From the IMG/VR virus record IMGVR_UViG_3300034417_000033, positions 42,908-106,907 of that record: a DNA stretch of 64,000 nt; one strand, given 5' to 3'. This DNA comes from a virus. The position numbers and the translations under genes were made by a program. The notes under the pieces were generated by a model. It did not search any database. It saw only the letters and a list, made by a program, of their open reading frames with translations, and was not told where the DNA came from. Positions 1 to 64,000 of this stretch are shown piece after piece. The first letter of the stretch is position 1. Each line of letters begins with the position of its first letter.

Positions 1-342
1 AGTTGACAGTTGGCGCCAACCTTTACTTATTTCTACAAAGTCAACTAGGATAGAAAACATTGCGTTAAGCATCACAACTGGCGGCTCATAATACCCAGGC
101 TTTAGCTGTATGTCGACTAAGTGATATCGATGTCTAGGAATGATGCGATACATAAGCCAACGGGCCATTTTTTCACTTCTGATAGACACTGGTAGAAAAA
201 TACGCTTCCTTAAAGTCTTTGTTAAAAAATACCTAAAAGGAGCTTCAGCTCGAAATCGTGCATCAAATTTTTCCCAGCCTTCCATTGTGGTTGTGACAGG
301 ATTAAATTTTAGCCATTGTATAAAATCTTCAGTAAATAACAT
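1..342 (-). CDS. hypothetical protein, partial (runs off window start)
   Basis: Manually translated open frame MLFTEDFIQWLKFNP...PGYYEPPVVMLNAMFSILVDFVE...; sigma70 promoter directly upstream; absent from the ORF track because there is no stop in the window. Confidence 0.75.
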   Translation of the reverse strand, partial: MLFTEDFIQWLKFNPVTTTMEGWEKFDARFRAEAPFRYFLTKTLRKRIFLPVSIRSEKMARWLMYRIIPRHRYHLVDIQLKPGYYEPPVVMLNAMFSILVDFVEISKGWRQLST

Positions 343-364
343 TATGTCTCCGTATAGAACTAAG

Positions 365-393
365 ACTATAGCATCAGTATACTTAAATGTCAA
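365..393 (-). promoter_or_regulatory. sigma70-type promoter
   Basis: TTGACA-17 nt-TATAGT. Confidence 0.75.
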
Positions 394-1496
394 GCCATGC
401 GTATTAAGCCGGGCCTGTAAGAATTAGGGGCAATTTGAGTTAAGACCATATGTCTGTGCCCTGATTTGTTGGACGATATGTGGAACCACGGATTTCTTCC
501 GCCGTATTCCAATATCATTTGATCGCAGTTGATGTCAGCTTTTATTTCCTGTGCTCTGTCCCAAATTTGTTGGGCATTAAATCCGGGGAATTGTATATCG
601 CTTGCTTGTCCCTTGTTGTGCTGACTAGATCCAGATTTTTGGCGATAGCACGAAGTGATTAAAAAGTTTCCGTATTTTGCTCTTACTGCCTCTAATACAA
701 CATTTGCATGATAACATAAATTACTAAGCAATTGCTTTTGCGTTAGTCCTACGATTGCAACAGTGTCACCAAACTCGTATGTACTAACTGCGGTTTTTAT
801 TGTTAGGTCAGCTAAGGTATAATTTGTAGATAACTGAAACGAATTTGCAAATTGTGAAAAACTTGCGTATGGTTGCCCAGTACCTGGGTTAACTGCTGCT
901 TGCCACGTAAAGTTATCTGGCAAGGCGTCAACGTCTGCGCAAGTGTGTGGCGGAGCAGGCGGTTGTTCTGGAGGTGCATCATCTTTCTCTATGGGCTCAG
1001 GAACTTCTACACTGCCAGGTGGAGTAACTGGAGGATCAGATGGATCTTCTGCGCTAGTCTCTTCATCGTCGTGCATTGTAGTGTGGTATTCAAACTCAGT
1101 AGTCTGCATTGTTGCGCCAGGTGGAGGAATAACTAAAGGTGTGCTACTAACAGGACTAACAAATGCAGAATATTTGGGCGTGTTGTCTACCATGTAAGAT
1201 GTACCGCCTCCGCTGTTCACAAAAACATTTGGCGAGCCTGCCAAAGCAAACGAGCCATCTGTTTCTGGACAACTAGTGTAACTAGCACCTAAGTAATTAA
1301 CAAACACATTACTAGAACCTTTCTGTAAGGTACTATCGTGACAACTTTGTCCCTTACAGTGTGTGGGCCATAAATCTGTTTCTCGATGTACGCCAATGTT
1401 ATTTGCAAAGACGTTCGAGCTGGCTTGCACGTTTCCACGAGCTGGCCAACCGTCATGTTCTGTATCTACATCGCCGAGTCGAGTAATTTTTGGCAA
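390..1496 (-). CDS. PAAR (gp5.4-like) spike-tip protein fused to C-terminal peptidase M15 domain
   Basis: N-terminal RLGD..H...SSNVF.N...H.C...H...GSSNVFVN...GSPNVF PAAR pattern; Pro/acidic linker; C-terminal ITSCYR, SQHNKGQASD and WFHIS M15 zinc motifs. Confidence 0.85.
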   Translation of the reverse strand: MPKITRLGDVDTEHDGWPARGNVQASSNVFANNIGVHRETDLWPTHCKGQSCHDSTLQKGSSNVFVNYLGASYTSCPETDGSFALAGSPNVFVNSGGGTSYMVDNTPKYSAFVSPVSSTPLVIPPPGATMQTTEFEYHTTMHDDEETSAEDPSDPPVTPPGSVEVPEPIEKDDAPPEQPPAPPHTCADVDALPDNFTWQAAVNPGTGQPYASFSQFANSFQLSTNYTLADLTIKTAVSTYEFGDTVAIVGLTQKQLLSNLCYHANVVLEAVRAKYGNFLITSCYRQKSGSSQHNKGQASDIQFPGFNAQQIWDRAQEIKADINCDQMILEYGGRNPWFHISSNKSGHRHMVLTQIAPNSYRPGLIRMA

Positions 1497-1814
1497 TTAA
1501 GTGATAATTCCTGGTTTAGTAACAAGTACAATTTTAGAAATGCTGCGCTCGTAATCAGCTTGCAATTCTTTTGGCAGCAAGAAGTATGTAACAATGCTTG
1601 ATCTACTAATAGGTAAATCTGCTTCGCCAGCACTAAACAATGGCCAGTGGCCTAATTGTATTCCTGCTTCACCTTGCATTAAAGTCTTAGGGCTTTGTAA
1701 AATTAAGTCTGTTCTATCAACAGAAACAATCTTTGCAAAAATTTCATCGCCAGTAAATAACTTGAATCCGAAAATTTTGCCTTCTTCTAACATCATATTT
1801 TTATCTTGCAGCAT
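1497..1814 (-). CDS. hypothetical protein, possible Sm-like fold
   Basis: FKLFTGDEIFAKI pattern typical of small phage beta proteins; translationally coupled to neighbours. Confidence 0.55.
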   Translation of the reverse strand: MLQDKNMMLEEGKIFGFKLFTGDEIFAKIVSVDRTDLILQSPKTLMQGEAGIQLGHWPLFSAGEADLPISRSSIVTYFLLPKELQADYERSISKIVLVTKPGIIT

Positions 1815-2038
1815 TACATATTTACCTTTTTAACAAGTTCGGGATATCCACCAACGTATTCATCATTTATAAAAATTTGTGGAACTGATCGAACTGGAAC
1901 TGGACAAATATCCATTAACTGCTCTCTTGTAAGATCAACCCCTACTTTTTTATATTGAAAGGAGACACCTTTCATTTCACATAATTTTTTTGCTTGTTCG
2001 CAAAACGTACAATTATCTTTACCATAAATTACTACCAT
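1814..2038 (-). CDS. glutaredoxin (NrdC-like)
   Basis: CTFC active site, SVPQIFI, YVGGY; next to RNR genes. Confidence 0.93.
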   Translation of the reverse strand: MVVIYGKDNCTFCEQAKKLCEMKGVSFQYKKVGVDLTREQLMDICPVPVRSVPQIFINDEYVGGYPELVKKVNM

Positions 2039-2049
2039 TAATTTTCTCC

Positions 2050-2268
2050 TTATACATTTCTAAATTTTACGGGTGTTACGTGGCACATTTTTATCTGACC
2101 AGCTTCAAACATTGCTTGCGATGCTGTCATTTCAGCATCAGAAACACAAAACTGCCAAGTGTTAGATACTGGTTGATGCACAAATGTTAAACATAAAACT
2201 TGCCCATCAGATAAAGGCAACAATATTTGTTTTGACGGTTTAATATTCCCACGGTTATGTTCTTCCAT
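2050..2268 (-). CDS. hypothetical protein
   Basis: ORF with strong RBS (GAGGAGG) inside the operon. Confidence 0.6.
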   Translation of the reverse strand: MEEHNRGNIKPSKQILLPLSDGQVLCLTFVHQPVSNTWQFCVSDAEMTASQAMFEAGQIKMCHVTPVKFRNV

Positions 2269-2277
2269 ACTACCTCC

Positions 2278-3378
2278 TCAGAGATCAGGTAATTCATCAG
2301 AGTCGATGTCCCCTGACATAACTCCTATTACATAGTTTGTAGATTCACTTTCTTGTAACGCGGTTTGTTTTTTATTAATATTTAAATGTCTGTTAAACCA
2401 AGGGATAGGCGATGTTTTGGGATGATCATTTAAATACTTGATGCCAATGTCTTTTAGTTTTGTAAACGCAGTCCAATCGACAAAGTCACGCAAAATGTTT
2501 TCATTCAATCCAATCACAACACCTTTTTGGAACAAATAGTTTGCCCAAGATTTTTCTTCTTCAATTACAGACAAGTACATTTGGTATACTTCTTCCGCAC
2601 ACTCTTTTTCTAAGTTAGCAAAGTCAGCATCGTCTTTAGTAACGTTATTTATAAGCCAAGCAGTCCATTCAGTGTGTAATAGCTCATCTTGTAAGATCAA
2701 ACTAATGATATTACCGTTACCAATAAAGATTTTGTTTTCTACCATAGCAAGGCTTGTCGCAAACGAAACCATAAAACGCAATGCTTCAAGAGCATAGCTT
2801 GCATGTAATGCTAACCAAATTGCTTTCTTATGTTCGTATGTATCTACAGCAATACCTACTTCTACTTTACAGTTAAGCAAATGCAAAGCATCGTAATACT
2901 CACCGATGTTTGCTGCCATCGACACAATTTCTTGTGTGTCGTGGATAGAATCAAACACATCTTTTGGCACGCCATAAATATTTCTAATAATGTGACTGTA
3001 CGACTTAGAGTGAATGTTGCTTTCAAACATTGACCAGATAGAAACAAGTGATTCTAATTCTGGAACTGAACAAACAGGTGTAAATATTTGTGATGGTGCT
3101 TTACCTTGCACAGAATCCAATGCTGTTTGTCTTAACAAGTTAGCAGTGAACATGTGCTTGATTGCGTCTGATGCTTCTTTAAAATCAATTTTATCTTTTG
3201 TTAAACTAACTTCTTCTGGAACCCAAAAGAAGCCACGTTGCATTTCTTCAAACCTTGCAAGTTTAGGATAACGATATTCTTCGAAACGCTGAACCGTTAC
3301 CGGTCCGGCTGGATCTAGAAACATTTTCCTATTCAAGTAGTTTGTTGGTGTAGCTAAATTATATTGGTACTTACTCAT
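2278..3378 (-). CDS. nrdB: ribonucleotide reductase class Ia beta subunit
   Basis: FFWVPEEV, LDSVQG, ESNIHSKSY (radical Tyr), EALRF, DELLH; likely start MSKYQY overlapping the nrdA stop (ATGA). Confidence 0.96.
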   Translation of the reverse strand: MSKYQYNLATPTNYLNRKMFLDPAGPVTVQRFEEYRYPKLARFEEMQRGFFWVPEEVSLTKDKIDFKEASDAIKHMFTANLLRQTALDSVQGKAPSQIFTPVCSVPELESLVSIWSMFESNIHSKSYSHIIRNIYGVPKDVFDSIHDTQEIVSMAANIGEYYDALHLLNCKVEVGIAVDTYEHKKAIWLALHASYALEALRFMVSFATSLAMVENKIFIGNGNIISLILQDELLHTEWTAWLINNVTKDDADFANLEKECAEEVYQMYLSVIEEEKSWANYLFQKGVVIGLNENILRDFVDWTAFTKLKDIGIKYLNDHPKTSPIPWFNRHLNINKKQTALQESESTNYVIGVMSGDIDSDELPDL

Positions 3379-5681
3379 AAAACACACGCCTCACATTGTT
3401 CTTCATCTTCAAATTGTTCTAACACTGTGCTTACTACTGCATCAGCTTCTTTTGCCCCTGACTTGTTAATTAAAGAATAGTACATTGTCTTTAATCCCCA
3501 CTTGTGTGCCAACATCAAGTTCTTAGCAATAAGTGTTGCTGGAACTTTTCTTTCTGGGAAGAAAGCAGGGTTGTAAAATGTATTAGTGCTCAAGCTCTGA
3601 TCTACATACGCTGCAATTACTGCTGCTGTTTTTAAATAACTAGAGCAGTCCATTTGTTCCCACATAAGTTGATAACGGTTTTTCAAACGTCTATACTCTG
3701 GAACAACTTGTACAAAACTACCTGCTTTAGATTCTTTAACGGAAATCAATTCCATTGGCATCTCAATTCCGTTTGTAGAATTTAATACCACTGACGAACT
3801 TTCAACTGGAGCAACAGCCATCAATGTTGCATTACGGATACCATACGTTAACAACATTTTACGCAAGGGTTCCCAATCCATCGACGGTGTAAAGTCAGCA
3901 AGTTCATTAACACCTTTGGATCTACGTTCCCATGGGAACACACCTTTGCCATAATACGTGTCTGCGCTGTTTTTACATGCGCCACGTTCTTTAGCAAGTT
4001 CGACACTCATTTCTGTTAAGTAGTATGCTTGGTGTTCCATCCATTTCTTAACTTCTGCCAAACTGTCTTTTTCGCCATATTTAAAATTACGACGTGCATG
4101 CCAGTATGCAAGGTTTGTGATACCGATGCCAAGCGGCTCAAATTCCAAATTAGCCAATTGGCTTTGCACTGACAAGAAGTCCTGATAGCTAAGTAAGTTA
4201 CTCAGGCTACGCACAAGGATACGACATGCTTTACGCATTTCTGCTGGATTACGGAACGAACCCCAGTTAATAGAACCAAGTGTACACAGTGCAATTCTTC
4301 CTTTAATATCTTCAATACGTTGGAAGGGAATTGTTGGCAACAGGATTTCTTGGCACAGGTTAGATTGATAAATTGGGTTAACCATTGTATCAAACGGTCC
4401 TTGATTAATAACGTTATCTACGTTAACAAGATAAATTCTGCCTGTGTCAGTTCGTTCTTTAAGAATTCCTTGTTTGAAGATTTCTTCTGCAGGAATAACT
4501 TTTTTCTTAATGCCTTTCTTGTGTTCGTACTCTTCATACAATTTGTCAAACTGTTCTGTGTTGCGATAGAACGCTTCGTACAAATCTGGAACTTCGCTTG
4601 GATCAAACAAAGTGATGTTTTCTTTGTTTTTAAATCTGCGCCAAAAGAACGCGCTAAGTACAACAGAATAATCCATTTGTCTTACACGAGTTTCTTCTGT
4701 ACCCTGGTTGTTCTTTAAAACAATCAAGTCTTCAAACTGTAAGTGCCAAATAGGGAACGTAACTGTACAGCTTGCGTTACGAATACCGCCTTGCGAGCAC
4801 GAACGTAAATCACCAAACCATTTCTTTAAGAACGGAATGAGACCTGTGTGTTTAATTTCGCCATTTCTAATAGGAGATCCAACTGGACGAATGCGACCAA
4901 TCTCAAGACCAATACCAGCACGTTTAGAAGCATACTTAGCCATCATCTCGCCAGAAGCAAAGATGGAATCAAGTGTGTCATCAGACGAAATTAATACGCA
5001 AGACGAAAACTGCTTAGTTGTTGTTCCAAGGCCTGCCAATACTGGTGTTGCAAGTGTAAACTGGCCTGCGCTTGCGCATTCATAATACTCTTTTACTAAT
5101 TTTAATCTCAGGTCTTTAGATTCATTGTGAAACGCTGTTGCTGCCGCTAGTGCATAACGAACTTGTGGCGTTTCATAAATTTGACCAGTTGCTCTATTTT
5201 GCACAAGATATTTTTCTGCAAACTGTGCAATAGCAGCGTATGTGTAATCTTCATCTTTAGAGTGATCAATAAAGAGATCAATTATTCCCCATTCGTCTTC
5301 TGTGTACCAATCTAACAATTCTGATGTATATACACCAGCAGCCACATTCGTGTTTACAATGTCAAATAGTTTTGGGGGCGTGTACGTCCCATACACTTCT
5401 TTTCTGAGCATAGACACTTTTTGTCTGCCAGCCACATACTGGTAGTTAGTGTTGTTTATTTCTGGATTTTCTGTCTCGTCAATCAAATCAACCATCGCCT
5501 TTAACAAAAGCTCATCGATAGTTTTTGTGCTCATCCCTGTATGGATTTCGATTTGTGATTTAATTTCAATCATTGAAGGACTTACACCTTCAATACCTCG
5601 ACAAGCGTTTGCTACTTGACGTTGTATTTTAGAAATATCGAGAGGTACCCGTTCACCGTTTCTTTTAACGACTGTAATCAT
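3375..5681 (-). CDS. nrdA: ribonucleotide reductase class Ia alpha subunit with ATP cone
   Basis: VVKRNG ATP cone, QFSSCVL, SNLCQEI, CTLGSIN, TMYY, C-terminal CEAC. Confidence 0.97.
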   Translation of the reverse strand: MITVVKRNGERVPLDISKIQRQVANACRGIEGVSPSMIEIKSQIEIHTGMSTKTIDELLLKAMVDLIDETENPEINNTNYQYVAGRQKVSMLRKEVYGTYTPPKLFDIVNTNVAAGVYTSELLDWYTEDEWGIIDLFIDHSKDEDYTYAAIAQFAEKYLVQNRATGQIYETPQVRYALAAATAFHNESKDLRLKLVKEYYECASAGQFTLATPVLAGLGTTTKQFSSCVLISSDDTLDSIFASGEMMAKYASKRAGIGLEIGRIRPVGSPIRNGEIKHTGLIPFLKKWFGDLRSCSQGGIRNASCTVTFPIWHLQFEDLIVLKNNQGTEETRVRQMDYSVVLSAFFWRRFKNKENITLFDPSEVPDLYEAFYRNTEQFDKLYEEYEHKKGIKKKVIPAEEIFKQGILKERTDTGRIYLVNVDNVINQGPFDTMVNPIYQSNLCQEILLPTIPFQRIEDIKGRIALCTLGSINWGSFRNPAEMRKACRILVRSLSNLLSYQDFLSVQSQLANLEFEPLGIGITNLAYWHARRNFKYGEKDSLAEVKKWMEHQAYYLTEMSVELAKERGACKNSADTYYGKGVFPWERRSKGVNELADFTPSMDWEPLRKMLLTYGIRNATLMAVAPVESSSVVLNSTNGIEMPMELISVKESKAGSFVQVVPEYRRLKNRYQLMWEQMDCSSYLKTAAVIAAYVDQSLSTNTFYNPAFFPERKVPATLIAKNLMLAHKWGLKTMYYSLINKSGAKEADAVVSTVLEQFEDEEQCEACVL

Positions 5682-5709
5682 GTATTGTTTACCTTATTAT
5701 TATTATATG

Positions 5710-6159
5710 TTAGACTATTTTGGTAACTTCTTTTGTAAAAATTTCCACAGTCTTAATATCTTTTTTGATTTTTTCTAAAGTGGCGATGTCGCCATGATAG
5801 TAATTGATAACGTATTTATTATCAAAAACTACAACCAGATAGCGATCCTGGTTATCATCTATCAAGTGAAGATGCAGCTTTTCTCTCTCCACATCTGCTA
5901 AAATTACATACAGTGTATGGAAGATTAGTAGTGCCGCAGTGTTCTTACAGAACAAACTATCTATTAAAATTTCCCAAGGCGTAGGCCAAGTTTGCGGAGT
6001 ATAAAAATCTATAGACCTTGCCCCCATCGGGAAAGATCTAAAGAAATTTGCGGTTTGTTGTAATTGGTCTATCTGTGGGAGATTAGAAAGTTCTTTTCTT
6101 AGGTCTCTCCATAATACTATTCTTTTATCTACAGGAGTATTATTCCAATCAATTATCAT
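5710..6159 (-). CDS. hypothetical protein, possible degenerate transglutaminase-like (BTLCP) fold
   Basis: WPTPWEIL...FC...FHTL pattern. Confidence 0.45.
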   Translation of the reverse strand: MIIDWNNTPVDKRIVLWRDLRKELSNLPQIDQLQQTANFFRSFPMGARSIDFYTPQTWPTPWEILIDSLFCKNTAALLIFHTLYVILADVEREKLHLHLIDDNQDRYLVVVFDNKYVINYYHGDIATLEKIKKDIKTVEIFTKEVTKIV

Positions 6160-8017
6160 CGAAACTTTTCCATCTGCGAGCGATGACTTTCATAATTACA
6201 GGAGCGCCAAACTGATGTCTGTACATTACTGATACTACTTTAGTCACAGCATCGTATGAAGTTGAAAATTCAACATCAGGAGCAGTTGGACTATCTGTGT
6301 TTAACACAGTGTTGTTTCTAATTTCAACTGACTGATCCGACAACGTAGACTCTGACCCAACAATTAACGGGTTACAAACAACAGTCAACTTTCCAGCTTG
6401 TTGGAAATCTGGGCCGGAGTGCAAGCTGTATTCCATAAACTGTATGTCCGAAACAATTATTGAATATTCTAATGGTAAAGAACTAGAGTCTGACTGTGCA
6501 GGATTTTGAACTTTTGTAAATATTGCCGATGCTGGCAGTTCATAAGTATACACTGCGTCATACAGTGTGTCTGGAGATACACCAGCAGTTGTTAATTCAG
6601 TAATAATCTCTACGTTTTGCTTTGTTGTAACATACCCTTTGTCGTAATTACTCAAGGAGTTAATTAATGCAGCAACGTTGGACGATTGTCTAGGTGTTGT
6701 TAAGAATAAAAACCCATTAATCATTTTGTTTCCGAACGGATTCAAATTGAAGTTATCTGGATTCCCTAAAGTTCCAGAACCAAAACTGTCAAGTTTAGGG
6801 TTTGTTATAGTATCAGCGCCTGACAATGCCGCTGTGTTCATATAGTTAATAAGGAATTCAAGTCTACCATCTATTGCAGCAGAAGTGTCATCCGGGCCAG
6901 ACAGCGATGTGTTACTTTCAGGATATTGTGATCCGCCAACACTGTCGCCCAAACCAACATCATATATAAAAGAATACAACGAGTTCGATAGTGGTGCTTG
7001 TATTACAACTGTTGCAGTTGTATACCCAGACCCAGTGTTTACAGGTGTAAATCCAGTTACAAACCCAGTGTTTAAATCTACTATCGCAGTAAATTTTGCG
7101 TTGATGCCGTTGCCCACAATAGTAACTTCTGGAGAGCCGCCATAATATGCGCCTGGCGTCAATAGTGTTATGGATTGAATTGATCCAGAAACAATGTTAG
7201 CCGTTGCAGTTGCAGTTATAGCAGACTGGGTTGGAGCAGTCAACTCCACCACAGTATTAATGTCGTATCCAGTACCAGGATTATTGATTGTGAATCCAAT
7301 TACGCGACCTTCACCATCAGATGAAATAATTGCTGTTGCAGATGCACCTGACCCTGGAATTGGGCCGCCGCCATAGTTAGAAATAGTAACGCTAGGAGGA
7401 ACAAGATATCCCAACCCAGCGTTGTCAATAATAAACCCTGTAATAGCGCCGGCCGTTACAACTGGAGTTACCTCTGCTTGTGTTTCAACAGTTTCTGTCC
7501 AATCGTATGTTATTAGCGTGCCTGGTCTAAAATCTTCGTAGGCTGAAGTTCCGTGACGAGCGCCATACTCAACAGATGCTAACACTACGTCGTTTAAATC
7601 TCTAAGAATAGTAATGTTTTGCTCTAATGCTGTTACCACATCTCTATTCTGTGGGTCAACAAACACAGAAGATGGAATTAAACCTAATTGCTGAAGAAGA
7701 TCAGATTCGTTTGCTTTGGTGTTCACGTCTTGAATAAGTTGCACTGCATTGTACAGACGTCTTTTCTTAGTAACGAACTGGAGTATTTTGTAGTTGATAA
7801 TGCCCTGAACAATGTTCTGTCCATTAAGAACTTGTCCCTGGAATAATTCAATACCAGAGATTGCATCTTGTGCATCAAGACCGATGAAGAGTTGCTTAGT
7901 ATCAAGACACCAGCCAAGTTCACCTGGCTCTAAAGGTTGTGGGAGATTTACTCTATTACCACGACGGTTTTGTATTCTTGCTACGACAATTTTACTAGAA
8001 GAAAAATCAGTTGCCAT
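6149..8017 (-). CDS. virion structural protein with internal GxGY beta-repeats
   Basis: N-terminal RIQNRRG..LPQPLEPGELGWCLDTKQLFIG (fibre/structural N-terminal motif); four GxGY-type repeats; late promoter upstream. Confidence 0.7.
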   Translation of the reverse strand: MATDFSSSKIVVARIQNRRGNRVNLPQPLEPGELGWCLDTKQLFIGLDAQDAISGIELFQGQVLNGQNIVQGIINYKILQFVTKKRRLYNAVQLIQDVNTKANESDLLQQLGLIPSSVFVDPQNRDVVTALEQNITILRDLNDVVLASVEYGARHGTSAYEDFRPGTLITYDWTETVETQAEVTPVVTAGAITGFIIDNAGLGYLVPPSVTISNYGGGPIPGSGASATAIISSDGEGRVIGFTINNPGTGYDINTVVELTAPTQSAITATATANIVSGSIQSITLLTPGAYYGGSPEVTIVGNGINAKFTAIVDLNTGFVTGFTPVNTGSGYTTATVVIQAPLSNSLYSFIYDVGLGDSVGGSQYPESNTSLSGPDDTSAAIDGRLEFLINYMNTAALSGADTITNPKLDSFGSGTLGNPDNFNLNPFGNKMINGFLFLTTPRQSSNVAALINSLSNYDKGYVTTKQNVEIITELTTAGVSPDTLYDAVYTYELPASAIFTKVQNPAQSDSSSLPLEYSIIVSDIQFMEYSLHSGPDFQQAGKLTVVCNPLIVGSESTLSDQSVEIRNNTVLNTDSPTAPDVEFSTSYDAVTKVVSVMYRHQFGAPVIMKVIARRWKSFDDN

Positions 8018-8054
8018 TTAAATGTCCCTGTGTTGTATCTTATATTTATGACTT

Positions 8055-8720
8055 TTATAAGGTGTTTTTATAATAATTGTAAACTCTTTCAAGCCACATA
8101 TCTTTATACTTGTGGTATTCCGAGCCCTCAATGACAAATTCCTGGTATGCTCCTTCTCGGGACATCATCAAGATTACGCCAGTTTCAATGTTTGTGCCAA
8201 ACAGCGCATTATGTGCTTCGCCATATGCACAAAGTTGCAGCTTGTAATCTTCAACCCACTCATCTTTTTTGGCGCGGCGGGCGTTTTTATAATCTATAAT
8301 GGCAGGCTTATGTTTCCATTTGCCAACCAAGTCAGTTGTACCTGCGAAAAGCTGGGGATAGTAGACTGTTGCCTCAATCCCCCAAATTTCCGTCACATGC
8401 TTAAGACCCTTTCGGATAATAGTATCAGCAAACATCTTCGATATTAACGGTCCAGTTCTCTCTGGTTTATCAAGCAAAAAGTTTTCTAAATTAGAATGAA
8501 GATGCGTTCCGATGTTTTGGGCTTCTTCTGTAATTCTTTTTGCTTCATCGTCGCCTACACGTTCCCTCCATTGGTCAAGAAAAGAAGTGTCTTTTCCATA
8601 AGAAAGAATTGTAGTGACTGAAGGTAATTTATATCCGTCTTGTGTATCGTAAAAGCGAATGCCGTTGTTCTCTATTCGCTCTAATTTTTTATAATTGTAT
8701 AAGTTGAGCATCTTATTCAT
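8055..8720 (-). CDS. PD-(D/E)xK exonuclease (RecB/Cas4-like superfamily)
   Basis: LPSVTTIL, GTHLH, FAGTTDL, IIDYK, QLCAY. Confidence 0.88.
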   Translation of the reverse strand: MNKMLNLYNYKKLERIENNGIRFYDTQDGYKLPSVTTILSYGKDTSFLDQWRERVGDDEAKRITEEAQNIGTHLHSNLENFLLDKPERTGPLISKMFADTIIRKGLKHVTEIWGIEATVYYPQLFAGTTDLVGKWKHKPAIIDYKNARRAKKDEWVEDYKLQLCAYGEAHNALFGTNIETGVILMMSREGAYQEFVIEGSEYHKYKDMWLERVYNYYKNTL

Positions 8721-8725
8721 ACCGT

Positions 8726-8754
8726 AGTATAGCTTAAGATGCTGGGTATGTCAA
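8726..8754 (-). promoter_or_regulatory. sigma70-type promoter (probably leaderless transcript)
   Basis: TTGACA-17-TATACT; ATG 6 nt below the -10 box. Confidence 0.8.
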
Positions 8755-8766
8755 GTGTTTTCTACA

Positions 8767-9657
8767 TTACCACTTAACAGTCCACTGAAGTGTGGTTCCT
8801 GTCGATGGGTTTTCTGCAAGTGTAATGCTGTATCCCAAGTCAGTGAAATGCTTTTTAACATAATCTATTTGGTCTTGGATGATAGGGTCTTTAGAAGTCC
8901 CTGCAACAACATCGTAATAAGGATACGAATCAGGCTTAGCATCGTTGTTAAGATCCTGAGGTGTTGTCATTGGAGTATTTACGTCAACTGTTACAGGAGA
9001 TGTGTTTGTGTACAATTTTGTATACAACAAGCCAGTTTCAGTCGATAACACAATTCCCCAAAGTAATGGATCCATACCAAGGTCAACATCAGTGGATTGT
9101 ACTACCCATCCAGTGTTTGCTTGAGTTCCCTCTGTTACATACACTGCTGCGTTCGGAACGTCAGTGTCGAGATTAAAATCAACTACTCTTGCCCAACCAA
9201 ACTCACTAGCAGCGAAAAGGCCGTTTTGTTCAGGACGTGTTTGGTTCTTAACTAACACTCTATCCTGATCGACAGTTTGAATTCCGTCAATTACAAGTAA
9301 CCCGCCAGTTATAATATCTATATCAGCGGTAGTTGCAAGACGAACAGGAGTATGCCATGTAATGCCGGATGGTGACGGGGAAACCCAAACATCGCCTGCA
9401 TTAGGATTAGCAGGAGATATTGTCTGAACATATACTGTCCCATTAACATTTGTTTTAGGAACTGCAACAGCAACCCAAGCATATGTAGCTGGTGTTGACG
9501 ATGTCATATGTGGAACTAAAGTAGAACGCTTATGCAAGTCTATTTGCACTAAAATTGATTGTTGAATCGCACAAATCTCTTTAAAGATTACAGCATAATC
9601 TCTAGAGCTAATCTTAGCATCTGATGCGGGTAAAAAAGAACTTGAGTCGCAGGTCAT
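8767..9657 (-). CDS. virion protein carrying a tail-fibre-type domain
   Basis: VRLATTADI...IDGI....DRVLVKNQT..EQNGLF...W.R motif of phage tail fibre proteins. Confidence 0.7.
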   Translation of the reverse strand: MTCDSSSFLPASDAKISSRDYAVIFKEICAIQQSILVQIDLHKRSTLVPHMTSSTPATYAWVAVAVPKTNVNGTVYVQTISPANPNAGDVWVSPSPSGITWHTPVRLATTADIDIITGGLLVIDGIQTVDQDRVLVKNQTRPEQNGLFAASEFGWARVVDFNLDTDVPNAAVYVTEGTQANTGWVVQSTDVDLGMDPLLWGIVLSTETGLLYTKLYTNTSPVTVDVNTPMTTPQDLNNDAKPDSYPYYDVVAGTSKDPIIQDQIDYVKKHFTDLGYSITLAENPSTGTTLQWTVKW

Positions 9658-9668
9658 TTATATCTTCC

Positions 9669-9998
9669 TCAATTAACTGCTTTTTGGGCTAAATCCGAAA
9701 CCATATCACTGCTGCTTTGGCCATCGCCACCATTATCGCCGCCCATCGAAGAATCTTCTTTAGCTCCCAACGTAACAGACTTTTCATTTGCATCTGAAAC
9801 AAATGGGCTGCTTTGTAAAACAGGAATCAAAGATTCTGCGTCTGCATTAAAGCCCATTTGATTAAGTTGCTGACAAAGTTTACTTGTGTCTATTTCAGAA
9901 ATGCCATTTGCTTTTAATGTTGCAAGCAGGTCAGCCAGGGCTGACTCTACTTTATTAGTATAGTCATTCCCTTCCTGTAATATTTCGTGTGCTCGCAT
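9669..9998 (-). CDS. hypothetical (putative head-associated) protein
   Basis: Likely start MRAHEILQE, immediately after the upstream stop. Confidence 0.6.
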   Translation of the reverse strand: MRAHEILQEGNDYTNKVESALADLLATLKANGISEIDTSKLCQQLNQMGFNADAESLIPVLQSSPFVSDANEKSVTLGAKEDSSMGGDNGGDGQSSSDMVSDLAQKAVN

Positions 9999-9999
9999 C

Positions 10000-11298
10000 T
10001 TATTTTCTAGACTTAAGACGTTTAGCTTGTGCAATAAGATTTTTTGTTTCTAAAATTTTACGCTTTAAATCAGCTTCCTTGGATTCTTTTGTTGCACGTC
10101 CCAATGGCTCTTCTTCAGGACCAGCAGCAGCAATGTCGCCACCGAAAGCGTCACCTGCTAAGTCTTCAACATCGTTGCCCAGCTCGTCGTCAACACCCAT
10201 ATCGCCCATATCGTTAAAATCTTCACCGCCGCCGATCTCGGCGTCCATATCTGTTTCAGCATCCATTCCACCACCAGTGGAAATGCTTGTTACAGATGCA
10301 TCAATTTTATCTTTAGTAGAACGCAGATTTCCAAGAACGTTTTCAAGTTCGCTTTGCATTGTAGTTTGAAACGATGCCGCAACGTCTTGACCGTATGCTT
10401 GACGCATTTGATCGGAAACTGGAGGAAGATCTTCGTTCATAAGTCTGCCTACTTTTTCGATCATATCTTGCAATTCTTGACTGAAGCCTTTAGCAGCAAT
10501 AATAACTTCTGCTTGCTCAACTTCGCTTTCTAGAAGAGCACGTAATTGTTTTACAAAATTTTCTTTCATTTGTGTGGTCCCTTTTTTTCTAAGAAGTGCT
10601 TGTTTGCCATGTGGGTATGATACTTTTCCGTCATGGTCGTGATTATGGTTATTTTGTGGGGAGTCAACTGTGATGTTGTCCCAATCTATTCCTGAGCTGC
10701 TTTTAGGGCCCGCTTTAATGAATTGGGATGCTCTTTCTCTAGCTGCTGGATCAGCAATATCACGCCCTGTTTTATCTAAATTGGCGTTGTATGCTTCATC
10801 TACTTCTGGCTCAAGCAATTGATTGCCAATGTTCGGCAACAGTTCTTGCACTTTGTTTTTCAAATCATATTCGATTTCGTAATCTGGGAATCTATACTTG
10901 CTGGAACGGTAATGTTTCATGGCATGTTTGATTGCCTCTTCTTCATCATCGCCAACTTCTACATTCTGCACAACAAAGTTAGCCAAGTTATCAATAACTT
11001 TAGTATATACTCTGCTTGCTGGGCCTACGCTTCCAGATTCGTTTAATTGCTTCTTGCCGGATATAAGAAGATTTACACCTTCCAGCATAAGCAATTGCTT
11101 AACAAGCTCCGGATCTTTTGGAGACATGTTTTCCTTAATTTTTAAGGTCATGACATTTTTCTTAATGTCACTTTTAATGTTGTTAAGATCTTCAACAGAA
11201 ACTTCAGAATCAAGTGTAAACCCAAAGTTCTCTCTCAAAAACGAGTTGATTTTACCCAACTTAGTGTCTCTGTTAAAATCAAAATCCTGTAAAAGCAT
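10000..11298 (-). CDS. putative prohead core/scaffold-like protein
   Basis: Acidic coiled-coil protein, multiple LxE-type sites, late promoter upstream. Confidence 0.5.
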   Translation of the reverse strand: MLLQDFDFNRDTKLGKINSFLRENFGFTLDSEVSVEDLNNIKSDIKKNVMTLKIKENMSPKDPELVKQLLMLEGVNLLISGKKQLNESGSVGPASRVYTKVIDNLANFVVQNVEVGDDEEEAIKHAMKHYRSSKYRFPDYEIEYDLKNKVQELLPNIGNQLLEPEVDEAYNANLDKTGRDIADPAARERASQFIKAGPKSSSGIDWDNITVDSPQNNHNHDHDGKVSYPHGKQALLRKKGTTQMKENFVKQLRALLESEVEQAEVIIAAKGFSQELQDMIEKVGRLMNEDLPPVSDQMRQAYGQDVAASFQTTMQSELENVLGNLRSTKDKIDASVTSISTGGGMDAETDMDAEIGGGEDFNDMGDMGVDDELGNDVEDLAGDAFGGDIAAAGPEEEPLGRATKESKEADLKRKILETKNLIAQAKRLKSRK

Positions 11299-11346
11299 AG
11301 TTAAAATTCCTTTAAATTCTTTCTATTATTTATCATATTTCTGTAG

Positions 11347-11790
11347 TTAAACAGAAATTTTCTTCGACTGTATTTTTCGACGCAATCTTTCCATTGCATC
11401 CATTGCAACTAGTATCCTATCTTCTAACACAAGGTATCTTTCTACATCCTTTTTATCCAATGCAAACGACGCATTGTGTTTATAGAACTTTAAATCTTCC
11501 TTATGCTTTGCAAACTGTGTATCTAACTCCAACAATGCTGGGATATCAAAATATTTCTTTTTAATCACTCTACCATATATCATAAGTGCTGAATCATATA
11601 GAAAAATATCAGAATACAATATCTTTCCAGAAACAACACTGTATAAGCCAGTGGTTCGACGTATTAATGAACATGTTCCAGATTGTTGGAGAATTTCATC
11701 TACTAATGCTGCGGCGTTTATTTTTTTAGCAGCAAGTTCTACGGCCTTCTCTAATGTGTCTATAGCTTTCTTTCTTTTATTTTTATTCAT
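11347..11790 (-). CDS. hypothetical protein
   Basis: Coupled ORF in operon. Confidence 0.6.
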   Translation of the reverse strand: MNKNKRKKAIDTLEKAVELAAKKINAAALVDEILQQSGTCSLIRRTTGLYSVVSGKILYSDIFLYDSALMIYGRVIKKKYFDIPALLELDTQFAKHKEDLKFYKHNASFALDKKDVERYLVLEDRILVAMDAMERLRRKIQSKKISV

Positions 11791-12481
11791 GTCTGGGCTT
11801 TGGGCCCGGTTTTTTATTTGGTTTCAGTTTTCGTAGCTTATTCTTTAATTCATTTTTTGGCATAACTGCGCCAGCAATGGATGCAGAATGTAATACACCA
11901 AATGTAGATTCTTCAACTCCCAAAGGAGATGATTTATCTTCTATGCCTGCGAGCTGTTTAATTCTCTGTATTTCTTTTTCAGCAGCAGCTTTATTTGGTA
12001 CTTGAGGTGTATTAGTGGCAACAATTTGTTCGGGCCCATTCGTTCTGTAAGTTGTTGCTCCAGCTATATTGTTAACGTTTTTGACGGTAACTTCCTTTGA
12101 TTGACCTTTATTTTGTTTTGGTATTCTAACTTTGTCGCCAGCATGTAACTTAGTTAAATCTATTTCTTGGTTACCAGGAGTTGTTGGATTGGCTGGCTTG
12201 CTGGCAGCGTTTAGTGACGCATTTCCAGATTGTGCAGCAGGATCAGGCTGCATAGATTGTTGTGCAGTTGCATACGAGTTTGCACCTTCCTCTGTTTTTC
12301 TAGGAATGTCTGATACTCCTAAAATGTTTGCAACAGTCTGAAGGTCATCAGCATTTATTGCTTTTTCAACATTTACATAGTCACTAAAACTCAACTGACG
12401 TACTAGTTCCTTTGCTACATCAGTGTCCATTCCTAATCTAGACGACAGTGTATATTCTAACCCTTCTGACAATTTTCTCAT
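11783..12481 (-). CDS. hypothetical protein with RIKQLAGI motif (putative head protein)
   Basis: Shares the xxRxKxLAGI motif with 30084..32603. Confidence 0.6.
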   Translation of the reverse strand: MRKLSEGLEYTLSSRLGMDTDVAKELVRQLSFSDYVNVEKAINADDLQTVANILGVSDIPRKTEEGANSYATAQQSMQPDPAAQSGNASLNAASKPANPTTPGNQEIDLTKLHAGDKVRIPKQNKGQSKEVTVKNVNNIAGATTYRTNGPEQIVATNTPQVPNKAAAEKEIQRIKQLAGIEDKSSPLGVEESTFGVLHSASIAGAVMPKNELKNKLRKLKPNKKPGPKPRHE

Positions 12482-12927
12482 TTATTAACCTTTATAAACT
12501 CCACGTTTTTGTTTTCACCCACTGTATTTATCACAGATCCGTTTGGCAAAACAATCCCATGAAGTTCTTTGATTAACAGCCCTACTGGGTCTGAATCATC
12601 TTCAAAAGAGTATTCGTCCTCTACTGCAAACTCCCATATGAACCCCTCACCATCTAGTGTGGGAGAACCCATTAGTTTTAAATCCACAGTCACTTTAGGC
12701 TCCATCATTACATATGGCATAGACCTAAGAGCAATACTTTGCAACAGTAGTTCAAAGTTTTTTTGACTCTCGTCCTGTATGCTGCCAGTTGTCAGAATAT
12801 AGATCCCAGTTGCATCTTCCGGGTATGTTACTGCTTTGGGTGACGAAGCATACATTTTAAAATGCCCAAGACTTTCCACTGATGAGTTGAATTGAGCTTT
12901 TGCGCTTCCGTTAATTCTGTCAGGCAT
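12478..12927 (-). CDS. hypothetical protein
   Basis: Coupled ORF with RBS. Confidence 0.6.
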   Translation of the reverse strand: MPDRINGSAKAQFNSSVESLGHFKMYASSPKAVTYPEDATGIYILTTGSIQDESQKNFELLLQSIALRSMPYVMMEPKVTVDLKLMGSPTLDGEGFIWEFAVEDEYSFEDDSDPVGLLIKELHGIVLPNGSVINTVGENKNVEFIKVNK

Positions 12928-12936
12928 TGCCTATCC

Positions 12937-14331
12937 TTATTTTTCTAATTTCTTTAAAATGCTTTGTAAGTCACTGCCTCTACTCAGCACACTTTTTTCT
13001 TCTTTCTTTTTCTCTGGACTCACAACACTTTTTTGTTTCAAAGTATTTAGAATATTGGAAGTTTGTGCACCAATTGATGTTTCTTCACCCTCTTCCAAAT
13101 CTAAGATCCTTAAGGACTTTGTGTTAAACTTCAAGTCTACTTTAGATCCAACACCAGAAGACGACCGCGTTTTCATAAACTGTATTTGGTATCTTCCTTG
13201 TTCTTTCATAGACGAAGTAACAAAAATACCAATAACATTATCCGCTGTGTTGATTTTGGAAATACCACCAGAGATGTGTGAGTGATCAAATTCTACTTCT
13301 TCATGAGACGATCTGTTTAACTGCGATGCTGTTACAAACAATACATTTAGATCTACTGCTAGGTCACGCAAGTTCTCACTTACATACTTATCTTTGACGA
13401 ACAGGTCACTCGGTGAAACTTTGACATTCGTTGGCATACATAAGTCCAAATAGTCGAGTAGGATTGCATCTACCTTAACGCCTGTTTGGATTTCATATTC
13501 TTTAATGTAGGCCTTAATGTCGTTTGCTGTACAACCGTTTTTAAGCTGTTTAATACGCAACGAGCCTTTATTTTTCTTTGCCGCGACTCTGATCTTGAAA
13601 TCAACATCAGTTCTATTCTTCATTACTTCTTGTGTTGCATACCCAGTGAACATGGCGTCGATACGCATGGCACAAAGGACTTCACTTAATTCCAAACTAA
13701 GGTAAACTACGTTCAGACCCATATCAGACCAGTTAACTGCAAAATTCTGCAAGAACAAAGATTTACCAGCACCTGACTGTCCGCAGAAGATTGTCAATTC
13801 CCCTCTGTTCAATCCACCATATAGCTTTTGGTCAATTGATTTATATCCGGTGCTAATTGTATTTTTACTGTTGGCCATTTTATCCAAACGACCTAACGGA
13901 TCAGCAAAATAGTCTGTACCTAAATCTTTAACAAGACCAATAGAAACAGCGTCTTTAACTTGCTTTTCAACTTCCCCGTATCTCCCTTCCATTAACAAGT
14001 CTGGAGATTTATAAATCACATGTTCTAATTGCCGGTACCTTGCAAACTCTTCGTATTCCTTTAAAAACCAATCCTTATGTCCGTCGTTTACGCTATCTAA
14101 TATTGATACTTCTTTTCCTGTGGTTGCTTTTATCTGCTGTATTAGCGGCAGTGTTCCAAACTCGTTTGCATGTTCTAGAATAAACGCAACTGCTTTTTTA
14201 TTTTTATTATCATGAAAGTGGCTTGGGTCAATTACCCCCATACACCTAACAAATAACTCCGGTTCTGTTACGAAGAAGTTTACAAACACATCCTCGATTT
14301 CCTTCGTATACTCTTTTATATCATTGCTCAT
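12937..14331 (-). CDS. replicative DNA helicase (DnaB/gp41-like)
   Basis: GQSGAGKS Walker A, LSLELSE, LLDYLDL, TASQLNR, KTRSS. Confidence 0.93.
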   Translation of the reverse strand: MSNDIKEYTKEIEDVFVNFFVTEPELFVRCMGVIDPSHFHDNKNKKAVAFILEHANEFGTLPLIQQIKATTGKEVSILDSVNDGHKDWFLKEYEEFARYRQLEHVIYKSPDLLMEGRYGEVEKQVKDAVSIGLVKDLGTDYFADPLGRLDKMANSKNTISTGYKSIDQKLYGGLNRGELTIFCGQSGAGKSLFLQNFAVNWSDMGLNVVYLSLELSEVLCAMRIDAMFTGYATQEVMKNRTDVDFKIRVAAKKNKGSLRIKQLKNGCTANDIKAYIKEYEIQTGVKVDAILLDYLDLCMPTNVKVSPSDLFVKDKYVSENLRDLAVDLNVLFVTASQLNRSSHEEVEFDHSHISGGISKINTADNVIGIFVTSSMKEQGRYQIQFMKTRSSSGVGSKVDLKFNTKSLRILDLEEGEETSIGAQTSNILNTLKQKSVVSPEKKKEEKSVLSRGSDLQSILKKLEK

Positions 14332-15334
14332 TATAGTTGTCCATTTTCCTTAGAATATTTATTTTTAATGGATTTGTCTCTATCGACGACAAGATGGAAT
14401 GCAATGTAATCAGTCTGCCATACACCTGGCATGCCTGTCCAGCGTCTTTAATATTATTCGCCCATTTTGGAAAAGCGACTGCCCATTTATTTTCTATTGC
14501 AACTGCAACTAGTGGGTCGCCATCCTTATCCCTGTCCGGACATACAACAATTTGTTTATTTAGAGAATTTATAATATCTATTTGGGTTTTATTTATAGTT
14601 CCTAAACTAGAAACCCCATCTGTTAAGTATGCGTCTAACACACCTTCATTTACAATGCAGTATTTTCTGTCATCCTTCTGCTTGTCTAAATTATAAACAT
14701 AATTGTCCGGCATCGTATTTATGTACCGGCGTATGGTTTTATTATGAACATCCTTATAATATCTACCAGTGTTGCCTACAAGTTTGCCATTATAATAAAA
14801 CGGTATTATTATTCGTTTGCATTGCTGCAATTCTTTTTTAGGACTCCAGTAGATATCACCTAAGGACAAATGTCTCTCGTTTGCATATTTCACAGCCTGC
14901 AAATAATCCATATCTGTGCATCCTTCCCAGCTAGACAAAGGCAGAGAATCCTCCGGAAGTTCAATCTCTTTCCATTTGTCAAATACATTTCCGGCTAAGA
15001 CAGGAGAAGCAAATATTTGGCCTGCTTCCTTTTCCCTAAAAGATTGGAATTTTAATTTGTTTACATCAGCCTTTGGCATGCCGATCGCAGTAAGGAACCA
15101 ACAGAAATCTTTACTCAGTTCTGTTCCCACTGTCCACAGTGCATGAAATTGGCAATTGAAACAATTTATTCCTATGCCGTCGGGCGACAGCTTGACTCCG
15201 AATCTGCCCTTCTTATCCTGAGTGTAGCCACGCTGGACACAAAGTGGGCAGTTTCTAGTTTTCCAACCTTTTCTGGAGTTCTTTAAATTAGGAAGATAAT
15301 TTGTTATTGTTTGTTCTAATACTTCCGCTAACAT
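14321..15334 (-). CDS. DNA primase (gp61-like)
   Basis: CPLC...CFNC zinc finger, RIIIPF, EGVLDA and DRDKDG Toprim motifs. Confidence 0.9.
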   Translation of the reverse strand: MLAEVLEQTITNYLPNLKNSRKGWKTRNCPLCVQRGYTQDKKGRFGVKLSPDGIGINCFNCQFHALWTVGTELSKDFCWFLTAIGMPKADVNKLKFQSFREKEAGQIFASPVLAGNVFDKWKEIELPEDSLPLSSWEGCTDMDYLQAVKYANERHLSLGDIYWSPKKELQQCKRIIIPFYYNGKLVGNTGRYYKDVHNKTIRRYINTMPDNYVYNLDKQKDDRKYCIVNEGVLDAYLTDGVSSLGTINKTQIDIINSLNKQIVVCPDRDKDGDPLVAVAIENKWAVAFPKWANNIKDAGQACQVYGRLITLHSILSSIETNPLKINILRKMDNYNEQ

Positions 15335-15340
15335 GTTGCA

Positions 15341-15369
15341 ATTATAGCAAATTGTTATATAATTGTCAA
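15341..15369 (-). promoter_or_regulatory. sigma70-type promoter (probably leaderless primase transcript)
   Basis: Perfect TTGACA-17-TATAAT; ATG 7 nt below the -10 box. Confidence 0.85.
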
Positions 15370-16247
15370 GCCCTTAAATAAACTTTTACAATTGGCGTGT
15401 TATCTTCTTTTAATGATGATGGACGCTCGTAAGCATTAAGAATAGGTGAATCTGGTCTCCAAGAAAATTTAAGCCATCTGACATTAGCACTAAAAGTATA
15501 ATACTTAAATGAAGTCTCGTGTACAAAAGGATGCTCTACGCCATCGCCCATATAATCAATCTTAAAAAATTCATTCGGATCGACAGGAGCCACGGTTTCT
15601 AAACTTCCCATTAAATAAAACTTGCCAGAGAAGTCACGCATATTCACAGCAAAAGTGTGGGAAGCATGAATGTTGTTTTTTATTCTGTTTGCTTGGAATG
15701 CAGAACTGTAATACACATTAGCTGGCATGTCATCCCAAATTTCCATCTGGGAAACCCAATCGCTGTACCCAACTTCTTTTGTTGGTGCGGGAGTCATATC
15801 TACTGCGGGCATTATTTCCACTGTCATGGATATATGTGCAGACAAGTCTGTGTATAGTGGAGTTGTTGGAGTATCGTATTCATCCGAAGTATTTCCAGCA
15901 ACAAAGAAGTTGTAAAAGCCAGGGGCAATGTCGGCAATCTCACGCTCAAGAATATCTAAAGAAAATAATCCCTTAGTTGATGTCGTGAGTTTTGCTTTTT
16001 TCTGCAATACTCGCTCTTGATTTTCGACAGACACCATAGTAGCAACAAGATTGAATTGGTCTATCTTTGTTTTCTTTCGATCGGAGTCATACACAATAAA
16101 ATTAATTTTATTATCAACACCTTTGTAAATGCGTATAGTATTATCGTTCATAGGCCTGTTGTCGGTTGTATTACAAGAGCAGGTTATCACATCATCCTCT
16201 AAAAGAAGGGTGATTAGCTGATTGTAAAGGTATAGTGTGTGAATCAT
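15366..16247 (-). CDS. putative virion structural protein
   Basis: Beta-rich; late promoter-like GGTAAATA at 16253-16260. Confidence 0.55.
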   Translation of the reverse strand: MIHTLYLYNQLITLLLEDDVITCSCNTTDNRPMNDNTIRIYKGVDNKINFIVYDSDRKKTKIDQFNLVATMVSVENQERVLQKKAKLTTSTKGLFSLDILEREIADIAPGFYNFFVAGNTSDEYDTPTTPLYTDLSAHISMTVEIMPAVDMTPAPTKEVGYSDWVSQMEIWDDMPANVYYSSAFQANRIKNNIHASHTFAVNMRDFSGKFYLMGSLETVAPVDPNEFFKIDYMGDGVEHPFVHETSFKYYTFSANVRWLKFSWRPDSPILNAYERPSSLKEDNTPIVKVYLRA

Positions 16248-16304
16248 ACCAGTATTTACCTTTTTTTAATCAACAAATCATTTTCATCTGATAAATAAAA
16301 AGCC

Positions 16305-16673
16305 ATGGATGAAAATGATATCAAACAAAATTTTCCGTTCCTCACTATTCTGAAACATCAGATAAAGGAGTACATCTGTATCGTTCAGAATTCAGATGAA
16401 AACATAATCAGCTTCTATGATTTTAATTCTATTAAAACTCAAGCAGAAAAAGAAATATTCCTACAACTAGGGGATACTTGGTGGTGGGAGTCTAATAGGA
16501 TGTTACCTATATCAGTATTCCTCCCAAATCAAATGAAGACCTTCCAATACTGCTTAAAAACCATTCTTAGAAAAGATGCAGAAGTAGTAGTTGGGCCTTG
16601 CACTTCACTTCAAAACATTATACAGAAAAGAATCAAGCGTCGGCAGATATCTTTAATCAGGAAGATCGTTTAG
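16305..16673 (+). CDS. conserved hypothetical protein
   Basis: One of only two credible plus-strand genes; GATAAATA at 16290-16297; WWWESNRMLPI motif. Confidence 0.75.
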   Translation: MDENDIKQNFPFLTILKHQIKEYICIVQNSDENIISFYDFNSIKTQAEKEIFLQLGDTWWWESNRMLPISVFLPNQMKTFQYCLKTILRKDAEVVVGPCTSLQNIIQKRIKRRQISLIRKIV

Positions 16674-17243
16674 AAGATTAAGATGCACGCCTACCAAGTG
16701 TGCATACGAAATCGAATGCGCCATTTTGAAATAGTAGCTTCCGTCTGTCGGTTTATCCCAAACAGTTTTGGCAACTTCGTCCCACTTCTTACCAACTAAA
16801 TGCCTTTTGCCTGGCCTAATTACAGCAAGAAACATTGCGACCTTTTCAAACGTATCAACTGCTTCTGGCATTTCTAACAATAAATCATAGTGGTTTGCAA
16901 TATGAACTAACTGTTCGCATACTGCCCTATCATAAATCAATGCCCAATTGGGCTCTACCATGAGAGCATCGAGGTGCTCTTCATCACGAACTAGCTCATA
17001 TACTGAGTTGTTTAGTATATCTATTTTAAAATAGCCTAAGTTCGGAGATTCCTTATAATCAATGGTAGCGATATTTGTAAATGGGTTAACAGGTATATTT
17101 TGAAGATATATCCCAGTGTTGTGCTTAACTATTTCTTCGTTACGGTGCATCATAGCAAGCGTATGTGGTAACTTAGAAAGAACCAAGTCTCTGTTTGCTA
17201 CGTCGATATCAATATCAGTGTCAAAATTTATTCTTGTGTCCAT
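16653..17243 (-). CDS. miniature DNA polymerase III alpha (DnaE)-like catalytic core
   Basis: DIDID, KHNTGIY, GYFKIDIL, LAVIRPG, FKMAHSISYA correspond to DnaE motifs. Confidence 0.82.
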   Translation of the reverse strand: MDTRINFDTDIDIDVANRDLVLSKLPHTLAMMHRNEEIVKHNTGIYLQNIPVNPFTNIATIDYKESPNLGYFKIDILNNSVYELVRDEEHLDALMVEPNWALIYDRAVCEQLVHIANHYDLLLEMPEAVDTFEKVAMFLAVIRPGKRHLVGKKWDEVAKTVWDKPTDGSYYFKMAHSISYAHLVGVHLNLLNDLPD

Positions 17244-17530
17244 TTCCTAAATTCGCTCGTGAAATATTCGCCAGTGTATTTTAATTTAAAAGCCAGCTCA
17301 TCTTGTTTGTTGTGAAAATCCACCATACTCAGGAAGTGCAAGTTGCGGACAAAATATTGTGGTATCATAATATCCTCGTCAACAACGGTGTCAGACCATC
17401 GACGGCAAAAGTCCTCAACTTTATCAGCATTGGCATCGCATGGAAAGCCTAGTATGGTAGTAAAAATGCAAAGATTCGTAATAAGGCTCAACATACTCCT
17501 GCTTCGAAAAGCTAAATCTTGATCACCCAT
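17228..17530 (-). CDS. small hypothetical protein (FxxxxDxLxFKLK family)
   Basis: VDFHNKQDELAFKLKY. Confidence 0.6.
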   Translation of the reverse strand: MGDQDLAFRSRSMLSLITNLCIFTTILGFPCDANADKVEDFCRRWSDTVVDEDIMIPQYFVRNLHFLSMVDFHNKQDELAFKLKYTGEYFTSEFRKWTQE

Positions 17531-18243
17531 TATACTCCTGCGGCAGCTAAAATTTCCTTAACAAACTTAGCATCGTCCTGATTCTGTAGGATTTTATTTC
17601 CCCAAAACTCTGGGTTAATAGCACTCTCAATTATAGTCCCTTGTTCTTCGTTCATTCTACCTAGCAATTGCGGGCCAGTGCTGGACAAATACAACACCCA
17701 CGGACTTATCTTTCCTGATTTTATGAGGTGTGTTGCTTCCACTGGATGGCACGCCACAAAGAAATCAGTAAATTCACGCTGATGTGCTGTTGCCCATAAT
17801 TGCATTTCAACAATTGTTCGCTCAACTGCTTTTTCAACCGGCTCTCTTTTGACAAGTTCCGATAGATACGCCTCATACACAATATCGTTACACCACTTAT
17901 CTAGTGGGATGCCCTGTTTAAGAACAAAATCAACAAATTGCTCTGGCATAATTGGATTTAAACCAATCAAATGTCTGCCAAATTTAACAAACGCCGAATA
18001 AAATTGACTATTGATAAAATCCATTTCATTTTTCGGCGTTTTAGACGTAGTAGTTATTTCATAAAACTTTTGAAACACCCTAAAACCAAATCTAGCTCCA
18101 GGTGTGTCCTTATCAGTGTATCTTCTTTTCTTAACGCACATGTGCGCAGACAATGTCTTCTCTGAAGAAAAGCCTTTCTCACAAAATTTGCAAATGTGAT
18201 CTCTATTTGAAAATAACTTTGATTGTTTCTTCGTCATACCCAT
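17530..18243 (-). CDS. zinc-finger-containing hypothetical protein
   Basis: CKFCEKGFSSEKTLSAHMC C2HC/C2H2-like finger; true start may lie slightly downstream. Confidence 0.7.
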   Translation of the reverse strand: MGMTKKQSKLFSNRDHICKFCEKGFSSEKTLSAHMCVKKRRYTDKDTPGARFGFRVFQKFYEITTTSKTPKNEMDFINSQFYSAFVKFGRHLIGLNPIMPEQFVDFVLKQGIPLDKWCNDIVYEAYLSELVKREPVEKAVERTIVEMQLWATAHQREFTDFFVACHPVEATHLIKSGKISPWVLYLSSTGPQLLGRMNEEQGTIIESAINPEFWGNKILQNQDDAKFVKEILAAAGV

Positions 18244-18664
18244 ACGTTCGCGCCAGAGTTTTCAAATCATCAGGTGTGTTTACTGCAATGAATGCGTCAA
18301 TATCATCCAACTTCATTTGCGGATAAAGATCAGACACAAATTCCTGCAATTTGTTTTTCTTCTTGCCCTTTGGAGGCTTCATGAATCTACGGCGTGTGTT
18401 ACGTTCCCCGCATATTGCAATTGTCATCCATGTTAGTTCTGGATGATTCTTTAAATCAGAAAAGTTCTTATTAACGACTGCATTAACTAATGGCACAAAG
18501 TATTCATTATACTCATTAAGTTCACACGATGTTGCCCAGCGCATAGTTAACCAAGGCGAGAACTCTTTCTTCTGCTCTGGTGTTAACTTGCGATAAAACA
18601 GTTTGTCTTTTCTATCTATTGCATTTAACAAATCTTTTAAATCAATTAATGTTTCTTTAGCCAT
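18203..18664 (-). CDS. putative clamp-loader small subunit (gp62-like)
   Basis: FSPWLTMRW...VN...HPEL...RRF.KPPK pattern resembles gp62-like proteins. Confidence 0.5.
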   Translation of the reverse strand: MAKETLIDLKDLLNAIDRKDKLFYRKLTPEQKKEFSPWLTMRWATSCELNEYNEYFVPLVNAVVNKNFSDLKNHPELTWMTIAICGERNTRRRFMKPPKGKKKNKLQEFVSDLYPQMKLDDIDAFIAVNTPDDLKTLARTYGYDEETIKVIFK

Positions 18665-18881
18665 GTTCGTGCCCAGTCCAAGGTATACTTAGTTTATTAC
18701 AAATACTTTCTTCGCCCAGTAATTTTAATACCATCATATCTGCATTATTGAGAAGGACAAAATAAAGTTTGTCCCCATCTATGCCTACTGCTAACACGCC
18801 TGGCAAATTACCCATATATTTTTTAGCTTGCTTGTACCAGCGAAACGATATATTTGTAGTCAGGCGCGTTCTTTTTGCCAT
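18657..18881 (-). CDS. small hypothetical protein
   Basis: Coupled ORF; NNADMMVLKL motif. Confidence 0.55.
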   Translation of the reverse strand: MAKRTRLTTNISFRWYKQAKKYMGNLPGVLAVGIDGDKLYFVLLNNADMMVLKLLGEESICNKLSIPWTGHEHG

Positions 18882-19384
18882 TACTGAAACAGTGTTGCGA
18901 TGTCGATTGGTGTTTGAATCTTAGCACCTTCTTTTACAAACAATGCACACAAGGGTTTTTCTCCGCCTTCGACTGGAACAACAAGAATGTTGCCATTTTT
19001 CAATTTTGGGAAATACCACTTAACATCTGCATATACGTTGGAAATAGTAATTTCTTTGGATGCCGGTACCATATGCTCTAATGGATTAAATAGCAGTGAG
19101 TGAAATCCCCTGTCGTTTAACTTTGTTAGCGGCATAATTTCTAAATCGCCATAATCTTCATCACACACAACAATCGACCAATCTAGTGGCATCTTAATTG
19201 TGTGCTTACCAATCTCTAACACAATCGCTGGAGAATGGAACGACTCCAAGAATATCAAAGGAAGGAAGTAAAAGTCTATGTTGTGTTTATCGGAACAATC
19301 AAGCACACAATATCTTATGTCTTCAATTTCCTCTGGAATGCTATCCAGCTCGTATGGGTTATTTTCTACTGTGAGTATTCTCAA
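18881..19384 (-). CDS. conserved hypothetical protein
   Basis: ORF with RBS; FLPLIFLESF motif. Confidence 0.7.
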   Translation of the reverse strand: MRILTVENNPYELDSIPEEIEDIRYCVLDCSDKHNIDFYFLPLIFLESFHSPAIVLEIGKHTIKMPLDWSIVVCDEDYGDLEIMPLTKLNDRGFHSLLFNPLEHMVPASKEITISNVYADVKWYFPKLKNGNILVVPVEGGEKPLCALFVKEGAKIQTPIDIATLFQ

Positions 19385-19404
19385 AATTTGTCCTATTGTT
19401 ATTA

Positions 19405-19668
19405 TTATTTTGCAATTTGATTTACCTTTCTATTCTCAAATGGTTGTATAACATCTCTAAATAACTTAATATCTAGTTCACCTGCTAAACAGCCCAATAA
19501 AAAAGTTTCTTTATCCGCACACCTAAACACAACATCGAGAAAATACTTACCTCCGCGCTGCTGTCTAACAAGGTCTGCATACGGAATTCTATTTTTTCTT
19601 AACTGCATTTTTAATGCACTTATTGGAAAATCAAAACTGTATGGAATATTCGTTTCGTGTATATACAT
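19405..19668 (-). CDS. small hypothetical protein
   Basis: ORF; start overlaps a sigma70 -10 box. Confidence 0.5.
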   Translation of the reverse strand: MYIHETNIPYSFDFPISALKMQLRKNRIPYADLVRQQRGGKYFLDVVFRCADKETFLLGCLAGELDIKLFRDVIQPFENRKVNQIAK

Positions 19669-19695
19669 TATAGCAGTTCCTTATAAAGATGTCAA
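19667..19695 (-). promoter_or_regulatory. sigma70-type promoter
   Basis: TTGACA-17-TATAAT. Confidence 0.75.
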
Positions 19696-21149
19696 CGATC
19701 TAGTTTTACCACTTTAAATGGGTACTGCTCTTGTTTATAATATTTCTTACGTTCGGTTAGATGGCGTTTAGAATATTTAGAAGAGGAACACAAATCGTAT
19801 ACGTTTGCAAAGTCTTTATCTTCTGCTTTCCGTATGCTTCTGCCGATTGATTGAATAACTCGAATAAAGCTCTTGCCTGGTTCTAACATGAACAGATTAA
19901 AAATTCTTGGAACGTCAATGCCCACGGCCGCGACACCATAAGTAGCAATGATTGTGTTATTGTCTGAAGTTTGGATCTTTTTATATTCTTCTTTTCTTTC
20001 GTCACTGTCAACTGTCCCGTTAATAAAAACTGAGCCTGGAATAAGCTCTTGTAATATTTTACCTGTCTCAATTCTATCAATTAAGATAAGTGCGTTGCCA
20101 CCGTCTGCATGTGTAGTAATGTAGTTTGCAAGAAACTTTAGTCGATCCTTGTCTGTTACTAGATATTTTAGCTCAGTTGCATAGCTTGCAAACTTATAAT
20201 CATAATCTTGTATCTGTGCGACAGTAATGTGCAAGTTACTTAATATGCCTTTGTCTTGCAATTCTTTTGCAGTAACAGAATTAATAAGAGGGCCAATTGA
20301 ACAAAGCAATGACATCTTGTCATAATCTTCTAAAGGAATAGTGCCAGTCATCCCCCAACGTATTGGCACATTTGCAAAAGTAGATGTCAGATGTTTTCGA
20401 AGTACCTTTGCATCTGCTCCGTGACATTCGTCCACAATAACAGTTGCAATGCCTTCGACAAAATCATCAAGATCCAATTCCAGATCGTATTTTTTGCTTT
20501 TCTTATCTAGAGCTTCAATACTTTGCCATGTACAAATAATATGTTGGTGCCCAGGCTCTTTTCTATCACCAAAGTAAACACCCACATCAAGACCAAGTAA
20601 TTTGAAATCTCGTTCTGTCTGTGTTACCAGATCCTTACTTGGAACGATAGTTATTGTTCTTCCATACTTTTCTGTCTTGTGTGCAAGTATGGCCGTGATT
20701 AAAGTTTTTCCTGCTCCAGTTGATACTTTTTGTATAGACTGAGTATTTGCAAGATATTCGTTAACTACTTCAACTTGGTGCTCTCGAACCATAATTGATT
20801 CGCCTGCTTTTACGTGGCCTTCTGGCCAAACAATATGGGCATACGAATCTTCACTAACTGCATCAAATTCAAAAGTGTTATGTACGCGGGCATCATCAAT
20901 CGAAATTAAATATCCTGCCTCTTGTACAATTGGCAACAGCCTATCTAACAAATTAATATTTGTTCTGCCGCCCACATCACAAAACGCTTCTTTTCCATTC
21001 CAACGGCCTAACTTAAAGGCAGGTGAGAACTTAGCCCAAGGCATGAAGAATTCTGTTGCTTGAACTAATTTTCGTCTTGTGCCGGCATCGAGCCCTTTCA
21101 GTTGACAGTTAACTTCGTCCTGAATATAGATTATACAATCCTGCGACAT
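19692..21149 (-). CDS. uvsW: SF2 DNA helicase (UvsW-like)
   Basis: STGAGKT, DECH, GMTGT, QSIGRSIR. Confidence 0.9.
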   Translation of the reverse strand: MSQDCIIYIQDEVNCQLKGLDAGTRRKLVQATEFFMPWAKFSPAFKLGRWNGKEAFCDVGGRTNINLLDRLLPIVQEAGYLISIDDARVHNTFEFDAVSEDSYAHIVWPEGHVKAGESIMVREHQVEVVNEYLANTQSIQKVSTGAGKTLITAILAHKTEKYGRTITIVPSKDLVTQTERDFKLLGLDVGVYFGDRKEPGHQHIICTWQSIEALDKKSKKYDLELDLDDFVEGIATVIVDECHGADAKVLRKHLTSTFANVPIRWGMTGTIPLEDYDKMSLLCSIGPLINSVTAKELQDKGILSNLHITVAQIQDYDYKFASYATELKYLVTDKDRLKFLANYITTHADGGNALILIDRIETGKILQELIPGSVFINGTVDSDERKEEYKKIQTSDNNTIIATYGVAAVGIDVPRIFNLFMLEPGKSFIRVIQSIGRSIRKAEDKDFANVYDLCSSSKYSKRHLTERKKYYKQEQYPFKVVKLDR

Positions 21150-21182
21150 GGTTCCTCAATTTTTATTATTATTTTTAATATT

Positions 21183-21386
21183 TTATTTTGAAAACTTTAA
21201 TTTTGCAATTAATAAATCTTCTGTGTGCTTGTATTTTACTTCATATCTTGCTGCTGGATAAATGGAAATTGTTCTTACCATCACAGCATCTTTAAATATT
21301 GCGTGTTGTATTGAAGCATCGAGATATGCTAACTCGATGCTTCCTGCACCTGCATTCCACTGCTCTGTTGTGTAATCGTTCCACAT
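21183..21386 (-). CDS. small hypothetical protein (FxxxxDxLxxKLK family)
   Basis: VKYKHTEDLLIAKLKF. Confidence 0.55.
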   Translation of the reverse strand: MWNDYTTEQWNAGAGSIELAYLDASIQHAIFKDAVMVRTISIYPAARYEVKYKHTEDLLIAKLKFSK

Positions 21387-21387
21387 G

Positions 21388-21939
21388 TTACCAATTCAAT
21401 TTGTGTGTAAACTGAATCCCTTGGTTTAATACAAGCAAACTATTACAAGGAATAATATTTAACTGATATCGAATATCGGATCTCGGAGTAATATTATAAC
21501 CCAATGATACTGTTTGAACAAGTGCAGGAACTAGTGTTGCCACTGTTGTTGCATCTGTGCCAGTATACCCTGTTGCTGCGCCGAGGTAAGTATCATAACC
21601 CACAAAGAATCGTTTTCCCAAAGATAGTTTGCCGTCGTACAGTCGATATGCAAACACAAACGACCTCTTACTGTATGAGTTATCGTATGTGCCTACTAGC
21701 CAATCATTGTATCCTGCTAGTACAACCTCGTTGTCTTCATTATATTTGCCAGAGTGCTTGGTGTGGTGTGTCTTAAAACCAGCGTAAAGGTGTACTTCAT
21801 CTGGGGCAATATATGGTTTCGGAACTTCCTGTTTAGTCTTCTCCACGTTTGCTGAATCTAAGCTATCGTGTGGGATAGCAAAAGACATTGTTGACATGCA
21901 CATTACAACAAAAAATAGAACTTTCTTCATTTCATTCAT
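21388..21939 (-). CDS. exported PagP-like outer-membrane beta-barrel protein
   Basis: Signal peptide; THH...YNEDN...GTYDNSY.KRS...LG..TGY; amphipathic strands; C-terminal aromatic W. Confidence 0.55.
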   Translation of the reverse strand: MNEMKKVLFFVVMCMSTMSFAIPHDSLDSANVEKTKQEVPKPYIAPDEVHLYAGFKTHHTKHSGKYNEDNEVVLAGYNDWLVGTYDNSYSKRSFVFAYRLYDGKLSLGKRFFVGYDTYLGAATGYTGTDATTVATLVPALVQTVSLGYNITPRSDIRYQLNIIPCNSLLVLNQGIQFTHKLNW

Positions 21940-22273
21940 CTCCCTGTAATTTATCTTGCAACCGTTGCATCTTTTCCGACTTAGTTATGAAAAGTTCATA
22001 AGATGTAAAATCCAACCATCTTGCCGCATTAGCTGTTGCCAAAAGAAACACTGCAAACATTTGATACATCAACGGCCAAAATGCTTTCATGTGCAAATCA
22101 AAAGAACACACATAATTCACTAGCATTGGAATAAGGAAATTACAAAACAACATGCGTTTTCCAGAATTAACGTACTTTGTTATGTACAGCCTCTTCGGAG
22201 GCTTCGACAGCATCAAATCTGCCATCATAGCTGCGTGTTTTTTATAACTTCGCTCTGCAAAGTATTTAAACAC
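21932..22273 (-). CDS. membrane protein
   Basis: Two hydrophobic segments. Confidence 0.55.
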   Translation of the reverse strand: MFKYFAERSYKKHAAMMADLMLSKPPKRLYITKYVNSGKRMLFCNFLIPMLVNYVCSFDLHMKAFWPLMYQMFAVFLLATANAARWLDFTSYELFITKSEKMQRLQDKLQGDE

Positions 22274-22664
22274 TATCGCCCCTCAAACTAGCAAGCGTTT
22301 TTTCCATACCTGTAAGGTACTGCACTTGGTTTAGCAAGTCCATCATTTTGTTCAGTTCAGTAGATGTGTCCAAAAAAGACTGTATTTCTTTATCTTCACA
22401 AAATATGGAAAACGACTTGTTTTGCTTGTAGTCAATTTCGTTAAAAGCAAGGTTGCATTTTTCGTTAATGACAAACCGAAACAGAGATGTTAAATCTCTG
22501 GAGATATAAACGTGTACTTCCTTTTCCTGATCCCAAGTAATTTTAATGGGCTCGTAGTGCTTTGCGCTTAATAGCAGCACCATCCGTTTCAGGAAACGAG
22601 TTTTTAAAGACAAGTACTGGTGGTACAAATCCTCTTTTGTTTTTGTCTTTCTGGAATAACCCAT
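22266..22664 (-). CDS. hypothetical protein
   Basis: Start moved to MGYSRK (GGAG RBS); promoter TTGACA-17-TAACAT at 22691-22719. Confidence 0.6.
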   Translation of the reverse strand: MGYSRKTKTKEDLYHQYLSLKTRFLKRMVLLLSAKHYEPIKITWDQEKEVHVYISRDLTSLFRFVINEKCNLAFNEIDYKQNKSFSIFCEDKEIQSFLDTSTELNKMMDLLNQVQYLTGMEKTLASLRGDSV

Positions 22665-22721
22665 CTGTAACTCCATTGCTAAGAGTACACATGTTAGCAT
22701 ACCCAAGCAATGTTGTCAACC

Positions 22722-23186
22722 TTAGTCTATAGTGGAGTCTTCTAACCCTGAACATCTCAGCTTTGTAATATGGCCGATCATCCAGTTTTTGGTATCTAAC
22801 CCTTTGTGCAATGCAAGGTACTTATTTCTCAGTAATGCAAATTCATTAACTAGAATGGTGAGGTCAATCACTGGCTGGTCACCATCCACATACTTTTCTG
22901 CATCTCTGGATGTGAGTGCCCGATTATAATTTTCTAAGAACTTCTTAAACGAAGCTGAACGTGCTTTCTTTAGTTCAATGTTTAGGTGCTCAAGGATTGC
23001 CTCAATTTCTTGAAGCTGACCGAAACGCTGCTCAACAATGCCTGGCAACTCAGAAGCATGCCTTTCTAATGACTTGCCCTTCAATGTAAGAGTGAGCCGG
23101 CCATCGTCAAGTTCAGTTTCAAAATGAGTGATACATGGCGATAGCTGAGACATATCCCTAACAATCTTATTATACCAAAGACTCAT
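22722..23186 (-). CDS. uvsY: recombination mediator (UvsY-like)
   Basis: Helical ~150 aa, AEKYVDGD...KGLDTKNWMI; next to UvsX. Confidence 0.7.
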   Translation of the reverse strand: MSLWYNKIVRDMSQLSPCITHFETELDDGRLTLTLKGKSLERHASELPGIVEQRFGQLQEIEAILEHLNIELKKARSASFKKFLENYNRALTSRDAEKYVDGDQPVIDLTILVNEFALLRNKYLALHKGLDTKNWMIGHITKLRCSGLEDSTID

Positions 23187-23470
23187 TTTAAGTAATTAAC
23201 TCCATTGAGCATTGCTTGTGTAAACATAAGAGCTCTACGTCTTCTGTTTATGATTGCTTTTCCATTTACTCGCAGTAATCTCGGATTTACACCTAACGAT
23301 TCAATTAGCTTAGTATGCAAGGATGTGATTGCTGCAGGTGTAGTTATTTCCATTGCTAAACTTTCATCTGTCACTAACTGTTCGAGAATAGCAGAGAGAG
23401 TGCTTTTAACACTCTCCCTATCTCCCGAAAGTATGTGAGTTTCTAATATCTCAATACTCGTCGTCATCAT
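23183..23470 (-). CDS. hypothetical protein
   Basis: Coupled ORF. Confidence 0.55.
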   Translation of the reverse strand: MMTTSIEILETHILSGDRESVKSTLSAILEQLVTDESLAMEITTPAAITSLHTKLIESLGVNPRLLRVNGKAIINRRRRALMFTQAMLNGVNYLK

Positions 23471-23672
23471 CTTCCTCTTCTAGGTCGTAATAAGAAGCAA
23501 TTGCAGTAGCAATGTCCTTATCAAAACCAATATCGTTATCGTGCCCATCAGCTACGCCATATTCGTCAAATAATTCTACAACAGAATCGGCAATATCTAA
23601 TCTCTCCTTTGGATTTATGTGCGGTTTAATAATTAACCACAAGTCATTCAAAAAAGCACTGTCTCTTGTCAT
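23451..23672 (-). CDS. hypothetical acidic protein
   Basis: Coupled ORF with RBS. Confidence 0.6.
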   Translation of the reverse strand: MTRDSAFLNDLWLIIKPHINPKERLDIADSVVELFDEYGVADGHDNDIGFDKDIATAIASYYDLEEEDDDDEY

Positions 23673-23683
23673 GTTTTCCCCGT

Positions 23684-24775
23684 TTACTCGTTTGTGTCTG
23701 TAGTGAAGTCTTCTAATTCTGTAGATTCTACAGGAACAATTGTTCCTAAATCATCTTGCGAGAACTCGTCCATTACAATCTTCATTTTCTCAAGATCGTT
23801 CCATTCCTTTCTGAAGTACAACATTTCTACGCCAGCTTTTGTGACATAACGATATCTGTTGCCTTGCTTAACTAACTTTCCTGTCTTTTCAAACAAATCA
23901 AACAAACCAGAAATTGGATTCATACCAGCATCATAAGGAATGTTAATTTTAACTGTTTCAAAAGGCTTTGCGTATCTAGACTTAACAACTTTACACACAG
24001 CACGAATACCTGCCACTTCTGTAATTTTGTTGCCAAGCTCATCTTCTTTAAGTTTCAATTTTTGCATTGCAACTACAATGGATGCAGCAAAGATAGGACC
24101 AGATCCACCACTAATAACAGCATCTGGATTAAACATATCTTGTGAAGCGTATGTGTGGTTAGTACATACTAAACCAATGTCTAAGTTACCAAACATGTTT
24201 GTGCAGTTTGTGACCAAAGCCTTCAGCTGTTTTGCTTTACGACCCATATCGCCTTTCATATCACCTGCCTGGAACTGGTTAGTTTCAGTTGGTGTTAAAA
24301 GCATACCCAACGAGTCAATCACGAATAAAATCTTCGGACGTTCTGCTGAAGGGACATTTTCATATTCTGCTTTATAGTCTTTAACAAAGTCAGAAATAAT
24401 TTTTGCTACGTTATCTACCATAGAGGCAGATATTTTTAACATTTTTTCTGCAGATGTATCAACACCTAATGCTTGCAACCAACTTTCGTCAAGTGCGTTT
24501 TCAGTATCAATTAATACAACAAAAATGCCTTTTGCTTGCGCATCCTTAACTACGTTTCCAGACACAATGTAGCTTTTGCCACTGCCGGATTCGCCTGCTA
24601 GGATTGTAACTTTGCCCATTGGGATGCCTTTGTAGAAATCACTACTAACTAAATAGTTAAGTGCGTAATTTCCTGTAGAAACCCAAACTGTAGGATCGTT
24701 AAATCCAGTTGAGATTCCAGCAATACTTTTTGTAATATCTTTACGGAATTTAGAGACGTCGAATGGTCTTGTCAT
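23684..24775 (-). CDS. uvsX: RecA-like recombinase (UvsX)
   Basis: GESGSGKS, IDTENA, VIDSLG, TNHTY, SGGSG, KSRY. Confidence 0.93.
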   Translation of the reverse strand: MTRPFDVSKFRKDITKSIAGISTGFNDPTVWVSTGNYALNYLVSSDFYKGIPMGKVTILAGESGSGKSYIVSGNVVKDAQAKGIFVVLIDTENALDESWLQALGVDTSAEKMLKISASMVDNVAKIISDFVKDYKAEYENVPSAERPKILFVIDSLGMLLTPTETNQFQAGDMKGDMGRKAKQLKALVTNCTNMFGNLDIGLVCTNHTYASQDMFNPDAVISGGSGPIFAASIVVAMQKLKLKEDELGNKITEVAGIRAVCKVVKSRYAKPFETVKINIPYDAGMNPISGLFDLFEKTGKLVKQGNRYRYVTKAGVEMLYFRKEWNDLEKMKIVMDEFSQDDLGTIVPVESTELEDFTTDTNE

Positions 24776-24828
24776 TTTTCTCCTTGTTATGCCATGCTTC
24801 GGATATTGTATCCTACTGTCGGCAAAAG

Positions 24829-24854
24829 ATGGGGAGGATTTACTCCTCCCCCAT
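24829..24854 (-). terminator. intrinsic terminator-like hairpin after SSB gene
   Basis: GGGGAGGA/TCCTCCCC inverted repeat followed by T-rich tract on the minus strand. Confidence 0.65.
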
Positions 24855-24884
24855 TTGATTGGGCGTTAACCCTTATAGTTCTTA

Positions 24885-25886
24885 TTATTTACGGTTGCGG
24901 ATCATATCCAGGATATCTTGCGCAGATTTACCAGTTGTGCTTGCGTTAGCAGGTGGGGTCACAACAATAGCGTCATCGCTATCGGAATCTGTGCTATCCA
25001 TATCAAACGGAATGCTGTCGTCTGTAGGAGTAGATACTTTTGGAGTAGAGTACGTTGTACCTTTGTCGGTTCCGGCGTTCGTCGCAGGTGCTTTGTAATC
25101 TAGACCGTAAGGCTTGTAAAACTTCGCCCAACGTTCTGGATCATAAAGATCACCCTCAACAGAAGCTTCAAACATTTCGAATTGTGCGTTGAGTTCTTCT
25201 GAAGTAGGTTTCTTCGGAAGGAATTCACTCAAGTCGTACAAGCCGTATTTGTTGATTGCTTCAAGTTGTTCTTCTGTTAAAGCTGTTTCTCTTTTTGCCC
25301 ATTTAGAAGTGCTGTAATCTGCATAACCACCTTTAGATGATTTAGCAATACGGAAGTTTGTTCCGTTCAGCAAGTCAGTTGGGTTGCCTTCCATTTCTGG
25401 ATCGACAAGAGCTGCTTTAATGATGTTAAATACTTGCGGGGAGATAATGAATTTGCGGATTGGATTTTCCGGCAAATCTTTCTCGTGCATTGGATCTTCT
25501 TCAACAAAACCTTGGAAAATGTAAGAACGTTTTTTCCAATAAGTTCTTGCAGTTGCATCAAGATCAGTACTGAACCAAGGACGAATCTCTTGGTGAATTG
25601 GGCAAGTCTCGCCCCACATTTCAATACATGGTACTTGGATTACAATTTTCTTGTTTTCGTCGCCGCCTTTAATTCCACGGAATGGAATTTTAATAAGCTG
25701 ACGCTCAGTCCAGAAAAAGGTGTTGTCTTCGTTCTTATCAGGGAGGAATCTAACTACTGCTGTTTCACCTTCTGGGATATTCCAGAACGGATAACTTGTG
25801 TTGTCTTTGTTGGTGTTATTTGATTTGCCAGCACGTTTGTTGTCAAGTGCTTTTAATTTTTCGCGGATTTCTGCTAAAGATGCCAT
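24885..25886 (-). CDS. single-stranded DNA-binding protein (gp32-like)
   Basis: VRFLPD, C.EMWGETCPI, YWKKRSY, GYADYSTSKW, acidic tail. Confidence 0.88.
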   Translation of the reverse strand: MASLAEIREKLKALDNKRAGKSNNTNKDNTSYPFWNIPEGETAVVRFLPDKNEDNTFFWTERQLIKIPFRGIKGGDENKKIVIQVPCIEMWGETCPIHQEIRPWFSTDLDATARTYWKKRSYIFQGFVEEDPMHEKDLPENPIRKFIISPQVFNIIKAALVDPEMEGNPTDLLNGTNFRIAKSSKGGYADYSTSKWAKRETALTEEQLEAINKYGLYDLSEFLPKKPTSEELNAQFEMFEASVEGDLYDPERWAKFYKPYGLDYKAPATNAGTDKGTTYSTPKVSTPTDDSIPFDMDSTDSDSDDAIVVTPPANASTTGKSAQDILDMIRNRK

Positions 25887-26008
25887 TTATGAATTTTCCT
25901 TTTATGATTATTATAGTTTAACGCTTTCCTTTTTTGATTGTTTAAGAGTGCGTTACGTCTCTCAACAACTCGCCCCCTAAAGGACTTGATAGCGTGTAAT
26001 ATTTGTAT

Positions 26009-26037
26009 ATTATACGCTATCCTTATTACAATGTCAA
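26009..26037 (-). promoter_or_regulatory. sigma70-type promoter
   Basis: TTGACA-17-TATAAT upstream of SSB. Confidence 0.8.
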
Positions 26038-26053
26038 CTATTTATCTAAATAT

Positions 26054-27694
26054 TTATCTAACTATTTTAATTACAGAGCTAATATTAGCAACATACTCGT
26101 CGCCATCTATCGGACTGTAATAATGTATTGCTCCACGACTGCCGTCATCGTTCACTTCGTCTGGATTAAAATCTGAAACAGTTCGTTTAATTGTTTTGCC
26201 GTCGGCGCCACGAATAAGAACTACGCTGCCAACTTCTATATCGGAAAGAACATCACTCTCGAAAATATTTTCAAATTTTATTATTTTACTTTCAAAAGAT
26301 TTAAAACTCTCTGTAAGTGCATCCGCTGTTTCTTCTTGTAATGCAACAGTGCAATTTTCTAACACTTTAGATAAAACGCTTTTTTCAAATTCGGTTAGGG
26401 CTTGTTCGGAAACAATTTTATTTCCCAATTTCACAACATACGAAGAAAGCTCGGAGTTTTCTTTAATTGTTCTACCTAAAGAAGCAATTTGGTTTCCAAG
26501 TCTAGCAGTTTCTTTTTCAAATATAATGCCGGCCATATCAGAAAACATTTCAGATATTGCAATTTGTGTTCCTGCTGCTTCTTCAATTCTTTCTAAAAAC
26601 TTAGTGTTCTCAGTTACCATTGAACTTACAAGTGGGAGAATATCCATAAACTTCTCATCAAATCGTTTAACTGTAAACATGTCACGATATTTGTCAGTGT
26701 CTTCACACTCGCCTTCTAAAATTTGAACTTGTGTTTCTTCCATACGCAACTTAGCAGATTCGTATGTTTTAATTCCGGATAATTTTTTGAGGGTTTCTTG
26801 AATAGAGTTAACGTTCTCTCTTACTAATTCAACAGCATCGTTACTGCCTTCATTAATAAGGTTATTTGATCTAGCATAACGAAGGAACTCTTTTAACTTC
26901 ATCATTGTTCCAGTATTGGAAACAATCTGTTCACCAATTTGGTCAGCAACTGAACCGCCCATTGTTAAATGGCGTGCCATTGCTCTTGCACCAGAAAGAC
27001 TGTTGTGAGGGAACCTAAAACGCTCGCCATTAGCTTCAAGGAAGATAGCTTGTATATTACGTGTTCTGGAACCACGAATTTCTTCTTGAACTGGCTTTCT
27101 GTGACGAACAAGTATTTGCACGTTCTCTAATGTTTGTCTGCTAGTTTTTGTAGAACCAAACATTTTAGAAAGGGATTCTGCAAGTGCAAACTTTGCTTGC
27201 TCGAAGGATTCTTTAGTTTTACTAGCCATAGCAGCTTTTGCTTTTCTAGCTTTATCAAAATCTTTATCTTGCTTCTTCATTTGCTTAGACCATGCCCCTT
27301 CTTTTTTCCATTCTTTTTCTGGATCTTTGGCTTCTTCAACGTTTTCCATTGTCGCTTCCTTATAATTTTTAGCTTGATATGAAAAGTCTTTTGGTTCTAC
27401 TTTTTTACCAAAATCTTTTAGTGTAAAGTTTAACATGTTTTGACTTGCTACTAATCTTAGTCTCTTCAAGACATCTTCATACACATCTAAAGGAACATCT
27501 GAATTTTTATTCAGAATAATTTCTTCGCTTGTGTCATCTAAAGTAAGCATCATGTTTGGTTCGTCAACGTAGAAACGTCTTGCTTCTTCCGGATCGATAA
27601 CTTCGGACCCATCTAATCCAAACATTTTTATCTGATACCCGTAGCCTTTTAGAATACTAAAAAGTTTCTTAGCTACTCTATCAAAATTTACCAT
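26054..27694 (-). CDS. conserved hypothetical (putative virion) protein
   Basis: GARAMARH motif; late promoter at 27723-27730. Confidence 0.6.
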   Translation of the reverse strand: MVNFDRVAKKLFSILKGYGYQIKMFGLDGSEVIDPEEARRFYVDEPNMMLTLDDTSEEIILNKNSDVPLDVYEDVLKRLRLVASQNMLNFTLKDFGKKVEPKDFSYQAKNYKEATMENVEEAKDPEKEWKKEGAWSKQMKKQDKDFDKARKAKAAMASKTKESFEQAKFALAESLSKMFGSTKTSRQTLENVQILVRHRKPVQEEIRGSRTRNIQAIFLEANGERFRFPHNSLSGARAMARHLTMGGSVADQIGEQIVSNTGTMMKLKEFLRYARSNNLINEGSNDAVELVRENVNSIQETLKKLSGIKTYESAKLRMEETQVQILEGECEDTDKYRDMFTVKRFDEKFMDILPLVSSMVTENTKFLERIEEAAGTQIAISEMFSDMAGIIFEKETARLGNQIASLGRTIKENSELSSYVVKLGNKIVSEQALTEFEKSVLSKVLENCTVALQEETADALTESFKSFESKIIKFENIFESDVLSDIEVGSVVLIRGADGKTIKRTVSDFNPDEVNDDGSRGAIHYYSPIDGDEYVANISSVIKIVR

Positions 27695-27752
27695 AAGTTC
27701 ACGCTCACATCATTTAATGTAGTATTTATCTTTTTCACACAAGAATATTTTA

Positions 27753-29309
27753 TTAACAGAAAACCAATGGCATCGGTGCATCGTAGTCATCAAAGTCGTC
27801 ACCAATGTTACTGTTTATCTGACTTAACGTCTTATCATCCCACATGCTTATATACTGTGCCATTCTAATAAACAAGATTGTTGACATTACTAAGTCATCT
27901 GTACATCCGCCTTTAGCTTGGAATGTATTCCCGACGCCAATGAATGTTTTTAGTTCGCTAAGCAAATTACCAGAATTGATTTTTAACTTACCTGTCTCGA
28001 CCAACGATTTCATTTTAGAACATGCTTCTAATTTACTTTTGTTTGTAGTAATAAAGCCCATACGTTTTCTGCCAGAAGCATTTGTGTTTCTTACAGGATC
28101 GTGCAACATTGTTCCTGGGAAGTTTTCTTCACCTGTATCTCTCACAACAACAAGTGCAGCTTCGCCCAATGTGTTAGCTTCAATTGACCAATACAACTCT
28201 GGCTTTCCTTTGCTCTCGATATCCTTTAATAGACTCATAAGTATTTTCATCTGCCCTTCAATTGCAGTCTTATTGTGTTGCCACTCTGCAACTTGAATCA
28301 TTGAAGGTAGTTCCCATACTTGTATTGCAGCATTGTCCCCGCCGGTTCCCATACTCGGATCTAAGGCAACAACATATGTCTTAGTAGAGTCAATGTCTTT
28401 ATACCATCGTATTTGAGATTCTTTTCTAATAGGCTGAGACCCTCTCATGCCAGCGAGGATGATTGAATCAATTAGTGTCTCTTCGAAGATAATGAACTTA
28501 CACTCATGTTCCCGCTGGAATCGTTCTTCTCCAATTTTACCACGTTCTTCACTTGCCCATTGTTCACCTCTATCTGGATGTCTTCTCCAGTCTGCGATGT
28601 ATGGCACAAATCCATTAATTCCTGCAGGAGTTTCATTACCATACTCATCAAGACGCATGTTAGCCTTGCGCCAAATATCAGCAAATGTATCTTCGTCAGA
28701 GTTGGGAGTGCTTGTAATAATAGCTTTACCACCAGTTGACAACGTAGGTGACAAAGATGTCCATAGTTCTTTAGCAACACGTTGTTCAACGAACGCAAAC
28801 TCATCCATGTAAACAAGTGTAATAGACATACCACGACCAGTATTTTCTGTAGTTGTTGCAGAAACAATACGTGAGCCGTTATCAAATATAATGGATTGCT
28901 TGTTGTACTCTGCTGCTCCAGCTCTAATATGATCCGGTAATTCCTCATACGCAAATCGTATACGAATCATAATTTCACGGGAGTCGCCACCGGACTTAGA
29001 AGCAACAAGGATAGTAGAATCTCGCACAAACATTGCATACCACAGTAAATATGCAGCAGCTACCGTTGTCTTACCTAACTGACGTCCAGTTAATGCAATT
29101 GCGTACCTGTTATTATGAAATACGTCAATCATCTCTTTTTGGTATTCATACGGCTCAAATTTCATTCGCCCCTTAACAGGATGCTGAACGTAAATAAAGT
29201 TTTCCATGAAGTACAACGGCGATTCCATGCACTTCTGTAGTTCTTCAGCTTTCTGCTTGGTATAATTTACCTTAGATCGTGCTTTTTTAATTAAATCTGT
29301 GTTGGCCAT
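27753..29309 (-). CDS. terL: terminase large subunit (gp17-like)
   Basis: YEYQ, GRQLGKTT, YMDEFAF, TSTPN, ALDPSMG, DDLVMS. Confidence 0.95.
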   Translation of the reverse strand: MANTDLIKKARSKVNYTKQKAEELQKCMESPLYFMENFIYVQHPVKGRMKFEPYEYQKEMIDVFHNNRYAIALTGRQLGKTTVAAAYLLWYAMFVRDSTILVASKSGGDSREIMIRIRFAYEELPDHIRAGAAEYNKQSIIFDNGSRIVSATTTENTGRGMSITLVYMDEFAFVEQRVAKELWTSLSPTLSTGGKAIITSTPNSDEDTFADIWRKANMRLDEYGNETPAGINGFVPYIADWRRHPDRGEQWASEERGKIGEERFQREHECKFIIFEETLIDSIILAGMRGSQPIRKESQIRWYKDIDSTKTYVVALDPSMGTGGDNAAIQVWELPSMIQVAEWQHNKTAIEGQMKILMSLLKDIESKGKPELYWSIEANTLGEAALVVVRDTGEENFPGTMLHDPVRNTNASGRKRMGFITTNKSKLEACSKMKSLVETGKLKINSGNLLSELKTFIGVGNTFQAKGGCTDDLVMSTILFIRMAQYISMWDDKTLSQINSNIGDDFDDYDAPMPLVFC

Positions 29310-30019
29310 GATAACATGTACTCCTGTTCAAAGTGTTCCTTCCCAATCACCTGCTTATTTTTTTCTATCCAGTTGACAGGCTGATTATATAAATCGGAAG
29401 TTTTTATTTCTACTAATTGAAAAGGAGTTTCACGACCTTTTAATTTTTCTATTAATGCTTCGTGTGGATCTTCAGAACGTCTAGACTGTTCTACCTTTTC
29501 GTGCAGCCAAGAATCCTCTGCTATGTCACCATTTGCAGTAATAACAATTTTGGCACCGCGCAATAAACATGGATATACAGATGCAATCATACGTTCTTGA
29601 GTAGGAGCAGAATAGTAATTAAAATTATCTAATAAAAGCGACCTAAGACTTATGCCACGCATTGCGTTTATTGAGTCAAAAGCAAATATGTGAGAACCGT
29701 TTGTAAAACTAATTTGGCTACCACTGTGATGCACTAGTTGGGAGGCTAAAGCAGAATCTCCACGAACTACATCTCGAATAGCATCTAACATGTGCCAGGG
29801 TTTCATAGACAGTACACCAATACACTGCCCTGGATTAAGAAGACTAGAAGCAATGGCGTTAAGAGTAAGACAAGTGGTTATGCCTGCGCGCCTAGTATGG
29901 TGCACAATTACTCTGTTGTGCGTATCAATCGCACTGAGGATTTTTTCTTGATTCGGAGTAGGCTGAAATTCGCCATGGCCGTTAATAGATAATCGTTTGA
30001 TTAAAGAGTTTGTATTCAT
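29291..30019 (-). CDS. terminase-ATPase-like paralog with degenerate Walker motifs
   Basis: PTPNQ, RRAGITT, FTNGSHI, RGISL..LLLDNFNY, FEQEY match the TerL N-domain layout. Confidence 0.7.
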   Translation of the reverse strand: MNTNSLIKRLSINGHGEFQPTPNQEKILSAIDTHNRVIVHHTRRAGITTCLTLNAIASSLLNPGQCIGVLSMKPWHMLDAIRDVVRGDSALASQLVHHSGSQISFTNGSHIFAFDSINAMRGISLRSLLLDNFNYYSAPTQERMIASVYPCLLRGAKIVITANGDIAEDSWLHEKVEQSRRSEDPHEALIEKLKGRETPFQLVEIKTSDLYNQPVNWIEKNKQVIGKEHFEQEYMLSWPTQI

Positions 30020-30033
30020 AACAAATATTTATC

Positions 30034-30067
30034 AAAAAAAATCCCACTAACTTACGGAAGTGGGATT
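30034..30067 (-). terminator. intrinsic terminator
   Basis: AATCCCACT/AGTGGGATT stem followed by T run on the minus strand. Confidence 0.7.
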
Positions 30068-30083
30068 ATTATGCTAATACATG

Positions 30084-32603
30084 TTATTTTTTGAAGTTTT
30101 TAAATGCTTCTTCTAATGTTTCACGGATTTGATCAATGTTAGTAGTGTAAGAATAATCTTCTTTCATACCAGTGTACATTGCATTATCGCCGTTCTGTGC
30201 AGCAGTTGGACCTGCTTTACGTGTTGGGTTACCAGTTGCGCCATTCGGGAAAATCTTTTTAGAACGATATTCGCCGGACGATGGTCTCTGACCGTAGTCG
30301 CCTGCTTGATAGCCTGCGTCGCCGCCCCAGTTTTCATCTTCTTCTTCAACTTGACCGCCTGTAACTTTTTTGTATACACGCATAAGTCTATCTAACGGCA
30401 TATCAATAAGTTGATCTACGTCGTAGAATGCGTTAGAACCGGACATGCCGCTTTGTTGCAATTGATCAATGGTATCAATCAATTGTGATGGATCAATAGA
30501 AGTGTTTAAGAAGCTGCTTTGTTGCTGTACTTCGCCAGCTGCGTCTGAATCAGAATCAAATCCGTCTTCGTCGCCCACATCAACGATGCCACCGGAAGTG
30601 CGCGGCGCTTCTTCAGCGTCATCTTCTTCATCGGCTTCATCTACTTCATATCTGTCGTCGGAATTATATTCTCTGCCTTCAGGCTCACGATTCATATTAT
30701 CCACAACATATTGCTCTAAATTGGCAAGAGCAGCAGGATCTAAACGATCAACAATTTCCTGTCCGTTTAGTTTCACACTGTAAACGTCTACTTTTTCGTC
30801 AGCACCTGGATAATCGTATGTTGCTGGTTCGTGTGGTTGAAGATCATACTCAACTTCAACCTCGTCATCTCCAAGTGGCGCTGTGATTCTGTTGACATTA
30901 CTTTTAGGTGCTTCTTGGATTCCTGCTAGTTGCTTCATTCGTTGCATTTCTGGGTTCATTGTATTAATTCCTTGGTCTTGGTCTGGGATGTCAACGTACA
31001 TACAGTCGTCTTGTCCAGGCTGTGTTTGTTGTATTTGTTCATCATCGTCTGGAAGTTCTTGTATTTCAATGTCAAAATCTTCAGCAAAAGATTCTTCCAT
31101 CGTACCTGAGTCTTCCAATTCGTCAAAAAACTTATCCGATACCCAAGTATGCGGATCTCCATCTCTTGCCTTAGCAATATTATACGGCATTTCGCCATTG
31201 TTATTATAGTGGTTAAATAAGAAATCATACAATGGGCTGTTGTCTTCTAATTCGCCAAATTCCCACATTTTTTGCACATCTTCTGGGAACAACTCTTTAA
31301 CGTGACTAATAAAGTCGCCTTCGGCTGGCTCTTCATCATCCTCCATCATTTCCCACAGCTCAGCGCCATCGTCTGCGTTAGCAAATGCACTGGAAATCTT
31401 ATTAAGGGAATCTCTAGTGTGATTGCCAATTGCACTAATTTCAGGACTGGTCTGAGCAGGGATTTTAATTTCCGGTTCTGCTTGCCAACCCTGTGGTGCA
31501 TCGGGGTGATATTCGTTGCCTTCAATTTCATTGTCTGGATCAGCAGGATCATAATATCTTGCTTCGTCTACTGCACCTTCTTCAGCATTGATTCTGCCAG
31601 TGTTGACATAGTCTTCCATATCATCAAATTCATCATCGGCGCCAGAGCGAGCATTTCTTACTTGTGGTGCATCAGTGCCGTGTACTCCACGCATATATTT
31701 TAAATACTCGCGGGTATTACCAAAATCTGCATATGTTTTTTGCGGGGCAGCAGATTCTGTTAACTTAGTTTTTACGCCGGCTAATTTTAACAGGCGGCTT
31801 AGTTCGTTATCCATTGATTCTCCTAAGATCTTAGATTCTGTTGTGCGGGATTGCCCTTCAGACCAGCAGTCTCTAGCTGACACAGAAGTGTACTCGTCTC
31901 CGTCGATATAATCTCCTTGAAAACCTTCGTCGCCGCCATATAAACGGAGTGTACTTCCAGAAATTTTATCAAGTCTGCCACATTGTTCGAAATCACTTTT
32001 AAACCAAACAGTGTCTCCCACACTAACAACAGATCCGTCGCCAAGTTTAACTTTAGGTTTATTTGCTGAAGAAGTTTCAGCGCCTTTAGGATTCCACTCT
32101 CCAACAGGAGGAGTTCCAGAACCACTAACTAATAAAAATTTAGATGCAGGGTAATCGTACAAATTTGTCTTTTTACTGGCGCCAAATCTTCTATCATATA
32201 CAGTTTCCACTCTTGTAACAGTAATGGTGCCATCAGGCTGTATTCTTTTTATTGATCCAACAAAGCCAGCTGGAGCGTATTGAACTTCATTCCCAGTACG
32301 ACCGTATTTGCCGTCGCCCAGTTTTGCCCAAGATACACCGTTAGCATCAACCCCTGCTGCGTTTTCCTCAGTTAACTGAGATTCTACAATTTTTTTAACT
32401 TCTATTTTCTTATCTGGGGATTTACGTTTATAACTATCTGCGATTCTATCAGCAGCATCTTTTCCCCAACGAGTGTCTTTTAACTTTCCGTCAACATAAA
32501 CACCGTGGCGAGTATCTGGATCTTCATGTGAGCTTGACATGCCTCCAGATTTCTTATCATACGCATACCCTTCGGATAGCTTACGGTTTAAGTCATCTGA
32601 CAT
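30084..32603 (-). CDS. large acidic multi-module protein (putative internal head protein)
   Basis: Two RxxxLAG(V/I) motifs, many LxE sites, late operon. Confidence 0.55.
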   Translation of the reverse strand: MSDDLNRKLSEGYAYDKKSGGMSSSHEDPDTRHGVYVDGKLKDTRWGKDAADRIADSYKRKSPDKKIEVKKIVESQLTEENAAGVDANGVSWAKLGDGKYGRTGNEVQYAPAGFVGSIKRIQPDGTITVTRVETVYDRRFGASKKTNLYDYPASKFLLVSGSGTPPVGEWNPKGAETSSANKPKVKLGDGSVVSVGDTVWFKSDFEQCGRLDKISGSTLRLYGGDEGFQGDYIDGDEYTSVSARDCWSEGQSRTTESKILGESMDNELSRLLKLAGVKTKLTESAAPQKTYADFGNTREYLKYMRGVHGTDAPQVRNARSGADDEFDDMEDYVNTGRINAEEGAVDEARYYDPADPDNEIEGNEYHPDAPQGWQAEPEIKIPAQTSPEISAIGNHTRDSLNKISSAFANADDGAELWEMMEDDEEPAEGDFISHVKELFPEDVQKMWEFGELEDNSPLYDFLFNHYNNNGEMPYNIAKARDGDPHTWVSDKFFDELEDSGTMEESFAEDFDIEIQELPDDDEQIQQTQPGQDDCMYVDIPDQDQGINTMNPEMQRMKQLAGIQEAPKSNVNRITAPLGDDEVEVEYDLQPHEPATYDYPGADEKVDVYSVKLNGQEIVDRLDPAALANLEQYVVDNMNREPEGREYNSDDRYEVDEADEEDDAEEAPRTSGGIVDVGDEDGFDSDSDAAGEVQQQSSFLNTSIDPSQLIDTIDQLQQSGMSGSNAFYDVDQLIDMPLDRLMRVYKKVTGGQVEEEDENWGGDAGYQAGDYGQRPSSGEYRSKKIFPNGATGNPTRKAGPTAAQNGDNAMYTGMKEDYSYTTNIDQIRETLEEAFKNFKK

Positions 32604-33265
32604 TATTTGGTCTCCTTAGCAGGCGTCGACATCATTGTGTTCTTGCCTTTCTTGGGAGAATTCTCTGCTGCTGTTCTCCACATATCTTTTAATGGACTAT
32701 CTGTGCCAGGCTTGCCTTTCTCTTCGCCTGCAACTGTGTCTTTGTCTATCTTTTGCGCTGGAATTAAATCGTTAGTAACGATGTTTTCTTCTCTTTCCTT
32801 TTTAACTGTTTCTAGAGATTTAAGAAACGCGCTGTTGTATGCTTCGCCGTAAGCTGGCTCAGTTGTCCATTTTTCTGGGTTGCCCAATGCAGTGGGTTTG
32901 CCTGTGTTATCTTCCAACACGTCTTTAGTATATTGGTGACGTGGATCGTTAGCTGTATAAATGGCAACTGCATTCATTGGAATGCCGCCAACTTCAGCCA
33001 CTTCTCTTAACAATGCGTCAGGAGTAACAGGGTATTGCAATGTTACATTAAAAATGTGAACTTCGCTATCTCTTACATTTGGGAAATCTAACGGGCTTTG
33101 TTGAATTGGTGTTTTCTTAACAGAAGACACATTTTTCAAATCATATTTTTTAAGTGCTTCTTCAATGTGCCCAACTTGCTCTTCTGCAAGGTCGTTCACT
33201 GCAATCTTAATTGTGAACTCGTAATCCTTTTTCAAGGCGTTAAAATAATCTACAAATCTCTTCAT
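32603..33265 (-). CDS. conserved hypothetical (putative virion) protein
   Basis: KTPIQQSPLDFPN motif; late promoter at 33296-33303. Confidence 0.65.
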   Translation of the reverse strand: MKRFVDYFNALKKDYEFTIKIAVNDLAEEQVGHIEEALKKYDLKNVSSVKKTPIQQSPLDFPNVRDSEVHIFNVTLQYPVTPDALLREVAEVGGIPMNAVAIYTANDPRHQYTKDVLEDNTGKPTALGNPEKWTTEPAYGEAYNSAFLKSLETVKKEREENIVTNDLIPAQKIDKDTVAGEEKGKPGTDSPLKDMWRTAAENSPKKGKNTMMSTPAKETK

Positions 33266-33308
33266 AAGGATTCCTATTATTGTATAATCTTACACTATTT
33301 ATCAGAAT

Positions 33309-33833
33309 TTAAAAGAAAGTAGAAAAATCCGATAGCTTGTATTTAAGCCCAACTTTGTTTGCTTTTTTAATTGCTCGCTCTAACTTTAGCTTAGATACTG
33401 CTTCTAAAAATACATGACCTTCTAAATGCTCGTGCTCATGCAAAAACACCCTGGCGTCAAAGCCTTGCAATTCAAAATGTTGCTTATCGCCTTTAACATC
33501 AAAACATTCAACAATTACGCCTAACGGACGCTCAACTTCAATAAACAATCCGGGAAAGCTCAAACAACCTTCATATTCAATATCTTGTTGTTCAGATGTT
33601 TCTATAATTACTGGATTAAATAAGCATGTGGCGCTCTTTTCTGTGCCCATTGCAAAAACACGCTTGTTATATCCTACTTGATTTGCTGCTAGGCCTAACC
33701 CTCTACTACGAACCATTATAGAAGTTAATGTTTGCTCTAACAGTTCTGGCTCTATATCAGGATTGGAAAAATCAAAATCGTCTAATGTAGTTTTTAAAAT
33801 GTCTGATTTATAATCAACAAATGAGAAATTCAC
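33309..33833 (-). CDS. def: peptide deformylase
   Basis: GLGLAANQVG, EGCLSFP, HEHEHLEG. Confidence 0.93.
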   Translation of the reverse strand: MNFSFVDYKSDILKTTLDDFDFSNPDIEPELLEQTLTSIMVRSRGLGLAANQVGYNKRVFAMGTEKSATCLFNPVIIETSEQQDIEYEGCLSFPGLFIEVERPLGVIVECFDVKGDKQHFELQGFDARVFLHEHEHLEGHVFLEAVSKLKLERAIKKANKVGLKYKLSDFSTFF

Positions 33834-34324
33834 TTTGTCAGCTTTCCTTTGGCTATCATGTCTAACAACTCATTTCTATCAAACTCGTTGTTTGTGTCAG
33901 GCGTGGTCGCAGGATCTTTCTTGGATATGTCGTGATCTAGTTTTGCTTTTTTCAATTGTAGCTCAATAGTTTTTAGTTTTCGTTGCACTTTTGCATCTTT
34001 GGCAGTTAGTGCAGTGTTGAGCATGTTTGCTGCAACTTCGTATATTTTAGACATGTGTGCTTCTGGAACATTTAGTCCAAGCTGACACAGCTCATTATAC
34101 GACTCTATTGCCTTTTTTGCAATATCGTCCATTTCCACATCATGTTCACTAAGATTAGTTACAGTATTTAGAGCTAGGTCAATTTTTTCTATTGCAGTAA
34201 TAGAGTTAGCAATTTCCACAGTGTGTTCGATAATTTCCTCTGCGCGATGAACAGACTCTTCTGGAGTTAACTCCACATCTTCTGAAGGTGCGAGATTGAA
34301 CAGTGATTCGAGTTTCGTTGTCAT
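33830..34324 (-). CDS. putative terminase small subunit (gp16-like)
   Basis: Helical, KIYEVAANML resembles the gp16 xRAYEVxxxL region; C-terminal DRNELL. Confidence 0.55.
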   Translation of the reverse strand: MTTKLESLFNLAPSEDVELTPEESVHRAEEIIEHTVEIANSITAIEKIDLALNTVTNLSEHDVEMDDIAKKAIESYNELCQLGLNVPEAHMSKIYEVAANMLNTALTAKDAKVQRKLKTIELQLKKAKLDHDISKKDPATTPDTNNEFDRNELLDMIAKGKLTK

Positions 34325-34336
34325 ACATTTCCTTTT

Positions 34337-34762
34337 TTAAGAATTGTGCCAGATATCAGATTCAGTAATGACTCTAAATTTTAGACCATTAGCTTTGCAA
34401 TATGCTTGAGCAGCTTGCCATTTAGCGGCATTAATTGCAAGTTTTATTTTGGAACGTGCAGATTTAGCTTCTGACAGATATGTCTCTTTCTTAGGCTTTA
34501 TTTCTACAATTTCAGCAATCTGTTTTTTGTGTTTGTCCTCGTATACTACAAGGAAGTCTGGCACATACACAGTGTATTTATTCAGGATGGGATTGAAGTA
34601 CCGTATTCTTATGGGTTCACTTGCCCAAGATACGATGTTAGGATTATCATCAAAAAAGCGCATCACAGTATATTCCCACGATGAGCGATAATAAGGTTGC
34701 GTTTTTCCAGTGTATTTTGCAGGGTTCTTAACTTGGTAGAAACCTTTGAGTGTATTACTCAT
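34337..34762 (-). CDS. head completion nuclease (gp4-like, TnsA-type)
   Basis: KNPAKY.G, YRSSWE, WASEP, YVPDF, EIKP, N.AKW.AA. Confidence 0.9.
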   Translation of the reverse strand: MSNTLKGFYQVKNPAKYTGKTQPYYRSSWEYTVMRFFDDNPNIVSWASEPIRIRYFNPILNKYTVYVPDFLVVYEDKHKKQIAEIVEIKPKKETYLSEAKSARSKIKLAINAAKWQAAQAYCKANGLKFRVITESDIWHNS

Positions 34763-35208
34763 ATAAGAAGCTCTCTACTTCTGTAAGATGCAGTGTTATC
34801 GTTAGTTACTAAAATTGTAGTTCTTGAAGAATTTGCACGGAACAAGTTCATATAAACATGAGCATACAAATCCATATCTACATAGTCACTGCTGTTAGTG
34901 CTATATAAAACTTTGTTTATTGGGATGCCGCGAAACTTAGCAGAATCTATTGCAACAAGTGCCATTGCTTGTGCTGCTGTTTCAGACGAGCCATGCTGCA
35001 AAAAATATGCTAATGCAGAATGATAGTCTTCAACAGACAGGCTTCCCGGAGTCAATGTTATGTCACTAAGTGTCACACTAGCAGGTTGAGTTGCTTTTTC
35101 TGATCCGGATGAATTTTGAAAAGTGTTTACAAATTTGCCGTCTTGGTACTGGACATTCTTTCTAGCGCCCTGTCTTTTTAATATGTCTGTACTAAAACGA
35201 TTTATCAT
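34759..35208 (-). CDS. hypothetical protein
   Basis: Coupled ORF in late operon. Confidence 0.6.
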   Translation of the reverse strand: MINRFSTDILKRQGARKNVQYQDGKFVNTFQNSSGSEKATQPASVTLSDITLTPGSLSVEDYHSALAYFLQHGSSETAAQAMALVAIDSAKFRGIPINKVLYSTNSSDYVDMDLYAHVYMNLFRANSSRTTILVTNDNTASYRSRELLI

Positions 35209-35721
35209 TTAGTTATGTCCATAGCTAATGTTGCTGTGTAATATTAACTCGAGTGCGGAATGCAATGCTAATCCAGACAAATGCTGCTTTAACCAACGTG
35301 CTGCAAGTTTATTTACTATTTTTTCGTTCGCATAAATCTTGCCACGGCTTCTCGAATGGAGCCAAGCATGGTACGCCTCATGTGCCGCAGTTGCGACATC
35401 TTTTGCGTCACGGCTGTCCAAGTTAGGGACTCCGAGAGATCCTCCAATATCATCTGGGCTAGAATCATCACTGTTAAACAAAGGCCAAGGAGAAGAATAC
35501 ACATAATACTGGCCAGGGCTAAAATCTTCGTCATCCCTGACAATATTTTGTTTACCAAGTATATCACAAATAACATCGTACGATGTCCAATCTGTAGGTG
35601 CTTTTGTGTTATCTGATTTTTCATTATGTAGCCACTTTGTTTCTGGATCGCCATCCCAGCCTGCTCTTCGCATCGCATCGTCGGACAAATCATACTCTAA
35701 AAGGAGTTCGGTCAACCTCAT
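35209..35721 (-). CDS. putative zinc metallopeptidase (HExxH)
   Basis: TAAHEAYHAW plus downstream NEK..N; N-terminus MRLTELLLE. Confidence 0.55.
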   Translation of the reverse strand: MRLTELLLEYDLSDDAMRRAGWDGDPETKWLHNEKSDNTKAPTDWTSYDVICDILGKQNIVRDDEDFSPGQYYVYSSPWPLFNSDDSSPDDIGGSLGVPNLDSRDAKDVATAAHEAYHAWLHSRSRGKIYANEKIVNKLAARWLKQHLSGLALHSALELILHSNISYGHN

Positions 35722-37088
35722 GGTTTTTTCCTAAACACATCTATCACGTCGCCAACTGCTGCTTTTGCTGTTGATGCGAACACCCTAGTTGCAACACCCT
35801 TGGTTTCACCAATTGCATTGTGGACTAGCTCCCTCTTAATATTTTGGACATTAATAGGATTTTTAAACTTACCAGTAAGAATACTTGCACCTACTGCATT
35901 ACCTATTTGTCCCGGAATGTCGTTAATGATGTTTCCGATATTCCGTTCTAAGTTGCCTAACACGCTCAAATCTGGCTTGCCTGGTAAACCAGTTACATTA
36001 ACTGCTGGCTCAAATGGATCTCTCCATCTCTCATGGAAGTCAGGCTTGTTAGGTGCATACCCATCCAATTCTGAAAATTGACCATATTGATACACACCCT
36101 TTGCCAACTCATCAAATATAGAATCAGTAAAGGCCATGTTGTAGTTCATGTATTGTGAACGTTCATACTCTATGCCGAACGTCATTTCTGTTAAATCGTT
36201 TTTATCATATCTTAACGTGTCATGCTTAAACGAAGTAATCCTAGGATTAATTAGCGTTACTGCGGAAAATCTTCCGCCATGAACTTGAAATATATCGATG
36301 TTTTTTATCAGTTGCTTATTGTTTTGTACAGTCTCCATATTATAGCCATATGAAGAATCAAAATCTATTTGCAACGTGTCGTCAGTATCTGGCGGTGTAG
36401 CATGTAAGTGCTTAATATCATATGAAGGTCCGCCTGTTTTTGGATCGGTTACTACTAAGTTATCTTTAAAATAATACTCGTAGTACATTTCCCAAAGACG
36501 CAATGTTTTTCCGTCAACAACATCGTGCATAGTTAATGCAATAGGTTCGTAATGCACTTTTGTTTGAGCAATACGCTTTCTATTGTATTGATTAAGAATC
36601 GTAGTATCTACAGTTGCTGATGGCATATCTACAGACTTAACTAACGGAATAAGCATTGCTTGCTCACTAGTATTTAAGTATCTCTGTACAAACTTAGTAC
36701 CGTTAGCACAGCGAACGTTATCGTTAAATATGAATCTTACAAAATACTGGAACGACAGTCTAGGAGTGTTATCTTGGTAGTAAGTGCTTTTAGTGCCAAA
36801 GTTCCAGGCTGCATGTTTGGAGTCGTCAAAATACGTTGTGCCTCCACCAAACAGCCCATTACCTAAACCACCCAATAATTTATGAGAAAGGTCATTGGCT
36901 AATTTCCCGCCAAGTTTCCCAATGTTATTTGCAACGTTAGTGCCAATATTGCCGACAGCGTTACCAAGGGCGTTTTGTCCAGTATCTATTAGACTAGCGC
37001 CTTTGGATTCTGCCGCACTTAAAAGACTGGCGCCCTTAGCCGAAATATCAGCTTGGGCTTGACTAAAGAGTTCACCAAATCCAGTCAT
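35718..37088 (-). CDS. tail tube-related baseplate protein (gp54/gp48-like)
   Basis: VKSVDMPS...NQYNRKR...YEPI.LT.HD tube-fold pattern; next to the tube gene. Confidence 0.65.
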   Translation of the reverse strand: MTGFGELFSQAQADISAKGASLLSAAESKGASLIDTGQNALGNAVGNIGTNVANNIGKLGGKLANDLSHKLLGGLGNGLFGGGTTYFDDSKHAAWNFGTKSTYYQDNTPRLSFQYFVRFIFNDNVRCANGTKFVQRYLNTSEQAMLIPLVKSVDMPSATVDTTILNQYNRKRIAQTKVHYEPIALTMHDVVDGKTLRLWEMYYEYYFKDNLVVTDPKTGGPSYDIKHLHATPPDTDDTLQIDFDSSYGYNMETVQNNKQLIKNIDIFQVHGGRFSAVTLINPRITSFKHDTLRYDKNDLTEMTFGIEYERSQYMNYNMAFTDSIFDELAKGVYQYGQFSELDGYAPNKPDFHERWRDPFEPAVNVTGLPGKPDLSVLGNLERNIGNIINDIPGQIGNAVGASILTGKFKNPINVQNIKRELVHNAIGETKGVATRVFASTAKAAVGDVIDVFRKKP

Positions 37089-37100
37089 TTAATATTCCTA

Positions 37101-37730
37101 TTATGCACTGAAGCCAGCGGAAGAAGCTACGCCTTTGAAGATATCTGTAATACCAGCCGAGAATGGATCTCCGCCAACTGTTGGAACAACACTTGCGCCA
37201 GCCAATTGAGTTGCGTTATCATAGCAAATTGTTAATTCATAAAGAGACTGTTTGCTATCTGCATAATCGCCTTCTTGTGTTTTAACTTCTGTTAACCAGC
37301 AACCTTCTACGTTCCAATACTCTAATGGATCACCGTGTGTACCATCTAAGGATTGAATTTCCAATCTGAACTTGTAATCAGCTGCGGAAATAGCACTTGT
37401 TTGTTCAAAGTGGTTAACTTGTTTCTGCATTTGCGCGCCTACTGCTGCTGCTACGCTGTTTTGCAAATCATCACGAATAGAAATAGTGATAGTGTTCCAC
37501 TTATGCTTTCCACCAATCTTAACGGTCGAATTGTAAGAATGTATTTCTACAGGGTCTTGTGTGTATGTTGGGCGAGCAACTTTTTCCACGTTTTGTGTAA
37601 GCTCTCTTAGTAGATCACCTTTGCCGAAACCGTCAAAAATAACTCTAAAGCGGTAGTTCAATTTCGGCATTAAAATGCCGCCTGGTCCGCCTACGGTTGG
37701 GTGAATACCAAATTTAGAAAAATCTGACAT
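37101..37730 (-). CDS. tail tube protein (gp19-like)
   Basis: PKLNYRFRV, GKHKWNTITISIRDD, W.VEGCW, LTICYDNA; late promoter at 37768-37775. Confidence 0.88.
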   Translation of the reverse strand: MSDFSKFGIHPTVGGPGGILMPKLNYRFRVIFDGFGKGDLLRELTQNVEKVARPTYTQDPVEIHSYNSTVKIGGKHKWNTITISIRDDLQNSVAAAVGAQMQKQVNHFEQTSAISAADYKFRLEIQSLDGTHGDPLEYWNVEGCWLTEVKTQEGDYADSKQSLYELTICYDNATQLAGASVVPTVGGDPFSAGITDIFKGVASSAGFSA

Positions 37731-37796
37731 GTTCTTTCTCCTTCATATAAAGAATCTTTTCTAATACTATTTATCAAATAATAGAAAATTTTTAAA

Positions 37797-38603
37797 CTAG
37801 CGATTTTGTTTGCAAGCAATGCGTTTTTGTATAATCACTTTCTTTAAATTCGCAACTGGCAATGCCACTTTCTTATCTAAATCATACTGTGTTGCTATTG
37901 CAAATCTAATACCAGTTAATAACTCAACTTCATTTACAGTAACTTGATATTTACTCAGATCGTTGCCAGTTGCCGTTTGTGGCATAATAAATGCGTATGC
38001 TTTTTTAGATCCTAAGTCAGCTACAATTTTATAAAATGCATCTGGAACAACAACATTATTTGGTCCTATTGTTTTAGACTCATCGCTGTACACTGGGCCT
38101 ACATAAATTAAAAAGTTATTATTTGATTCTACTGCCCAAGCTCTAATGTATGTCTCTAACAGTTTCCACGTGCCACGGTTTAATCTTGGAGTTTGCGGCG
38201 CCATATTTGTAAGTAGAAAACTTTGATCTTCTGTTTCTAAACTGTATGCTTGGTCTCCTGCAGGAATCTGATGGCCCATATCATATCCACTTTTTGCATA
38301 ATCAATAAGTTCTGCTCTGTCACCTTTTCGCAAACTATTGTCCGGAGCAAAATTATTTTTTCTAATTGCGCACCCAATGGAACTTTTTCCATCAGACACA
38401 TATGCTGACCAAATAGGGAGTTTTGCCTTAACATCATTAAGTGTAGCATACCCAGTTCTGCAAATTAACGTGCCTGATTTTCCAGACGGCAGACCAAACG
38501 GCAAGTGACTATTGCAATTGTTTGCGGGAAGTGGATCGGGCTGTTGCCAGGCGGTCGAAACGGAAGAAAATGCGAGTGCAAACAATAAACATAAGTATTT
38601 CAT
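37797..38603 (-). CDS. secreted DNA/RNA non-specific endonuclease (Serratia NucA family)
   Basis: Signal peptide; GYDMGHQIP, TNMAPQ, LNRGTWKLLE, VPDAFYKI. Confidence 0.9.
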   Translation of the reverse strand: MKYLCLLFALAFSSVSTAWQQPDPLPANNCNSHLPFGLPSGKSGTLICRTGYATLNDVKAKLPIWSAYVSDGKSSIGCAIRKNNFAPDNSLRKGDRAELIDYAKSGYDMGHQIPAGDQAYSLETEDQSFLLTNMAPQTPRLNRGTWKLLETYIRAWAVESNNNFLIYVGPVYSDESKTIGPNNVVVPDAFYKIVADLGSKKAYAFIMPQTATGNDLSKYQVTVNEVELLTGIRFAIATQYDLDKKVALPVANLKKVIIQKRIACKQNR

Positions 38604-38634
38604 AGTATGTTATTTACCAGAAATTAAACCCAAC

Positions 38635-38658
38635 AAAAAAGGGCGCGAACGCCCTTTT
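38635..38658 (-). terminator. intrinsic terminator after sheath gene
   Basis: AAAGGGCG/CGCCCTTT stem with T run. Confidence 0.75.
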
Positions 38659-38672
38659 CATTTTATGCTATC

Positions 38673-41414
38673 TTAGCCAGCTAGGCTAGATCCAGTATTT
38701 TTAATACGGATCGGAATATAAATAAACTCGATCGCTTTTACTGGTTGGATTGCGATATCAATCCAAAGTTCGTTTCTATCAATACGATCTGGTGTGTTGT
38801 TGCTCTTATCGCACACAACCAAGAAGTCATACAAGCCACGCAATGTTACTAGGCTGCTTAACAAAGCATCATATGCAGACTTAGCATTGCCACGAGTAAT
38901 ATCATCGTTTGGTTCAAACAAGAAGCCATGGGATAATATATCTGCTTGGTAACGGATGAAGTTCAACAATCTTGCAACGTTGATTCTGTCCATTGCTGAT
39001 TCTGCAGAAGCACGAGTCTTCTGACCCCAAAGCACAATACCGCTGTTTGGAATAACACGGATTGGGTTGATGTTGTTAGTATAAAGAACATCACGCAAGC
39101 CTTGGTTCAAGCTAACTGCTGCAAATTCACCTTCAGCATTTACATAACCTACTGACGAAGCATTAGATACAACACCACGATTTAAACCAGCTGGAGCAAA
39201 CCATTGGTATGCAACTTGGTCATTATACGCAAGTGATCTAAGCGTCATGTGCGAAGCTGGAACAACAACGTTGGTTCCGTCTAAGTTAGTTGAGAAACCA
39301 CTTGGGTAGTAAATGCCCAAATACTCGTCTGCTGTGATCAAACCTTCATCGCCAGTTTCAGCAGCGTTGAATGCGTTTGTTGCCCAGTTGTGCAAATCTG
39401 TACCGTTAGCAGCTAAGTGGAACGGAGTATCACCAAGAACAAATGCAGTTTCTTTTCTGTCAATGTTCAATGAAACCATGTCGTCCATAAGCTCTGGATA
39501 ACCAGGAGTAGCAATCAAATTGTAGAATACTGATTCTGATCTGATGTCTTCGTTGTTTGCAATAGCTGCTTGAAGAGCTTTAACAACAATTTTCTTAACA
39601 GCAGCGTCGCCAGTTACTAAAGAACCATCAACTGCATTGCCGCTTTCGGAAACCCAACGATCGCCTACTAATTCGCCTTCAAATGTATAAGCTACAGTCC
39701 AACGCTTAACGTTTCTTGTAGAGTAACGTGTGTTGAATAACAACATTCCTGTTGGGTATGCAAGTGCATCAGGTGCATCAGCGTCAAGCACTGTTGCGGC
39801 GCTGCCAACAAACGGATTAGGAACAGTTGGTCTTGCATCAGCAAAAATTACACCTTTTGGAGAGGATTGATCTGTGTTATCAACAAGTCTCCAGCCAGTA
39901 GCAGTTTTAACATTAATGATTGGATAAGATGCAGTATCTGAAGTGTCAACCCATACGTCGCCAGTAGCTGCGCCGATCGGAGCACTTGGGGATACAACTG
40001 CAGGTTTTGCCAATTCTTTCCAAGCTCCAGCAGAAGCAATCATAATGTCAACTTTGTATGAAGGATCATACCAAAGTGTGCCATCTTCTAAATCGCCTGT
40101 TGGTTGTACATTGGACGCTTCATAAACAAGATTTTCCCAGTTGCTATATCTTCCGTCTGGGATTCCAATTGGGTCAGCTAAATCGTTAACAATAACCATG
40201 CTATTGCCAACCGAGTTCTCGAAAACCAGTTTATTGTCTATAACAATTGCAGTAATTTCGGCTGTGTTAAATCCAGTCCAAGCGTTAATTGCATCAGCAG
40301 CTTCTTGTGCTGTGGAAGTAGATGTCAAGCCAAGGGTTGCCAAATCAATAAGAATTGGAACGCCAGTGCTATCTGATATTCCAGCTTTACCAACACCGTA
40401 ATTCGTTAGTGTGGAACCCGGAGTATGCACAACTGTTCCGCCGTTGTGTATAAAGATTGGGTTTTGGTAAATGGTTAATACGTCTGTATCTCTATCAAGT
40501 CTGTAATTATAGTTAACATATGTTGAACCTGCTGTTAATGCAGACCCATATCCAATAATAGCTGCGTCGCCAGTGGCATAAGTTGGTGCAAGTACGTTAA
40601 CAAAAGATCCAGCTGTAGAATCATAATAACTAACATCAAAAGACAACTCTCTTAAATTAATCCAAAAATCGCCAGTAGATAATGCAGTGATATTATCTTC
40701 TCTAAGTGTTGGGTAAACATTTGAATATTGGATATCAATTCCTGGACCAGCATTAAAATCAGTTCCAGTCTTATCCATAACCTGCCAACCGGACGCAAAC
40801 TTTTTATAAATGGTGTTTTCTGTTCTAAAGTTTCCGTTGCCGTCTTCCACTCTACCTACAGTCACTGCGTGATTATAGTTGGATGGAACGCCCGATGGCT
40901 TAGCGTTTGAGTCTACTTCAGTAGTAACATAAAGAGGAACTTTGTTCCATGTATCAGTTGCGCCGTCAAACATGTAAAGGCCAAAACTGGATTTTGCCAA
41001 GTTCATCCAGAATGTACCTGGATTAGGATTAGCAACTGGTGGAACAGTTCTTGGTGCTAACTGACTTGTGTCAACGTCTGCTCTTAATACATAAGAAGCA
41101 TTAGAAATTCCTAAGAATGAATGATCAGCTAACAAGCCGTATTCGTTCAATGAATAACCGTGAAGTGAATTTCCTCCAACGGAGTAAAAGTTTGGTGTAC
41201 CGAAAGTTTGAAGCAACTCTCTTTGAGAAGCAACTAACCACAGTTTGCCAGCGTTTGCTTTTGTAGTACCAATTGCAATCGCGTCGCCTGCAGGTGTAAG
41301 TTTATCTTGCGCTGTTGCAATAATAACGAGAGGCACAGTCCCTGGTCCGGAACTTACATAAAATGACTCGTCTGTTACTGTAATAGCGGTTCCTGGTGAA
41401 ATAAGTGTCGCCAC
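38673..41414 (-). CDS. tail sheath protein (gp18-like)
   Basis: LISPG...DES, FGTP.F, WFAPAGLNRG, LY...INPI, WGQKT, DRINVARL, FEPND; late promoter at 41458-41465. Confidence 0.95.
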   Translation of the reverse strand: MATLISPGTAITVTDESFYVSSGPGTVPLVIIATAQDKLTPAGDAIAIGTTKANAGKLWLVASQRELLQTFGTPNFYSVGGNSLHGYSLNEYGLLADHSFLGISNASYVLRADVDTSQLAPRTVPPVANPNPGTFWMNLAKSSFGLYMFDGATDTWNKVPLYVTTEVDSNAKPSGVPSNYNHAVTVGRVEDGNGNFRTENTIYKKFASGWQVMDKTGTDFNAGPGIDIQYSNVYPTLREDNITALSTGDFWINLRELSFDVSYYDSTAGSFVNVLAPTYATGDAAIIGYGSALTAGSTYVNYNYRLDRDTDVLTIYQNPIFIHNGGTVVHTPGSTLTNYGVGKAGISDSTGVPILIDLATLGLTSTSTAQEAADAINAWTGFNTAEITAIVIDNKLVFENSVGNSMVIVNDLADPIGIPDGRYSNWENLVYEASNVQPTGDLEDGTLWYDPSYKVDIMIASAGAWKELAKPAVVSPSAPIGAATGDVWVDTSDTASYPIINVKTATGWRLVDNTDQSSPKGVIFADARPTVPNPFVGSAATVLDADAPDALAYPTGMLLFNTRYSTRNVKRWTVAYTFEGELVGDRWVSESGNAVDGSLVTGDAAVKKIVVKALQAAIANNEDIRSESVFYNLIATPGYPELMDDMVSLNIDRKETAFVLGDTPFHLAANGTDLHNWATNAFNAAETGDEGLITADEYLGIYYPSGFSTNLDGTNVVVPASHMTLRSLAYNDQVAYQWFAPAGLNRGVVSNASSVGYVNAEGEFAAVSLNQGLRDVLYTNNINPIRVIPNSGIVLWGQKTRASAESAMDRINVARLLNFIRYQADILSHGFLFEPNDDITRGNAKSAYDALLSSLVTLRGLYDFLVVCDKSNNTPDRIDRNELWIDIAIQPVKAIEFIYIPIRIKNTGSSLAG

Positions 41415-41513
41415 TTTAAAACCTCCTTTTGATTTTAGCTAAAATAGTTTCTATACTTATTTATCGTTATCTTAGGAAAAGGAGGTGTTTTAAACCGGGG
41501 TATTTATGACATT

Positions 41514-42149
41514 TTAAGAAATAATTTTAGCTATAGAAAAAACCTGCTGTTTTAGATCATCTAGTGTCCCAGTGTTTGTTATTACATGGTCTGTCGGCAC
41601 AGCAAGCCAAGCCCATTCGCTGAAATGAACATCCGCGTATTTTTCTTCCATTGCAGCTTTTGCAATCTCGTTACCATTGACAGCTAGTGTTGCAATCTCT
41701 TCCCACTCAGGAGGATGCTTTCCTTTTACACGAATTATTTTGCCGCCCAAAGAACGAATGTGCTGCATTTCATTTGGAAATCTTGCATCACTAATTATGA
41801 TATTTTTATTACTAGATTCCATGAATCGCCGCTCAAATGTTAAGAGCCACATATCAGGATTAAAATGATCTCGAAGGGTATCTGTACCAATTAATTGCAT
41901 TGCTTTTCGTGGTGTGAATTTAGGAATCCCTAATTTATCAGACCACCACTTGTCAACAGTATTGCGCCATTCTCTGCTTTCAGGTGTGTCGCCTTCTAGT
42001 AAACTACGTTCCCAGCCAAACAAAGGCGCAACAATATCTTTTAGTGTTGCTGCAAAGCTGTCTCGCTCGTAGTTAAAGTTGTCTACAAAGAAATTTGCGG
42101 CAGTGTCTTTGCCGCTACCAATAAAACCAGAAATTGCAAGAAGTGTCAT
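41514..42149 (-). CDS. deoxynucleoside monophosphate kinase (gp1-like)
   Basis: GFIGSGKDT, SFA..LKD, TPR.AMQ.IGT, ISDARFPNE, H.SE; promoter TTGATA-17-TATACT upstream. Confidence 0.9.
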   Translation of the reverse strand: MTLLAISGFIGSGKDTAANFFVDNFNYERDSFAATLKDIVAPLFGWERSLLEGDTPESREWRNTVDKWWSDKLGIPKFTPRKAMQLIGTDTLRDHFNPDMWLLTFERRFMESSNKNIIISDARFPNEMQHIRSLGGKIIRVKGKHPPEWEEIATLAVNGNEIAKAAMEEKYADVHFSEWAWLAVPTDHVITNTGTLDDLKQQVFSIAKIIS

Positions 42150-42202
42150 ACGCTATCCTTTTATTTTTATAAGAAGCAGTATAACACAACTTGCAACAAA
42201 TA

Positions 42203-42958
42203 TCAACCAATAATAAAAGGCATGCCTCTATCAGAAGTAACAAATTGCAAAATCTCTTCCTCGAGCCTTTGCATTTCTGCGAGGCCTTCTTGTTTCAGTG
42301 CATCGCCATTTAATGTTACGTTTCCGTTCGGTCCTGGCAATCCGCTTGTAATTTTGCTTCTTGCTTCACCCAACATAAACTTAGACTGTGCTAACGCATA
42401 ATCTCTAATCCACGGTCCAGAATATGTGCCTGTAATAAGATCGTCTTCTGCCTTTGCCAAGTATACAGTAACCATCACTGTTTCTTCACCTTCAGGACGA
42501 CGCAGTAATGTTAACTTGTGGTCTGACTCATTCCAAATAAAGTTAATTTCAGAAGAGAAAACTCTTGCCAATGTTTCTTTATATTCGCTAAATAATTCCC
42601 ATGTTGCAAGCCCGCCAGTTTGACCCCATTGCAATAAGAAGTAATTGCTGAATGCTGCCTCAAATGGATCGAAGTTGATGCCACCGCCACCAATTGTCAC
42701 ACCTACGCCGCGGCGATAAATTTTTCGGATTTCTTGAACGTTTTCAGGAAGGTTATAAACGTTCTGATCTTCCTGAAGATTCATAAACATAGTATCTTCA
42801 TTTGTGGATCCATCAGAACGCTGTCTGTATCTTTGTATTGCTAGGGTAATTGCCAAATCTAAGTGTTCTGGGTCAAGCTCAACTTCTACCATGCCGATAC
42901 CAAGCATAAGCTGGATTTGTTTTTTGAGCGTGTGCCTTGCAGAAGTCATTGCTGTCAT
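42203..42958 (-). CDS. neck protein (gp13-like)
   Basis: LG...VEVEL, WIRDYALA..K..LGEARSK, LPGPNG.VTLNG; late promoter at 42979-42986. Confidence 0.85.
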   Translation of the reverse strand: MTAMTSARHTLKKQIQLMLGIGMVEVELDPEHLDLAITLAIQRYRQRSDGSTNEDTMFMNLQEDQNVYNLPENVQEIRKIYRRGVGVTIGGGGINFDPFEAAFSNYFLLQWGQTGGLATWELFSEYKETLARVFSSEINFIWNESDHKLTLLRRPEGEETVMVTVYLAKAEDDLITGTYSGPWIRDYALAQSKFMLGEARSKITSGLPGPNGNVTLNGDALKQEGLAEMQRLEEEILQFVTSDRGMPFIIG

Positions 42959-42985
42959 AGAAACCTCGTTGTTTCTACTATTTAT

Positions 42986-43255
42986 CTAGTCTATCGAGTT
43001 GTATGGTGACGCTCCAGCTTCTCCTGGATTCTTTAACCTAAGTAAAAAAATCTCCTCTTCCGATAAGTTGAGTCCTTTGCAAAATTCATGAAAATCAGGA
43101 TATACATGGCCACAATATGCCCACACATAAAATTTACCAGATCTAGACACAAATGCTGGACCATCTAATCTGTGCAGGTCACCATTTTGATTTTTCCATC
43201 GAGTTCCGCCATTCCGGTCAACGGTCATGACTGACGCCATGTTATTTTTCGACAC
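42986..43255 (-). CDS. small hypothetical protein with LHRLDGPA motif
   Basis: W.NQNGDLHRLDGPA; EEIFLLRLK. Confidence 0.65.
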   Translation of the reverse strand: MSKNNMASVMTVDRNGGTRWKNQNGDLHRLDGPAFVSRSGKFYVWAYCGHVYPDFHEFCKGLNLSEEEIFLLRLKNPGEAGASPYNSID

Positions 43256-44366
43256 TTAAAATAAGAACATGTTCGTTTAAGCGACCGTTAAGTTTAGTTT
43301 CGATACCAGTTACTGCGGTAAACTCTTTCTTCTTATTTGTTTTGTTTGCTTTCATAAACGACTTTAGTGAAAGAGTAGTGTTTTTCCTAATAGATTTTTC
43401 AACACTTTTCTCTGAGAAGCCTTTGATTGCAGTGCCTTTTACTGTTAAGCCTGCGGCGTCTGCTGCAATGTACACGCCAAGTTTTTTAGTCTTAGTGTTG
43501 TACACCCAAATTTCTTTCGATGCAACAAGGTTAACCGGCCGAATGCTTGTAATTCCCAAATCAGTGTCAACCTCTTTAAATTTCAATTTAGAAACAACTT
43601 TAGCAACATCAATTGCTTTCTTCTGTCTCGGCTTTTTAGCAGGTGTTGACGATGCTTTAAGGTGTTCTACTGCATTAAGCACATCCTGGAACATGCCGTG
43701 CAATTTCTTTAGTTGCGGCTTTGTTAAGTATGAGTACCCTTCATTTAACTGCTCGTCCTGTCCCCCAATTGCTTCCGCAATTTCTGCAAGATCAGGTTCG
43801 TAAAATTTAGAAATGTGCCTATAGTGACCAACTTTTAGATTCGAGTGTAAAAAGTGCTTCTTAATATCGAATAAGTGAATATTAAAAGTCTTAGGATCTG
43901 TACAAAACGAATCGATCCAATGATCAACATTGCTACACGCTTCTGCAGCCTTTTCTCTGAGGTGGTCTTGTATGTTTGCTTTTTTTGGTGCAGCAGGTTT
44001 TGCTTCGGCGGTAACTACTTCTACTTTCACAGAAGACTTTGCGCGTTTGCCTGCGTTTTCTTGCATTGCTTGCAGATGCTTATGGAAGCTCGCCATGATC
44101 TCGGGTGTTAGTTCTCCACCGTTTTGCAGCATGTATCCGTATTTGCCAATTGCGTCAAACTCATAATCCGGAAGAGAATTTAGAATTTTGAAATCATACT
44201 CAGTGTTCTTTTTAATCCATGCCATAGTGGCAGGTTTTAATTTCTTAGAATCAATCTCGTAGTTGGTATAAAACCGTGCTTTGAAAAATTCCCTGTCGTA
44301 ATCTTTAGCAGTCAGTTTTAATTGGGAGAAATCATATTTAATAACAGTATAGCGTGGAGCCGACAT
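43242..44366 (-). CDS. conserved hypothetical protein
   Basis: WVYNTKTKKLG...GLTVKGT...NGRLN; promoter TTGCTC-17-TATACT upstream. Confidence 0.7.
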   Translation of the reverse strand: MSAPRYTVIKYDFSQLKLTAKDYDREFFKARFYTNYEIDSKKLKPATMAWIKKNTEYDFKILNSLPDYEFDAIGKYGYMLQNGGELTPEIMASFHKHLQAMQENAGKRAKSSVKVEVVTAEAKPAAPKKANIQDHLREKAAEACSNVDHWIDSFCTDPKTFNIHLFDIKKHFLHSNLKVGHYRHISKFYEPDLAEIAEAIGGQDEQLNEGYSYLTKPQLKKLHGMFQDVLNAVEHLKASSTPAKKPRQKKAIDVAKVVSKLKFKEVDTDLGITSIRPVNLVASKEIWVYNTKTKKLGVYIAADAAGLTVKGTAIKGFSEKSVEKSIRKNTTLSLKSFMKANKTNKKKEFTAVTGIETKLNGRLNEHVLILSVEK

Positions 44367-44387
44367 AATGCACCTTTATTGTTTTAG

Positions 44388-44564
44388 TTAGAATAGTATA
44401 TAGCCTTTTTGGAGGAAGAGCAACCGTAAAAAAAGGTTGCTGTTGCAACCTTTGTGTTTTTCTTTTCTGGAATAATCTTTTTTCTTATCCCTATGCACTT
44501 GTGCCTTATTAAATGTTGCAGCGTGTTTTGCCACAAAATTATTAGTTGTCTGTCGCTTCTTCAT
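44388..44564 (-). CDS. ArfA-like small basic protein (candidate ribosome rescue factor)
   Basis: GAGGAG RBS; NNFVAKH..F...V.RDKKK.Y.RK.KH resembles the ArfA core; hydrophobic tail; internal terminator. Confidence 0.55.
   Translation of the reverse strand: MKKRQTTNNFVAKHAATFNKAQVHRDKKKDYSRKEKHKGCNSNLFLRLLFLQKGYILF
44428..44453 (-). terminator. intrinsic terminator inside the ArfA-like ORF
   Basis: AAAGGTTGC-AACA-GCAACC followed by T7 on the minus strand. Confidence 0.75.
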
Positions 44565-44579
44565 TTTATACTCCTCGGA

Positions 44580-44652
44580 AATAAAGACTCCCCTTAAGGT
44601 AGCGAACAATAAGGGGAGTCACGTAACCACAACGGTCCCACGGTGCAGTTAA
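44580..44652 (-). ncRNA. candidate late small RNA or leader ending in an 11-bp hairpin
   Basis: GATAAATA at 44656-44663; GACTCCCCTTA/TAAGGGGAGTC stem followed by TTTATTT. Confidence 0.45.
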
Positions 44653-44663
44653 TATTATTTATC

Positions 44664-45161
44664 TTATTCTGGTGTTATATTGAACTTTAAACAGAACACC
44701 AACAAATCCTGCTTGCTTCGGAACTGCATCCGAAACTTATTTCTAGTGCCGTTGTATGTGTAATCTACTATTTTGTGTTCCCTGTAAAATATTCTGTGAT
44801 CATCAGTGTTAACTCCAAACTTCATGTGTTCTGATAATTTTAGATTATTACTTGGTGAAATAATTAACACGTCATGAGACGAAACTTTGTACGTGACACT
44901 CCATTGCGAACAGCATGACAGCGAATACCAATCACTGTACTCCTTCAGACATTGCTCGAAGTGTGATCGAAAGAAACCAACATGTAAGTCATGGTACGTA
45001 ATGTCATTTTCTGGATCAGACACATCGTGCAAGTCAATCTTTAAAAATGTACCTGATGGCCGTTTTAGTAACTTTGCCTTTCCGTGATTGGGCAGGCAGC
45101 GATGCCGAAAGGTTGCAAGGTCAAATTCAGCCACGTTTTCTAAACTCCAGATAGTTATCAA
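44664..45161 (-). CDS. hypothetical protein (FxxxxDLLxFxLK family)
   Basis: C-terminal MQFRSKQDLLVFCLKF; true start probably near 45134. Confidence 0.55.
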   Translation of the reverse strand: MITIWSLENVAEFDLATFRHRCLPNHGKAKLLKRPSGTFLKIDLHDVSDPENDITYHDLHVGFFRSHFEQCLKEYSDWYSLSCCSQWSVTYKVSSHDVLIISPSNNLKLSEHMKFGVNTDDHRIFYREHKIVDYTYNGTRNKFRMQFRSKQDLLVFCLKFNITPE

Positions 45162-45459
45162 GCAAGGACTGTATGGAAGCTGCCCCAGCTGGGTTTGCCG
45201 AATGCACGTTAAATTGGAATCCTTCTGGAATTGCAGTGCCGCCCATTTCTAAGTCATGCTCAACCAACCACTTTGCAAAGTCCGATCCGTCTTGGCCTGG
45301 GCCTTGCGCTAAGTCGTGATCGAAGCTAATGTAATCCGGAACACCATTCGTCAGTATGTACACGATCGCTGCTTTCATTGTGCGAACAATAGTCCACGGG
45401 CGATCGGTTTTAGGCGTTCTTTCATCATCCAAATACAAGTATTTCACGGTTTCTTCCAC
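45127..45459 (-). CDS. cyclic-phosphate-processing receiver-like domain protein
   Basis: LYLDDER, ISFDHDL, G.D.AKWL, VHSANPAG. Confidence 0.75.
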   Translation of the reverse strand: MEETVKYLYLDDERTPKTDRPWTIVRTMKAAIVYILTNGVPDYISFDHDLAQGPGQDGSDFAKWLVEHDLEMGGTAIPEGFQFNVHSANPAGAASIQSLLDNYLEFRKRG

Positions 45460-45830
45460 AACTCATAATAATATTTAGGATCAACATCAACCTCAACATC
45501 TTGTTGATATCTGTAGGGAGACGAGTTCTGTTTGTGCATTCGTTTCAACTGTTCTAAAACATCGTTCTGTGCGTTAGCTGCGTTAGCTGCTTCTTTCTTT
45601 TTTGCAGCGTTGAGCGTGCCACGTCGAATTTCATGAAAGCGTTCTTCTAATTTTTCATCAATAAACTTATTATAGTCGGCCAGTTCAGTAAATGCAACAG
45701 CAAGAGACTTGCTGTCTTGAGTGTAATAGATTTTAAATTGTCCGGACAGCCTACCATCTAGAAATAAATCCATCTCCATAGCAGTAGTGTCCGAAGATTT
45801 AATCTTTGTATCTACAATGTAAAGCTCCAT
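45444..45830 (-). CDS. hypothetical protein (paralog of 45832..46095)
   Basis: IVDTKI...AVAFTELADYNKF shared layout with its neighbour. Confidence 0.6.
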   Translation of the reverse strand: MELYIVDTKIKSSDTTAMEMDLFLDGRLSGQFKIYYTQDSKSLAVAFTELADYNKFIDEKLEERFHEIRRGTLNAAKKKEAANAANAQNDVLEQLKRMHKQNSSPYRYQQDVEVDVDPKYYYELWKKP

Positions 45831-45831
45831 A

Positions 45832-46095
45832 TTAAGACATCCTTAAGAATTCAGCTAACACCTTTTCTAAATTCTTCATTTTAAACATAGTTGCGTCTTC
45901 ACCTTTAGCAAATGCAATACTAACAAGAGGGTATGACGATACCGTAGATTCGTAATAGTAATATTTTACTTCATCAATAAATTGGCCGTAAACAAAGGCT
46001 TTAAATACTGCTTCATTCATTGCGCTCTGTCTAAGTTTTGTGTCAATTAATACCCACGATTTAACGCGGATAGTATCTGGCTCGGAACTCATCAC
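45832..46095 (-). CDS. hypothetical protein
   Basis: LIDTKL...SIAFAKGEDATMFKMK. Confidence 0.6.
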   Translation of the reverse strand: MMSSEPDTIRVKSWVLIDTKLRQSAMNEAVFKAFVYGQFIDEVKYYYYESTVSSYPLVSIAFAKGEDATMFKMKNLEKVLAEFLRMS

Positions 46096-46384
46096 ACTTC
46101 TCCTTCGATTCTTTCAGGCCGAGGCCGGTTTTATTTCTATACCACTTGATCAGCTCTACTATATTGTCACCCTTAAACGGATGCCCTTCAAAATCGCCGA
46201 AGCCATGGGATAGTCGGAAGATAAATTTCTCGTAGTCTGTTTTAATTAACGAGATGTCTTCTTTCATGGTCATGTTCATGATCCATTTTACTGCATCTGG
46301 AAACTCGTCATAGTTTTTCTTAACAAGTTCTTCCAACTGTTCTTTAAACGTCAGCATACTCATGATTATGTCCAGTAATTCCAA
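46061..46384 (-). CDS. protein with ribosomal L7/L12 C-terminal-like motif
   Basis: IKWYRNKTGLGLKESKEKCD versus the L12 consensus IKxVRxxTGLGLKEAKxxVE. Confidence 0.6.
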   Translation of the reverse strand: MELLDIIMSMLTFKEQLEELVKKNYDEFPDAVKWIMNMTMKEDISLIKTDYEKFIFRLSHGFGDFEGHPFKGDNIVELIKWYRNKTGLGLKESKEKCDEFRARYYPR

Positions 46385-46833
46385 GCGAGGGTGGATGGTG
46401 CAATAACCTTACATCGGTACTGCTGGCCTTCTTCAGCAGTTAACAGCGTAGTATCCCATCGTTTATTAAAGACGTGGGCAGGCAAATAGGAACGTGCGTC
46501 TTTTATCTGGGCTTGATCTGTGTTGCCACAGCCGCCGTGGATGCCTAAGTCTCTAGCCACTTGCCATATTGCAGGCCAAGGACCTGTTTTTACATTCTCA
46601 GTGCCCCAAATTTCGCAATAGTTTATTACTAAGTATTTCATGCCAGCTGCGTTTGCTTTAGCAAGCAGCATTTCAAAATTCTGTTTTTGCAACGGAGCTA
46701 ATTCTGCCATAGCATCGTCTTGTACTTTAGCATAAAGAAAATTATGCACTGCATCGAAGCCACCTGGTAATCTAGGCTTATTGTATCCAATCTGCGTAGC
46801 ATATAACTTGTCGCACAATTTAACATCGATCAT
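46366..46833 (-). CDS. hypothetical protein
   Basis: ORF with RBS. Confidence 0.6.
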   Translation of the reverse strand: MIDVKLCDKLYATQIGYNKPRLPGGFDAVHNFLYAKVQDDAMAELAPLQKQNFEMLLAKANAAGMKYLVINYCEIWGTENVKTGPWPAIWQVARDLGIHGGCGNTDQAQIKDARSYLPAHVFNKRWDTTLLTAEEGQQYRCKVIAPSTLAWNYWT

Positions 46834-46850
46834 ATATCACCAGAAGTAAG

Positions 46851-47053
46851 TTTGTGTGTTAGGTTCCCCAATCCCTAACTCCCCCACCTGAATTAGCAAC
46901 CACCGAAGTTACTTACTCATTAACGTGAGCAGTGCCTCTTGCCATCATCGGTAACACATATTGTTCCTGGATTATTCAGTTTCGAATCCAGGAACACTAT
47001 TAGCGTCATCGTCAACTATCAGGTTCGCATCCAGTCCGTTAAGACTACACAAA
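46851..47053 (-). ncRNA. candidate structured ncRNA A
   Basis: Closing stem TTTGTGT/ACACAAA, 12-bp hairpin at 46962-46996, several further hairpins, no credible ORF. Confidence 0.55.
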
Positions 47054-47061
47054 GGCTGCAA

Positions 47062-47640
47062 TTAATGTGGGAGCGTAATGCCTTTATCCACACCAGTTTT
47101 GAACGTTTCTTGCGAGTGCTCGCTTTGAATAACTTTGTAATCGTCAAGATTAATACTTGGGTAACCAGCAATGCCTAACCAGAACTTAGACCAGGGCTGT
47201 TTGGTTGCAATCGCATAAGGCGTAGTATGTTCAAGCACAAGGCGCTGCGAAGCTTCAAACTTGTTACGGCCGGCTTCCATTGCTTCCTGAACTGAGCGGT
47301 ATAGTTTCGGATCCAAGTTTGGATTCTGTTCTTTAAGGAACTGGAATACCGCTTTAGAGCCATCCTTACCGTATCTACCAGATAGTGCTGCTGTATACAC
47401 GTCTTGCAAGTCCTTCTTGTACATTGCAGGGACTTGAGCCATTTCACCAATCTTCAGAGAATATTGCGCAAGGACGTTTTGACTATCGCTCCAAGTTTTC
47501 TTGATATTTTCTTCTGAGGTAACAGCAAAGTTAGCATAATGGAAGTACATATACGCAAAGGTGCCGCCAATTGTAAGCAAAATGCCTAGTACAGCGCCGA
47601 GCATAATGACTGCGACGTTGCCTCGTTGTTTCGATTGCAT
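47062..47640 (-). CDS. membrane-anchored LemA-like protein
   Basis: Single N-terminal TM then helical domain (EE.I...W....NVL, LKEQNPNL, IEAGRN-like). Confidence 0.55.
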   Translation of the reverse strand: MQSKQRGNVAVIMLGAVLGILLTIGGTFAYMYFHYANFAVTSEENIKKTWSDSQNVLAQYSLKIGEMAQVPAMYKKDLQDVYTAALSGRYGKDGSKAVFQFLKEQNPNLDPKLYRSVQEAMEAGRNKFEASQRLVLEHTTPYAIATKQPWSKFWLGIAGYPSINLDDYKVIQSEHSQETFKTGVDKGITLPH

Positions 47641-47678
47641 GTTTATCTCCAGTTTAGGTTAGTAAAATTACAGTTACA

Positions 47679-47707
47679 TTATACAGGCATTAATACCTGC
47701 TAGTCAA
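47679..47707 (-). promoter_or_regulatory. sigma70-type promoter
   Basis: TTGACT-18-TATAAT. Confidence 0.55.
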
Positions 47708-48820
47708 CTTCTTTTTAAAGGGATTCAACGGACGCACCCACTTGCCGTTGTCCATATCAAAGCAGTAAAAGAACCATGTTAGGAAGAACGATCCGAACAC
47801 TGAAAGGAAAGCAGCAAACCACATCAGTCCTTCTGGAGGCTGAATGGAATCCATTAGGTACTTAAAGTGCTCCATAGGTTCCCGATCAAAGTGTGCTAAC
47901 ACGTTATCTGCAATAATGTCCAGCGTATGCACGTTTGCAACGGGCTCATCCATAATCAGATTACGCATTTTCACTTGCAACAACTCGTTGCCTTTGTTCT
48001 GCCCAATGGTGATAGTGTCTGTCCAAGCAATTTCCGGAAAGTGTGGTGTACCAAGTAGCACAATCACGTCGTTTTGCTTGCCGCCAACCCATGCTGCCTC
48101 AAGTGCATACCGGTAATCCTGCCCAGGTTCGTTCACAAGCACTACAATTATGTTTGCTTGTTTTTTCGGACCTGCAGATTTCAGCAATTCCGACAAGTGC
48201 GTATTCCATTCTTGCAAATTAGGAACATTTACGCCAACAGGAATAACACGGTTTGCATTGTAATAGTCATACACTTGCGGATACGCAGGAATCTTATTTG
48301 CAAAGAACTTGATGTTGTCTTGAGAAACCCTAAACAGCGTGTCTGGTGCTGCTTTAATGTAGTTGACATAAGAACTAGTTTTAGCAAACGGTTCCCCTGT
48401 TTGCACAGCAGACCATCGAGGTGGCTCCCTAGTTCCCTGACGGTCGATACGGGCAATATCTGTATCTCCCACGTTTGAGTGGACGACCCAGTCGTAATCA
48501 TGCGAGTGCTCATAACAAGTCGAACAGTGCTGTGAGCAGCTCCTGTTCTTTCCGGAACCGGAACAAGATGTATAACAGCGACACTGGTATGAGTGTGAGC
48601 AAGAAACAGTATCTCTCTCTTTCCCAGTCACCTCGCCGTTAAGAATTTGCGTATCATGCAAGGAAGTTGCAAAGCCAATTGCAACTAGGACACCAATGAT
48701 AATCAATGTGCCACCAATTTGGAAAGCACATTCCTTCCAAGTTACATTGTTACGGAAAACCATTCTGGAAATGAACATCCAGATAATGGGGAACAAGGAC
48801 AACATTATAAAATATTTCAC
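47690..48820 (-). CDS. membrane protein with Cys-rich extracytoplasmic segment
   Basis: Two N-terminal TMs, CSHSYQCRCYTSC...CSQHCSTCYEH, W.GGKQNDV, C-terminal TM. Confidence 0.7.
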   Translation of the reverse strand: MKYFIMLSLFPIIWMFISRMVFRNNVTWKECAFQIGGTLIIIGVLVAIGFATSLHDTQILNGEVTGKERDTVSCSHSYQCRCYTSCSGSGKNRSCSQHCSTCYEHSHDYDWVVHSNVGDTDIARIDRQGTREPPRWSAVQTGEPFAKTSSYVNYIKAAPDTLFRVSQDNIKFFANKIPAYPQVYDYYNANRVIPVGVNVPNLQEWNTHLSELLKSAGPKKQANIIVVLVNEPGQDYRYALEAAWVGGKQNDVIVLLGTPHFPEIAWTDTITIGQNKGNELLQVKMRNLIMDEPVANVHTLDIIADNVLAHFDREPMEHFKYLMDSIQPPEGLMWFAAFLSVFGSFFLTWFFYCFDMDNGKWVRPLNPFKKKLTSRY

Positions 48821-48856
48821 TTGCTATTACTCTATAAAATGGAAGGAAAACGGGTC

Positions 48857-49666
48857 TTACGACCCGAAGTTATCAGTAGTTGGTGCAGCAGCAGGTGCAG
48901 CCGAATCATTTACGCCAGTTGCAAGTTCAGTAGCAACAGTTTCGTTTGCAACACCGTATTCTGCAACCACTTCATACTCGCAGCAGCGACCTTTTGCACT
49001 GTTGTAGTCTACCGGAATAGACACAACATCACGCGGATTGACTTTCACAATCATTACGCGGTCAGTATCACGGCTACCGGACGAACCGAAGTGCTTTAAG
49101 TACGACTCGGAACAGAAGTGCAAGCCTTCCGAACAAGTGTTGCGAGCATCTTCGTTAACTTGGTTGCGGCGCATAGTGGGCTTGTCGCCTACTTTGTTCG
49201 AGAAAGTACCGGAATGGATATCCATGTAGTTCTCGCGAACTTTTTTGTACGCCAGGAAGTAACCATCCGAAGTAATCGGAAGGGTATTCTTTTCCAAGAA
49301 GCCAAACAGCTCATCAACTGCTCGTTTCGATGGGTTTTCCATCAAGTTGTTCAGGAAGTTTACCATCGGAGTGATTGGGAAGCCTTCACGGTACAAGTCA
49401 ATCAAACGCTTCGACAGTGCATTGTGCATCAGCTCGCCGTCGTAATGTACTTCGCCTTTAAGAATTTGAACTTTGCCTGCGCCGAAATCTTCCAGCGATT
49501 TCTTAAAGTCTACCAGTTTTTCAACTGCATCCCAATCTTCTGCTTTAATGGCTTCCACCACCTTAGCAAATTCTGGATGAGTATCCTTGCTAATGGTATG
49601 CGACTTGTTGTCGATTACCAAAACAAGATTTTTACCTTGCATCATGTATGGAATGTAGCCTGCCAT
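48857..49666 (-). CDS. rIIB: rIIB-like protein
   Basis: FL.NL.ENPS, LPITSDGYFLAYK, CSEGLHFC, VKVNPRDVVSIP.DY...KGRCCEYEV. Confidence 0.92.
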   Translation of the reverse strand: MAGYIPYMMQGKNLVLVIDNKSHTISKDTHPEFAKVVEAIKAEDWDAVEKLVDFKKSLEDFGAGKVQILKGEVHYDGELMHNALSKRLIDLYREGFPITPMVNFLNNLMENPSKRAVDELFGFLEKNTLPITSDGYFLAYKKVRENYMDIHSGTFSNKVGDKPTMRRNQVNEDARNTCSEGLHFCSESYLKHFGSSGSRDTDRVMIVKVNPRDVVSIPVDYNSAKGRCCEYEVVAEYGVANETVATELATGVNDSAAPAAAPTTDNFGS

Positions 49667-49690
49667 TTTGTTTCTCCAGTTAGTATAGTG

Positions 49691-51955
49691 TTAGTTTGAA
49701 TGTACAATCAGGTTAGAATCAACCGCGTTAATGTATTCTGCTGCAACCGTCATATCCTCGCGCAAATCATTGTCGGACCAATAGTTTCTGTCGGACATTA
49801 ACTTAATCATCGGATACTGCTTGTAGAACTCTGTTACAGAATTATACGCTTCATGCTCGTACTTGTCAATAGTTAATTTAGCGGAAAATGCTGCAATTGA
49901 CTTGAGCATCGACGTTTGTGTTTTCAGTTTTTCAATATCCGAATCCTGACCAAGTTTTACATCGCCGAGATGCTCAATTAGTGCGCCAGCTGCCGAGTTG
50001 TTTGAAAAAGTAATCCCTAATTTCCGGACGCCCAACACAAACGATTTGATTTGTCGTTCAGCTAGTACAGCAGATGCTAACAGTGTCTGACGAGCATGTG
50101 CTTCAGTAGTTTGGTCTGCTTTTTCAGCAATTGCATCAAAAATGTTTTTCCAGTTCTTAGCAGACTTGACTCCTTCGAGGCCTGCTTTACGAACGCCGTA
50201 AATACGTGAAGCAATTCCGGACGACGAAACAAAGTCCATTACCTTTTCAAAATTCCGGAATGCTGCCATTGCATGTTCAGCCACTGAACCTTCTGGTGTT
50301 TTGACCTCATAGCCGGATACTTCTACATAATAATATATAGTAGTGTCATCAAATTGGTAGTTTCCAGACCGATCGGAATCCCACAACCAACGTTTGCCTG
50401 AGCCGCGGTAGTCGCTGTAGTTTGGGTTTCTGGAATAAGCAACAGTATGGTTGCTTTCCACTTTTTCCTTTTTCGGTGCCTCTGGCATGTCGCTAACTTT
50501 TATGAATGTCGGATTGCCGAATTCCTTAGCAATTAACGCAACATACTTGTCTAGGCTTGCAGAAAAGTCAATTTTAGCCTTTTTGTTGTGCTCGAAGCCG
50601 ACCACAACGATATCTTTAGGCTTGCCTGCAAAATACAACCGCATTCTCTGCAAATACGAGCGAGCATCATCACAAATAACAAACACTGTGCTTTCTGAAA
50701 AACCAATATTGTGATAGAACCGGTCAGGCAACCCTTTTGTTTGACGGGAATGATCGTAATCTCGCTGCGGTGATTCACGGCGAAGACCTTTATATCCGGA
50801 AGCATACTCTGCAAACGTCATTCCTTTCGGAAACGAATCCAAATACACAGGACGACTCGAAGTATGAGAATAGCAACCTGAGGTACCGTTTCGATCATAA
50901 GTAAAGTACGAATCAAGTCCAGCGGCTACCCATGCAACTTTAACTGCTGCACCTAAGTAGTTGTCGTTCATGTACTTCTTCAAATACAGAATCTTTTCCC
51001 AATCAGTAGTCAGTTCCTTCATTTTCCCAGCAATGTATACAGACACATCTGCAATAATTGCTTGGGCTCGAACAGTAATGTTTGCCAACGTTTTCTTATC
51101 ATACGACAGTTCTTCACGTGACGCTGCAACATCAAGTTCGCCCATTGCGAACTCAATCACCAGCGGGTTGTATGCAAGGAATCGATACAAGTCAGCATCA
51201 ATACCTGCTGGATCGAGAGGATACTCTACGCCGCCTTGGATAGCAACAGATCCGCCTTGCCCTTTTCGGAAACGGACGCCTGGGGAAACAGCAGAACGCT
51301 CTGCTTCATAAACAGAACGGATGTGAACTTCTTTTAGGTCGGCGCCAGTAAAATTCGGCAGCACCTTAAAGTGGCGCAGTGCATGGCAAGTCTCATCACG
51401 AATTTGACGAATGTCATTATCGTTTGTGAGTGGGAATTTTACTTCAATCCCAGGAGCGTCGTCACTGTCAGCTTCAGTCATCAACAAAATGGATGGGACG
51501 CCTTGTTCGTTAATGAATGCACTGTAATTGCGCACTTTTCCGTCCATGTACGCTGCAACAGTAAAGTTGTCAGTGTAGCTGAATGGGGATTTAGAGCCTA
51601 AACCAAAAGCGCCAATCTGGTCGTTCGACTGTGTTTTGCTCGAGGAAAAGTAAGTTGAATACAGGGACAAAATACCTGCGTGATCTAGGCTAGTGCCATA
51701 GTCACGAATGGAAAACCACGGTTCCAAAGTAGTTGGCAAGTGCAAGTCAAACGGAACGTCTGCTTTCTTAGCCATAACATGGCTGTCCAATGCGTTACAG
51801 GAAAGTTCACGCACAATTGCCCGCAGCTTGTTTTTGTACAGCCCGGACGACAGAATCTTGAATGCTTTAGCAGAGTTCTTAATCTGGAATTCATTAGAAG
51901 CATTCTCTACGTTTCCAATAATAACTACTTCTGCTTGGTCGCCTGTTAAAATCAC
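49691..51955 (-). CDS. rIIA: rIIA-like protein
   Basis: KAF.ILSSGLY.NK..AIVREL.CNA.DSH, IRDYG, GAFGLGSKSPFSYTD, SREELSY. Confidence 0.92.
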   Translation of the reverse strand: MILTGDQAEVVIIGNVENASNEFQIKNSAKAFKILSSGLYKNKLRAIVRELSCNALDSHVMAKKADVPFDLHLPTTLEPWFSIRDYGTSLDHAGILSLYSTYFSSSKTQSNDQIGAFGLGSKSPFSYTDNFTVAAYMDGKVRNYSAFINEQGVPSILLMTEADSDDAPGIEVKFPLTNDNDIRQIRDETCHALRHFKVLPNFTGADLKEVHIRSVYEAERSAVSPGVRFRKGQGGSVAIQGGVEYPLDPAGIDADLYRFLAYNPLVIEFAMGELDVAASREELSYDKKTLANITVRAQAIIADVSVYIAGKMKELTTDWEKILYLKKYMNDNYLGAAVKVAWVAAGLDSYFTYDRNGTSGCYSHTSSRPVYLDSFPKGMTFAEYASGYKGLRRESPQRDYDHSRQTKGLPDRFYHNIGFSESTVFVICDDARSYLQRMRLYFAGKPKDIVVVGFEHNKKAKIDFSASLDKYVALIAKEFGNPTFIKVSDMPEAPKKEKVESNHTVAYSRNPNYSDYRGSGKRWLWDSDRSGNYQFDDTTIYYYVEVSGYEVKTPEGSVAEHAMAAFRNFEKVMDFVSSSGIASRIYGVRKAGLEGVKSAKNWKNIFDAIAEKADQTTEAHARQTLLASAVLAERQIKSFVLGVRKLGITFSNNSAAGALIEHLGDVKLGQDSDIEKLKTQTSMLKSIAAFSAKLTIDKYEHEAYNSVTEFYKQYPMIKLMSDRNYWSDNDLREDMTVAAEYINAVDSNLIVHSN

Positions 51956-51987
51956 TTAACTACCCTCGTTTGTCTGTGTATGCGTAC

Positions 51988-52016
51988 ATTATAGTGACAT
52001 GTGGAACTGATGTCAA
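51988..52016 (-). promoter_or_regulatory. sigma70-type promoter for the rII operon
   Basis: TTGACA-17-TATAAT. Confidence 0.8.
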
Positions 52017-52032
52017 CTGATTTCCGGAAATA

Positions 52033-52449
52033 TTACCAAGAAATACTCAGAAGAATACTGTCGTCCGGTTGCATCCCAAAGTGCTTGATTAGGCCCTGGT
52101 TAAACTGCCACAAAACGTCATCGTCTTCCGGCGATTCCTCCGAATGCACATCGCTAATGTACCAGCTAATGTAGCAATCGTTGCCGGGGAACTCAATTTC
52201 TTTAAGAACTTCACGGCGCCACACATCTTTTCCGGAAAGTTTTCCCAATAACCGAGATTTTTGATCACTTTCGATCAAATACCCTTCCTTCTGCGCAATA
52301 TACTCTGCTACCTGGAAGAATTCAAACACCTTCTTTAATTCCGGCTCTGGTTTGTCACACGACCAACAGTGGGCGCCATAATGTAGGTAAAGTACAGTTC
52401 CGCATTTTTTACACTGTTCGCCTGTCATATTTTTCCCCAAAGTAATCAT
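52033..52449 (-). CDS. hypothetical protein with N-terminal zinc ribbon
   Basis: CKKC...CWSC. Confidence 0.6.
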   Translation of the reverse strand: MITLGKNMTGEQCKKCGTVLYLHYGAHCWSCDKPEPELKKVFEFFQVAEYIAQKEGYLIESDQKSRLLGKLSGKDVWRREVLKEIEFPGNDCYISWYISDVHSEESPEDDDVLWQFNQGLIKHFGMQPDDSILLSISW

Positions 52450-52738
52450 CTAGTTGTTCGTTAAAAGATAAGGTGTTAAGTCTTTCCGGAATAGTTATCT
52501 TCTGTTCGCCTTTAACAAAAGTATTAAATCTGTTGTTTCGGCAAGATGCACACCCTGCCTTTCCACAATCCATAGAAGACTGTTTTCGGAATCGGCCGTA
52601 GGAATGGCAGAACGCACCAAATCTAGAAAGTTGCATAAACCATTCGGCTTCGCCATAATGAGAACGATAGATAGACATCTGTCTCTTACGGTACTGCTCT
52701 GTAAGATTGCGTCGGTGGCCCCGTTTCATATCCTTCAT
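52409..52738 (-). CDS. small basic Cys-containing hypothetical protein
   Basis: DCGKAGCASCRNNR; start MKDMKR 7 nt below the -10 box. Confidence 0.6.
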   Translation of the reverse strand: MKDMKRGHRRNLTEQYRKRQMSIYRSHYGEAEWFMQLSRFGAFCHSYGRFRKQSSMDCGKAGCASCRNNRFNTFVKGEQKITIPERLNTLSFNEQLDDYFGEKYDRRTV

Positions 52739-52744
52739 AGCCAC

Positions 52745-52773
52745 AGTATACAATGCACAATAAAGTTTGTCAA
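52745..52773 (-). promoter_or_regulatory. sigma70-type promoter, back-to-back with a plus-strand late promoter
   Basis: TTGACA-17-TATACT; GATAAATA on the plus strand at 52778-52785. Confidence 0.8.
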
Positions 52774-52867
52774 ATTAGATAAATAGTGGGAAGACAAAAC
52801 TTCCTCGTAAGCTCGGAATAATCCGTATAGCGACCACGAGTCCAAAAATTAATGGAGAAGAATAAAA

Positions 52868-53950
52868 ATGGGACGTCCGATTAAAAAGAAATTCTTTGGT
52901 AATGTTGCTAAGGCAGGATTCCAAATCTTAGGAACTGCATGGCTCGGCGGAGCAGCAGTACCAGCAGTTATCATCAAACAATCAGGTACTAGAAAGTATG
53001 TATTCTTTGATGGAACAAACACCGCAGTATGCACACTTGTTGCCACTGCTCCTGCTAAGGCAGGCGAAGCACGTATCACTGTTACTCCACCTGGTGGCGG
53101 CGCAGTTGAATACGCTAGAACAATTTTGCAACACCGAGTTAAAACATTCCAAGGTAAAGATTACGCTTGGGACAACACTGGCAAAGATAACGTCAAGTAC
53201 GCATTGCTTGGTACAGACACTGCACTCGATACGGCAGCGGCTGGTGCAACAGTTACAGGCACAACAGTTACAGCTGGTGCAGTTACAGGATTCACAGGAC
53301 TTGTGGGCGGCGCTGGGTACATCACAGCACCAGTTATCACAATCTCTGCTCCAAATGGCGTGAACGGTACAGCAGGCGCGGTTACAGTGAGTGCGACAGG
53401 AACAATTACTGGTATCGCTCTTGGAACAGCAGGATCTGGCTATTCAGCTGGCGCAAAAACAGTTACACTCTCTGCTCCTAACGGAACAAGTGCTGTTCTT
53501 GGTGCAGTGACCGTAACAGGTGATGCAATTACAGCTATCGCAATCACTAACGGTGGTTCCGGTTATGCGGCAGGCCCGTTAACAGTTACTATCACTGGAA
53601 CTAACACAACACCTGCAACAGCAACAGCAACAGTTACCGCTGGCGTTATCACTGCTATCAACATCACAGCAGGCGGAACAGGTTATGTTACTGCTACAGC
53701 AACAGTACCAGCAGTTGTCAAAACACAGGCAGTGGCTACAGCAACAATTACCGCTGGCGCAATCAGCGCATACACTGTTACTACTCCTGGTGCGGGATAT
53801 GTTACTGCTACAGCAGTGCCGGCAGCAGTTGTCAAAACACAAGCTACAGCTACAGCAGTTCTTACAGCTGGCGCAGTGTCGAGCATTACAGGGCTGGTTG
53901 GTGGAGCAGGTTACGTTTCTGCTACAACAACAATTGCAGCACCGAACTAA
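52868..53950 (+). CDS. Thr/Ala/Gly-rich virion decoration or fibre-like protein with six GxGY repeats
   Basis: MGRPIKKKFFG N-domain, six ~38-aa repeats, own late promoter and terminator. Confidence 0.75.
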   Translation: MGRPIKKKFFGNVAKAGFQILGTAWLGGAAVPAVIIKQSGTRKYVFFDGTNTAVCTLVATAPAKAGEARITVTPPGGGAVEYARTILQHRVKTFQGKDYAWDNTGKDNVKYALLGTDTALDTAAAGATVTGTTVTAGAVTGFTGLVGGAGYITAPVITISAPNGVNGTAGAVTVSATGTITGIALGTAGSGYSAGAKTVTLSAPNGTSAVLGAVTVTGDAITAIAITNGGSGYAAGPLTVTITGTNTTPATATATVTAGVITAINITAGGTGYVTATATVPAVVKTQAVATATITAGAISAYTVTTPGAGYVTATAVPAAVVKTQATATAVLTAGAVSSITGLVGGAGYVSATTTIAAPN

Positions 53951-53971
53951 GTTTAAGTTTGGGAAGGAAAG

Positions 53972-54003
53972 AAAAAAGGAGCTCATTGAGCTCCTTTTTA
54001 TTT
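53972..54003. terminator. bidirectional intrinsic terminator
   Basis: AAAAAAGGAGCTC-ATT-GAGCTCCTTTTT between convergent genes. Confidence 0.85.
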
Positions 54004-54282
54004 GGACAACAATTCGTCATACATAGATTGATATGGCATCGTTGGAACACACTTTAACTTGCACACTAACAAATCATTAGCATTGGAAAACTGTATTGCA
54101 CAATAATCAACTTTTAGTGCTATTGGGTAGGAAGCATATGTTATACGGTTAGTAGTTCGAATTCGTTTAAACTGGAGGTATTTGACATTGTACTTCTTCA
54201 GATACCGTTTCAACGTCCTCCGGTGAGTCCAAGTCACTGTCGTCGAAACTATAGGGAAATCTGTGTCCGTCTGATAACTCAA
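53998..54282 (-). CDS. small hypothetical protein (FxxxxDLLxxKLK family)
   Basis: IQFSNANDLLVCKLKC. Confidence 0.55.
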   Translation of the reverse strand: MSYQTDTDFPIVSTTVTWTHRRTLKRYLKKYNVKYLQFKRIRTTNRITYASYPIALKVDYCAIQFSNANDLLVCKLKCVPTMPYQSMYDELLSK

Positions 54283-54463
54283 AAAGAAATGCCTCTTGTG
54301 AAGAATAAAATTTTACTGCGCAACGTCTAACACCTACACTGTCAATTCGCATAGAAATATTAAATTTAGAAAAGCCTTTACTAGTGAGATACGAAGTTAG
54401 CATGTGGCGACGTAACCAAGTATGCTGTGTCTTGAAAACTTTCTTTAAGTTTCTATGTTTCAA
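54167..54463 (-). CDS. small hypothetical protein (paralog of 53998..54282)
   Basis: TWLRRHML..YL...CAVKFYSSQEAFLFEL versus TWTHRRTL..YL...CAIQFSNANDLL. Confidence 0.5.
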   Translation of the reverse strand: MKHRNLKKVFKTQHTWLRRHMLTSYLTSKGFSKFNISMRIDSVGVRRCAVKFYSSQEAFLFELSDGHRFPYSFDDSDLDSPEDVETVSEEVQCQIPPV

Positions 54464-54466
54464 AAA

Positions 54467-54542
54467 TGGTACCCCCGACGAGATTTGAACTCATGTCTTC
54501 CCTTTAGGAGAGGGAGATTCTATCCGATTGAACTACAGGGGC
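54467..54542 (-). tRNA. tRNA-Arg(CCT)
   Basis: GCCCCTG acceptor, TAGTTCAATCGGATAGAA D-arm, TCCCT-CTCCTAA-AGGGA anticodon arm, GTTCAAATC T-loop, encoded CCA. Confidence 0.9.
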
Positions 54543-54546
54543 AAAT

Positions 54547-54695
54547 AACACCGTGGTGGGATCAGCTGTAACCCACTTGCAGTATATGCCTACTATAACG
54601 GCAACCAGTTTTAGCGAATATAACATCGAAGTAGCAATTGATTAGTAATCAATAACTCGCTTGCAGGTATCTGCCCTACCGGAAACCCGAACGTT
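54547..54695 (-). ncRNA. candidate structured ncRNA B, immediately upstream of tRNA-Arg
   Basis: Hairpins GCAG/CTGC, ATTGATT/AATCAAT, GCGAGT/ATTCGC, TGCC/GGCA, GTGGG/CCCAC. Confidence 0.5.
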
Positions 54696-54696
54696 T

Positions 54697-55170
54697 TTAT
54701 TTAGTCAGGTGATATGCTTGTTGTATTACCCAAGCATCTACGCCTGCACGGTGTCTTTCTCGAGTGGCAAACAACTCATTCTTCTTAAAGAAAAACTTTT
54801 GTTGCTGCCCTTCAGAAAACAAAAAGAACAAATTCTGAATGTCAAACAACCTGTCTGTTCTTGCTGCATGGAACAGACGATCTAACCAAAACGTTTCGTG
54901 GTATGATGAATCGCTGTAGCATGTGCAATCTGCTAATTGCCCGTTAAGGATCCTAGCAACTTCCACAACAGACAGACCTTCATCATACAAACGCTCTCTA
55001 GGAATGTTGTGTATCTTGGAGGATTCTTCACTCCAATCAGTCCATTTCTTTTCTGGTCGAATTAAATAGTTTTGTACTGTGCCGTCTTCAAGAACAAAGC
55101 CCACTTCAATAGGATAGGACTCTGCACTTAGGCTAGATGCTTCACAGTCTATAACAATTGGGAGGCTCAC
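54697..55170 (-). CDS. DEDDh 3'-5' exonuclease
   Basis: VIDCEAS, YPIEVG, HRAGVDA. Confidence 0.8.
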   Translation of the reverse strand: MSLPIVIDCEASSLSAESYPIEVGFVLEDGTVQNYLIRPEKKWTDWSEESSKIHNIPRERLYDEGLSVVEVARILNGQLADCTCYSDSSYHETFWLDRLFHAARTDRLFDIQNLFFLFSEGQQQKFFFKKNELFATRERHRAGVDAWVIQQAYHLTK

Positions 55171-55550
55171 TTCAAGTACATCCGCAGCATAAATTCCAAT
55201 TGTTTAGGATCCAAGTCAAGCAAATCTTTCTCTTCAAAAAATTCAAGAACTTTTCCCAACTCAGCATGACGTCCGCTAAACTGGTAATCTCCTTTTTCAA
55301 GGATATGCTGTATTGCAGAGAGAGGCATGTCTTCCGGATCCCACTGTCCTTCCAGTCCATAACAAGAACAATGCGAGCCAAACACTGCCCAAATTTTTCC
55401 TTTCTCAATAAAAAGGACAGATGCAGACCCCTCGTATGCTTCGCAATCATATGTAGCGAAGAGTGGACAGACATCGCGAAAGCGCTCTGTATCCGATACT
55501 TCGAAGTGTCCTAAAACATCTTCCCAATTATTAAAAGAACCGTAAAACAT
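55167..55550 (-). CDS. conserved phage hypothetical protein
   Basis: YEGSA.V...GSHCSCYGLEGQW.PE. Confidence 0.7.
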   Translation of the reverse strand: MFYGSFNNWEDVLGHFEVSDTERFRDVCPLFATYDCEAYEGSASVLFIEKGKIWAVFGSHCSCYGLEGQWDPEDMPLSAIQHILEKGDYQFSGRHAELGKVLEFFEEKDLLDLDPKQLEFMLRMYLK

Positions 55551-55559
55551 ATATTACCT

Positions 55560-55826
55560 TTATTTAAATCCTACCAATTCATCTTCCTTTAAAGTTTCTA
55601 AATACTTCAAGGAAAAGTTAAGAAACTCTTTTGAAAAAATCGAGTTATCATAAAAGATACCGATAATTTCAGACACTAGTTTCTTTTTAAACGTGAAATC
55701 ACTCCGATATTCGATCGGAATAATAGAGAATAGTTTGCTATAGAGCTGAGGAAAACTTTGATTAAAAATTTCCTCAGATTCTGAATTTTCGAATACTGCA
55801 CCTATTAAAGCTGCATCATATGACAT
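55560..55826 (-). CDS. hypothetical protein
   Basis: Start MSYDAA with GGAG RBS, below promoter 55846-55874 (TTGACA-17-TATAAT). Confidence 0.55.
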   Translation of the reverse strand: MSYDAALIGAVFENSESEEIFNQSFPQLYSKLFSIIPIEYRSDFTFKKKLVSEIIGIFYDNSIFSKEFLNFSLKYLETLKEDELVGFK

Positions 55827-55889
55827 AGTTAGTCTCCTTGCATATATTATAACAATATTAATGCAGTGTGTCAAGAAACTAAATAAAAA

Positions 55890-56150
55890 TTAATCCTTTT
55901 TAATCTTTGTTTCTTTAACTTGGTTTACTCGAATGTTAACATTATCGCTAGTGTCAGTTTTAAGATAAACAAACCTAGTAACAAACATTGCAGTTAAGCC
56001 AAATATACCAATCACTTTAAAAGGTACTATCGGGGAAGATGCGACAAGAACTAAAATTACTGAAGGCACTAAAAACATCAAAAAGCGCCACGGTTCTTTC
56101 ATTTTGTCATAATTTGCATGGAAGGAATTAAGTTTTTTTAATAGTTGCAT
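55890..56150 (-). CDS. small two-TM membrane protein
   Basis: GAGGT RBS, two hydrophobic segments, basic C-terminus. Confidence 0.55.
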   Translation of the reverse strand: MQLLKKLNSFHANYDKMKEPWRFLMFLVPSVILVLVASSPIVPFKVIGIFGLTAMFVTRFVYLKTDTSDNVNIRVNQVKETKIKKD

Positions 56151-56158
56151 GGGACACC

Positions 56159-57118
56159 TCAATCGGCTCGGGTTGGACTTTGTTTTAAAATATCGCATAA
56201 CTCATCTAAAGATTGTTGACAATCAACAATTAATTTAGTCGCTTGTTTCTTAAGTTTGCTTATATTATCATCAGATACATCGTCCATAGAATCAGACGCA
56301 ATATTCAATCTCGTTTGGAATCTAAACATCTTAACATTTGGAACTTGACTAAGTTGATAATCAGTAACTGCACTTTGGCCGTCAAACATAATATCAAGCA
56401 AAGGAACTACCCACTGTGCATCTCCCCAATCTTTTGCAGATTCATATGGTATGGATCTAGTGTTCTGTCCAGTTCCGATAGAAACAACTAACAGATCATC
56501 ATCGGGGAATAATTTTTTTGCTTCTATACTAGCAGACAAAGATGGATTGTTAACGTATACTCCGCCATCAATCAAAATACGATCTAACCCATTAACTTTT
56601 ACTTTTGCGGGTTCGAAGTATGTTGGTGCTGCTGACGTACCTCTTGCTGCTTGCCATAACAAAGTATTTTTAGTGTCAGCTTTCCAGCTTTTTAGAAAAA
56701 GAGGCGTTCTGTTTTCTATGTCATAGGTAGTAACGAAAGTTTTAGTATGGCATGTATTAAGTGTTGCCGACTCTGTGAAGAAACGTTTTAATACTTTTAC
56801 AATACCTTCGTCTGAATATTTTTCAGACACGATGCCGCCGATGGAAAAAATGCTTCGCAATGCGCTTCTGGAAAAGATGTCTTTTCCATGATCTTTATAC
56901 ATATCAAACACATCATCAGCAGTATATTTCAATACGCCTTTTGAATCAGTAGCAGTCAATGCTAAAGACAGTATGCCGCCTGTTGACGTTCCTGCTATCA
57001 AGTCAAAACAATCAGCAATTCTTTTGCCTGTTTGTTTTTCAATATATGCCAACACTAATGCAGGCAGGGCACCTTTTATGCCTCCACCGTCAATAGAAAG
57101 TATTGTACGCAATGCCAT
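56159..57118 (-). CDS. patatin-like phospholipase
   Basis: LSIDGGGIKG, GTSTG nucleophile, SAAPTYF, DGG, SIGTG; late promoter at 57141-57148. Confidence 0.93.
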   Translation of the reverse strand: MALRTILSIDGGGIKGALPALVLAYIEKQTGKRIADCFDLIAGTSTGGILSLALTATDSKGVLKYTADDVFDMYKDHGKDIFSRSALRSIFSIGGIVSEKYSDEGIVKVLKRFFTESATLNTCHTKTFVTTYDIENRTPLFLKSWKADTKNTLLWQAARGTSAAPTYFEPAKVKVNGLDRILIDGGVYVNNPSLSASIEAKKLFPDDDLLVVSIGTGQNTRSIPYESAKDWGDAQWVVPLLDIMFDGQSAVTDYQLSQVPNVKMFRFQTRLNIASDSMDDVSDDNISKLKKQATKLIVDCQQSLDELCDILKQSPTRAD

Positions 57119-57170
57119 TTTAATCTCCAATTCTTAAACATATTTATCAAGAAACTGGAAATCATTTACG

Positions 57171-57581
57171 TTAGGGCATAGGTACGATAGCTTTTTTTGT
57201 AGACTGTAACTTATAGATTATTTTCTGTTGCTGTTGAAAATCAAATTCTTTCTTACATAACACTTTTGCATGTTGAAAGAATCGATTGTTTTCAACTAGC
57301 GGCGCGTATTTCTGTTCTTTAGATTTCGAATAATTTGCGTACAGCTCACGATCACCATACTTAGAAAAACGCAAGGTGAAAGCTAATTCACCATGAATAT
57401 AAAAGGCACAATCATGAGACACAGACAAATTATGTATGACATCTTCTATCATGTATTCTGGCCAACGGCCAAAGTCTTCGGCGCCGTCAAACAAAAATTC
57501 TCCGGCGGTATTTACCCTAACTCGCATTAAATCGCCAATTAGATTATGGTAACATTGTGATATCTGTTTATCAAAGTTCAT
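57171..57581 (-). CDS. hypothetical protein
   Basis: Coupled ORF. Confidence 0.55.
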   Translation of the reverse strand: MNFDKQISQCYHNLIGDLMRVRVNTAGEFLFDGAEDFGRWPEYMIEDVIHNLSVSHDCAFYIHGELAFTLRFSKYGDRELYANYSKSKEQKYAPLVENNRFFQHAKVLCKKEFDFQQQQKIIYKLQSTKKAIVPMP

Positions 57582-57904
57582 TCATATTTCCATTGATATG
57601 GTCGTGTGGAGTTTTTCTTCCAGGAGCGTTTTAGATTCCATGACGTTGTTACTAGGTCATCCCACATTGTGGGCAACATACTAGCAGATCGTCTGCCTCT
57701 TATTTTTACACCTACAGAAACCTCGTCTTCTGTTAGGAATGAATTCCTACATTCTTGCGAGGTCGCTGGATTTCTGTGATATCGATATCTAGAATCAAGA
57801 TCATAATACTTGTATCTCGACCATGACTCTGCAGAATAATATTCGAAATATAAGTCTTTAACCTTGTTCTTCCGTTTCTTCTGGTTCGACTTGATTCGTT
57901 TCAT
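57578..57904 (-). CDS. small basic hypothetical protein
   Basis: R.P.T.QE.R...RGRR...LPT.WDD...RSWK...QWK. Confidence 0.65.
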   Translation of the reverse strand: MKRIKSNQKKRKNKVKDLYFEYYSAESWSRYKYYDLDSRYRYHRNPATSQECRNSFLTEDEVSVGVKIRGRRSASMLPTMWDDLVTTSWNLKRSWKKNSTRPYQWKYE

Positions 57905-58130
57905 TGTCTGCTCTCTTAATAACGAAATTGCCCTCGATATTCGTTTTGAAGAAATTTCCTTTGGACGGCGCTGCTAACCACTTGTCAAACAACTCTTGTG
58001 GAATGTTGTTAATGTTGTATGCAAGGCCGTTGCTCAAGGACATCCGAACTTCGCTTGTCTCAGCGTTGTAAGAAATGTCTGAAAGCCACGACGACTGGAC
58101 TGCGTCTTCAAATATTTCAGATGCCTTCAT
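57858..58130 (-). CDS. KTSC domain protein
   Basis: SSWLSDISY...G..Y...IP...F...AAPSKG.FF..NI. Confidence 0.85.
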   Translation of the reverse strand: MKASEIFEDAVQSSWLSDISYNAETSEVRMSLSNGLAYNINNIPQELFDKWLAAPSKGNFFKTNIEGNFVIKRADNETNQVEPEETEEQG

Positions 58131-58534
58131 AAAAGCCTCAAATTGCCAGTTACTGAGTCAATATCGTCTGCCAAGGCAGGACCAATTGCAACAGTGGTGT
58201 AAGTTGGGACGCCATTAAAAACAGTATGGCCAGCGTCCTGAATTATCGAACACAGCAATCCTTTTGCTTTAGCTTGATTGTATAACTGCAAAAGTTCCTT
58301 TTCGGATCCTACGCCCAATACAACTTTAGTAAATCTTTCTTTGTACCAAACAGAATCCACTGGAGTCAACTGCAAATGAATCATCTCAGGTGTATTAGTT
58401 TCGGGGACTGCATCAGTATGGGTTGATCTTGACAGAATCGCTGCTAACGATGCATGTGCTACTTGAGATGCAATCTTGCCGGTTGGCATAGATAAATCTC
58501 GTCTAACTAAAATTACCTGTTTAACATCTGACAT
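58127..58534 (-). CDS. pth2: peptidyl-tRNA hydrolase, Pth2 family
   Basis: KQVILVRRDL.M..GKIASQVAHAS, KVVL, IQDAGHT, T.VAIGP, ID.VTG.L.LL. Confidence 0.92.
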   Translation of the reverse strand: MSDVKQVILVRRDLSMPTGKIASQVAHASLAAILSRSTHTDAVPETNTPEMIHLQLTPVDSVWYKERFTKVVLGVGSEKELLQLYNQAKAKGLLCSIIQDAGHTVFNGVPTYTTVAIGPALADDIDSVTGNLRLL

Positions 58535-58554
58535 TTCGTTCTCCAAAAATTAGG

Positions 58555-58696
58555 CAGTCTTTATCGCTAGGGAAAGTTTGTACTTCGTATATAGCAAAGT
58601 GCATTGCAAACGCATTGCCTGTGCATGTCAGCGGGTACAAAACCGGATATGCTAACTAGGCTTGCCGAAGCAATCATAACGCCCTGCAATTGACTG
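58555..58696 (-). ncRNA. candidate structured ncRNA C
   Basis: Closing CAGTC/GACTG plus AGGG/CCCT, TTGC-TTCG-GCAA tetraloop hairpin, TTTGTAC/GTACAAA. Confidence 0.55.
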
Positions 58697-58708
58697 TGTG
58701 CGTTGTAT

Positions 58709-59020
58709 TTATGCGACCTTAACACCTTTTTGCATTATCAGGGTCATCGTTGTCTGCTTATTGTCCTGTAATGCTGCATCAATAACTTCTTCAGTAATCG
58801 AAGAATCTAACTTGATCGCCCAGGCTTGTAAATTTCTTTGCGAGTTCATCCGGCATCGCATTTCTAATGCCTTAAAATTAACGGGAAATTTGTAATCTGT
58901 TTTTCCTGTTGCTAACTTATCAACTAGGCTTTGCTGCATCTTTTCTTCTTCAGCGGTAATGTCAATGTAGCCTTCTAATCCATAATCAGAGACTATTAAA
59001 ATACAAGCCTTAGTTGTCAT
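58709..59020 (-). CDS. hypothetical protein
   Basis: Coupled ORF. Confidence 0.6.
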   Translation of the reverse strand: MTTKACILIVSDYGLEGYIDITAEEEKMQQSLVDKLATGKTDYKFPVNFKALEMRCRMNSQRNLQAWAIKLDSSITEEVIDAALQDNKQTTMTLIMQKGVKVA

Positions 59021-59376
59021 TCATTTAACTTCTGTACAAAATATGACTGGCGCGCTGTTTCAATGCCTTGCCAAAAGTCAATTTCGTCTGGAGTAGCAGG
59101 ACGAATTACTTTAAAACTTTGGTCATGACGGCGATATTCATCTAAGTCAATCCAGTTCCCAGTTTCTAATTGAAGATGTATTCTAGAATTATTAAAAATA
59201 CGTCTAGAATAAGCAGACTGCAATGCTGTAATTAATGTAATAATTCCAAATTGACCATCGTCAATCAATTTCTCAATTTCTCGGCGTGGGACAATAACTG
59301 GAATCTTTTCTACGATAGTTCGTTCTCCCGTAAGGGTAAACTCACTTTTTAAATTCGCATATTTTCCATACATCAC
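59017..59376 (-). CDS. hypothetical protein
   Basis: Coupled ORF. Confidence 0.55.
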   Translation of the reverse strand: MMYGKYANLKSEFTLTGERTIVEKIPVIVPRREIEKLIDDGQFGIITLITALQSAYSRRIFNNSRIHLQLETGNWIDLDEYRRHDQSFKVIRPATPDEIDFWQGIETARQSYFVQKLNE

Positions 59377-59732
59377 TCTTCATCCTCGTCATCTTCACTA
59401 TCGCCAGTAAGTTTTAATTGTAACAAACTATGCTGCACTGCGTCAATGTCCGCCATTAATTTTCTTTCAACTTTCTTAGCCTTTCTAATTTCTTCAGTAG
59501 AATACCAACTGTGACTTCCATGATGCTCAACGTCTTCTACCCACTGCCCATCTTTAATTTCTGCATCTGGACTTTTGGTTAAAGATTTTGCAACACTCTT
59601 TCGAAGTAAGTCTACTAACTGGGCTGGAGAAAGTTCCACTTCATTTAAAAGCCCCAACAAATCGTGTTCTGAAATCTGCACGTTTTCATACTTCGACACT
59701 GTCGCCCGAACTGTGTAATGTTGTTTTGCCAT
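59373..59732 (-). CDS. hypothetical protein
   Basis: Coupled ORF. Confidence 0.6.
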   Translation of the reverse strand: MAKQHYTVRATVSKYENVQISEHDLLGLLNEVELSPAQLVDLLRKSVAKSLTKSPDAEIKDGQWVEDVEHHGSHSWYSTEEIRKAKKVERKLMADIDAVQHSLLQLKLTGDSEDDEDEE

Positions 59733-60147
59733 CTTTTAATTTCCTAATATATGTTTTTAAATCTTTCACATCTTCAGTAGTATATGCAATCACATCAGCG
59801 TGTTTAATTGTAAATACTAGTGCATCATTCCTATCTGGGAATCGGTATACTGAAATATAGGGAGACGAATTTCCTAGCACACACTGGCTGTATTGTATAG
59901 AAAACCAGCCGTTATGCGACTGGGTGTCTAATATTGCAATTTTTGCTTTCCGATAATATTCAATTTGGTCTTCAATAATTCCCATATTAAATATTTCTCT
60001 TACACCAATATGGCTATTAACGTCATGAAGAACAACATATGCTGGAATACTATTGCGAAACAGCTCCTGCGATTTAACAGCAACCTGTTCTATAGCAACT
60101 ATAGATTTTCTTCCAAACCATGATAGAAATTTTCGAAATGAAATCAT
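59686..60147 (-). CDS. hypothetical protein (FxxxxDALxF family)
   Basis: YRFPDRNDALVFTIKH. Confidence 0.55.
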   Translation of the reverse strand: MISFRKFLSWFGRKSIVAIEQVAVKSQELFRNSIPAYVVLHDVNSHIGVREIFNMGIIEDQIEYYRKAKIAILDTQSHNGWFSIQYSQCVLGNSSPYISVYRFPDRNDALVFTIKHADVIAYTTEDVKDLKTYIRKLKDGKTTLHSSGDSVEV

Positions 60148-60410
60148 TTAGTTTTTCCAGTCAACACAATTGCAAACATTTCCTGTGGATCCAATTTTGT
60201 AACAACTGGGATACACAAAATATTTTCAATAGGGATCTTATACACTTTTGACAATCTAGCTATCATGCTACTAGCATGGTGTGTATAAGTAAACGGCCTT
60301 GCTTTAGTCCAATCGGAAACAAATCTAGCAGATGATGATGTTGCGCCTGTTCCGAAGCCGTGCCCTTGTGCATACACAATGTATGTGGTTTTTTCTTTTT
60401 CGAGATTCAC
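60144..60410 (-). CDS. hypothetical protein
   Basis: ORF with RBS. Confidence 0.55.
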   Translation of the reverse strand: MNLEKEKTTYIVYAQGHGFGTGATSSSARFVSDWTKARPFTYTHHASSMIARLSKVYKIPIENILCIPVVTKLDPQEMFAIVLTGKTK

Positions 60411-60428
60411 AGTAGCCCCTTAAATAAA

Positions 60429-60608
60429 TTAGAATATCAGTCGGCACACACAGGGTACTTCCAAAATAATTTTGGGCTGTGTGCGGCTAACTCTACTAGG
60501 AGGTTAACTTCCCATTAGACCGGTAGTGCATCCCTATCAGTCTTCTCGTAACAGCATTATCAATCAAGTGGCCGATGCACAGCATTGATATGTAGACTGA
60601 TATTCTAA
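60429..60608 (-). ncRNA. candidate structured ncRNA D (14-bp closing stem)
   Basis: TTAGAATATCAGTC/GACTGATATTCTAA termini; internal GCACACAG/CTGTGTGT, CCAAAAT/ATTTTGG, possible pseudoknot. Confidence 0.6.
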
Positions 60609-60632
60609 AACTGGTAAAATTAATATTGTGTC

Positions 60633-61052
60633 TTATTGAAACAGTCGTTTTGCAACTTTCGATGCTAACGCGCCATCATATTGACCAGCAAACGATTTCT
60701 TAAGGAAGCCCATTGCCTCACCTAAGCTCTTTACATCAGCCATAGTGATTGCAGATTCAATCTGTGATTCTGTTAATTGATCTGGCAAAAAGTGTTTCAA
60801 AATATCAAGCTCTTGCTTGCACTGTTCTTCGGATTCAGCATTCACACCTGCAACATGCTTTAGTGTATCTGTTGCAGAATCCATAAATTTTTTCACTGTA
60901 GAAATAACCAACGTGTCAGTCACTTCTTCTCCGCCGCGCTTCGCTTTAGTTTCCAATTCGCCGAGCAACGTGATCAAGAGATTCTTTGCAACTGTATCTT
61001 TTGCTTTACGTGCTGCGAGTGCTTTCGATTCAATTTGTTGTAAAATTGTCAT
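60633..61052 (-). CDS. GatB/YqeY domain protein
   Basis: A.KAKD......L...L.......E...L..FLP.QL.E......MG.LK....G..DG. Confidence 0.85.
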   Translation of the reverse strand: MTILQQIESKALAARKAKDTVAKNLLITLLGELETKAKRGGEEVTDTLVISTVKKFMDSATDTLKHVAGVNAESEEQCKQELDILKHFLPDQLTESQIESAITMADVKSLGEAMGFLKKSFAGQYDGALASKVAKRLFQ

Positions 61053-61389
61053 ATTCCCTACCTTCTTGTTGTAAGTGTTCTGTAATATTTTCTAATATAG
61101 TTTCGTGCATAGTTACTGCATTATCCCAAGTATCACACCTGTCCATAATGCCGTCAAAGCCTCCACCAAACACCATTGTTTCAAATAAATGTACGTCCGT
61201 GCTAGTAAATGAGTGATCTAACCCTAAAAACACTGTACTAATTGTCACATGGGAGATTGGCAAGCCCATATGTTTTACTTCTAATGTCGTGACTACAACC
61301 TTTGTATTTGCGTGTTCAAGCCATGCTGCCCATTTCAATACATCGGGCTCATGAACTGCTACTCTTCCCTGCAATATATATTTTTTCAT
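61030..61389 (-). CDS. conserved phage hypothetical protein
   Basis: ISTVFLGLDHSF....LFETMVFGG; start moved to lie below the tRNA. Confidence 0.7.
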   Translation of the reverse strand: MKKYILQGRVAVHEPDVLKWAAWLEHANTKVVVTTLEVKHMGLPISHVTISTVFLGLDHSFTSTDVHLFETMVFGGGFDGIMDRCDTWDNAVTMHETILENITEHLQQEGREYDNFTTN

Positions 61390-61402
61390 TTCTTTCCTAA
61401 TT

Positions 61403-61489
61403 TGGCGGAGAGCAGTGGTCTCGATCCACATACCTTTCGAGTACGAACTGTTTTCGAGGCAGTCTCAGTCCCTGACTGATTTACTCTCC
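61403..61489 (-). tRNA. tRNA-Ser(CGA)
   Basis: GGAGAGT/GCTCTCC acceptor, G discriminator plus CCA, CTCGAAA anticodon loop, long variable arm, GATCGAGAC T-loop variant. Confidence 0.8.
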
Positions 61490-61684
61490 TGTATTATTTT
61501 CCCAGCTACGGTTACACCAAAATCTTGTGCCGGAATCTCTTACAACAGCCACTTGTAAAATGCTTGCTGTTTCTAACCATCGTGTTTCCGTTCCTATTTT
61601 TGTAGGAAACCACAAAAACTTTTTAATTACTCTGCCAGTCCCTGCCCTGGGCAAATGTGGCTTTTTCTTTTCGTAAAATCTCAC
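61481..61684 (-). CDS. small hypothetical protein
   Basis: GTG start with GGAG RBS; KKFLWFP..I..ETRWLE; stop codon lies in the 5' end of tRNA-Ser. Confidence 0.5.
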   Translation of the reverse strand: MRFYEKKKPHLPRAGTGRVIKKFLWFPTKIGTETRWLETASILQVAVVRDSGTRFWCNRSWENNTGE

Positions 61685-61686
61685 AG

Positions 61687-62034
61687 TTACTCTCCGTACA
61701 TTTTGCCGTTTGTGAACCACACTGTGTCTACAAACTGAACTGGGGCATTCGTGTCTTCCCAAACAAATGCACTAGACTTAAAGGGATTATATGAAATCCT
61801 TCTTGCTGTTTCTGGCTTTTGCTGGGCGTTAATGTTATAGGCATTTGTAACTACAAACGCATGTACATTCCTAACTTTAGTGAGTTTTGCTCTTTTATTA
61901 CCTGCTGCACTAACTCTCAGTTCCACGTTTCTGGCGCTGAAGTTGGATTGCCTGTCTATAACTTTTCCCCTCAACTTTATTGAGAAGTCTGTTCCAGAAT
62001 TTAAGTTCCTATAAATATACATTTTTGCAAACAT
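61687..62034 (-). CDS. conserved phage hypothetical protein
   Basis: YRNLN...FSIK..GKVI...RNVHAFV...YNPFK. Confidence 0.7.
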   Translation of the reverse strand: MFAKMYIYRNLNSGTDFSIKLRGKVIDRQSNFSARNVELRVSAAGNKRAKLTKVRNVHAFVVTNAYNINAQQKPETARRISYNPFKSSAFVWEDTNAPVQFVDTVWFTNGKMYGE

Positions 62035-62049
62035 ACAATTCCCATAATT

Positions 62050-62160
62050 TGGTGCCGGTGACGGGACTCGAACCCACAACATGTACTTGGCATAACACAG
62101 GCGCATTAACTAGTTCCGGACTTCGCAAATGACTTTAATAACCTATTGTGCTAGAGGCGT
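62050..62160 (-). pseudogene. degenerate tRNA-Gly(GCC)-like element
   Basis: Intact 3' half (TGCCAA, GTGGGTTCGAGTCCCGT, CACCGGC-A-CCA) but no matching 5' acceptor strand. Confidence 0.55.
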
Positions 62161-62162
62161 TT

Positions 62163-62477
62163 CTATTCTTCCCCTTCTGGGGACGGCTTTGCCAATTTGC
62201 CTACACCGTGCAATATTTCTTTCAAAACCTGTTTCGTTGTATCTCTTGCTAAACTTGAAGCTGATGCTCTTGCATAACCCTGAACAGAATATGCAATTTC
62301 TTTTGGGTCACCTAGTGTTGCAGTGTGACCACCATACATTCGATCAGTAACAATGTTGCCAACTGATCCGGGAATGCTGTCTGCATAATCACCCGTATTG
62401 CGGATAGCTTTATCAGGAATGCTTTCTGCATTCGCGACATTTGCAATCAGTAACATCAGGATTATGTGTTTCATCAA
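62163..62477 (-). CDS. exported hypothetical protein
   Basis: N-terminal signal-like MKHIILMLLIANVANA. Confidence 0.55.
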   Translation of the reverse strand: MMKHIILMLLIANVANAESIPDKAIRNTGDYADSIPGSVGNIVTDRMYGGHTATLGDPKEIAYSVQGYARASASSLARDTTKQVLKEILHGVGKLAKPSPEGEE

Positions 62478-62664
62478 TAACCTCTTGTCTAGCGTACCAT
62501 TTCAAAACAAGTGCAACAAATGTGTTGCAGCACTTTTTTACCCACGAATTGTACACTGCATTGAATGCGTGGAAATCTCTTATCCAAAACCAGCACATTA
62601 CAAAAATTGCAAGCAGGCCAGTTCCAATAAAAAATGCTAACATAGCTAATAGAATATCTGACAT
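62413..62664 (-). CDS. small membrane protein
   Basis: N-terminal TM, C-terminal CKCREC. Confidence 0.5.
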   Translation of the reverse strand: MSDILLAMLAFFIGTGLLAIFVMCWFWIRDFHAFNAVYNSWVKKCCNTFVALVLKWYARQEVIDETHNPDVTDCKCRECRKHS

Positions 62665-62665
62665 G

Positions 62666-63619
62666 TTAGCTTACCGAAGCAATGATGCGTGGGGCGTGTA
62701 CTTTAGGCATACTTGCACCAACTGACAGTTTTACGTGCTCTGGGTGTTCTGCCATCCAATCCTGGACGTACCAAAGCTGGCCACAGCCGCCTCCAATCGT
62801 ATCCTGTCCTGCAGGATCAAACACACGCACATTGTAACCGTTCTCAACAAGTTTGGAACCAAAATCTACTGCAAGATTACGCTGTGTTTCGTTTGTTGCT
62901 GCACAGTGACTGTCGCGTTCGCAAATTACAGAAACGGTTGCTTCCCAAATTTTCGGGTCAAACAATGCTTGTAAACGTGCGACATCAGCATCAGCATCGT
63001 TACCAGCGTGAGCACAATAGTTGAAGTAAGGACGACGACCTGTTGCTTCGTGCCATTTCACACCTTCAACTGCGATTTGTTCCAAGTTTAGTTTCTTTTC
63101 AAACGGAACTAGTTTGTTTCGTGCCTCGTCAGTGCTTTCATGTACAGAGAATTGCAAACCTACAGTTGGAATTTCAACGCTCATTTCGCGGATCCAACCA
63201 TAATCAACTGCGGGCGCAGATGTACTAATTAGCAACGATGCGTTTGGGTACTTCGCATGTAACATGCGGAATGCTTCCCAAAGTGCTTTAACCATTGCTG
63301 GCTCGCCCATGCTCATAACCATGATCTGCAATTTCTTGATTGCAGTTGGGTCGATACCAATTTGTGATTGCAAGCAATAGTCTGCTTGACCGAAAATTTC
63401 TTCTGCTGTCAGTGAGCGAACAAAGTAATCGCCAGTTCCACAGAATCGACAACCAATTGGACATCCGCACATTGTGGAGATACAAAGAACAGTGCGTTCT
63501 TCATATGTGGGATAACGATAAAGCACAGCTTCTACAGCAATGTCTTCTTTTTCAAAGACATACTTTTTAACGTGCTCTTTATCATCTTCAAATACTTTTA
63601 CGTTAGTCCACATAATCAT
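62666..63619 (-). CDS. RlmN/Cfr-family radical SAM protein
   Basis: CISTMCGCPIGCRFC, MSMGEP, SVH, IGGGCGQL (both RlmN-type catalytic Cys positions present). Confidence 0.85.
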   Translation of the reverse strand: MIMWTNVKVFEDDKEHVKKYVFEKEDIAVEAVLYRYPTYEERTVLCISTMCGCPIGCRFCGTGDYFVRSLTAEEIFGQADYCLQSQIGIDPTAIKKLQIMVMSMGEPAMVKALWEAFRMLHAKYPNASLLISTSAPAVDYGWIREMSVEIPTVGLQFSVHESTDEARNKLVPFEKKLNLEQIAVEGVKWHEATGRRPYFNYCAHAGNDADADVARLQALFDPKIWEATVSVICERDSHCAATNETQRNLAVDFGSKLVENGYNVRVFDPAGQDTIGGGCGQLWYVQDWMAEHPEHVKLSVGASMPKVHAPRIIASVS

Positions 63620-64000
63620 TCAGCTCCAAGTGTTGTGGGTTGAGTAGCTTTCTTTTTCAGTGTTAGCAGAACAAACTTTGCTTCTTCAATTGCAAGTTGC
63701 ATTTCTTTCATGTCATCAAAAGTCAACGTGATTCCACCGTTAGCAGACATCTTTACGTTGACACTTTTTGTACGGTCTACAGTTTCTCTATGGTCGTGAT
63801 GATACCCGTCAATTGCAACATAAACTAAAATATTTGCCATGGAATGCAGCTGACTATTAGTTGTAGTCTTTCGAAGAACTACGAAAGTCACGTCATCTTT
63901 AGTCTTAACTTGGCCATGCCAAGGACTAGCCGATTTACCAGTGCGTAACATGTGCGCTAAAGATGCGAGCGCATGTTCATCATCCGCTTCAATAGTAACT
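63616..64000 (-). CDS. hypothetical protein, partial (frame open to window end)
   Basis: Frame continues upstream of the track start (VTIEADDEHALASLAHMLR...). Confidence 0.6.
   Translation of the reverse strand, partial: VTIEADDEHALASLAHMLRTGKSASPWHGQVKTKDDVTFVVLRKTTTNSQLHSMANILVYVAIDGYHHDHRETVDRTKSVNVKMSANGGITLTFDDMKEMQLAIEEAKFVLLTLKKKATQPTTLGAE

Follow-up and report, generated by a model that had tools for sequence, protein, structure and literature searches.

The question raised by this locus was whether a non-coding gap of 222 nt, lying among tightly packed phage genes and bracketed by a perfect inverted repeat, holds a structured RNA, and what such an RNA might do. The window, meaning the whole 64,000-nt stretch that was analysed, comprises bases 42908-106907 of a 106,907-base IMG/VR virus contig. 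CheckV completeness of this contig was 29%, and the contig was therefore regarded as a jumbo-phage fragment. The large terminase (27753-29309, minus strand) showed 64% identity to TerL of Pseudomonas phage PA5oct and its relatives, and its top relatives in IMG/VR were 60-64% identical; the source is an uncultured jumbo phage distantly related to PA5oct. The ORF lists placed nearly all genes on the minus strand, overlapping or abutting one another around the gap, which agrees with the gene-dense surroundings described in the original prediction. The gap, its two neighbours and the arms of the repeat are as follows.

60411-60632, minus strand: non-coding gap of 222 nt, between the stop codon of the YqeY-like gene (60633-60635) and the GTG with which the 88-aa ORF begins (60410), as given by the ORF lists.
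60633-61052, minus strand: YqeY-like gene (PF09424, phrog_1460), upstream of the gap in the sense of transcription.
60144-60410, minus strand: 88-aa ORF downstream of the gap, starting at GTG and served by the ribosome-binding site AAGGGG.
60595-60608, minus strand: arm of the repeat that is 5' in the minus-strand RNA, UUAGAAUAUCAGUC, starting 24 nt past the YqeY stop codon.
60429-60442, minus strand: arm of the repeat that is 3' in the minus-strand RNA, GACUGAUAUUCUAA; next comes UUUAUUUAAGGGG, in which the downstream ORF has its ribosome-binding site.

The gap was screened for coding potential. No ORF longer than 29 aa was found on the gene strand with the standard code; when TGA was read as tryptophan or TAG as glutamine, every ORF of the gap ran into the neighbouring genes and none was credible, so that the predicted absence of an ORF stands. 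The setting is one of translation-related genes, namely YqeY, a Pth2-like gene, a radical SAM gene, a tRNA-Arg and a tRNA-Ser-like gene, with the nearest tRNA-like gene some 800 nt from the element.

Several features of this neighbourhood were recorded in their own right. A tRNA-Ser(CGA)-like gene of type II, in which the CCA is encoded (61403-61489, minus strand), overlaps the 5' end of ORF 61030-61431; it was called by ARAGORN at a relaxed threshold only, was missed by default ARAGORN and by the Rfam tRNA model at E<=1, and is perhaps a phage tRNA that is degenerate or unusual. A gap of about 117 nt holds an orphan tRNA 3' half (62050-62080, minus strand), made up of a T-arm (GGGUUCGAGUCCC), the 3' strand of the acceptor stem and CCA; no matching 5' acceptor strand was found nearby. 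ORF 61687-62106 spans this half, and since its Pfam match begins only at residue 28 its true start is probably downstream. The radical SAM gene (62666-63619, minus strand) had counterparts of 74-77% identity in ten contigs of IMG/VR, some of them complete genomes of 205-235 kb. The 13 contigs carrying it at 60-77% identity had in common with this phage none of the 16 other genes tested (56159-63951), and it looks like a conserved gene moving among otherwise different jumbo phages.

The terminal inverted repeat was found as predicted: TTAGAATATCAGTC (60429-60442) and GACTGATATTCTAA (60595-60608) form a perfect 14-bp repeat, 100% complementary, with 152 nt between the arms. It is the sole perfect inverted repeat of at least 13 bp, at a spacing of 3-400 nt, in the 107-kb contig. 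The helix is flanked by mismatches at both ends and contains only four G-C pairs, and its pairing probability was 0.95-0.99 with 0, 100 or 300 nt of flanking sequence. The end of the 3' arm lies 8 nt from the downstream ribosome-binding site.

The helices predicted within the repeat were the following.

60444-60485, minus strand: compound hairpin, in which an asymmetric internal loop separates an outer helix of CA/UG repeats (about 9 bp) from an inner 6-bp helix CCAAAA/UUUUGG with a 3-nt loop.
60558-60590, minus strand: hairpin UAUCAAU/AUUGAUA (arms 60558-60564 and 60584-60590), with a 19-nt loop that contains GUGCAUC.
60517-60543, minus strand: hairpin B (6 + 3 bp), with a 7-nt loop, GGAUGCA, and a probability of 0.96 on the minus strand.
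60535-60543, minus strand: internal AGACUGAUA, for which 9-bp pairing with 60594-60602 is possible, in competition with the closing helix for its arm.
60499-60512, plus strand: hairpin GGAGG-UUAA-CUUCC, with a probability of 0.92 on the plus strand against 0.18 on the minus strand.

Minimum free energy, centroid and MEA folds were multi-branch junctions on both strands. The compound hairpin of the original prediction was recovered, with CACACAG/CTGTGTG (60447-60453 and 60477-60483) as the outer and CCAAAA/TTTTGG (60461-60466 and 60470-60475) as the inner arms, and with minus-strand pairing probabilities of 0.91 and 0.89. The TATCAAT/ATTGATA hairpin was likewise recovered, at 0.82 on the minus strand against 0.03 on the plus strand; the three local hairpins of the minus strand together had pairing probabilities of 0.8-0.96. 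The loop of hairpin B is complementary to that of the 60558-60590 hairpin, through GTGCATC/GATGCAC (60526-60532 and 60574-60580), and this pairing crosses the TATCAAT/ATTGATA helix as predicted. It is a candidate kissing or pseudoknot contact of 6-7 bp that was read from the sequence, nested-fold tools being unable to score such pairing. The loops, also as read, are without the usual stabilising tetraloops. The GGAGG-UUAA-CUUCC hairpin needs a G-U pair and is therefore stable on the plus strand only; the plus-strand reading of the element also includes AGGAGGU.

Transcription signals were then surveyed in and beside the gap. On the minus strand neither a promoter-like site scoring at least 10 of 12 nor a terminator-like site was found there. 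UUUAUUU follows the closing helix, but this helix encloses 152 nt and has only four G-C pairs, whereas an intrinsic terminator is a compact, GC-rich hairpin with a U run immediately after it. The phage late motif GATAAATA is present elsewhere and is absent in or next to the gap. Six sigma-70 promoters matching the consensus at 12 of 12 positions lie on the minus strand of the window.

15341-15369, 19667-19695, 26009-26037, 49841-49869, 51988-52016 and 55846-55874, minus strand: sigma-70 promoters TTGACA-17-TATAAT, 12/12.

These perfect promoters suit a phage that depends on RNA polymerase of the host, as PA5oct is reported to do. Because none of these signals was found in or beside the gap, it is most likely read through from upstream, and most likely lies within a transcript that starts beyond the end of the contig and runs to about 55,900 or further. 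We infer that the gap is transcribed on the minus strand. On the plus strand there was only a promoter-like site scoring 10 of 12, the -10 hexamer of which lies inside an arm of the repeat, so that an RNA started from it would be without the closing helix. As the gap would lie inside a long transcript, any role at the RNA level would most simply be exerted in cis in that message.

The reading that is put forward, tentatively, as the best available is that the element is a cis-acting, stem-closed intercistronic RNA loop in a polycistronic message, which insulates folding and may set boundaries of processing or decay. The orphan spacer would sit inside a long minus-strand operon and, if it acts at all, would most likely do so in cis within the polycistronic RNA. 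By pairing, the arms of the 14-bp repeat would turn the 152-nt spacer into a loop of several hairpins, closed by a stem and placed between the YqeY-like cistron and the one that follows; the closing helix would insulate the folding of the spacer from the flanking coding RNA, and could serve as a site of processing or as a barrier to decay, so influencing the ends and half-lives of both cistrons. The starting points of this proposal were observed directly: the repeat, its place at both edges of the gap, the robustness of its folding, and the absence of a promoter or terminator belonging to the gap. Any processing or stabilising role we infer. Counted in favour of the stem-closed loop were the presence of such a gap amid packed genes, the uniqueness of the repeat, the robust closing helix, the defined hairpins, the likely read-through, the precedent of PA5oct and the self-complementarity of the element. 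Counted against it were the ordinary fold of the interior, the rates at which such a repeat and such a duplex arise in shuffled sequence and in random windows, coding windows of equal stability, the lack of a homologue, paralogue or Rfam family, the fact that gaps of this phage are in general not stem-closed, and the slightly better folding of the plus strand.

Most of these objections belong to the explanation that survived best beside it, namely chance: the gap would be a functionless or decaying spacer, for example the remnant of a lost gene or of cassettes shuffled within an accessory region, and the repeat and stems would be coincidental. This is nearly as likely as the cis-loop reading. 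The expectation that the element would fold better than shuffled controls held for the element as a whole (z -3.24 on the minus and -4.30 on the plus strand), in a window that had been cut at the inverted repeat. It failed for the 152-nt interior alone (z -0.61 and -0.83), for which 49 of 200 and 43 of 200 shuffles folded at least equally well; the strong score of the whole derives entirely from the closing repeat. Of dinucleotide shuffles of the 107-kb contig, 27% contained a perfect 14-bp inverted repeat with a spacing of 3-400 nt (mean 0.40). In 4% of random windows of equal length the two ends formed a duplex at least as stable as the observed one (-19.9 kcal/mol), a level to be read against the roughly 30 gaps of the phage that were open to inspection. 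Only 2 of 30 gaps reached the 5% level for such a duplex, and a stem-closed architecture common to all gaps of this phage was rejected on that count. When ranked by GC-adjusted minimum free energy against the 188-nt windows of its own contig, the element stood fourth of 2271 on the plus strand and 21st of 2271 on the minus strand, the plus strand thus folding slightly better; several coding windows ranked alongside it. The gaps of three other RNA candidates in the window had unremarkable folds (z -0.4 to -2.4). Poor conservation of the whole neighbourhood was likewise counted in favour of chance: the 88-aa ORF is without a relative, the nearest relative of the YqeY protein is at 42%, and the phages with the radical SAM gene have none of the other genes tested.

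Against chance stand the placement and number of the stems. Arms at both edges of one and the same gap would be, by our estimate, a coincidence of about 1 in 50 to 1 in 100, to be added to the rate seen in shuffles. Six perfect stems of at least 7 bp occur in the element, against a background mean of 1.0, and six were reached by only 3 of 1779 windows; one of the six is a register duplicate of the CA repeat, and two share an arm. In self-complementarity the element falls in the top 0.2% of windows of the contig. The loops of two adjacent hairpins are complementary over 6-7 nt, and in tightly packed phage genomes 222 nt of useless DNA is seldom retained. One other 180-nt stretch, at about 19741-19920 of the contig (some 23 kb before the window starts), has seven perfect stems of at least 7 bp and was the only 180-nt window to exceed the stem count of the element. 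Overall the excess over chance is borderline. Because of where it sits, the inverted repeat, which is real, is probably not accidental; there is little to argue for an elaborate fold shaped by selection, and an elaborate tertiary fold kept by selection is not supported.

Much less probable is that the element gives rise to a phage small RNA that is stable and acts in trans. A species of about 180 nt would be cut out of the operon transcript by cleavage at the base of the closing helix, much as with the stable RNAs from the tRNA region of phage T4. Such an RNA would be new and lineage-restricted, a stem-closed five-way junction in which two adjacent loops may kiss through 6-7 bp, and after release from the operon it could target, for example, the machinery of translation or RNA repair. 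The joining of the 5' and 3' ends by the closing helix, the well-defined hairpins of the minus strand, the candidate loop-loop contact and the translation-related gene setting are consistent with it, as are the abundant orphan ncRNAs expressed by PA5oct (PMC7318152). The lack of an own promoter or terminator, of any tRNA-like motif or Rfam match and of the common stabilising tetraloops, together with the ordinary stability of the interior, speaks against it.

More doubtful still is a switch or coupling device, in which either the alternative 9-bp helix (60535-60543 with 60594-60602) would compete with the closing helix during transcription, or the closing helix would loop out the spacer, so that the downstream ribosome-binding site would come within reach of ribosomes ending on YqeY, the path along the helix base being about 32 nt. 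The two helices are mutually exclusive and use one common arm, and the stop codon lies 24 nt before the closing helix with the ribosome-binding site beginning 8 nt after it. At equilibrium, however, the probability of the alternative helix was 0.00, and it could therefore matter only during transcription; a repeat of 8-9 nt within 180 nt is not rare (about 0.3 expected, by our own estimate), the ribosome-binding site is unsequestered in both conformations, and no ligand-binding family of Rfam was matched.

Copies and relatives were sought at several levels. Searches with the Rfam 15 covariance models gave no match at the gathering score or at E<=10, only sub-threshold snoRNA noise (18-19 bits, where the gathering scores are 45-60), in keeping with the earlier statement that no known family could be recognised. 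A self-cleaving ribozyme, a riboswitch and a Y RNA were each rejected for want of an Rfam signal. A tRNA or tRNA-like RNA was rejected as well: ARAGORN, run for tRNA, tmRNA and intron-containing tRNA, returned junk models only, even under very relaxed settings, no Rfam tRNA or Y-RNA model matched, and the element contains no cloverleaf and no T-arm/T-loop module. No reverse transcriptase domain was found in eight neighbouring ORFs (Pfam, PHROGs), which tells against a retron msr-msd despite the repeats.

A covariance model was built from the minus-strand fold of the element. No other copy was found in the 107-kb contig by DNA search, by this model or by short-word BLAST, covering all gaps and the whole contig. 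The model matched none of the 61 related phage records that were searched, which included PA5oct and four terminase-related records, 42 further terminase-related records, and 13 records carrying the nearby radical SAM gene at 60-77% identity; with filters off it returned short hairpins only. Scans for the arm pattern, using two 11-nt arms, found no other copy in IMG/VR, one arm match in 185,579 species genomes, inside a GC-rich ORF, and five in JGI metagenomes, on GC-rich contigs; all of these had unrelated interiors and no match to the model. The metagenome matches are elements of about 160-180 bp from GC-rich, soil-type contigs, with terminal inverted repeats of 18-24 bp and a chance 11-nt core, GAATATCAGTC (L104:3485-3652, L105:2024-2191, L107:1029-1196, L106:2360-2520 and L108:2806-2983). 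Those on L104, L105 and L107 are one identical 168-bp element found in both orientations, and the set may represent host repeats of a MITE- or REP-like kind.

These searches bear most on the least probable of the explanations, a DNA-level element such as a MITE-like insertion, as originally suggested, or a site of recombination or replication: its terminal inverted repeats of 11-14 bp and size of about 180 bp would suit, and TA adjoins the 11-bp core of the repeat on both sides (TA being its own complement, a target-site duplication is indistinguishable here from an extension of the repeat), but the element is single-copy in the contig and without another copy in IMG/VR, the matches in species genomes and metagenomes are to the searched arms only, with unrelated GC-rich interiors, and no transposase was found nearby (Pfam, PHROGs; neighbouring ORFs).

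The flanking genes had no close relatives in IMG/VR or in a set of 5.8 billion proteins, in which the nearest relative of YqeY was 42% identical and the 88-aa ORF had no relative at all. In PA5oct, in a complete 235-kb IMG/VR phage and in BcepSaruman the next gene follows the YqeY homologue directly, and in Milchi the gap is only 88 nt. Ralstonia phage RSP15 has an unannotated gap of 645 nt (L086:2921-3565) directly after its YqeY-like gene and near four tRNA genes; it gave no match to the model or to Rfam. An element matching the gap was thus absent from the other phages with a YqeY gene that were examined.

The spacer is real, bracketed by an inverted repeat, and an orphan. It is possibly a small cis-acting RNA structure, as the stem-closed loop would have it, and its standing as a new structured RNA is unproven. 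If real, it would be one more orphan structured RNA of a jumbo phage, among translation-related accessory genes, and PA5oct shows that orphan phage RNAs can be abundant. The chief value of the case at present is as a caution, in that an impressive fold score came from a window cut at an inverted repeat; nothing comparable was found elsewhere, the stability of the interior is not unusual, and on present sequence evidence it should not be listed as a new class of RNA.

The element may finally be set beside the known systems that it resembles. Like MITEs and ERIC-like intergenic palindromic units, it measures about 180 bp, ends in inverted repeats and lies between genes of an operon; those units are multi-copy families by definition, whereas the element is single-copy everywhere searched. 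With 6S RNA (RF00013) it shares a length of about 180 nt and paired 5' and 3' ends. 6S RNA, however, is a rod whose large central bubble imitates an open promoter, whereas the element folds as a multi-branch junction and had no match to the 6S model at E<=10, so the idea of a 6S-sized decoy was not borne out. In the long-range stems processed by RNase III, such as those of rRNA operons and the intercistronic R sites of phage T7, a helix formed by flanking or intercistronic sequences likewise defines a processing unit. RNase III substrates typically have about two helical turns, or some 20 bp or more of helix, and the closing helix with its 14 bp falls short of that length. The stable RNAs C and D of phage T4 (species 1 and 2) are small structured RNAs of unknown function in the tRNA gene region and, like the element, lie among tRNA or translation-related genes. 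They stand within a true tRNA cluster and are cut from a longer transcript by the tRNA maturation machinery, whereas the element lies about 800 nt from a tRNA-like gene and has no tRNA-like feature. The closest comparison is with PA5oct, although no sequence or model similarity was found, the covariance model being without a match across the whole PA5oct record. Its YqeY gene, unlike the one described here, is followed by no gap, and its ncRNA001, unlike the element, is without a long perfect closing helix. The orphan ncRNAs of PA5oct, ncRNA001-004, include two that are highly transcribed (Lood et al. 2020, PMC7318152), and its ORF-free orphan regions are expressed at 2-5% of phage reads (PMC7318152). 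Like these ncRNAs, the element belongs to a common broad phage lineage (TerL 64%), is free of ORFs, is a few hundred nucleotides long and resembles nothing else.
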